Source: Thermoproteota archaeon
Lineage (GTDB): Archaea; Asgardarchaeota; Jordiarchaeia; Jordiarchaeales; Freyrarchaeaceae
Assembly (NCBI GenBank): GCA_029258835.1
Contig: JAPDJY010000057.1
Span: forward strand, 1-31,854
DNA length: 31,854 bases
Direction: 5' to 3'
The translations under genes and the position numbers were made by a program. This document shows, piece by piece, positions 1 through 31,854 of the stretch; position 1 is the stretch's first letter, and each line of letters opens with the position of its first letter. The notes under the pieces are model-generated. The model made no database searches. It saw only the letters and a program-made list of their open reading frames with translations, and was not told the DNA's origin.

Positions 1-951
1 GTACGTTCTCTCAGCAGTCGAGGTGGCTACGGCAATCCTCAAGAATCACAGGAAAGCTAAGAGGAGAAATCCGAATGTTAAGGTTCCTAGAGGCAGAAAG
101 CTCGTGGCTAAGACCGGAAAGCAAGCAATCAAAATAGTTGATGGGAGGCTTAGGAATACCCTTAAGGCCTAGAGAGTTCTTTTTTACGTGGAGCTTCACA
201 AGAGAGCCAAGAGACTTCTAGGAAAAACATAGGATTGGCTCGGTAACTCTGACTTCCAGCACGGTCTACGTAGCCTTCTCTAAGACGGTCAGAGTGGAGG
301 AGCCTAGAGGCTGGATCGCTATGGACGTGAACGAGGATCGCAGCCGTAAGCTCTGATGGTGAGGTTAAGGTCTTCGACCTCTCCAAGTTGAAGGAGGCCG
401 TGTACGGACACTTCGAAAGAAGGAGAAGTCTTCAGTGGAGATATCATAAGATAGAAGAGTGTTGAGGAAGGCTCTTTCAAAGCTGTCTAGGAACTACCGT
501 AACAAGGTTTCCACCATGTTTCACCAAGCCTCAAAACGCGTAGTAGAATGGTGTAGAGAGAAGAATTATGGGGTTTAATCCATGAGAACCTGAAGGGCTT
601 AAGAAAAACCGTGAATGCGAAGGCTAAAAGGTTCAACAAGTTTAACTGTAAAGTTCAGCGAATTTCCAAACGCTCTAAGAGACTCAGGAGGAGATTGAAC
701 AACTGGTGGTTTAGGAAGTTCCTCAACCAGATAGAGTACAAAGCCCTCTGGAGGATGTTAAAACCATAGAGAGCCAACACATCAGAGGCTCCTCATCCAC
801 CTGCCCGATATGTGGGTTCAGACTGAAGAAATACCCGAATAGGCAGGTGAGATGTGAGGAGCATGGCTTGATGAACAGGCATGTGGTGGCTTGCTTGAAC
901 CTCCTCAGATGGGGGTGTCTTGGTTCGCCCTCGACCGCCCCTCACGTGTAG
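1..951 (+). pseudogene. tnpB: TnpB/Cas12f-like RNA-guided nuclease pseudogene (IS200/IS605-type), 5'-truncated by the window, multiple frameshifts
   Basis: Manual translation across frameshifts gives RuvC-I 'GWIAMDVNED', RuvC-II 'LIHENLKGL', 'RRRLNNWWFRKFLNQIEYKA', a Zn ribbon 'SSTCPICG...RCEEHG' and RuvC-III 'MNRHVVACLNL'. The last frame stops at TAG 949-951. Confidence 0.88.
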
Positions 952-1052
952 CCGTGAACCCAGCCCTAACAAGCCCTATGGCGATGAGGAAAAGCTTGGG
1001 TAAGCAAAAGAGGGAAGGTAACCACGTATCTCCCGAAGAGTTACCAGAACCA
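905..1052 (+). ncRNA. Putative omegaRNA (reRNA) scaffold / IS right end
   Basis: Overlaps the tnpB 3' end. Pairings include GGGGGTG/CGCCCTC, ACCCAG/TTGGGT and a subterminal GGTAAC(1017-1022)/GTTACC(1040-1045) stem. Boundaries are approximate. Confidence 0.45.
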
Positions 1053-1114
1053 AGTTTCGAAAAGAATAAATATTTTTACTCATAGTTTGGTTTTGGTTAT
1101 CTAGCAGATGACAG

Positions 1115-1253
1115 CCCCCCGTAGCTCAGTGGTAGAGCGCTCGGCTGTAGTGCTGCGCCATGAGGCGTGGCAACTCAGCGGGTAGCTCGGACAATAGAGG
1201 ATAACATGGCAGACACCGAGTGGTCCCCGGTTCAAATCCGGGCGGGGGGACCA
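1115..1253 (+). tRNA. tRNA-Tyr(GTA) with a 64-nt canonical 37/38 intron (1151-1214) and encoded CCA
   Basis: Acceptor stem CCCCCCG/CGGGGGG, C1-G72 and A73 (archaeal Tyr identity). Anticodon stem CTCGG/CCGAG. T-arm CCCGG TTCAAAT CCGGG. Central BHB helix CTGT/GCAG. Mature length 75 nt. Confidence 0.93.
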
Positions 1254-1260
1254 CTTTTCT

Positions 1261-1280
1261 TTAGCTGGTTTTAGCTGGTT
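1261..1280. repeat. Tandem 10-bp direct repeat TTAGCTGGTT x2 just after tRNA-Tyr
   Basis: Read directly from the sequence. Confidence 0.6.
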
Positions 1281-1335
1281 TTTAAGAGTAACTTAATTAA
1301 GTTAGCATCCTTGATTTTTATTGTAAGGTTTAGAC

Positions 1336-1941
1336 ATGGAGGTTCTATGTTTGCCTGGGTGGGAGGAACGTTTTCGAGGACAGAATACTGATTTGGAGAG
1401 ATTGCTTAACGCTTTCGCCGATGAGCTGGGTAAGAGTGGCTTTAAGGTTAAGGTAAATAGGAAGAGGATGTCCCTTGAAGCAACTTTGGAAACCCCTGTT
1501 GATAAGAGCTGGGGGCAGGTCGTGGTTTCGGGAACCCCTAACGATTTTACCCTTAGGATGGACTGGGATGCCGATCTCCGTAAGCTGTTCTGGGTGGATT
1601 TGGCCTCTAAGGCTTCACGGATAGTGTCTTCGGTGAGCAGTCCTCCTCCTGCAAGGGAGGTTGCTTCTTGGTCTCCGGCGGAGGAGATTACAGGGGAGGC
1701 TCCGTTGGGTTATGTTCATCCCGAGCTGGCAGAGTTAAGAAGGAAAGTGGAGGTTGAACTTGACGGTAAAAGAAGTGTCTTTTTGGCGCAGGCGGACACC
1801 CTTGAAAGGGAAGGTAATGTTGATGATGCGGCTGTTATGTATTTAAAGGCAGCTGTGATATCGCGAGAGCTCGGGGAGAAAGTTTACGCTGAAGAGTTTG
1901 AGAGGAGGGCTGAGGAGTTAAAACGGTCGAAGAAGAAGTAG
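1336..1941 (+). CDS. Hypothetical protein: alpha/beta N-domain, Pro/Ser linker, C-terminal MIT/TPR-like helical bundle
   Basis: 201-aa ORF with an ATG start. C-terminus 'LAQADTLEREGNVDDAAVMYLKAA...EFERRAEELK'. Confidence 0.75.
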   Translation: MEVLCLPGWEERFRGQNTDLERLLNAFADELGKSGFKVKVNRKRMSLEATLETPVDKSWGQVVVSGTPNDFTLRMDWDADLRKLFWVDLASKASRIVSSVSSPPPAREVASWSPAEEITGEAPLGYVHPELAELRRKVEVELDGKRSVFLAQADTLEREGNVDDAAVMYLKAAVISRELGEKVYAEEFERRAEELKRSKKK

Positions 1942-2046
1942 CTACCCTTTCTTTTCTTTAGTTGTGCTGAATGGGGAGGAATGCTTCTTTTCCTTTTCTT
2001 TTTTGTGGAGTTCAGCCCACTTGTCGAGGAGTTCCAACACGTACAT
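1942..2046 (-). CDS. Possible 34-aa basic small protein (MYVLELLDKWAELHKKEKEKKHSSPFSTTKEKKG)
   Basis: ATG preceded by GGAG. It fills the gap, and its stop abuts the convergent gene's stop. Below the ORF-track cutoff. Confidence 0.3.
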   Translation of the reverse strand: MYVLELLDKWAELHKKEKEKKHSSPFSTTKEKKG

Positions 2047-2112
2047 TGTGGGTCTCCGATCGTCTTTGATTGAAGGTTTTTTATTTTTATTGTTGATGGA
2101 CTTTCCCGGGGT

Positions 2113-2694
2113 TTACTCCATTGTTCTCAGGAATAATTCGGCCTTTTTTCTGAATCGGTAGAAAGAGAGGAATAGGAAAATTGGTGTTGCCATTATGGCG
2201 GATATTACTGGAACTATGAAGACTGGGCTGTTGAATATTGAGTAGTTGCTGTTAAGGTTTCCCCATATGAAGCATATTAGGGTGACGTAGCCAGCGTAGA
2301 GAAGGGAGGCAACGCCGTACGCTATGTATTTCCAGTCTTCCCACAGTTCCCCCTTGGCGACAAGCGACGTTAACCCCCATGTTTGAATGAACGCTAGGGT
2401 AAATAGTAGGAGGCCTGCTGAGAGGAGGAAAGTTATTATGGGTTCCAGGAGAGGGTGCAACTTGAAGAACTCCTTTAAAGGGAGTATATCTGTTATGGGT
2501 TGCAGGAAAATGCTCACATTGTTGATTTGGCTTTCTATAGCTACCGGCTTTTGAAACACTACTTCATACTTTACTGAAGGCGTTAATAAGGCTCCTAAGA
2601 GTGGCGCTAACACAATAACTACTACGATTATTTTTGCAAGAAAGCTATTATTTTTTTTCTTTTTAAAGGTCGGTAGCCTCTTCGGATGGTTCAA
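2113..2694 (-). CDS. Hypothetical membrane protein (about 4 TM segments)
   Basis: 193-aa ORF with a basic N-terminus followed by four hydrophobic stretches. Confidence 0.7.
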   Translation of the reverse strand: MNHPKRLPTFKKKKNNSFLAKIIVVVIVLAPLLGALLTPSVKYEVVFQKPVAIESQINNVSIFLQPITDILPLKEFFKLHPLLEPIITFLLSAGLLLFTLAFIQTWGLTSLVAKGELWEDWKYIAYGVASLLYAGYVTLICFIWGNLNSNYSIFNSPVFIVPVISAIMATPIFLFLSFYRFRKKAELFLRTME

Positions 2695-2714
2695 CCTTTC
2701 GCTCTGCCTCCACC

Positions 2715-3578
2715 CTAACTTTCTCTTTTAACCCAGATGACATCGTCTCCGAGAATGCTTAAAAGGTAGCGTAGCCTCTCATACCTTAGTCCTAAGGCAT
2801 CTGCCACCTCCCTTACGCTTCGGGTACCGTCACAGAGAAACTTTAATTCCCTGTAAAGACGGACATATTTCTCACTGAGGCCGAATAGAAGGAGCTTACC
2901 GGCATTAACTCGCTTAATAATTGGGCAAAGCTCCACTTTTTTAACTATTTCAAGTGCAAGGAAACGTCTTAAAATGTTTACGCATTTTTCAACAGGGATC
3001 CCGGTCAATTCGCTTATGATCAGAACAGACCGATTTCCATCGATTTCATTTAGAACCCTCAGCTCGTCCTCCCCCAAATCTTCTGGCAGCTCTTGTTTGA
3101 GTGAAAAAACATCCCATGGTTGAACATCCAACTTATCACTAAATGGAATATATTCTCCTTCTAGGGAAATGGAGCTTAGAGTGTTAAGGATCTTCTCCAC
3201 TTTCCTGGCAAGACGCAGGATAAGCGGGGTCTTTGTTATGAGGGGGGCGACTGTCCCCTTACTCTGAGCTGCTAAAATAGCTGAATCCGAAATCTTCCAG
3301 AGGATTACAGGAACGCTCTCATCGGGTATAACATAGCTACCGACGGGGATAGAGGAAGACTTTTCCTTCACATAGGAAGACACGGATTTCATTACAATCT
3401 TACTGAAAAAGGAGTTTGCGTACATAACACGGCCTTTAAGATCTAGAAAACATAGGCCTACAGCAGTAGCCGAGTCACGTAGCATCCTCGCTACTCTAGA
3501 AGTAAAACGTTTAAGAGCGTTTATACCTCTTTCATAATCCCCCATCCCCTCATCGGCATACTCATGATATGTTTTCAT
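2715..3578 (-). CDS. Roadblock/longin-like N-domain plus tandem winged-helix repeats (NPRL2-like architecture)
   Basis: Repeats 'VLNEIDGNRSVLIISELTGIP' and 'LCDGTRSVREVADALGL'. Start chosen at ATG 3578 (GGAGGG upstream) rather than 3665. Confidence 0.6.
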   Translation of the reverse strand: MKTYHEYADEGMGDYERGINALKRFTSRVARMLRDSATAVGLCFLDLKGRVMYANSFFSKIVMKSVSSYVKEKSSSIPVGSYVIPDESVPVILWKISDSAILAAQSKGTVAPLITKTPLILRLARKVEKILNTLSSISLEGEYIPFSDKLDVQPWDVFSLKQELPEDLGEDELRVLNEIDGNRSVLIISELTGIPVEKCVNILRRFLALEIVKKVELCPIIKRVNAGKLLLFGLSEKYVRLYRELKFLCDGTRSVREVADALGLRYERLRYLLSILGDDVIWVKRES

Positions 3579-3709
3579 TAAGAAACCCTCCACGTATAAA
3601 ACTGAAATCCATTGTTTAAGACTTAACTGAAAAGTAAAGTTAACTCTTATATTAGTTTTTCTCAACCTACTAAGAGCATATAGGAGGCCGCTTAATCTTT
3701 AATCTTAAC

Positions 3710-3735
3710 TCTATCACATTTCCTTATGTGATAGA
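3710..3735. promoter_or_regulatory. Perfect 10-bp inverted repeat TCTATCACAT-N6-ATGTGATAGA; candidate operator or hairpin
   Basis: Intergenic and upstream of 2715-3578. Function is inferred. Confidence 0.45.
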
Positions 3736-3848
3736 TAAACTGAAGGGTTTCTTTAGAAACTTTCTAACCTGCTATTAGGCAACTGGGAACACCCTAGACA
3801 AGCTTAAATGAATAAGAATAACAAACAAGTATGAAACAGAAGAGAATG

Positions 3849-4244
3849 CTACACGTAAAATACGTCGCGTTTTAGGGTGAAAAGTTTCTCCATGAACTTT
3901 CTACTTATGACACCTACGACGCGTCCTTCATGACAGACAGCTAACCTGCTAGCGTTCGTTTTAAGGAAAACTTTTCTAACTTCTTCTAAGGGTGCGTCCT
4001 TATCGACCATGTAGACGGGAGAGGCCATTATTTCCTCGGCGATCGTGTCAGCCGGGTTCCCTCCCTCAGCCACGAACTGGAAGATTTGCCTGTCGGTTAT
4101 TAACCCTACAATCTCGCCGTTTTCATCCTCTACGAGAACGGAGCCCACCTCTTCCTCCACCATTTTCCTAGCAACTTCACACAGGGTGTCATCAACCTTG
4201 CAGGTCACAACGTTACGCCTAGCTATGTCGTATGCCCTTGACAC
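3849..4244 (-). CDS. CBS domain pair protein
   Basis: 'EVGSVLVEDENGEIVGLITDRQI' and 'VVGVISRK' CBS motifs; GAGGAGG RBS. Confidence 0.9.
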   Translation of the reverse strand: MSRAYDIARRNVVTCKVDDTLCEVARKMVEEEVGSVLVEDENGEIVGLITDRQIFQFVAEGGNPADTIAEEIMASPVYMVDKDAPLEEVRKVFLKTNASRLAVCHEGRVVGVISRKFMEKLFTLKRDVFYV

Positions 4245-4453
4245 AAAACACCCTCCTCAAACTTCGGGTTCACAGCCACTTTCACTAACTATGACTATAA
4301 TAATATGCTTTACGTTAAAGCAGGGGTATACAAATAAAATGCTTACGAGGCGCCAAACGGCTACGAGTCCACCTTTGGGGGGAGTCCTGATTCCCTCATT
4401 TAGGGGGAGGAAATAAGAAGGGTTTACGTGAAGTAAGGTTTGCGACGGAATGG

Positions 4454-5395
4454 TTATTTCTCAGCGTGTTCAAGCTCGTAGTCATATTCCGTCTTAATGT
4501 TTAACTTGTGGAAGCATTCATTTATCTCCTCCAAGCTCTCAGTGTCTACTATCATTTTGGCAAGAGGGCTAAGAGAGAAGACGATTTTCGTATCTAAATA
4601 AAATGTTAGAGTTGAAAGAATTGAAAGGTTTACTCTTCTTTCCCCTCCCCTTATTTTCACGGTGCCTTCAACCCCCATCCATGCCAGAAGGGGGAGGAGG
4701 CTGGCTTCGGTCTTCACAAACCTTAATGCGCTGCACATCACGCTCGCGTCTTCGGGTGTTAGGCCGCGAGCCCCAAGATAACCGCCCTTTCCAGCTATCG
4801 CCGTTAAACGTTTTAGTATTTCCTCAATAGTTAGCTCTCCGTCACATGAGGGAGCGAAAACAGCCGTGACCGTTGGGACGTTCACCATGTGTAGGGAGGC
4901 TAGCATCGTTACGTCCGACAAGGGGCTTCTAAGCCCAGGCTCGTCACCCTGTGCTAGCACGTCTCCTCCCACGTCAACGCCAACTATTAAATCTATGTTT
5001 AACCGTTTCGCTGTCTCATTAAGTCCTTCTATAACCCCCTTAACACCTTTAGAAATATCCACGATAACCGTTTTCTTTCCGAGGAACCTTGCCATGTTGC
5101 TGCATTGGAAGAAGACACCGTAGTTTGTCCTTGTGTTCTCATTCGCAAGTCCCGTGGTTTCAGATAGCCTCTCAAAGTCTACTATTTCATCCAGGCTCCT
5201 AGGTCCCGGTTTAGGATCATAAACTATTCGTTCCCATCCAACGCTTCCTAAGACCACGTTGACGCCTAACGTTTCAAGGTACCTGCCGGTTGGCAGCGCT
5301 CCGAGGATGTCTCCACCTCCTCCAATCCCTAAAACCAGCGCCTTCTTCGCTTCCTTCGCCAGCGCCTCCAAAGATCTTTTAAGCAACATGTCCAC
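4454..5395 (-). CDS. DUF1152 family protein
   Basis: 'GIGGGGD', 'VDVGGDVLA', 'LRSPLSD', 'DGEL' and 'TEAS' motifs. Confidence 0.8.
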   Translation of the reverse strand: MDMLLKRSLEALAKEAKKALVLGIGGGGDILGALPTGRYLETLGVNVVLGSVGWERIVYDPKPGPRSLDEIVDFERLSETTGLANENTRTNYGVFFQCSNMARFLGKKTVIVDISKGVKGVIEGLNETAKRLNIDLIVGVDVGGDVLAQGDEPGLRSPLSDVTMLASLHMVNVPTVTAVFAPSCDGELTIEEILKRLTAIAGKGGYLGARGLTPEDASVMCSALRFVKTEASLLPLLAWMGVEGTVKIRGGERRVNLSILSTLTFYLDTKIVFSLSPLAKMIVDTESLEEINECFHKLNIKTEYDYELEHAEK

Positions 5396-5461
5396 CTATG
5401 TGGGAAATTGAAAGAGAAAATAAGGAAATTGAAACTCCCTAAAATTTTTCAAAAATTAATG

Positions 5462-6061
5462 TTAAATTTGTTCTATAGTTTCCATCTTTAAACCTTCATT
5501 GGTTATTGTTAGGATATCTATCCCTTCACCGGATCCTATATCCCGTTTTGCGGCGGCTTTTATGGCTCTAATAGCGATCTCTCTTCCCTCCTCAACGGTT
5601 AAACCGTCTTTGTATGCCCTCTCGAGAATTCCGAAGGCGATGTATGCTCCGGAACCCACAGCAGCATACTTTTCCTTTATTATGGAACCTAGAGGGTCTA
5701 AGACGTATACTGCTGGCCCGTCCTTACCTATCCCCCCGACTATGGTTTGGGTTAGGAGGGGGGCCGTTCTCACGTTGAAGAGTATGTTCGCCATTATTTT
5801 GGCGACGGTGCGTGGCGATATGGGCTTTTTTTCCTCCATGAAGTAAATGTTTGAAATAGCCTCCAACCGTCTAGCTAAAACTTGCATGTTAGAGACTATT
5901 CCAGCACACGCCACTCCAACCTTGTCTGTTATCTTAAAGACTTTTTTGCCTTTACGGCTTAGGACGATGTCTCCCCAAGTTATTCTTTTCTCGGATGCTA
6001 GGACGACGCCGTCACTACATGTTATGCCTATGGAAGTAGCTGAGTCAGGGTAACCAGCCAT
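5462..6061 (-). CDS. psmB: Proteasome beta subunit, probably the non-catalytic type
   Basis: 'DGVVLASEKR', 'KKVFKITDKVG', 'DPLGS', 'AVGSGA', 'RDIGSG'. Has ATSIG where active subunits have G/TTTVG. Start placed at ATG 6061. Confidence 0.92.
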   Translation of the reverse strand: MAGYPDSATSIGITCSDGVVLASEKRITWGDIVLSRKGKKVFKITDKVGVACAGIVSNMQVLARRLEAISNIYFMEEKKPISPRTVAKIMANILFNVRTAPLLTQTIVGGIGKDGPAVYVLDPLGSIIKEKYAAVGSGAYIAFGILERAYKDGLTVEEGREIAIRAIKAAAKRDIGSGEGIDILTITNEGLKMETIEQI

Positions 6062-6176
6062 GGTAAAACCTCCCACTATTCAGAGGATAACTAACTAAAT
6101 AAAAACCTTTTTTATAATGGCTGCCACTTTTGGGAGTAAGCAAATTGTAAGCTTTAAGGGATAAGAGGAACGAAGT

Positions 6177-7172
6177 ATGCAACCATTTAGTTCTGTGAAG
6201 AAGGTCCATGGGTCTAAGGAGCTGCTGGATATAGCCTTCCACAGAGCATCTAAGGTTAACGTGAGGTTCCTTCCTGGGGACACACCGCTTGATAAGGCTA
6301 GGAAAAGAGAGGCGGCGAGGGTCAGGTCTGCTTCGTCCATTCTAAACGCACGTCTAAAAAAGGTGGTTAATAGCTTCCCGAGTTTGGACAGGGTTCACCC
6401 GTTCTACTATGAGCTAGCGGACGTCCTTGTGGGGGTTCAGACGCTTAAAATGTACTTAGCATCGCTTGACGGAGCAACCAGAATTATTAGGCGTATCGCT
6501 GCTGAGGGTATTAGGAAGATAAGGAGGGCTCAAACACCTAGGGAAGCTGCTAAGGGCAGGATCGAGGCCTACGGTCGAATTTCATCCGTTGTTAGAAAGC
6601 TTGATGACAGGCTTGCTTTTCTAGAACGAGCACGTAAGGCTCTTTCCAAGATTCCCTCTATAAACCCGGAGAAGCCAACTATAGTTGTGGCAGGGTACCC
6701 CAACACCGGTAAAAGTTCCTTTGTGCGTGCTGCTTCCTCGGCTAAGCCCGAGATAGCTGAATACCCTTTTACGACAAAACATGTAATTCTAGGACATTTC
6801 ACAGTTAACGATAAAAGGTATCAAATAATGGATACGCCTGGAATTTTGGATCGTCCAATGAAGGATAGAAACCCCATTGAAAAGCAAGCGATAGCGGCGT
6901 TAAAGCATTTAGCTAAGGTTGTCATATTTATCGTTGACCCAACCCAGTCATGTGGTTTCCCCTTAGAGAACCAGCTAAATCTTTTAAGGGAGATTAAGGA
7001 GTTGATGTCGGGCATTCCCGTGATAACGGTGATTAACAAGGTTGACTTGGCATCTCCAGAGGAGCTGAAGGAGGCAAAGGAGCTGTTCAGCGACGCTATG
7101 GAGACGGTAGCTGCTAAGGGCATCGGAGTTAAAGAGGCCATCAGGAAAGCTGTTGAAAAAATAGAGAAGTAG
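6177..7172 (+). CDS. NOG1 family (OBG-like) GTP-binding protein
   Basis: 'HPFYYEL', G1 'GYPNTGKSS', 'YPFTT', G3 'DTPG', G4 'NKVD'. Confidence 0.93.
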   Translation: MQPFSSVKKVHGSKELLDIAFHRASKVNVRFLPGDTPLDKARKREAARVRSASSILNARLKKVVNSFPSLDRVHPFYYELADVLVGVQTLKMYLASLDGATRIIRRIAAEGIRKIRRAQTPREAAKGRIEAYGRISSVVRKLDDRLAFLERARKALSKIPSINPEKPTIVVAGYPNTGKSSFVRAASSAKPEIAEYPFTTKHVILGHFTVNDKRYQIMDTPGILDRPMKDRNPIEKQAIAALKHLAKVVIFIVDPTQSCGFPLENQLNLLREIKELMSGIPVITVINKVDLASPEELKEAKELFSDAMETVAAKGIGVKEAIRKAVEKIEK

Positions 7173-7246
7173 AATGGGGAAAGTGTAGATAGAGAGGGAG
7201 GTTAACGAGAAATTAGAAGCAATTGAAGTGTGGAGAATAGCTTATG

Positions 7247-8320
7247 TTAAAGGTTTTCATTTTCCAGACCCAACCCTTCAACTTCTACTATTCCCGCCTC
7301 ATCCTTTCCCCCTTCAACATTGAACTTTACACCAAGTATCATTTCGGTTATTTGGATGTTTGTTAGCAGGTGGAGGGTGAGCTTTGACACCTTAACTTCC
7401 GAGGTGCCTTCAGCCACTGCTATGAAGGGTATGATCATGTCGCCCATGTGCCTGTCAATTGGAGCGCCGCTCCTCACCTCCTCTAGGAACTTACTTGCTG
7501 CGTCTTCACCCACCTTCTCTGCTGGCTTCCCCCGCTCTCCGAGGCTGTCTGCGCCTATTACGGTTCCAGCTCCGGTCTTAGCCCATAAGACTATTCCGGA
7601 TCCTGGACCGAGGTGGGGGTCGTGCCTACCGTAGGTTTCAAGGCGTATTTTCACGTCGAAGCCTTCCCGTCTAAGCAGCCTCTCCGCGCTTCTAGCCTGT
7701 CTTTCAGCCACGTGTGAAGGCAGCCTTACAGCATGGGATATACCTTCAACCAAGCCTATGCCACCTCGCTTTAATAAGCGGACTGATTTGAGTTTTTTAA
7801 CAGGAAGGATCGTTGCTTTGACGATGCCGCCCCCTTTAGGATAGTGTCCCCGCCTTTCCATCTTCAATTCTGCCTTATAGCCCATTATGCTCAGGTTTGG
7901 GAGAGCCACGTTAGAAAGATAATCTATGGGTGGACTCCAAGCCACGTCCGTCCCCCCTTTTACCTCCAACTCCATCGCTTCGGGGGCAAAGGCTGCGGCG
8001 GGCATTATCGATTGTAAAACTAGGCTTATGGATCCGGCTGTCCCAACGTCAAACCTGTATCGTCCCCCCCTTAACCCGGTTGGGCTGAAGACTATAGTTT
8101 TGGAGCCTACATGGACTCCCTCGGTTTTTGCCCTTGCTATTTCAGCGACTGCCTTTATTCCTGTTGCGTGCTGGGCTTTAAGTCCGGGATTAGGTCTTCT
8201 AGCCCTAATATTAAACACCTTTACAGGCTTTCCTATGAGGGCTGAGAGGGCTATGCTTGTACGGAGAACTTGTCCTCCACCTTCACCTATGCTTCCATCG
8301 ATCTCGATCACAGCGATCAC
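7247..8320 (-). CDS. rtcA: RNA 3'-terminal phosphate cyclase
   Basis: 'IDGSIGEGGGQVLRT', 'RPNPGLKAQH', 'GGTDVAWSP', 'RGHYPKGGG' and catalytic 'TLH'. Confidence 0.95.
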   Translation of the reverse strand: MIAVIEIDGSIGEGGGQVLRTSIALSALIGKPVKVFNIRARRPNPGLKAQHATGIKAVAEIARAKTEGVHVGSKTIVFSPTGLRGGRYRFDVGTAGSISLVLQSIMPAAAFAPEAMELEVKGGTDVAWSPPIDYLSNVALPNLSIMGYKAELKMERRGHYPKGGGIVKATILPVKKLKSVRLLKRGGIGLVEGISHAVRLPSHVAERQARSAERLLRREGFDVKIRLETYGRHDPHLGPGSGIVLWAKTGAGTVIGADSLGERGKPAEKVGEDAASKFLEEVRSGAPIDRHMGDMIIPFIAVAEGTSEVKVSKLTLHLLTNIQITEMILGVKFNVEGGKDEAGIVEVEGLGLENENL

Positions 8321-8323
8321 CTC

Positions 8324-8800
8324 TTATAAGGTTCCTTCAACGGTCAGAAGGAATTTTTTTACGTTGACGCCGCCCGTGAAACCCCCAAGCGTCTTGCTCC
8401 CGACGACCCTGTGGCAGGGTATGATTATTGGGAGAGGATTCCTTTTTAAGGCGTTCCCTACCGCCCTAGCTGCCTTAGGGCGCCCTATCTTCTCCGCTAT
8501 CTCACCGTAAGTTACCTTCTTTCCACGCGGAATCCTTCTAACTTCTTCAAGTACCATCCTTTGGAAACAGGATAGCTGTGAAAGGTCCACTGCTTCGTTG
8601 AAATCAACGTTTCCGCCTTCAAACACCTTGAATATTTTCTCAGCCACCCTTTTACACACTGGATCATCGCCGAATTCCACGTTTGGAACTAGCATCCTAA
8701 TTCTCCGTTCAGCCTCCTCACGAGTTAGGCAGGGAAGAGTTGAAGCGAGCAGACCTTTCCCTCCTCTGGCCACTGCAACGTACTTCCCATTGGACTCCAC
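8324..8800 (-). CDS. ogt: Methylated-DNA--protein-cysteine methyltransferase
   Basis: 'TYGEIA', 'ARAVGNAL' and active site 'PCHRV'. Confidence 0.93.
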   Translation of the reverse strand: MESNGKYVAVARGGKGLLASTLPCLTREEAERRIRMLVPNVEFGDDPVCKRVAEKIFKVFEGGNVDFNEAVDLSQLSCFQRMVLEEVRRIPRGKKVTYGEIAEKIGRPKAARAVGNALKRNPLPIIIPCHRVVGSKTLGGFTGGVNVKKFLLTVEGTL

Positions 8801-8831
8801 TATCGACGCAACCTTAATAGAGACCCTCCAG

Positions 8832-9365
8832 CTAATGACGTTCCGCCTCGACTATTCTTCTAATTCTTTCAACACCATTAACATCTTTTATGATCTTTGC
8901 TACGGATGGTGGAACAAGATCCTCCCATGGCTCTCCCTTAATAATTTTCTCCCTTATCCTAGTCGCACAATACTTCTCTCTTTCATAGAATGGTACCGGC
9001 TTAACTTCGTAGCCCGCCTCCTCAAAGAGAATCTTTACTAGAGAATTATTGGAATATACCACTTTGAAAGGGGGAACGAGGGAGACGACGTGAGACACCC
9101 ATAGGCGGTTATCGTTAACGTCGGGGATGGGAATAAGATAGTAGCGGGAAGGGGGGATATCCGCTTCATCTAGGGAGAGGCGAATCATGAGGATTCGCTC
9201 CCCAGCCTTAAACGGGTCTTTACGAGTATGGCTATACTGGGCGCTTCCGACTCCTATTATGATCTCGTCTACCTCGTTTAATAGGGATTTAACTGCGTGG
9301 AGATGTCCTATATGGAAGGGTTGGAAGCGCCCTATGAAAAGACCTCTAAGCTTTCCAAGCTTCAT
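8832..9365 (-). CDS. nadM: Nicotinamide-nucleotide adenylyltransferase (archaeal NMNAT)
   Basis: 'GRFQPFHIGH', 'GSAQ', 'GERI', 'ATRIR', 'WEDLVP'. Confidence 0.92.
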   Translation of the reverse strand: MKLGKLRGLFIGRFQPFHIGHLHAVKSLLNEVDEIIIGVGSAQYSHTRKDPFKAGERILMIRLSLDEADIPPSRYYLIPIPDVNDNRLWVSHVVSLVPPFKVVYSNNSLVKILFEEAGYEVKPVPFYEREKYCATRIREKIIKGEPWEDLVPPSVAKIIKDVNGVERIRRIVEAERH

Positions 9366-9457
9366 CTAAGACAACCTCTTCCCACCTAGTTCACAATCCA
9401 CTAGCCACATCAGCCTTAAACCTTTTCTCTCTCCTTAACGATTTAAAAGTTGAGGGG

Positions 9458-10270
9458 TTGATCATGAGACCTATTATAGCTCTTTTAACAGACTTTGGAT
9501 TGAGGGACGCCTTCGTTGCGTCGATGAAAGGGTTGATACTGTCCATATGTTCTGATGTGGAAATAGTGGATGTAACACATGAAGTTAACAGGTTTGACGT
9601 TTTACACGGTGCACTAGTTTTATCCTCGGCAGCGAGGTACTTTCCGGAGGGAACAATTTTTGTTGGAGTAGTTGACCCAGGAGTTGGAACGAGAAGACGT
9701 GGAATAGTTATTGAGACTGAAAGACATATAGCTGTTGGGCCAGACAATGGCCTACTTAGCCTCTTAGCGGAGAAGGAGGATGTAAAAGGGGTTTACGAGA
9801 TACGCCGTAAAGAGCTTACCTTAGACGCGCCGTTTGAAACATTTCATGGATTAACCGTCTTTTCCTCTGTTGCGGCACATATAGCTAAAGGGGTTCCTCC
9901 GAGCTTGGTTGGGCCACGCGTAGAAGAGTATGTTAGGATACGTATTCCTAAACCGGAAGTAGCCGGGTCGGAGATTACGGCAAGGATAATACACGTAGAC
10001 CAGTTCGGAAACCTCGTGACAAACGTAGACTTGAACACTCTCCGAGCGGTCAACGTCAAGGAGGGAGCCAAGCTTAGATTCAAGTTTAAAGGAGGAGGCA
10101 TCGAGGTACCATTTGAAAAGGCTTACGGGTACGTACCGGAGGGAGAGTGCGTCTGCGTTCTAGACAGCTACGAATTCCTAGAGTTAGCTGTTAACCAGGG
10201 GGACGCGTCGAAGAAGCTGGGTTTAGGAGGAGGCGACGTGGTTAAGATCACGGTTCTACCGGAAAGGTGA
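9458..10270 (+). CDS. SAM hydroxide adenosyltransferase / SAM-dependent halogenase family (DUF62)
   Basis: 'LLTDFG', 'VVDPGVGTRRR', 'GPDNG', 'TFHG', 'DQFGN', 'ELAVNQG'. Confidence 0.92.
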   Translation: MIMRPIIALLTDFGLRDAFVASMKGLILSICSDVEIVDVTHEVNRFDVLHGALVLSSAARYFPEGTIFVGVVDPGVGTRRRGIVIETERHIAVGPDNGLLSLLAEKEDVKGVYEIRRKELTLDAPFETFHGLTVFSSVAAHIAKGVPPSLVGPRVEEYVRIRIPKPEVAGSEITARIIHVDQFGNLVTNVDLNTLRAVNVKEGAKLRFKFKGGGIEVPFEKAYGYVPEGECVCVLDSYEFLELAVNQGDASKKLGLGGGDVVKITVLPER

Positions 10271-12484
10271 GGATTCGAGCTTTTTAAGGATCTCACCGAA
10301 CACCTTTTTCTCCTCTCCACCCGATAGCTGATATAATTTCTTTAGGATCAGTTCAGGCGTCGACCTAGCAAGGTAGTTGAACCTAGGGTTCCTGTCCACT
10401 ATCAAATTGAAGTTTTCGTCGAGGCCGCTTGCCGCTATCCCGTCGACTCTAACCCTTCCCTCGGTGAGGGAGACAATTTCCTTTGCAAGATGGCTTATCA
10501 CAACTACGCAAGTATCCTTCTGGGTCTCTAGGAGGTCTAGTAGTCCGGCTATTATAACGGCTGCTGCACCGCTTTCAGTCATAGCTTCTATCTCGTCGAA
10601 GAGGGCAAGCTTAGGCGTTGGATTGGAGGCTATTGCCGCGAATCTTTTAAGAGTTGTTTCGAGCGCCCCTGCGGAGAGCATGCCCGCCGCCTTCTCGAAA
10701 AAGTATATTTCTTCGAATGGCCCTACGATTGCCTCCTCAGCTGGAACCGGGAGGCCCATCTGAGCAAGGAGGCATACTTGAGCTATAAGTTGTATAAGCG
10801 TTGTTTTTCCGCCAGAGTTTGCACCGGAGAGAATTACCACTCTCTCCCCGTTTGTCCCCTCCGGTCTCGCACCCACGTCACCTATGACATAATTTACGGG
10901 AACGACCCTTTCTTTTCCTTCCAGCTCCATCCTTTTAAGGAAAAGGTTTTTTCCTTTTTTGAAGAAGACACCCGCTCCCTCAACAATACGGGGAGTGTTG
11001 AGTTCGTAGTCTCTTGCAAAGCAACCAACTGCGAAGTATAGGTCGAATTCTAAGGCTGTGTAAATCGCTTCCTCAACCTTCCTTCGGTATCCTGAGAGTT
11101 CACGGGCTACTTCACGCAGGACACGGTACGACCTTAAGGCCTGCTGCCTTCTCAGCCACGTTTCAAGCTCAGATATCTTCCTCGGGTTCATCGAGACAGG
11201 TAAGGCTGGCTCGTCGGGGAAAAGGCCTTCAAGCCATAAAACCTCCTTTTCGGAAAGGCCTAGGGACTGGTAAAACTTTTTCTCGGCTTCATTTATCGTG
11301 CTAAAAATAACATCGTTAACCTCTGGGGGAAGATAGCTTCTAAGCCTTCCCGCCTCAAAAGCCGAGCTACTGGCTTCTTCGAGTATTCTTATGATTTGCT
11401 CCCCTCTCAGCCTTGCCTCGCTCTCAGCGAGCCTCCCTCTTATTTCCTCATTAACCCAAGCTTCTACTTCAGCCACCGCCTCGTTAAGCCCTCTTAAAGC
11501 AACCCTGTACCTGTCCAGTTCCTGGTTAACCCCCTCAGCTACCTCCCCCTTCTCCGTAATATAGCTAAGCAGCTCCCTAACTCTGTCCAGAGTGTTCCTA
11601 TCCAGCTTCTCAACTAGATCCTTCAAGCTTTCTACTTCGGGAAGAAGCGAGATGACGGACGACAGCTCGCAGACGGCATTTATAACATCATAGTTTGCCG
11701 AGTAAAACCATATGGCAGCCTCCGGGACGACATCCTCAACACTCCATTTACGTGGAGCCGTAACTAAATTTTCGGCGTACTCGTCTACTCCCTCGCCGAC
11801 GTAAATAACTAGGTCGTACCCCTCAGCATAGTCGATGAGACGTTCCCCCTCACTTATGAGGAAGGTTGTGCAGTAACGGTCTACGCCTGCATCCTTTAAC
11901 CGTTTATATTCGTCTTCGTCACGGGTAATCACGGCTCTACCCTTAATTTTCCCCTTCAATTCCCCTTTCCTGAGAGGTCTAACTCTTCGGAGGGCAGACA
12001 GCACACGGTTGATGGCGGCGTCGTCGGATCCTTCAATCATGTTCTTAGCTTCCGAGAAGGCTCTAAGCCTCTCTAGTGCCTTCTCAATCTTCGAGGCTGG
12101 GTAAGGCCAGAGGAGGCGGAGTTTGTGTTTAGCGTAATCTGTCTGTGCATATTCCTGAATAAGCTTTAATGTGTCTTCATAAATTCGTTTAATTCCCTCG
12201 GTTTTCAAGACTTCATCCCATCTAACCCCCTCCACGAGTTCCCGCGCTCTTCTAACTATGGTATAAGCCTTACCTATACCAATCCCCGGCACGTTTCCAA
12301 TTTCAGCAATTCTACCCTCCAAGATCGCGTTCAACGCCTCCTCCTCTGAGCCGAAAAAATCAATGAGCCTGCGTTTAATACGCTCCCCCACACCCTCCAC
12401 GTCGCTGAGCTTCACCTTAACATCCTCCGTGAGAAACTGTTCCACAAAGACACCTTTAAAACTTAGCGGAACATCCAGAAACAA
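10256..12484 (-). CDS. Archaeal MutS-like ATPase (MutS5-type; N-terminal HhH motifs, C-terminal MutS domain V)
   Basis: HhH motifs 'VEGVGE' and 'VPGIGIGKA'; Walker A 'GANSGGKTT'; 'LAQMGLPVPA'; Walker B 'LFDEIE'; 'ISHL'. The true start may lie a few codons inside. Confidence 0.85.
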   Translation of the reverse strand: MFLDVPLSFKGVFVEQFLTEDVKVKLSDVEGVGERIKRRLIDFFGSEEEALNAILEGRIAEIGNVPGIGIGKAYTIVRRARELVEGVRWDEVLKTEGIKRIYEDTLKLIQEYAQTDYAKHKLRLLWPYPASKIEKALERLRAFSEAKNMIEGSDDAAINRVLSALRRVRPLRKGELKGKIKGRAVITRDEDEYKRLKDAGVDRYCTTFLISEGERLIDYAEGYDLVIYVGEGVDEYAENLVTAPRKWSVEDVVPEAAIWFYSANYDVINAVCELSSVISLLPEVESLKDLVEKLDRNTLDRVRELLSYITEKGEVAEGVNQELDRYRVALRGLNEAVAEVEAWVNEEIRGRLAESEARLRGEQIIRILEEASSSAFEAGRLRSYLPPEVNDVIFSTINEAEKKFYQSLGLSEKEVLWLEGLFPDEPALPVSMNPRKISELETWLRRQQALRSYRVLREVARELSGYRRKVEEAIYTALEFDLYFAVGCFARDYELNTPRIVEGAGVFFKKGKNLFLKRMELEGKERVVPVNYVIGDVGARPEGTNGERVVILSGANSGGKTTLIQLIAQVCLLAQMGLPVPAEEAIVGPFEEIYFFEKAAGMLSAGALETTLKRFAAIASNPTPKLALFDEIEAMTESGAAAVIIAGLLDLLETQKDTCVVVISHLAKEIVSLTEGRVRVDGIAASGLDENFNLIVDRNPRFNYLARSTPELILKKLYQLSGGEEKKVFGEILKKLESSPFR

Positions 12485-12509
12485 TGAATAGGATCAGAGG
12501 GGTGGTCGG

Positions 12510-13076
12510 GTGGAGACACTAATATTGGTTATAGGAGACTTTCACGTTCCCGACAGGGTTCCGGAGGTGCCGCAACAGGTTAAGAGGTTTGTTGAATCCA
12601 ACAGCTTCAACATCATCCTTTCAACCGGGGACTTAACTTCAGAAAAAGTTTTAGAATGGCTAAAGAGGCAGGCCCCCTTGAAAGTGGTTATGGGAAACAT
12701 GGACTACCTTCCTCTTCCAAAGGAGGAGAAAATCGAAGTCCACCGGTTAAAGATAGGGCTGACCCATGGGACAGACGTATGGCCTCGGGGAGATGAAAGG
12801 CAACTCGTGAAGATAGCTGAAAGAATGGACGTGGACATTCTGATTTCAGGCCACACACACCGCCCAGCCATATCCCTAAGGAATGGCAGGCTGCTCATTA
12901 ACCCTGGAAGCGCGACGGGGGCATGGGGTGGATCATCGGATTGGACGACGCCCAGTTTTATGACGATGAAGATCTCTGGAGAAAAGTTAGAAGTAGAAAC
13001 CTTTATCTTAGCTGAAAAATTAAAGAGACAGCTAAAATCCTTCAAAAAAGAAGAAGTGATTGAAGAGTGGCGGTGA
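12510..13076 (+). CDS. Vps29/YfcE-like metallophosphoesterase
   Basis: 'IGDFHVP', 'GD', 'GNMD', 'THG', 'VDILISGHTH', 'NPGSATGA', 'PSF'. Confidence 0.9.
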   Translation: METLILVIGDFHVPDRVPEVPQQVKRFVESNSFNIILSTGDLTSEKVLEWLKRQAPLKVVMGNMDYLPLPKEEKIEVHRLKIGLTHGTDVWPRGDERQLVKIAERMDVDILISGHTHRPAISLRNGRLLINPGSATGAWGGSSDWTTPSFMTMKISGEKLEVETFILAEKLKRQLKSFKKEEVIEEWR

Positions 13077-13610
13077 GACGAACACGCTACTATTTTCTGG
13101 TTTAGCAATTTTTCGTTTGCAAGTAAACAATTGTGACCGTAAACCTTCCTTATTCATTTATTTTTGGAGGATTCTGCTAAAAGAGAATGATCACGCCTCT
13201 CCACATGTTTAGTTTCGCCTATTTATTCCTTCCACTCAACCTCTACTTTTTTATGCCAAAAATGAGAGTAAAGCAGAAGTGATGGTATATACCTATAATC
13301 GAGCAGAACTTAACCTCTCATTGTTTAGGCTAGGAGTATAGTATGTTACTCTTATTTCATATGATATGGCGTTGCTGTTCTTACCGAGTATTTACTCAGT
13401 CTTTTTCAACATATTCCCCGTCTAAAAACGAGAATCACAAACGGGAAACCTCGACCTGCCTCTAGGAGGCCTTAGACTTAAGTAATCAACTACCCTTAGG
13501 AGAAAAGCCGATTAAATGGTTTTTACAACTGAAAACACGGCTCCACAAAGTTACGAAAAAGAATGAGAAAGGTTTTACACGTAAAAATGTATTAAGCTGA
13601 TGATTTAAAA

Positions 13611-14288
13611 TTACGAAACAAGTTTTGTTGTGAGTTTCTCGACTATTCTGTCCCAGATCTCTGTGTGCTCTGCCTCTTCGTCATAGAAGATCTTTGTCCT
13701 GTTGATTTCCAGTGCCCCGGGAGCCGGGCATGCATTAACGCAAAGGCCGCACAGAATGCATTTATCCTGGTCGATCTGGACTCTAGGAGCTTTTTCCCAT
13801 GGCTTCTCTGGCTTAGGTATGATAATCGCCTCATTAGGGCATACTTCAGCGCAGGTGGAGCAGCCAGCTGGGCAAAGCTCCCAGTGAGCGATTACCTCGC
13901 CTTCAGCGTACTTCTTAGCTTTCTTCCCTTTTTTGGCTGTTATAATTTCTTTATACTGGAGAGGAGGTAAAGCGCCTTCCTCGACTAGGATCAGTCGGGG
14001 TTCACCGTTGATCCTGAGCTCTAAGGCTTCAAAGGGACACATGTAAGAGCAAACGCCACAGAAGCTACACTTTTTCTCGTCTACCAGCACCGGTGGTAAA
14101 TTAGCGTATCCTTTCCCAATAGCTCCTACAGGCCCTCTACGGATGGCTTCCTTCGGGCAAACAAGTGTACATGTTCCACATCCGACACATTTGTTTAAGT
14201 CTAGTGTCAACGTGATGTCAACATCAAGCGTTTTCATCCTAGTAACGACCTTGTCCTCTTTAATTTCAGATGCAAAGTATGGATACAC
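13611..14288 (-). CDS. Polyferredoxin (4 x 4Fe-4S), FwdF-like
   Basis: Four CxxCxxCxxxCP-type motifs; lies next to fwd genes. Confidence 0.8.
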   Translation of the reverse strand: MYPYFASEIKEDKVVTRMKTLDVDITLTLDLNKCVGCGTCTLVCPKEAIRRGPVGAIGKGYANLPPVLVDEKKCSFCGVCSYMCPFEALELRINGEPRLILVEEGALPPLQYKEIITAKKGKKAKKYAEGEVIAHWELCPAGCSTCAEVCPNEAIIIPKPEKPWEKAPRVQIDQDKCILCGLCVNACPAPGALEINRTKIFYDEEAEHTEIWDRIVEKLTTKLVS

Positions 14289-14300
14289 TAAACCACCACC

Positions 14301-14555
14301 TTACCTAGCTATTTTCAAAGTTATGGCTTTTGGGCCGCATGCGGATATGCAAACGCCGCATCCGTCGCAGAAGCTCTGATTCACCACAAACGCCTTTCCG
14401 TTCCTCACGATTATCGTGTAGTTTTCCTCTTCTCCTCTCTTCTCCGGGGGCAAACTGGCATTATGGGGGCAAGCGGTCGCGCAGTCGCCACACCCAACAC
14501 AGAGGGAGGGATTTATGTGAAGCTCGTACATGTTTTGAAGATTGTACTCCATCAT
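14301..14555 (-). CDS. 2x[4Fe-4S] ferredoxin, FwdG-like
   Basis: 'CVGCGDCATACPHN' and 'CDGCGVCISACG'. Confidence 0.8.
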   Translation of the reverse strand: MMEYNLQNMYELHINPSLCVGCGDCATACPHNASLPPEKRGEEENYTIIVRNGKAFVVNQSFCDGCGVCISACGPKAITLKIAR

Positions 14556-14796
14556 TAAATATTCCTCCCAGCCTTAATATTGCCAACGTCCAGCAATGAC
14601 TCGCTATTTACGGGAACAACCATCCTTAAAAAAATATCCTTTATCCTCCTTAAAAAGCGGACGGAAGACCTGTGTATGTCTGGAAAAACAACATCGTAAG
14701 TGAACCATAGAAGGATTCTTTTACAGGTAAATGAACGCCTAGCTGACAGCCCAAACTTTAAATATCACTTGGAGAATCGTTGCGTGAAGGTATCTG

Positions 14797-15072
14797 GTGG
14801 TATTTGTGAAAAGGAAAAGGATAATTATCAACACGGATGTGTGCTGGGGCTGTGGCAACTGTGTTCAAGCATGCCCGTTTAATCCTGAACACAGGAAGGT
14901 GCCTCTAATGTGGATGAAGCGCGCACCGATTTTACGGCTGGTAAATGGCGTATCCCGCGTGGTAAGTGATGCTTGTTACGAGCTGCTTCCTAGATGCAGA
15001 ATATGCGAGGAAGCATGCCCCAGCGGAGCCCTAAAAGTTATTAAAGTAGAGGAGGAAACTCTACCCGTGTAG
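14797..15072 (+). CDS. 2x[4Fe-4S] ferredoxin, FwdG-like
   Basis: 'CWGCGNCVQACPFN' and 'C...CRICEEACP'; directly upstream of fwdD. Confidence 0.78.
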   Translation: MVFVKRKRIIINTDVCWGCGNCVQACPFNPEHRKVPLMWMKRAPILRLVNGVSRVVSDACYELLPRCRICEEACPSGALKVIKVEEETLPV

Positions 15073-15087
15073 TTGGAGGGTGAAAAG

Positions 15088-15483
15088 ATGAGTGGGAAGC
15101 TTGAAATGACCCTTATAACTTGTAGGACCGTGGAGCAAGGTGCTGCGAGAGAAGGAGAAAAAATGGGTTATAAGTACATGAGGGCTTGCGGAAAGTGTTA
15201 CATGGATTACGAGGACATGAAAGCATTAGGTCTTCTTCCAGGAGACACCGTTAGGTTAAGGACGAGGCATGGCGAAGTTGTGTTGAGCGTGGAGAGATCA
15301 CCTGATGCACCGCATAGAGGGGTTGTGTTTGTTCCGTTGGGACCATGGGCCAATCAAATAGTGGATCCCGAGACGGACTCGACAGGGATGCCGTCACTTA
15401 AGGCTATACCGGTAACCGTAGAGCCGGCACCCGAAGAGCGCGTTCCAGACATAAAAGCCCTGATAAGTGGCTTACAAAAATAA
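15088..15483 (+). CDS. fwdD: Formylmethanofuran dehydrogenase subunit D
   Basis: 'TCRTVEQG', 'FVPLGPWAN', 'TDSTGMPSLK'. ATG 15088 has a GGAGGGTGA RBS. Confidence 0.9.
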   Translation: MSGKLEMTLITCRTVEQGAAREGEKMGYKYMRACGKCYMDYEDMKALGLLPGDTVRLRTRHGEVVLSVERSPDAPHRGVVFVPLGPWANQIVDPETDSTGMPSLKAIPVTVEPAPEERVPDIKALISGLQK

Positions 15484-15569
15484 GAGGTTCACCAAAACCG
15501 TTATATTAAACACAGAATCCTTTAAACGCTAAGTAATTTATCCTTAACATGAAGTGGAGGTCTAATAGG

Positions 15570-16880
15570 ATGCCACGGGAAGTGGTACGAGACGTTGTCT
15601 GCCCTGTTTGCGGCTCCTTATGCGACGATGGCATAGTTGTGCTTGGCGATGGAGGACGAATTGTTGAAGTTGAAAATTTCTGCTCTGTAGGTGCTAGCAA
15701 GTTTCTTAATGCTCAAAGCGAGCACAGACTTAAAAAGCCCTTAATGAGGAAGAATGGTAAATTTGAAGAGGTGAGCTTAGAGGAGGCAGTTAAGGAGGTC
15801 GCAAACATACTAGCTAATGCTGAACGCCCTCTTCTTTACGGGTGGAGTAACGCTGAGTGTGACGCCCACAGGGTTGGGCTAGAGTTGGCGGAGGAGGTTG
15901 GAGGGATTATAGACAGCACCACGACCACGTGTCATGGGCCAACGGTGATAGCCGTCCAAGAAGTCGGGTGCTCCACTTGTACTCTTGGAGAAGTTAAAAA
16001 CAGAGCTGACGTTGTAGTTTACTGGGGTAGTAACCCGATCCATGCACATCCACGCCACATGTCACGATATACGATATTCCCGAGAGGGTTCTTCAGGGAT
16101 AAGGGTGAGAGGGACAGGACACTTATTGTGGTAGATGTAAGGAAAACGGACGCTGCAAAGCTTGCCGACTACTTCATCCAAGTTAAACCGGGGCACGATT
16201 ATGAAGTACTAGCTGCCATGCGCGCCATTTTAAAGGAGAAGCCGGTTAACACGGGCGAGATCGGAGGCGTCCCTGTTTCCAAAATAAAGGAAGTAGTAAA
16301 CGTTATGAAGAACGCCGGGTTTGGAGCTCTCTTCTTCGGCATGGGATTAACGATGAGTAGAGGGAAACACCGCAACGTAGACAATGCGATAAAGCTAGTG
16401 GCGGACCTTAACTCATATTCGAAATGGATTATTGCTCCAATGCGGGGCCACTATAATGTGACTGGAACCGGTGAGACATTCACGTGGGTGACTGGATACC
16501 CGTTTGGGATAGACTTCCAGAGAGGGTTCCCATACTACAACCCAGGGGAAACCACAGCCATCGACGTGCTTCTCAGAGAGGAGGTTGACGCCGCATTGAT
16601 CGTCGCCTCTGACCCCGTTTCACACTTCCCGGCAGCCGCCGTGAAGCACCTAGCGAGGATACCGGTCGCAACCATTGAGCCTCATCCGACACCAACCACG
16701 GAGATCTCAAAAATAGTGATCCCCCCAGCTATCGCTGGGATAGAGGCAGAAGGCACCGCCTATAGGATGGATCATGTACCTCTTCGACTGAGGAAGGTGG
16801 TTGATCCTCCAGAGGGATGCCTACCGGACAAAGAAATACTTGAAATGATCTTAGATGAGGTCAGGAAGATTAAGAAGTAA
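15570..16880 (+). CDS. fwdB: Formylmethanofuran dehydrogenase subunit B (Mo/W-pterin; Cys ligand)
   Basis: 'CPVCGSLCDD', 'TTCHGP', 'TLGEVKNRAD', 'HAHPRHMSRY', 'MRGHYNV', 'GTAYRMD'. ATG 15570 has GGAGGT upstream. Confidence 0.95.
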   Translation: MPREVVRDVVCPVCGSLCDDGIVVLGDGGRIVEVENFCSVGASKFLNAQSEHRLKKPLMRKNGKFEEVSLEEAVKEVANILANAERPLLYGWSNAECDAHRVGLELAEEVGGIIDSTTTTCHGPTVIAVQEVGCSTCTLGEVKNRADVVVYWGSNPIHAHPRHMSRYTIFPRGFFRDKGERDRTLIVVDVRKTDAAKLADYFIQVKPGHDYEVLAAMRAILKEKPVNTGEIGGVPVSKIKEVVNVMKNAGFGALFFGMGLTMSRGKHRNVDNAIKLVADLNSYSKWIIAPMRGHYNVTGTGETFTWVTGYPFGIDFQRGFPYYNPGETTAIDVLLREEVDAALIVASDPVSHFPAAAVKHLARIPVATIEPHPTPTTEISKIVIPPAIAGIEAEGTAYRMDHVPLRLRKVVDPPEGCLPDKEILEMILDEVRKIKK

Positions 16881-16961
16881 GAAAATAAGGGATAATTCAT
16901 TCTCTAAGAACTAGGAAAGTGATAATTCTCTTGAAAGTTTAATTATTTCCTACTATTTTTG

Positions 16962-17366
16962 CTACTCTGTCCTTCTGAGCTTGCTGAAAAGCGCTTTTAA
17001 CTCGCTCTGAAGCTGCATTCTTGCGCTTGCAGGACTTGGAGGTGTGGCTGGCTTAGGTGCTGTGGGTTTAGCTTCCACCGTGGGAGCCTTACTTGTTACT
17101 GGTTCATATCTCGGAGCAAGATCGGCTTCGCGTTCTTGAGGTAAGGGTGAGGCTGGTGTTGCGGTTGGTGTTATAGCAGGCTTGCTTTCCAGCGCGTTAA
17201 CTCTCCTACTTAAAGATTTTATTTCATTGTCGAGTTGATTTATTCTCTCTTCAAGCATCCCTACGGCATTTAAGATTATACTCACTAGCCCTGTTATTAT
17301 CTCTGCAAGCTGCTTGAGTTTCTTACTTTCCCCAAAATCTATCATAAACTCTATTTCATCGCTCAA
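16962..17366 (-). CDS. Coiled-coil plus Pro/Ala/Thr-rich linker plus C-terminal amphipathic (WH2-like) helix protein
   Basis: Heptads 'LEERINQLDNEIKSLSRRVNALES'; ends 'SARMQLQSELKALFSKLRRTE'. Probable start is TTG 17366 or ATG 17345 rather than 17540. Confidence 0.7.
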   Translation of the reverse strand: MSDEIEFMIDFGESKKLKQLAEIITGLVSIILNAVGMLEERINQLDNEIKSLSRRVNALESKPAITPTATPASPLPQEREADLAPRYEPVTSKAPTVEAKPTAPKPATPPSPASARMQLQSELKALFSKLRRTE

Positions 17367-17646
17367 AGGCACCGTCTCCTGTGAGCTTAAAGGATACTTT
17401 ACCCTCAACTCTAATAAACTTTTTCGAGAATATGTTTGAACGAGCTTTGACAAGCACCAGCCTCCTTTAACGTTTAAATTTTTTGCATGGTTATACGTGA
17501 ATAAATTTAGGAGGCGAATGTAATAGAGATCCATGTTCAACAGAGAGGAGGTAGTAAGTGGTTTAATTTGTAAGAAGCCCGTCGGAAGGCTAGCTAGTTG
17601 GCACGACGAGCCTGAATTGCAGCATTAATGATGAGGGTGTTGAAGA

Positions 17647-19026
17647 GTGGGTGAGTCTGAGATGAAGCTTCCTTACGGTGGATTAACCGTGAAGATTAGG
17701 ATTCCTTACCCCATGTTTGAAGTGAGCGTTAACCCGGTGGAAGGAGTTAGGGATCCTGAGGTGGTTATTAGGGATTGTTTACGGCAACCTTTAGGCTTGG
17801 ATGAGCTTTCAGGATTAGTTAAGAAGGGAAGTAAGGTTACCATATGCTTTGAGGGTGTACATGTTCCTGGCGGTTATAGGAGGCATGTCCTAAGAATTCT
17901 CCTCCAAGAGCTGCAAAGGGCTGGCGTTAGGAAAGAAGATGTAACTCTGGTGGCTGCCACGGGGGTTTACAGGAAGCCAAGCTTCAAGGAGTTAAGTAGA
18001 ATGATCGGTGCGGATGTGGCTGGCAGGCATACCCTAATCATTCATGACTGTGAGAATCAAAAAACTATGGTGAGGATTGGAGAGACGCCCTTTGGAGGCC
18101 CTTTAGAGGTTAACAAGTGGGTGGTTGAATCGGACCTAACCATTATCTTAGCTAAAGTGATTCCTTGGAGTTTCTGGGGTGGTTACAATTCAGGTTCAAG
18201 GGTTTTATCTCTTGACCTGACTTCCATAAGAACGGCAGAGCAGTACTATGACTTTGACGTTGTCAGTAATGCCGCATGCAATGGCGATCCTTACCGGAAC
18301 CCACTTCAGAGGGCATGCTGGAAAACGGTTAACATTGTGGAGGACGAGAAAGGCTCTCCCTTATTCTTCGTTGAAATAGTCTCCTCGATCAAGGGGGCAC
18401 TACTGGCGGCTAAGGCGGGAAGGCAGAGCGAGGTGGAGAAAACATGCTGGCGTGAAGCAGATAGGCAATACCTTGCAAGAGTTAGAGAGAGAGGGGGGCT
18501 TTTAGTCCTAGGTGTTCCAGAGGTGACGTTTCTCGGGGAGACGGGGAGGGATCCCATTGCACTGCTTCACGCTTTAACTTACGCTTTCAGAAATTACAGG
18601 AATAAGCCTTCCATCCTGAGGGATGGGATCGTGTTGACGGCGGCAGAATGCAGTGAGCCGGTGGGAAGGGGCGGCGCCGCTGAAGCGTTTAAAATGCTAC
18701 TTAAGGTAGAATCCATCGAAGAGCTCAGAAAGCACCATGAACTTCAGAGGAAACCAGCCTTAATTAAGGCGTATAGGGAGGGAGAGGCATCCCACCCACT
18801 CTACCAGTTTTTCACCTTATACCCTGCATCGTTCATCTTAGATTACGTGGATGACATTCTTATTTTTGGATGTAAGTCTCATCGTGCTGCGAAAGCGATA
18901 AGAGGGACGCCAATACAAAAAGAAAGCGAGGCATTCAAGATCATTGAGGAACAGCTTGGACCGGACCCCTTAACCATCGCCTCCCCAGACTACTTCGTTA
19001 AAGGACCTGCCATACAAGCCACTTAA
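17647..19026 (+). CDS. LarA / lactate-racemase-like (DUF2088) protein with a degenerate active site
   Basis: 'LPYG', 'CLRQPLG', 'VAATGVYRK', 'IIHDC', 'GETPFGGPLEVNKWVVESDL' match the LarA N-domain pattern. Confidence 0.75.
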   Translation: MGESEMKLPYGGLTVKIRIPYPMFEVSVNPVEGVRDPEVVIRDCLRQPLGLDELSGLVKKGSKVTICFEGVHVPGGYRRHVLRILLQELQRAGVRKEDVTLVAATGVYRKPSFKELSRMIGADVAGRHTLIIHDCENQKTMVRIGETPFGGPLEVNKWVVESDLTIILAKVIPWSFWGGYNSGSRVLSLDLTSIRTAEQYYDFDVVSNAACNGDPYRNPLQRACWKTVNIVEDEKGSPLFFVEIVSSIKGALLAAKAGRQSEVEKTCWREADRQYLARVRERGGLLVLGVPEVTFLGETGRDPIALLHALTYAFRNYRNKPSILRDGIVLTAAECSEPVGRGGAAEAFKMLLKVESIEELRKHHELQRKPALIKAYREGEASHPLYQFFTLYPASFILDYVDDILIFGCKSHRAAKAIRGTPIQKESEAFKIIEEQLGPDPLTIASPDYFVKGPAIQAT

Positions 19027-19064
19027 ATGGGGCCGCGTAGTAACAAATGAGGAGGCGAAGAAAG

Positions 19065-19760
<696 letters not shown>

Positions 19761-19775
19761 CTAAACCCTCACCAT

Positions 19776-20687
19776 TCAGCATTTCAACTTTTCCCCTTTT
19801 GGAAGACGGAGAACCACGTTTCCGCCCTTTGGAACCCCTATACACTCGGCTACGGGCGTACATTTCGTCCTTAAGAGAAAGTAGACATCGCATGGATGCT
19901 CGACTTCCGTCATGGACTCGAAGTTTCCCATCCCCTTAGCAACTATTACGTCAGCCTTCTGGTACTCCTCAAGGAACTCGCTGGAGCACTCGTGGAGGAA
20001 CAAACCTATGCAGTCCGTACCCGTCGTCACGACGTTATCAGCCACCTTGTGCATTTCTGCTTCTAAGGCGTCCGCCATGGTTGCATCATTCATTACAGGG
20101 CCTCCTTTAACCGCAACTGTGACCCTCGCGCCCACGCGCTTTAACTCTCTAACCAAGACCGTATCAAAAACGATTTCCCCAGCGTTATCCGTTAAGTAAA
20201 GGACGGAGCTCCCTTTAACTGCTTTATACAATTTCTCTGTGTCATCTATCACTAACTCGTCCTCCGCTTTCACGACGGCTTCCGTAACATCTTCAAGTCT
20301 AAACTCGTGCCCTAACACGTCGAACTCTATTATGTTGCCTGCCACCGCCAAGAGGCAGGCTTGCCTAAATTTTTCAAACCCGTCTTTGTCCTTCAAACTT
20401 TTAGACACGTTTGAAAGAACGTTTAACGCAACCCTGTTGGACTCAGCCTTAATCTTAGCGAACGGGTCATCAACTCCGATGACTTCACGTATCACGCGCT
20501 CTCTTACCGTCCCAAGGTAAGCTGGTACAAGGTGGAACGGGTGGTCTTCATGGTTAATCTCCCTGTTGATGGCTTCAACTACTGCCTTGACAGCTTTCAT
20601 CCTAGCGTCGACGTCGCCGGTCAACCGCTCAACTTCTTTATAAGCTCTCGATATCAAGCAAACAATGCAGATCGGCTTAATTTTCAT
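19776..20687 (-). CDS. DUF89 / ARMT1-like damage-control phosphatase
   Basis: N-terminal CxxC, 'DPF', 'AGNII', 'DNAGEIVFD', 'NDAT', 'KGMGNFE', 'KC'. Confidence 0.9.
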   Translation of the reverse strand: MKIKPICIVCLISRAYKEVERLTGDVDARMKAVKAVVEAINREINHEDHPFHLVPAYLGTVRERVIREVIGVDDPFAKIKAESNRVALNVLSNVSKSLKDKDGFEKFRQACLLAVAGNIIEFDVLGHEFRLEDVTEAVVKAEDELVIDDTEKLYKAVKGSSVLYLTDNAGEIVFDTVLVRELKRVGARVTVAVKGGPVMNDATMADALEAEMHKVADNVVTTGTDCIGLFLHECSSEFLEEYQKADVIVAKGMGNFESMTEVEHPCDVYFLLRTKCTPVAECIGVPKGGNVVLRLPKGEKLKC

Positions 20688-20700
20688 CCTGAAGCCCCTT

Positions 20701-21834
20701 TTACATTGTTTCTAAGGGTATCTTATTTATGCTCTTTCCCCCTTCCTCCCTCACCACGACGGTGTTTTCAACACGTATACCGCCAAACCTAGGAATGTAA
20801 ATTGCCGGTTTAATGCTGAAAACCATGCCAGCCCTAACCGGCTCATTGTTATTTAGCGATATTATAGGGGGCTCCTTAATGTCGAGGCCGACGCCGTGAC
20901 CCGTAGGATATATGAAGAACTCTTCGTATCCCCCTTCCTTGACCGTCTTCCTTGCTGCTTGGTCCACGTTTCCCAGCGGGGATCCGGGTTTCAACTCGCT
21001 GACCGCGCTTTGAAAAGCACGATTAACGATGCCGAATATTTCCTTATGCTTCTCCTTGGGCTTGCCCGTGTAAAGGGTTCTTGAGAGGCGTGCATGATAC
21101 CCATTATATGCGGCGCTTACAACTATAACTACGATTTCGTTTTCCCCTATCTTTTTGTTGCTTGCTTTCTCGTATGGGTAAGCCGACCTCTCCCCCGAGA
21201 CGATGCTGCTTTCAACGTCCTCGCCTTGAGAGCCGGCCTTCATCATGGTGCTTTCGACTTCGGAGAGCACCTCCACCTCGGAGACTCCAGGGTTAATCAT
21301 TTCAAGAGCAGTTCTAAGCCCCTTTTCAGCTATTTCAGCGGCTTTTTGGATGTTATCGATTTCAGCCATATCCTTTGTAGACCGGATCCTCCAGAAACCA
21401 GATGAAACATCTTTGAATCCTGTTTTGGGTAGCTCCTTCTTCATTTCCTCAAAAAGGTAGACTTTCATATCGTAAAACTCGACGCCAATAAGCTTATCAA
21501 GCAGGTTCTTCTCTTCAAGAAGCTTCCTCAGCACGTCTATGATTCCGCCAACTCTCTCCCCATCCATACGGATTGGATACGGACTGTAATACCTTATGTC
21601 CTTAATCCACGAAAACTCTGCTGCCCTATCGAATTCATACCGGGGAACTATCAAAACGGGATCATCGTCTAGAGGGGTGAGAAACGCGCTAACTTCACTT
21701 AAGCGAGGCTTAACGAAACCGGTTAAATAGTAGATGTTTTTAGGGTTGAACGTTAAAATGGCGTCAACCTCCATGCTTCTCATAAGACCATAAACCTTCT
21801 CGATCCTTGTGGAGATACTCCGCAAAGCGGCCAC
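20701..21834 (-). CDS. Xaa-Pro peptidase/creatinase (M24) fold protein lacking most metal ligands
   Basis: Creatinase N-domain 'NIYYLTGF', plus 'GHGVGL', 'EPP' and 'GGIRVEN'. The Asp/Asp/Glu ligands are replaced. Confidence 0.85.
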   Translation of the reverse strand: MAALRSISTRIEKVYGLMRSMEVDAILTFNPKNIYYLTGFVKPRLSEVSAFLTPLDDDPVLIVPRYEFDRAAEFSWIKDIRYYSPYPIRMDGERVGGIIDVLRKLLEEKNLLDKLIGVEFYDMKVYLFEEMKKELPKTGFKDVSSGFWRIRSTKDMAEIDNIQKAAEIAEKGLRTALEMINPGVSEVEVLSEVESTMMKAGSQGEDVESSIVSGERSAYPYEKASNKKIGENEIVVIVVSAAYNGYHARLSRTLYTGKPKEKHKEIFGIVNRAFQSAVSELKPGSPLGNVDQAARKTVKEGGYEEFFIYPTGHGVGLDIKEPPIISLNNNEPVRAGMVFSIKPAIYIPRFGGIRVENTVVVREEGGKSINKIPLETM

Positions 21835-22028
21835 CCCGCCAATAACACTTAAACTTTAAACCCTTAAAAGGCATATAAAAAGATGTCCTCACACGGGTAA
21901 GTGAAGCAAACACTTTAGAACTTTAAGTCATTTCCCAGAAAAGTAGCTGTGTAATATGAAGATGACACTAAGAATTATAAAGTCCCTCTCTCTAAACCGA
22001 GAAACATCATTCAGAAGAGGTTCTAGTT

Positions 22029-22514
22029 TTGACGGATGTAACCATATCTCTTAAGGTGCCAAGGGAAATATTGCACTTCCTAGACGAGAAAGTTGGGCAA
22101 GGAAGAAGATCTGAGTTCATAAGGCAAGCTATAATAGAGAAGCTTAAAATGAGCAATGAGGACGCTAGAGACCCTATCATCAAAGAAATAGACAGTTTGA
22201 AGAGGAAAGTGGAGGAGTTGGAAAGAATACTCCGTGTGCATAAGCTGGGGGAAGGAGGGAGAAAGCAGCACCCACTATATAGGATATGTAGAGATGAAAA
22301 CGACAGGAAGATAGTTGAATACTTACTTAGGGAGGGGGGAGCTACCACTAAGGAGCTAGAAAAAGTGGTGGGATTAAAGAGAAGGCAGATCTTGAACCGA
22401 ATGAAATATCTTTCAGAAAAGGCCGAGAAGGAGCTTGGAAGAGGCACTTTAAGGTATATACGTTCACGAGTTAAAGGTAAGAGACAGGCGTGGTGGTTGA
22501 AGGACGGGCATTAA
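22029..22514 (+). CDS. Ribbon-helix-helix plus coiled-coil plus winged-HTH DNA-binding protein
   Basis: RHH 'VTISLKVP...LDEKV...RSEFIRQAI'; HTH 'ATTKELEKVVGLKRRQILNRM'. Confidence 0.78.
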   Translation: MTDVTISLKVPREILHFLDEKVGQGRRSEFIRQAIIEKLKMSNEDARDPIIKEIDSLKRKVEELERILRVHKLGEGGRKQHPLYRICRDENDRKIVEYLLREGGATTKELEKVVGLKRRQILNRMKYLSEKAEKELGRGTLRYIRSRVKGKRQAWWLKDGH

Positions 22515-22688
22515 ATAGAAAATGAAGGTGGCATGGCTCTCCTTATGGAAGCTATTCTTTCGGTATCCAGTACCTTGACCCGTTGAACAAGCGGAATCCG
22601 TCTTCTTGGCCGAATTCCTTACAGTGACGTGAAGAAACGTGAAGATTGATAAAATTTATTTGTTTGAGCTTTAATCTATTTAAGTGGC

Positions 22689-22803
22689 GGGTCTGTGGCC
22701 TAGCCAGGATAGGGCGTCGGCCTCCGGAGCCGATAGTCGAGAGCGCTTGTGCGCCGGTAAGGTTCAAAACCGTTGGTTGGGGAAAGTCCCTCCAGACCCG
22801 CCA
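22689..22803 (+). tRNA. tRNA-Arg(CCG) with two non-canonical introns: 51/52 (22742-22760) and 59/60 (22769-22786)
   Basis: Acceptor stem GGGTCTG/CAGACCC, A20, G73, CCA. Anticodon arm TCGGC CT CCG GA GCCGA. Removing both inserts restores GAGGG TTCAAAT CCCTC and a 78-nt mature tRNA. Confidence 0.92.
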
Positions 22804-22856
22804 CACTTAATTTGTATTTCCGTCTTTTTCTTTTCTGGTGATACAGGTGAGCGGCT

Positions 22857-24746
22857 ATGATCTTAAAGGTTAAATCGGAAATAGCGGATGCGCTTTGGTG
22901 CGCCTTAGAGGCCTTAGATTTCGCTTCTGCAACCTCGAAAAGCGAGGTTTCGCAGCTTTCAGAGACGCCTGATCCTAAGTTAGGTGATATTGCCTCCTCG
23001 ATCCCGCTTAAGCTTGCGAAGCCTCTCAGTAGGAAGCCCATGGAGATAGCTGAAAGCATAGTTGCGTGTATAAAGATGCCTCCATTGGTTAGGAGGGTTG
23101 AGGCTGCAGCGCCAGGCTACGTAAACTTTTTCCTAGATGATGAGAGGCTTACAGCTGAGCTGATAAAGCATGTTATGGAGGAAGGGGAAAGCTACGGATC
23201 CTCTGATTTAGGGAGAGGTAGGAAAGTGATAGTGGAGCACACGGCGGTTAATCCGACTAAGCCTCTTCACATAGGACATCTCAGAAACGCCGTTCTAGGC
23301 GATGTTGTGGCGAACCTTTATAGGGCGTGTGGCTGGGACGTTGAGGTTCAAAACTACATTGACGACTTAGGACGCCAGATGGGAGTTTTAGTCTGGGCTT
23401 TTATGAACAACGTACACTTGGATGTTCCAAGGGAGAAGGATATGAAGCTTGACTTCTGGTACGGGCTAGTCTACGCTAAGGCAGCTCAGATATTGAAGGA
23501 TAAGCCTGAACTGGAAGGGGATGTTGACAGGGTAATGAGGGAGATGGCTGCTGGCGAAGGGGAAGCCTCCCTTTTTAGCAGGCAGCTTGCGGAGAAATGT
23601 GTTGAGTCAAACCTAGAAACGACTTCTAGGGTTGGCATCACCTATGACTTGCTGGTCTGGGAGAGCGACGTGGCAAGGGCGCGGCTCTGGGAGAACACCA
23701 TGAAGATCCTTGAAAAGTCAGAACATTTCGTATGGGAGACGGAGGGGGAGTATAAAGGCTGCTTTGTAGCTAAGCTGAGTCATCTTGAAGAATTTAAAGA
23801 CAAGAAGAACCCTGACAAGGTTCTCGTACGTTCGAACATGGTTCCGACCTACGTGGCTCACGATATAGCATACCAGCTCTGGAAGTTCGGCCTTCTAGAA
23901 GTGGACATGAGTTACAGGCCGTGGCATAAGCAGTTTAATGGCAGAGTCCTCTGGACTACGACTCCTATCTTAGGTGTTTCATCAGATAGCTTTGCAAAAG
24001 CGGATAGAGTGATAAACGTTATAGGCTACGAGCAGGAATACCTACAGAAAACCATCAAGGTATGCTTAAAGCTTCTAGGGCACTTGGAGCAAGCGAAGAA
24101 CTCTATCCACTTATCATATAAGCACGTGCAGCTTTTAGGGGAACGCTTCTCGGGCCGGGAGGGGAACTGGGTTGGCTACCATGCAGACGCGGTCATCAAC
24201 CAAACTCTGCTTTGCGCCTACGAGCAAGTTGACAAGAACTTCCCCGGCCTCCCTGAGATCGAGAAAAGACAAATAGCAGAGATTATAGCAGTCGGAGCCG
24301 TAAGATACTGGCTTACAAAATTCAGCACAGAGCAAACTATAATTTTTGACTACGGGAAGGTAGCCAACTTTGACGGTGAAACCGGGCCTTACATCCAGTA
24401 TGCAGCTGTAAGGGCGAAGAGCATACTTGAGAAAGCGGGGGAGACGCCTAAGCCAGACATCAACCCTGCGAAGCTTAAAGGCCAGAGGGAGGTAGAGCTG
24501 ATTAAACACATAGCAAAGTTCCCTGAAGCTGTTAAATCGTCAGCTGAGCAGTTAAAGCCAAACCTCCTTGCGGAATATACCTACCGGCTAGCTAACAAGT
24601 TTAGCAAATTCTATGAAGAATGCCCCGTCCTAACCGCAGAAGACCCTGAAACAAGGGAAGCCCGCCTCGCCCTAGTCCAAGTCACCTTTCAAACGCTAAA
24701 AAACGCATTGAAACTGCTTGGAATAGAAATCCCCCCAAAAATGTAG
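22857..24746 (+). CDS. argS: Arginine--tRNA ligase
   Basis: 'GYVNF', 'EHTAVNPTKPLHIGHLRN', 'FSGREG', 'GETGPYIQYA'; ends 'PPKM'. Confidence 0.97.
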   Translation: MILKVKSEIADALWCALEALDFASATSKSEVSQLSETPDPKLGDIASSIPLKLAKPLSRKPMEIAESIVACIKMPPLVRRVEAAAPGYVNFFLDDERLTAELIKHVMEEGESYGSSDLGRGRKVIVEHTAVNPTKPLHIGHLRNAVLGDVVANLYRACGWDVEVQNYIDDLGRQMGVLVWAFMNNVHLDVPREKDMKLDFWYGLVYAKAAQILKDKPELEGDVDRVMREMAAGEGEASLFSRQLAEKCVESNLETTSRVGITYDLLVWESDVARARLWENTMKILEKSEHFVWETEGEYKGCFVAKLSHLEEFKDKKNPDKVLVRSNMVPTYVAHDIAYQLWKFGLLEVDMSYRPWHKQFNGRVLWTTTPILGVSSDSFAKADRVINVIGYEQEYLQKTIKVCLKLLGHLEQAKNSIHLSYKHVQLLGERFSGREGNWVGYHADAVINQTLLCAYEQVDKNFPGLPEIEKRQIAEIIAVGAVRYWLTKFSTEQTIIFDYGKVANFDGETGPYIQYAAVRAKSILEKAGETPKPDINPAKLKGQREVELIKHIAKFPEAVKSSAEQLKPNLLAEYTYRLANKFSKFYEECPVLTAEDPETREARLALVQVTFQTLKNALKLLGIEIPPKM

Positions 24747-24784
24747 ACTAACACGCAAAAGGACGTTGCAAGCGATGAAATGAA

Positions 24785-24799
24785 AGAAAAGTTTATAGA
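24785..24799 (+). promoter_or_regulatory. BRE/TATA promoter of tRNA-Arg(GCG)
   Basis: Purine-rich AGAAAAG followed by TTTATAGA, about 30 nt upstream of the tRNA. Confidence 0.55.
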
Positions 24800-24824
24800 T
24801 AAACGGGGTAATCTTAAGATTTGA

Positions 24825-24975
24825 GGGCCCCTCGCCCAGCCAGGATTATTCCTGAAAGGGCGCTAACGGTAAGGTGCGTAAGCCTGCGGAGCTAGTGGTC
24901 GCAAGAGGAGAGGGAGACCCTCCTCTGGCTAAGGGTTCAAATGGGGTTCCAGAATAAATCCCGCGGGGCCCGCCA
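24825..24975 (+). tRNA. tRNA-Arg(GCG) with four non-canonical introns: 20a/21 (24847-24856), 29/30 (24866-24881), 50/51 (24903-24932), 58/59 (24941-24957)
   Basis: Splicing all four gives GGGCCCCTCGCCCAGCCAGGATAGGGCGCTAGCCTGCGGAGCTAGTGGTCGCGGGTTCAAATCCCGCGGGGCCCGCCA, a fully paired 78-nt cloverleaf with A20, G73 and CCA. Confidence 0.9.
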
Positions 24976-25017
24976 TCAACCTTTATTTAAACGGGTGGAA
25001 CTGTCTTCTTCTTTCAG

Positions 25018-26073
25018 GTGATTTTTATGAGTGTAGGGTTGATCTATCATGAGGATTACGGGTCTCTCCATGTGCCCTTTTTCCCTAAGCCTTGGATGGA
25101 GGGGTTTGAATGCCCCGAAAGGGCCTCCTTAACCATGCGCCGCCTTGAAGAGGTAGGCCTCCTAAGTGAGGTTGAAAGGTTTACGCCACATCAGGCTTCT
25201 AAAGGGGATTTGCTAAAAGTTCATAGCCCATACCTTTACGATGTAGTTAAGGAGCTATCCAAGTTTGAGAGGGGGGAAGTGGGCTCCTCAAGCCTTACCT
25301 CTAAGGACACGTTTAAGCTTGCATGCTTAGCAGCTGGGGGAGCCGTGAAGGCGGTGGAAGTTGTCGCCGAGGGAAAATGCCGTCAGTCCATTGCATTGGT
25401 TCGCCCTCCTGGCCATCATGCTGGTTGGGGGTGTGCTTCAGGCCTGTGCTTCTTTAATAATGTGGCAGTAGCCGTGAGAAGGCTACAAGACATGGACGTC
25501 AGGAGAGTGCTAATTTTGGATGTTGATAGCCACCCGGGCGATGGAACAGCTCAAATATTCTACTCTGACCCGGACGTTTTCGTACTATCCTTCCATGAGT
25601 ACGACTTGGAGGTTGCGGGTAGAGGGTGGATTGGCGAGGAAGGGGATGGAAATGGACGAGGGGCCACGTTGAATGTCCCGTTACCGCCGGGGACCAACGG
25701 TCGAACCTACATTTGGGCCTTTGAAAGGGTTTTCTTCAACGTGGCAGACTTCTTTAAGCCGGAGTTCATAGTGGTTTCCCTCGGACTGGATGCACACTAT
25801 GCTGATCCTGTTGGGAACATGCGCCTGCAGGCTTTAGACTACAACGAGATTGCTGGACAGATAGTTTCCGTGGCGGAGGAATACTGCAAAGGGCGGGTCG
25901 CCTTCATTTTAGAAGGGGGATATAACCTTCTCGCTCTCCCACTCTCGGTAGCCGCGGTTCTCTCCCGATTAACGGAGCGGAGAGTTGAGTACTACGATAG
26001 GATTGAGGTGGAAGGAAAGCCGCCTAGCTCCGTTAAGCAACTCGTCAACATGCTGTTAGACAGGTTTCCTTAA
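25018..26073 (+). CDS. Histone deacetylase / acetylpolyamine amidohydrolase family protein
   Basis: 'ECPER', 'RPPGHHA', 'GLCFFNN', 'DVDSHPGDGT', 'NVPL', 'GLDAHYADP', 'LEGGY'. Confidence 0.93.
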   Translation: MIFMSVGLIYHEDYGSLHVPFFPKPWMEGFECPERASLTMRRLEEVGLLSEVERFTPHQASKGDLLKVHSPYLYDVVKELSKFERGEVGSSSLTSKDTFKLACLAAGGAVKAVEVVAEGKCRQSIALVRPPGHHAGWGCASGLCFFNNVAVAVRRLQDMDVRRVLILDVDSHPGDGTAQIFYSDPDVFVLSFHEYDLEVAGRGWIGEEGDGNGRGATLNVPLPPGTNGRTYIWAFERVFFNVADFFKPEFIVVSLGLDAHYADPVGNMRLQALDYNEIAGQIVSVAEEYCKGRVAFILEGGYNLLALPLSVAAVLSRLTERRVEYYDRIEVEGKPPSSVKQLVNMLLDRFP

Positions 26074-26108
26074 TGAGTACGCGACGGGGAATGTGGGAGT
26101 AGTGAGGG

Positions 26109-26492
26109 CTATGCTTCGCGTCTTCCTAACTCGGCGGCTATCCCTTCGGCAAGCTTACACGTGTTTCTAATGACTTCCTCTATGTCCTCTCTGGAGGCAC
26201 CATCTATGTGGACGCCACCTACCACAACAACCCTTTTACCTGTTTTCTTAGACACCTTCTCGGCCAGTAGCCTAGTTAGAACATTATCTCTGTGGGAGGG
26301 GATAGTAAACGTTGAAGTGGATACCGCCCACCTTCCCCCTTCTTTCCTGTAAGGTAGGGATATTGAAACTGCACCTATGTGAGGCTTATCCCCCCCGCCT
26401 ACACATAGGATTATATCATCCCCGATCCATACGGGGATACACCACACCCTTCGCCGCCCCTCTCCCTCCACTCTCCTGGCGAACTCCTTCAC
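26109..26492 (-). CDS. LpdD-like (prenylated-flavin chaperone-like) small protein
   Basis: 'GGDKPHIGAV', 'HRD' and 'GVHIDGAS' pattern. Its start overlaps the AOR stop (GTGA). Confidence 0.65.
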   Translation of the reverse strand: MKEFARRVEGEGRRRVWCIPVWIGDDIILCVGGGDKPHIGAVSISLPYRKEGGRWAVSTSTFTIPSHRDNVLTRLLAEKVSKKTGKRVVVVGGVHIDGASREDIEEVIRNTCKLAEGIAAELGRREA

Positions 26493-28399
26493 CCTATAGC
26501 CCCCATCTTCCTCGCAATCCGTGTTAGCTTCAGCTCCCTAATTTTCTCTTCGGTTGGAGTTCCAGTCTCAGGATCCCATCCTCTCTCTAAGTAGTAATCG
26601 TCGAGCAGTTTCTCGGCGTCCTTAAGCCCTATACGCCTAACTTTATAGTAGTCGGTTAGCACTAACTGGGTTCCACATCCCGTAAGCGGCTCTTTAAGCC
26701 ATCGTTCAGGGAAAATATCGTCTTTTCTAGAGAAGCCCTCCCGCACGTTAAGCAGCTTTAAAAGGTTCCAGCTTCTCTCCCCGGCCCTTAGTAGCTCCCT
26801 TGAAGACCGCTTAACCCCCGTAGCTAACGTGTAGAGGTCAGCCAAGTCCATTACCGAGTAGCTTTGAGCCACCTGTTGCCGGCAGCACACCCCCAGGGAG
26901 GTGAGGGTTGCATACCAGTCCTCCACGTATCTGGTCATCTTAGCAACGTTAAACGATGGCATAAAAATGCGGTTCAATGCTTCAGGGGGAACGCCTATCT
27001 TAACACAGAACTTTCTAAGCTTGCTTACGCTGGAGCCAAACGCTAAGGTTGGTGAAAGGCCGGATATGTAGTGTCCCCCCATAGGGCTGACGACTTCCTC
27101 GAAAGCCTCGGTTCCAAAGATAAAGCGGCCATCTATCTGCGGATCCATACCCTTAACGTGGATCACCCTCTCCACGAGGCCGCCGCCGAGCTTTCTCGCC
27201 GCGAAAACCGGTCCCTCCGCTAAAATATCACCTAACCCTTCCCTTGAAGAGATCATCTTAATCAAGCTCACAGTTTCCTCGAAGCCACTACTTCCATCAA
27301 CGTCCACTTTAAGCACGTGTCTCTCCCTTAGAAGCCTAACCAGTTCAACGGTGGAAGCCAGTGTAACATAATCTAAACCATACTTGTTTGCAAGGTAGTA
27401 GCAATAGGAAATCTCCTTGCCTCCTCCAACCTGACAGCGCACTCCAAACGCGTAGGCAGGCCCAAGAAACTGGTGCATGCAGATTTCTCCGCACTCCTCA
27501 ACGTTAACGGTGAGCCTGTCACCAACCGGGCATGATGGACATGCAAAAACACGCTTCCTCACCCTTTCAATGAAAACCTTGGGTCCAAACTTGGACTCCG
27601 CCTCCTTCTCGGACATAAGCCTTCTCCAATTATCATAAGGCAAGCCACCAATCATTCCAGTTCTAAATTCCCATCCAAGCATGGAGCCAAACTTAATCCA
27701 TGACTTGTACATGCGTCCACTACGTATCCGGTCGATAAGAGAAAGGGCCTTCTCGAGGAACCTTCGATCAGCCACTTCTACGCCTTTCTCCCCCCTCGCA
27801 ACGATGGCTTTAAGGTTTTTCGCCCCTAAGACAGCGCCAAGCCCCCCTCTCCCAAGGCTCGAGCAACTATCCATGACCGCAACAGAGAAACGTACAAGCT
27901 TCTCCCCGGCCTTGCCAATAGCTAGAACACCACATGAACCATGCATCCTACGGAGCGCATTGGTAGTTTGGTAAACGTCCATCCCCCAGAGGTCTGATGC
28001 ATCATACAAGTCGACGTTGCCGTCAAGGATCCCGAGATAAACGGGCTTCCTAGCTCTCCCCGTAACGACTACATGGTCGTATCCCGCAGCCTTCATCATC
28101 ACGCTAAAGAAGCCGCCACTGGAAGCAAAGCCAAAAGTCTCAGTAAGAGGAAAACGGCATACAACCGATATCTTAGAGGAGCCAGGGGCAAGCGTCCCCA
28201 CTAGGGGGCCGACCCCCAAGGCCACGTAGCTTCTAGGCGAGAATGGATTAACCCATGGTTCAGACAACTCCGCCACGAGCTTAACATTCCCCCCAAAACC
28301 CCCTATGAAATCGTTAATGATGGACTTATCTAGGTCAACAACCTTCACTGTTCCCGAGGAAAGATCCACAAAAAGGAGTTTTCCAGCATAACCGTACAA
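26489..28399 (-). CDS. Tungsten aldehyde:ferredoxin oxidoreductase family protein
   Basis: 'GYAGKLLFVDLS', 'GYDHVVVTGRA', 'GRGGLGAVLGAKNLKAI', 'YYLERGWD'. Confidence 0.92.
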   Translation of the reverse strand: MYGYAGKLLFVDLSSGTVKVVDLDKSIINDFIGGFGGNVKLVAELSEPWVNPFSPRSYVALGVGPLVGTLAPGSSKISVVCRFPLTETFGFASSGGFFSVMMKAAGYDHVVVTGRARKPVYLGILDGNVDLYDASDLWGMDVYQTTNALRRMHGSCGVLAIGKAGEKLVRFSVAVMDSCSSLGRGGLGAVLGAKNLKAIVARGEKGVEVADRRFLEKALSLIDRIRSGRMYKSWIKFGSMLGWEFRTGMIGGLPYDNWRRLMSEKEAESKFGPKVFIERVRKRVFACPSCPVGDRLTVNVEECGEICMHQFLGPAYAFGVRCQVGGGKEISYCYYLANKYGLDYVTLASTVELVRLLRERHVLKVDVDGSSGFEETVSLIKMISSREGLGDILAEGPVFAARKLGGGLVERVIHVKGMDPQIDGRFIFGTEAFEEVVSPMGGHYISGLSPTLAFGSSVSKLRKFCVKIGVPPEALNRIFMPSFNVAKMTRYVEDWYATLTSLGVCCRQQVAQSYSVMDLADLYTLATGVKRSSRELLRAGERSWNLLKLLNVREGFSRKDDIFPERWLKEPLTGCGTQLVLTDYYKVRRIGLKDAEKLLDDYYLERGWDPETGTPTEEKIRELKLTRIARKMGAIG

Positions 28400-28406
28400 C
28401 CCGTTC

Positions 28407-28610
28407 TCACCTCAAGGCACCATAACAGCACACCTCAACACATTTGCCGCACCCTTCACAATCCCTCGAGAAAGCAGCCCTAAGCACTCCCTTCTCACGT
28501 ACAATCCTCAGCTTAGCCTTAAAAACATTGAAAGAACCCGAATGAATGAAAGAGCAGATCAACATACAAAGCATACATTCACTACACTTCTCCGCGTCAA
28601 ACTCAACCAA
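28407..28610 (-). CDS. 4Fe-4S ferredoxin, AOR-associated
   Basis: 'CSECMLCMLICS' and 'CEGCGKCVEVC'. Confidence 0.85.
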   Translation of the reverse strand: MVEFDAEKCSECMLCMLICSFIHSGSFNVFKAKLRIVREKGVLRAAFSRDCEGCGKCVEVCCYGALR

Positions 28611-28793
28611 CCCATCCCACCGCCAACCTAAACCTTCACCTAAAACAAATGGAAACCCTAAAAAAAGAGTTTTTCCAGAGAAACTGAGCGCAACCGCCGA
28701 GTAAAAGGTGCAGCATAAAGAGTTCCAGCTGATGCCACCGTTTTAACTACAAAGAGAAACCTTAAAATAGCTGGATTTCATCCAGAGAAAATA

Positions 28794-28924
28794 GGGCCCC
28801 TAGCTCAGCTCGGTAGAGCTTGTGGCGCTGAGAGCACCCGGTTCGCACCCGGGAGGCCGCGGGAACCCTTGGAGGGTCGCGAATTCAAAACCTGAAGGGT
28901 GGACAAGTCCCGCGGGGTCCACCA
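28794..28924 (+). tRNA. tRNA-Ala(CGC) with three non-canonical introns: 22/23 (28817-28832), 53/54 (28864-28883), 58/59 (28889-28906)
   Basis: Acceptor stem GGGCCCC/GGGGTCC with G3:U70, A73 and CCA. Anticodon arm CCCGG TT CGC AC CCGGG. Splicing yields a 77-nt cloverleaf with T-loop TTCAAGT. Confidence 0.92.
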
Positions 28925-28980
28925 TCCATTACCTCCCTAAAAGAACAGGTTCTTCTTGAGGTTTTAATAAGTAGAGTTGA

Positions 28981-30264
28981 TTAGATTGACTCTGCTTTTT
29001 TACGGGCCGTTTTCCCTCTTCCTAGTCTTTCGTGTGCTTCTGCCAGATGACCTGCAGCCAATGCCGCTATGAGGGACACCTCCCCAGCCAGCGCGGCTGA
29101 GCAGGCTATCTCAGCGAACTTTTTGGCAAGCGTTCCTGGAGGGGCACCTTTCACAAAACCGCCTCCACAACCCATAATAGATAATGCCTCTTGGTATTGG
29201 GGTAGCCACATGCCTCCACCGATTGTTCCACAGATCATTGATGGAATAGTGAGTGAAATGTATAGGTTTCCGTCTCCAAGCACTTCAGCTGTTACTATGC
29301 CCATGGAGCTTTCTCCTATGTGTGCAGCGTCTTGCCCGGTGGCGAGCCACATGGCGGCTATTATGTTTGCTACGTGGGCGTTTAACCCGTAGGCCGCCGC
29401 CTGCCCTGTTCCAAGGTAAAGCTTCCTGTAGACTACTTCAACCATGTCTTCAGGAGTCGTCTTTAAAACTTTTTCAATGTACTCTCTTTTAAGTACAGCT
29501 TCCGCCTGAACCGTTTTCCCTCTGCCTAGTATGTAGTTAAGGGCTGACGGCTTCTTGTCAACACACATGTTCCCGCTGAGGGCTACGGTCTTAGCCCATG
29601 GAAATTGTTCTTCTATGAAGCGGCAAGCTTTATCGCTTGCGCTAGTCGCCATGTTCATCCCCATAGCATCTCCTGTCTCGGCGGTGAATCGCAGGTAAAC
29701 GTTTCGTCCTATAATCCAGTGTTGGATGCCGGTGAGTTTTAAGAATGGATCGTCCCCTTCAAAGACTTTCCTTATTTCATCATAGTTTTCTTTTACCCAG
29801 TTTACGAGTTTTACAGCGTGTTCCGTGTCTGGGACTACTATGCATGGGGCTCTTGTTATACCTGACTTTAAGACCTTTGCTTTAGCCCCTCCGCTGGCGG
29901 TTATGGCGGTGCATCCTCTGTTGACGCTGGCGACCAATGCGCCCTCGGTTGTTGCTAGTGGAATGTAGTACTCGCCGTCTGCCACTTCTCCTTTAACTTT
30001 GAGGGGGCCTGCAACTCCTAATGGGATTTGCTGTGCACCTATTGGGTTTTCTATGTTTCTCGAGGCTGTTTCTTCAAGGTTTATTGAGTAGCTTCCTATG
30101 TGTTTGAGCTCTCTGCCAATTACCTTCTCTATGGCTTTTCTTCTGATTTTTGCTGCTGCGTCGACGCTTCCGACGTATTTTTCAATCTGGTGGAGTTTTA
30201 TTTCGCCTTTGACCAATTTTTCAACAAGTTCTTCTTCCGAAAATTCTTCTTTTGTGAGTGACAT
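28981..30264 (-). CDS. hmgA: HMG-CoA reductase, class I (NADPH)
   Basis: 'NIENPIG', 'PLATTEGALVAS', 'GDAMGMNM', 'GNMCVDKK', 'GTIGGG', 'AHERL'. Start placed at ATG 30264. Confidence 0.96.
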   Translation of the reverse strand: MSLTKEEFSEEELVEKLVKGEIKLHQIEKYVGSVDAAAKIRRKAIEKVIGRELKHIGSYSINLEETASRNIENPIGAQQIPLGVAGPLKVKGEVADGEYYIPLATTEGALVASVNRGCTAITASGGAKAKVLKSGITRAPCIVVPDTEHAVKLVNWVKENYDEIRKVFEGDDPFLKLTGIQHWIIGRNVYLRFTAETGDAMGMNMATSASDKACRFIEEQFPWAKTVALSGNMCVDKKPSALNYILGRGKTVQAEAVLKREYIEKVLKTTPEDMVEVVYRKLYLGTGQAAAYGLNAHVANIIAAMWLATGQDAAHIGESSMGIVTAEVLGDGNLYISLTIPSMICGTIGGGMWLPQYQEALSIMGCGGGFVKGAPPGTLAKKFAEIACSAALAGEVSLIAALAAGHLAEAHERLGRGKTARKKAESI

Positions 30265-30268
30265 TTTT

Positions 30269-30694
30269 TCATGCTCCTTTCCTTTTTTCAACCTCAATTA
30301 TTCCCTTTTCAGAGTTCACCCTAACCCAGTCCCCAGTCTCTATGACTGTGAGGGGGTCGGGGATTGCTTTATGTATTAAGGGGATTTCGGCTACGACTGC
30401 TCCTATCAGGGTTACAGTGTCTGCTTCCCTTTGGATTATGGCTTTGGGCGCGAGGCCCTTCTCTGCAAGGTTTATCAGGACGTATGTCCCGACGGTTGAC
30501 CCGACTCCCACCGGGAAAACTAGGACTTTGCCTGATATGCTGGCTCCCTCTAAAGCGTGGTTTTGAATTATTCCAGTGTTTGGGTTCACGTTTCCCAAGA
30601 AGGATATGGGGTCTGTGGAGACCAGGGCTTCACCCTCGGCGACAGGCGACTTCAACCCTTTTAGGCCGAGCCCCTTTAAGACAAGCTTCCCCAC
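30269..30694 (-). CDS. Aconitase X swivel subunit (DUF126); phosphomevalonate dehydratase small subunit
   Basis: 'EGEALVS', 'ISFLG', 'GKVLVFP', 'GSTVG', 'APKAII'; between the AcnX large subunit and hmgA. Confidence 0.9.
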   Translation of the reverse strand: MGKLVLKGLGLKGLKSPVAEGEALVSTDPISFLGNVNPNTGIIQNHALEGASISGKVLVFPVGVGSTVGTYVLINLAEKGLAPKAIIQREADTVTLIGAVVAEIPLIHKAIPDPLTVIETGDWVRVNSEKGIIEVEKRKGA

Positions 30695-30697
30695 GGC

Positions 30698-31854
30698 TTA
30701 GGCCTCCAGAGCGGTTTTCACACATTCTTCTATTGGAAGAAGTGCGGAGGAAACCTTGTTCATTGATGGGGCATAATGGGCTGCCTTAACCGAGTCTGTC
30801 AGCATTGTTTTGAATCCTTTTAAGGGCGCAACTATTGGGCAAGTGTCACAAAGAACTTTACCGCCTGCTTTTTCGATTTTCTGGACGAAGCCCATCCGTT
30901 CACCTAGTAGCTTAACTTGGCGGGACGTGAAAACCCAGAAGGATAAGCGCTTCGACACCTTCCCATTTAGCATCTCGGAAACCATTTTCAGCTCGTAGAT
31001 GGAATAGTGGGGGCAGCCCAACACGATGAGGTCTGGCTTATCAGTTAAGCTAAATGAGTTAAATACTTCGTTGAGCTGGTGGTCGTCGATTTCCACTATT
31101 TCCTCTATGGTTGGGGACTTGATGTGATCTCTCTCCCAGTAGTAGAGGGAGACCGCGCCTGAAGCAGCTATAGCCGCTGAGAGCTGCTTTGCCGCGGTAA
31201 GGGACAATGTATGGCGGCTCTGAATGAGGGGAATGCTGTTCTTCAGCGTTTTCCCAAGCAGGTATCCTAGTACGCCGTAATGGGTCGGAGACTTAAGGGG
31301 GGCGTGCACGCTTACCTTGACCGTGGGGTGCCTGTTCTCGTCTAGGTGGAGGCCGTAAAGGGGGGTTTTACCTGTTACTGCGGACGCTAAGGCTGAGATG
31401 CCGCTTTCCCTATTAGTTTTCGCTTTGAAGTAGGAGTTAACGAGCGTAACAGCCGAGGATTCGGCGAAGGCTACATGCACCCCCTCAGCGGGGATGTTGC
31501 CTACTTCGTATGGTGTGCAACTGCAGGTTGGCAGGACACCCATCTCGGCGTAAAGGGATATTATCTTCTTTTGTTTTTCAAGGAAGTTTTCATCCACCCT
31601 AAGGTCCCGCCATCGCTCCAGGTCTACCCCTCCAGGGTTAAGGGTGGTAAGAATAGAGGTTTTCGCTCCCGAACTTGCAAACTTTTCTAGGGTTGATATG
31701 AGGGCGTCGCCGCCGGTCTTGTAGGAAACACCCGACACGTGGGCGCTTTGAACACTTATAAGGCGTTCTGCTTCGAAAAAGTCCCCTAAGGCGCAGAGGA
31801 TTTTCATAGCTAGCCTTTGCCCCTCGCCATACTCGCCATCTAAGACCTTTTCCT
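30698..31854 (-). CDS. Aconitase X catalytic subunit (DUF521); phosphomevalonate dehydratase large subunit, 5' end outside the window
   Basis: 'AHVSGVSY', 'TCSCTPY', 'ESSAV', 'TNRE', 'GCPH', 'DTC', 'SVKAAHY'. The frame stays open upstream of 31807 (EKVLDGEYGEGQRLAM) to the edge. Confidence 0.9.
   Translation of the reverse strand, partial: EKVLDGEYGEGQRLAMKILCALGDFFEAERLISVQSAHVSGVSYKTGGDALISTLEKFASSGAKTSILTTLNPGGVDLERWRDLRVDENFLEKQKKIISLYAEMGVLPTCSCTPYEVGNIPAEGVHVAFAESSAVTLVNSYFKAKTNRESGISALASAVTGKTPLYGLHLDENRHPTVKVSVHAPLKSPTHYGVLGYLLGKTLKNSIPLIQSRHTLSLTAAKQLSAAIAASGAVSLYYWERDHIKSPTIEEIVEIDDHQLNEVFNSFSLTDKPDLIVLGCPHYSIYELKMVSEMLNGKVSKRLSFWVFTSRQVKLLGERMGFVQKIEKAGGKVLCDTCPIVAPLKGFKTMLTDSVKAAHYAPSMNKVSSALLPIEECVKTALEA

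Follow-up and report, generated by a model that had tools for sequence, protein, structure and literature searches.

The locus at positions 24,825 to 24,975 of the window, by which we mean the whole 31,854-nt stretch of DNA analyzed here, was read in the original prediction as a tRNA-Arg(GCG) gene split by four introns. Our analysis indicates that it is very probably a functional, apparently the only, Jordarchaeia tRNA-Arg(GCG) gene, whose four introns would be cut by EndA and whose five exons would be joined by RtcB. The neighboring arginyl-tRNA synthetase is 77-78% identical to proteins of the "Candidatus Jordarchaeales archaeon" and "Candidatus Jordarchaeum sp." MAGs, which points to an Asgard archaeon (Jordarchaeia), and not a member of the Thermoproteales, as the host. 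DNA of the locus was found in hydrothermal-vent and marine-sediment metagenomes; among the runs listed as matching 601-base and 211-base queries from the locus, none was of RNA. Misassembly does not explain the stretch: the 401 bases around the locus show zero differences among contigs of four DNA runs from four studies, although the present assembly may itself derive from one of these runs.

Re-reading of the sequence reproduced the predicted anatomy exactly (Table 1): the insert lengths of 10, 16, 30 and 17 nt, which sum to 73 of 151 nt (48% of the gene), their placement in the D-loop, anticodon stem, T-stem and T-loop, the central helices CAGG/CCTG, GCGC/GCGT, GGTC/GGCT and GTTC/GAAT, and the AA^N ends (AA^A, AA^G, AA^G and AA^A, with ^ marking the predicted cut). 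The inserts follow mature nucleotides 22, 31, 52 and 60, in a gene that starts with GGGCCCC and ends with GGGGCCC-G-CCA. In the unspliced context, the outer helices of the four splice sites measure 1-3 bp, with 1 bp only at intron 1, and neither intron 1 nor intron 2 has an inner helix; the 5' cut would fall in a 6-nt loop in the former, a relaxed, bulge-helix-loop-like site, and likewise in a loop, as a relaxed form, in the latter. Where a TATA box had been placed upstream of the gene, a TATA-like sequence was found, some 26-33 nt before tRNA position 1.

Table 1. Features of the tRNA-Arg(GCG) gene and its surroundings, in window coordinates (^, predicted cut)
Feature	Position	Strand	Description
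tRNA-Arg(CCG)	22689-22800	+	just before argS; Rfam tRNA match of only 37 bits
argS (arginyl-tRNA synthetase)	22857-24746	+	ends 78 nt upstream of tRNA-Arg(GCG); Pfam DALR_1, tRNA-synt_1d, Arg_tRNA_synt_N
Putative archaeal promoter	24783-24799	+	purine-rich BRE-like tract (GAAAGAAAAG), then TATA-like TTTATAGA at 24792-24799; read from sequence
tRNA-Arg(GCG) exon 1	24825-24846	+	22 nt; acceptor 5' strand, U8 and C9, D-stem 5' strand, D-loop to ~20a
Intron 1	24847-24856	+	10 nt, TATTCCTGAA; D-loop, ~20a/21; helix CAGG/CCTG; 3' bulge AA^A
Exon 2	24857-24865	+	9 nt; final D-loop base, D-stem 3' strand, position 26, anticodon-stem 27-29
Intron 2	24866-24881	+	16 nt; anticodon stem, 29/30; helix GCGC/GCGT; bulges TA^A, AA^G
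Exon 3	24882-24902	+	21 nt; anticodon-stem 30-31, loop CUGCGGA (anticodon GCG), anticodon-stem 3' strand, variable loop UGGUC, T-stem 49-50
Intron 3	24903-24932	+	30 nt; T-stem, 50/51; full BHB: helix GGUC/GGCU, bulges GC^A and AA^G, 7-bp inner helix
Exon 4	24933-24940	+	8 nt; T-stem 51-53, T-loop 54-58 (GGGUUCAA)
Intron 4	24941-24957	+	17 nt; T-loop, 58/59; helix GUUC/GAAU; bulges AA^A, AA^A; inner helix 3-4 bp
Exon 5	24958-24975	+	18 nt; T-loop 59-60, T-stem 3' strand, acceptor 3' strand, discriminator G, genome-encoded CCA
T-rich tract TTTATTT	24982-24988	+	7 nt past CCA; identified by reading the letters

Excision of the four inserts leaves 78 nt, namely a fully paired 75-nt tRNA-Arg(GCG) and its encoded CCA. 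When this 78-mer was given to ARAGORN, it was called as tRNA-Arg(gcg) with every stem paired and an anticodon loop of C-U-GCG-G-A, in agreement with the fully paired arginine cloverleaf that had been predicted. The product has the stems of a class I cloverleaf (7-bp acceptor, 4-bp D-, 5-bp anticodon and 5-bp T-stem; 21 of 21 pairs), a 7-nt anticodon loop with U33 and a purine at position 37, and all of the conserved tertiary bases (U8, A14, G18-G19, G53, U54-U55-C56, purine 57, A58 and C61).

The further claim that standard scanners would overlook the unspliced four-intron gene was borne out by both of the programs used. ARAGORN missed the gene with and without its intron mode, its sole tRNA call in the window being Arg(CCG) at 22693-22783, and it found no tRNA at the locus when fewer than three of the four inserts were removed. 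The Rfam tRNA model (RF00005), applied at its gathering score and at E ≤ 10, likewise returned nothing at the Arg(GCG) locus, its window matches being 1115-1250 and 22689-22800. The first of these, the top Rfam tRNA match in the window (58 bits), belongs to a tRNA-Tyr(GTA) gene at 1115-1253 on the forward strand, which has one 64-nt intron and an encoded CCA. Across the whole genome, only 12 loci scored above the threshold of the Rfam tRNA model.

Free excision can make nearly any sequence resemble a tRNA, and a dedicated cloverleaf-plus-intron parser was therefore written, which reads the cloverleaf backward from the acceptor 3' strand and permits excision on condition that each cut lies two bases after a 4-bp helix (EndA geometry). 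Anchored on the acceptor pair of the locus, the parser returned three parses, of which the four-intron parse is the only one with zero defects; the other two have three introns and two defects each. For each of the four introns, exactly one of the boundary shifts that yield an identical mature RNA fits the cut rule (one of five in the case of intron 4), against a background in which the helix rule is satisfied at 2.3% of random positions of matching length. A genome-wide scan, in which an encoded CCA was required and up to four introns were allowed, gave 13 zero-defect parses in the real genome versus 0 in the reversed genome, all 13 with GC-rich stems and short introns, while at two or three defects the two genomes gave parses at about the same frequency. 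The fit of the introns to the rule, together with the lack of unpaired stem positions in the orthologs described below, is partly built in, because the parser demands the 4-bp helix and only zero-defect parses were kept. In the unconstrained minimum free energy fold of the precursor (z = -2.96), the acceptor stem forms and intron 3 takes on a BHB-like shape, but the predicted sites of introns 2 and 4 do not form; such a fold neither proves nor disproves the splice sites.

The parser misses genes with relaxed splice sites, as exemplified by the neighboring tRNA-Arg(CCG). By eye, the T-arm of this gene is interrupted twice, by inserts of ~19 and ~18 nt near 51/52 and 58-60, and its D-arm and anticodon stem are uninterrupted; the gene escapes the parser because the second insert departs from the strict requirement for a 4-bp helix followed by two bases.

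The tRNA complement of the genome was then surveyed in a census without the CCA requirement (a minimum of 5 G-C acceptor pairs, with no more than four introns and no more than one defect), in a draft assembly of 91 contigs and 2.7 Mb that is 94.7% complete with 6% contamination. The census yielded a single Arg(GCG) gene, the locus under study. This observation is further strengthened by a BLAST search of the genome with the mature sequences of this gene and its relatives, which gave no Arg(GCG) paralog, and by an anticodon-arm search, which gave no further intact GCG anticodon arm with tRNA-like flanks in the genome. The check for a second Arg(GCG) gene that had been proposed at the outset thus found none by three routes, the census recovering only about half of the expected tRNA isoacceptors cleanly. 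The locus is likely the only Arg(GCG) gene of the genome, although, with an incomplete census and a draft assembly, a second copy with atypical splice sites may exist.

Two candidates for such a second copy were considered and rejected. An ARAGORN call of Arg(gcg) at C28:4490-4615 has a zero-defect parse as a Lys(UUU) gene with two introns, and a BLAST match at C3:120999, obtained with the anticodon arm of a relative, has the sequence CCTGAGGAG, without a GCG loop. The surrounding segment at C3:120990-121025 (GCGCAGGCCTGAGGAGCCCTGC), in a region without a long ORF, is like the Freyarchaeia-family Arg(GCG) anticodon arm at 17 of 18 bases, with GAG replacing GCG. A further ARAGORN call, Arg(acg) at C1:110713, is absent from the parser results.

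In other parts of the genome, the parser recovers numerous further genes interrupted by two or three introns, such as Ala GGC, Glu CTC and TTC, Pro CGG, His GTG and Leu CAG. Of the unique zero-defect genes, one has no intron, five have one, six have two, five have three and one has four, and the unrecovered isoacceptors (about half of the expected set) may be even more fragmented. Two additional four-intron candidates each contain one defect: an Asp(GTC) at C31:3039-3199 (+), with inserts of 24, 18, 30 and 18 nt and an odd D-arm, and a Leu(UAA) at C14:50863-51021 (-), parsed without the expected long variable arm, in which one "intron" is probably mis-assigned.

To place the inserts in a comparative frame, nine Jordarchaeales Arg(GCG) loci were parsed with the same parser, zero-defect parses being kept. 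The sister genus (G001-G003 and L034) has five introns, comprising the same four positions and a canonical intron of 16-17 nt at 37/38. Within the Freyarchaeia family, four of the five orthologs parsed have three introns (D-loop, 29/30 and 53/54), and G005 adds a fourth at 59/60; "Ca. Jordarchaeum madagascariense" (L038) also has its fourth intron at 59/60. A DNA search of the relatives matched G006:C1:1230121-1230210, falling on the published Freyarchaeia Arg(GCG) coordinates 1230066-1230205; G006 is the closed Freyarchaeia genome of Valentin-Alvarado et al. 2024 and shares its order, but not its family, with the present organism. In the two closed genomes of Atabeyarchaeia, the Arg(GCG) gene has the canonical intron only. 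The Atabeyarchaeia gene lacks inserts 1 and 2, and the Freyarchaeia-family orthologs have no insert at the positions of inserts 3 (50/51) and 4 (58/59); because each insert is thus missing from at least one relative with an unbroken gene at the same place, all four are defined as insertions independently of any splicing motif. The uninterrupted Atabeyarchaeia D-arm, GCCT-AGTCAGGATA-GGGC, differs from the spliced D-arm of the present gene by at most two bases, and the spliced D-loop AGCCAGGATA matches its uninterrupted counterpart AGTCAGGATA.

Exons and inserts differ in their degree of conservation. The mature sequence is identical to that of the sister genus at 72 of 75 positions (96%). Of the three differences, two together make a compensatory exchange at 28:42 (U-A versus C-G), a base pair that lies across intron 2; exon 1 differs from the sister-genus orthologs by 0 or 1 nt. 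The inserts, by comparison with the same genus, are 38-83% identical and differ in length. Across the nine orthologs, 6 of the 21 stem pairs are changed on both sides. The splice-site helices covary as well: intron 1 is 13-17 nt long in the orthologs, with the helix CAGG/CCTG, TAGG/CCTG or, by a compensatory change in G003, TAGG/CCTA, and the intron 4 helix stays paired, with GUUC opposite GAAU, GAAC or GGGC. The intron 2 site holds an insert of 16-24 nt in all nine Jordarchaeales orthologs.

The reading of four true introns has to be weighed against one in which there are only three, the 10-nt D-loop insert being left in place so that the mature tRNA has a D-loop enlarged by a small extra hairpin. 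Intron 1 does have the weakest splice-site context of the four, and a conserved, covarying CAGG/CCTG helix is to be expected of a retained structural hairpin too. A preprint on Asgard tRNA inserts (bioRxiv 10.64898/2026.10.13.758758) speaks of "intervening sequences" as removal is not shown there, and describes annotators leaving D-arm inserts in the "mature" tRNA. Yet the insert itself is variable among orthologs (10-17 nt, with 5-9 identical positions per pair) next to D-loop bases that are invariant, and its removal by the EndA rule gives AGCCAGGAUA, one base off the uninterrupted Atabeyarchaeia D-loop. A 20-nt D-loop would, moreover, disturb the contacts of G18-G19 with the T-loop. Taken together, we regard retention of the D-loop insert as improbable. 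A different three-intron solution, in which a single insert of 24-26 nt in the D-arm region accompanies two T-arm introns, is what the parser returns as its two alternative parses; these were rejected, as their two defects apiece fall in the D-arm and the anticodon arm and as they conflict with the ortholog series, where a conserved exon 2 (AGGGCGCYA) separates two inserts that vary. We assign this solution next to no probability.

It could also be asked whether insertions have built up here in a tRNA pseudogene undergoing decay, with the real Arg(GCG) gene lying in an unassembled part of the genome. A draft of 91 contigs at ~95% completeness leaves room for such a gene, and the locus is unrecognized by standard tools. 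A pseudogene is nevertheless difficult to reconcile with 21 of 21 intact stem pairs after excision, with exons 96% identical to those of orthologs that include a compensatory stem change, or with the conservation of a promoter-like motif and of the synteny with argS. No Arg(GCG) gene besides the interrupted one by argS was found in the other Jordarchaeales loci examined, and the published table of the closed Freyarchaeia genome gives the interrupted gene as its sole Arg(GCG) (PMC11291895). Decay is, in our assessment, very improbable, and we retain the reading of a functional gene with four introns.

The distribution of inserts suggests, as the most parsimonious history, two old order-wide introns, two family-specific gains in the T-arm and a late gain at 37/38 in a gene that already had four introns. 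We put this forward tentatively, at slightly less than even confidence. If true, the canonical 37/38 intron would be the youngest in this gene, and the ortholog series would offer a clean system for studying how BHB introns arrive and in which order overlapping splice sites are processed.

The genomic setting of the gene is conserved along with its exons. The gene sits in a 271-nt gap between ORFs, and the cassette tRNA-Arg(CCG)-argS-tRNA-Arg(GCG) is conserved across Jordarchaeales (L034 and L036-L039), the GCG gene lying on the same strand as argS in the present family and convergent to it in the Freyarchaeia family. All of the orthologs have a purine-rich tract and a similar TATA-like motif (TTTAWA; AAAGAAAAGTTTAATA) at a similar upstream distance, and the TTTATTT tract downstream of the present gene is likely an archaeal transcription stop.

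The enzymes that such a gene would call for are encoded in the genome, with two EndA paralogs (190 and 308 aa), each with N-terminal and catalytic domains (PF01974/PF02778), and one RtcB. The 190-aa paralog, in the C1:12233-12481 region, has the ordinary layout, and the 308-aa paralog, at C6:39796-40056 (L032:862-1788), has ~140 extra, unassigned N-terminal residues ahead of the usual domains. Archaeal endonucleases with two distinct kinds of subunit accept relaxed hBH/HBh' sites at non-canonical positions (PMC4090602), and on this basis we infer cutting of the precursor at its four BHB or bulge-helix-loop sites and ligation by RtcB. In the proposed sequence of events, the gene's own BRE/TATA promoter would give rise to a precursor of ~150 nt with four short introns, and at each junction exon bases would form a 4-bp helix with the 3' end of the intron, each strand being followed by a 3-nt bulge (a small loop in the case of intron 1). 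EndA would cut after the second bulge base on both strands, and RtcB would join the exons of 22, 9, 21, 8 and 18 nt into a normal cloverleaf with its encoded CCA. Because bases of the D-stem, variable loop and T-arm take part in several of the splice-site helices, which thereby compete with the cloverleaf, the precursor would have to refold between cuts, and the order of splicing would matter.

Such findings leave the general picture of archaeal tRNA splicing unchanged. They do illustrate the degree of fragmentation that an essential tRNA gene tolerates under selection, nearly half of it being intron and two of its exons measuring only 8 and 9 nt, and how fully multi-intron tRNA genes escape ARAGORN and Rfam; without multi-intron parsing, an annotation of this genome would record tRNA-Arg(GCG) and most of the other tRNAs as missing. 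The comparative value is modest and lies in the orthologs with one, three, four or five introns at one conserved argS cassette, which make up a substrate set for tests of EndA specificity and splicing order.

With respect to known multi-intron tRNAs, the gene is a well-supported fresh example of a class whose members in Jordarchaeia, Freyarchaeia and Atabeyarchaeia are on record with four and five introns per gene. The original prediction took three introns to be the archaeal maximum, a figure that reflects the Thermoproteales literature (genes with up to three introns in the literature examined, including PMC4090602) and has been superseded by four-intron tRNAs in Supplementary Data 4 of Valentin-Alvarado et al. 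2024 (PMC11291895), namely Freyarchaeia Arg(TCT), Ile2(CAT) and Leu(GAG) and the Atabeyarchaeia-2 Trp, by the five-intron orthologs of the sister genus and by genes with up to five inserts in the preprint already mentioned. In the three closed Asgard genomes of Valentin-Alvarado et al. 2024 (PMC11291895), 92-95% of the tRNA genes have introns. The preprint (Goswami, Ghosh and Sinha, bioRxiv 10.64898/2026.10.13.758758) gives 2.2 inserts per tRNA gene and at most five in one for Jordiarchaeaceae, Freyrarchaeaceae and Atabeyarchaeaceae, and reports that D-arm inserts are often missed by tRNAscan-SE, that inserts prefer BHB motifs and that gains are repeated along the tree; the Arg(GCG) locus agrees with every one of these points.

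The resemblance to the Thermoproteales (Thermofilum and Pyrobaculum; Sugahara et al. 2007, 2008, SPLITS/SPLITSX) lies in several BHB or relaxed hBH/HBh' introns per gene, non-canonical positions and more than one EndA subunit gene, although these organisms belong to a different phylum and their genes, in the literature examined, have up to three introns. Closer parallels are provided by the Freyarchaeia and Atabeyarchaeia multi-intron tRNAs (PMC11291895), which come from the same order and have similarly short non-canonical inserts; the published Freyarchaeia table includes inserts of 9-12 nt, and the 10-nt intron was accordingly dropped as a candidate length record. The Freyarchaeia Arg(GCG) gene (PMC11291895) has in common with the present one the D-loop and 29/30 inserts, but it has three introns, the third at 53/54, whereas the gene described here has four, with those of the T-arm at 50/51 and 58/59; the present organism, in addition, belongs to another (Jordarchaeum-like) family and comes from marine hydrothermal sediment. 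The closest counterpart is the Arg(GCG) gene of the sister genus (G001-G003 and the MAG "Candidatus Jordarchaeales archaeon JZ-1_202007_bins_29," L034), a direct ortholog with 72 of 75 mature positions identical, the same place downstream of argS and introns at the same four positions, which differs from the gene studied here in its extra canonical 37/38 intron of 16-17 nt and in having no encoded CCA.
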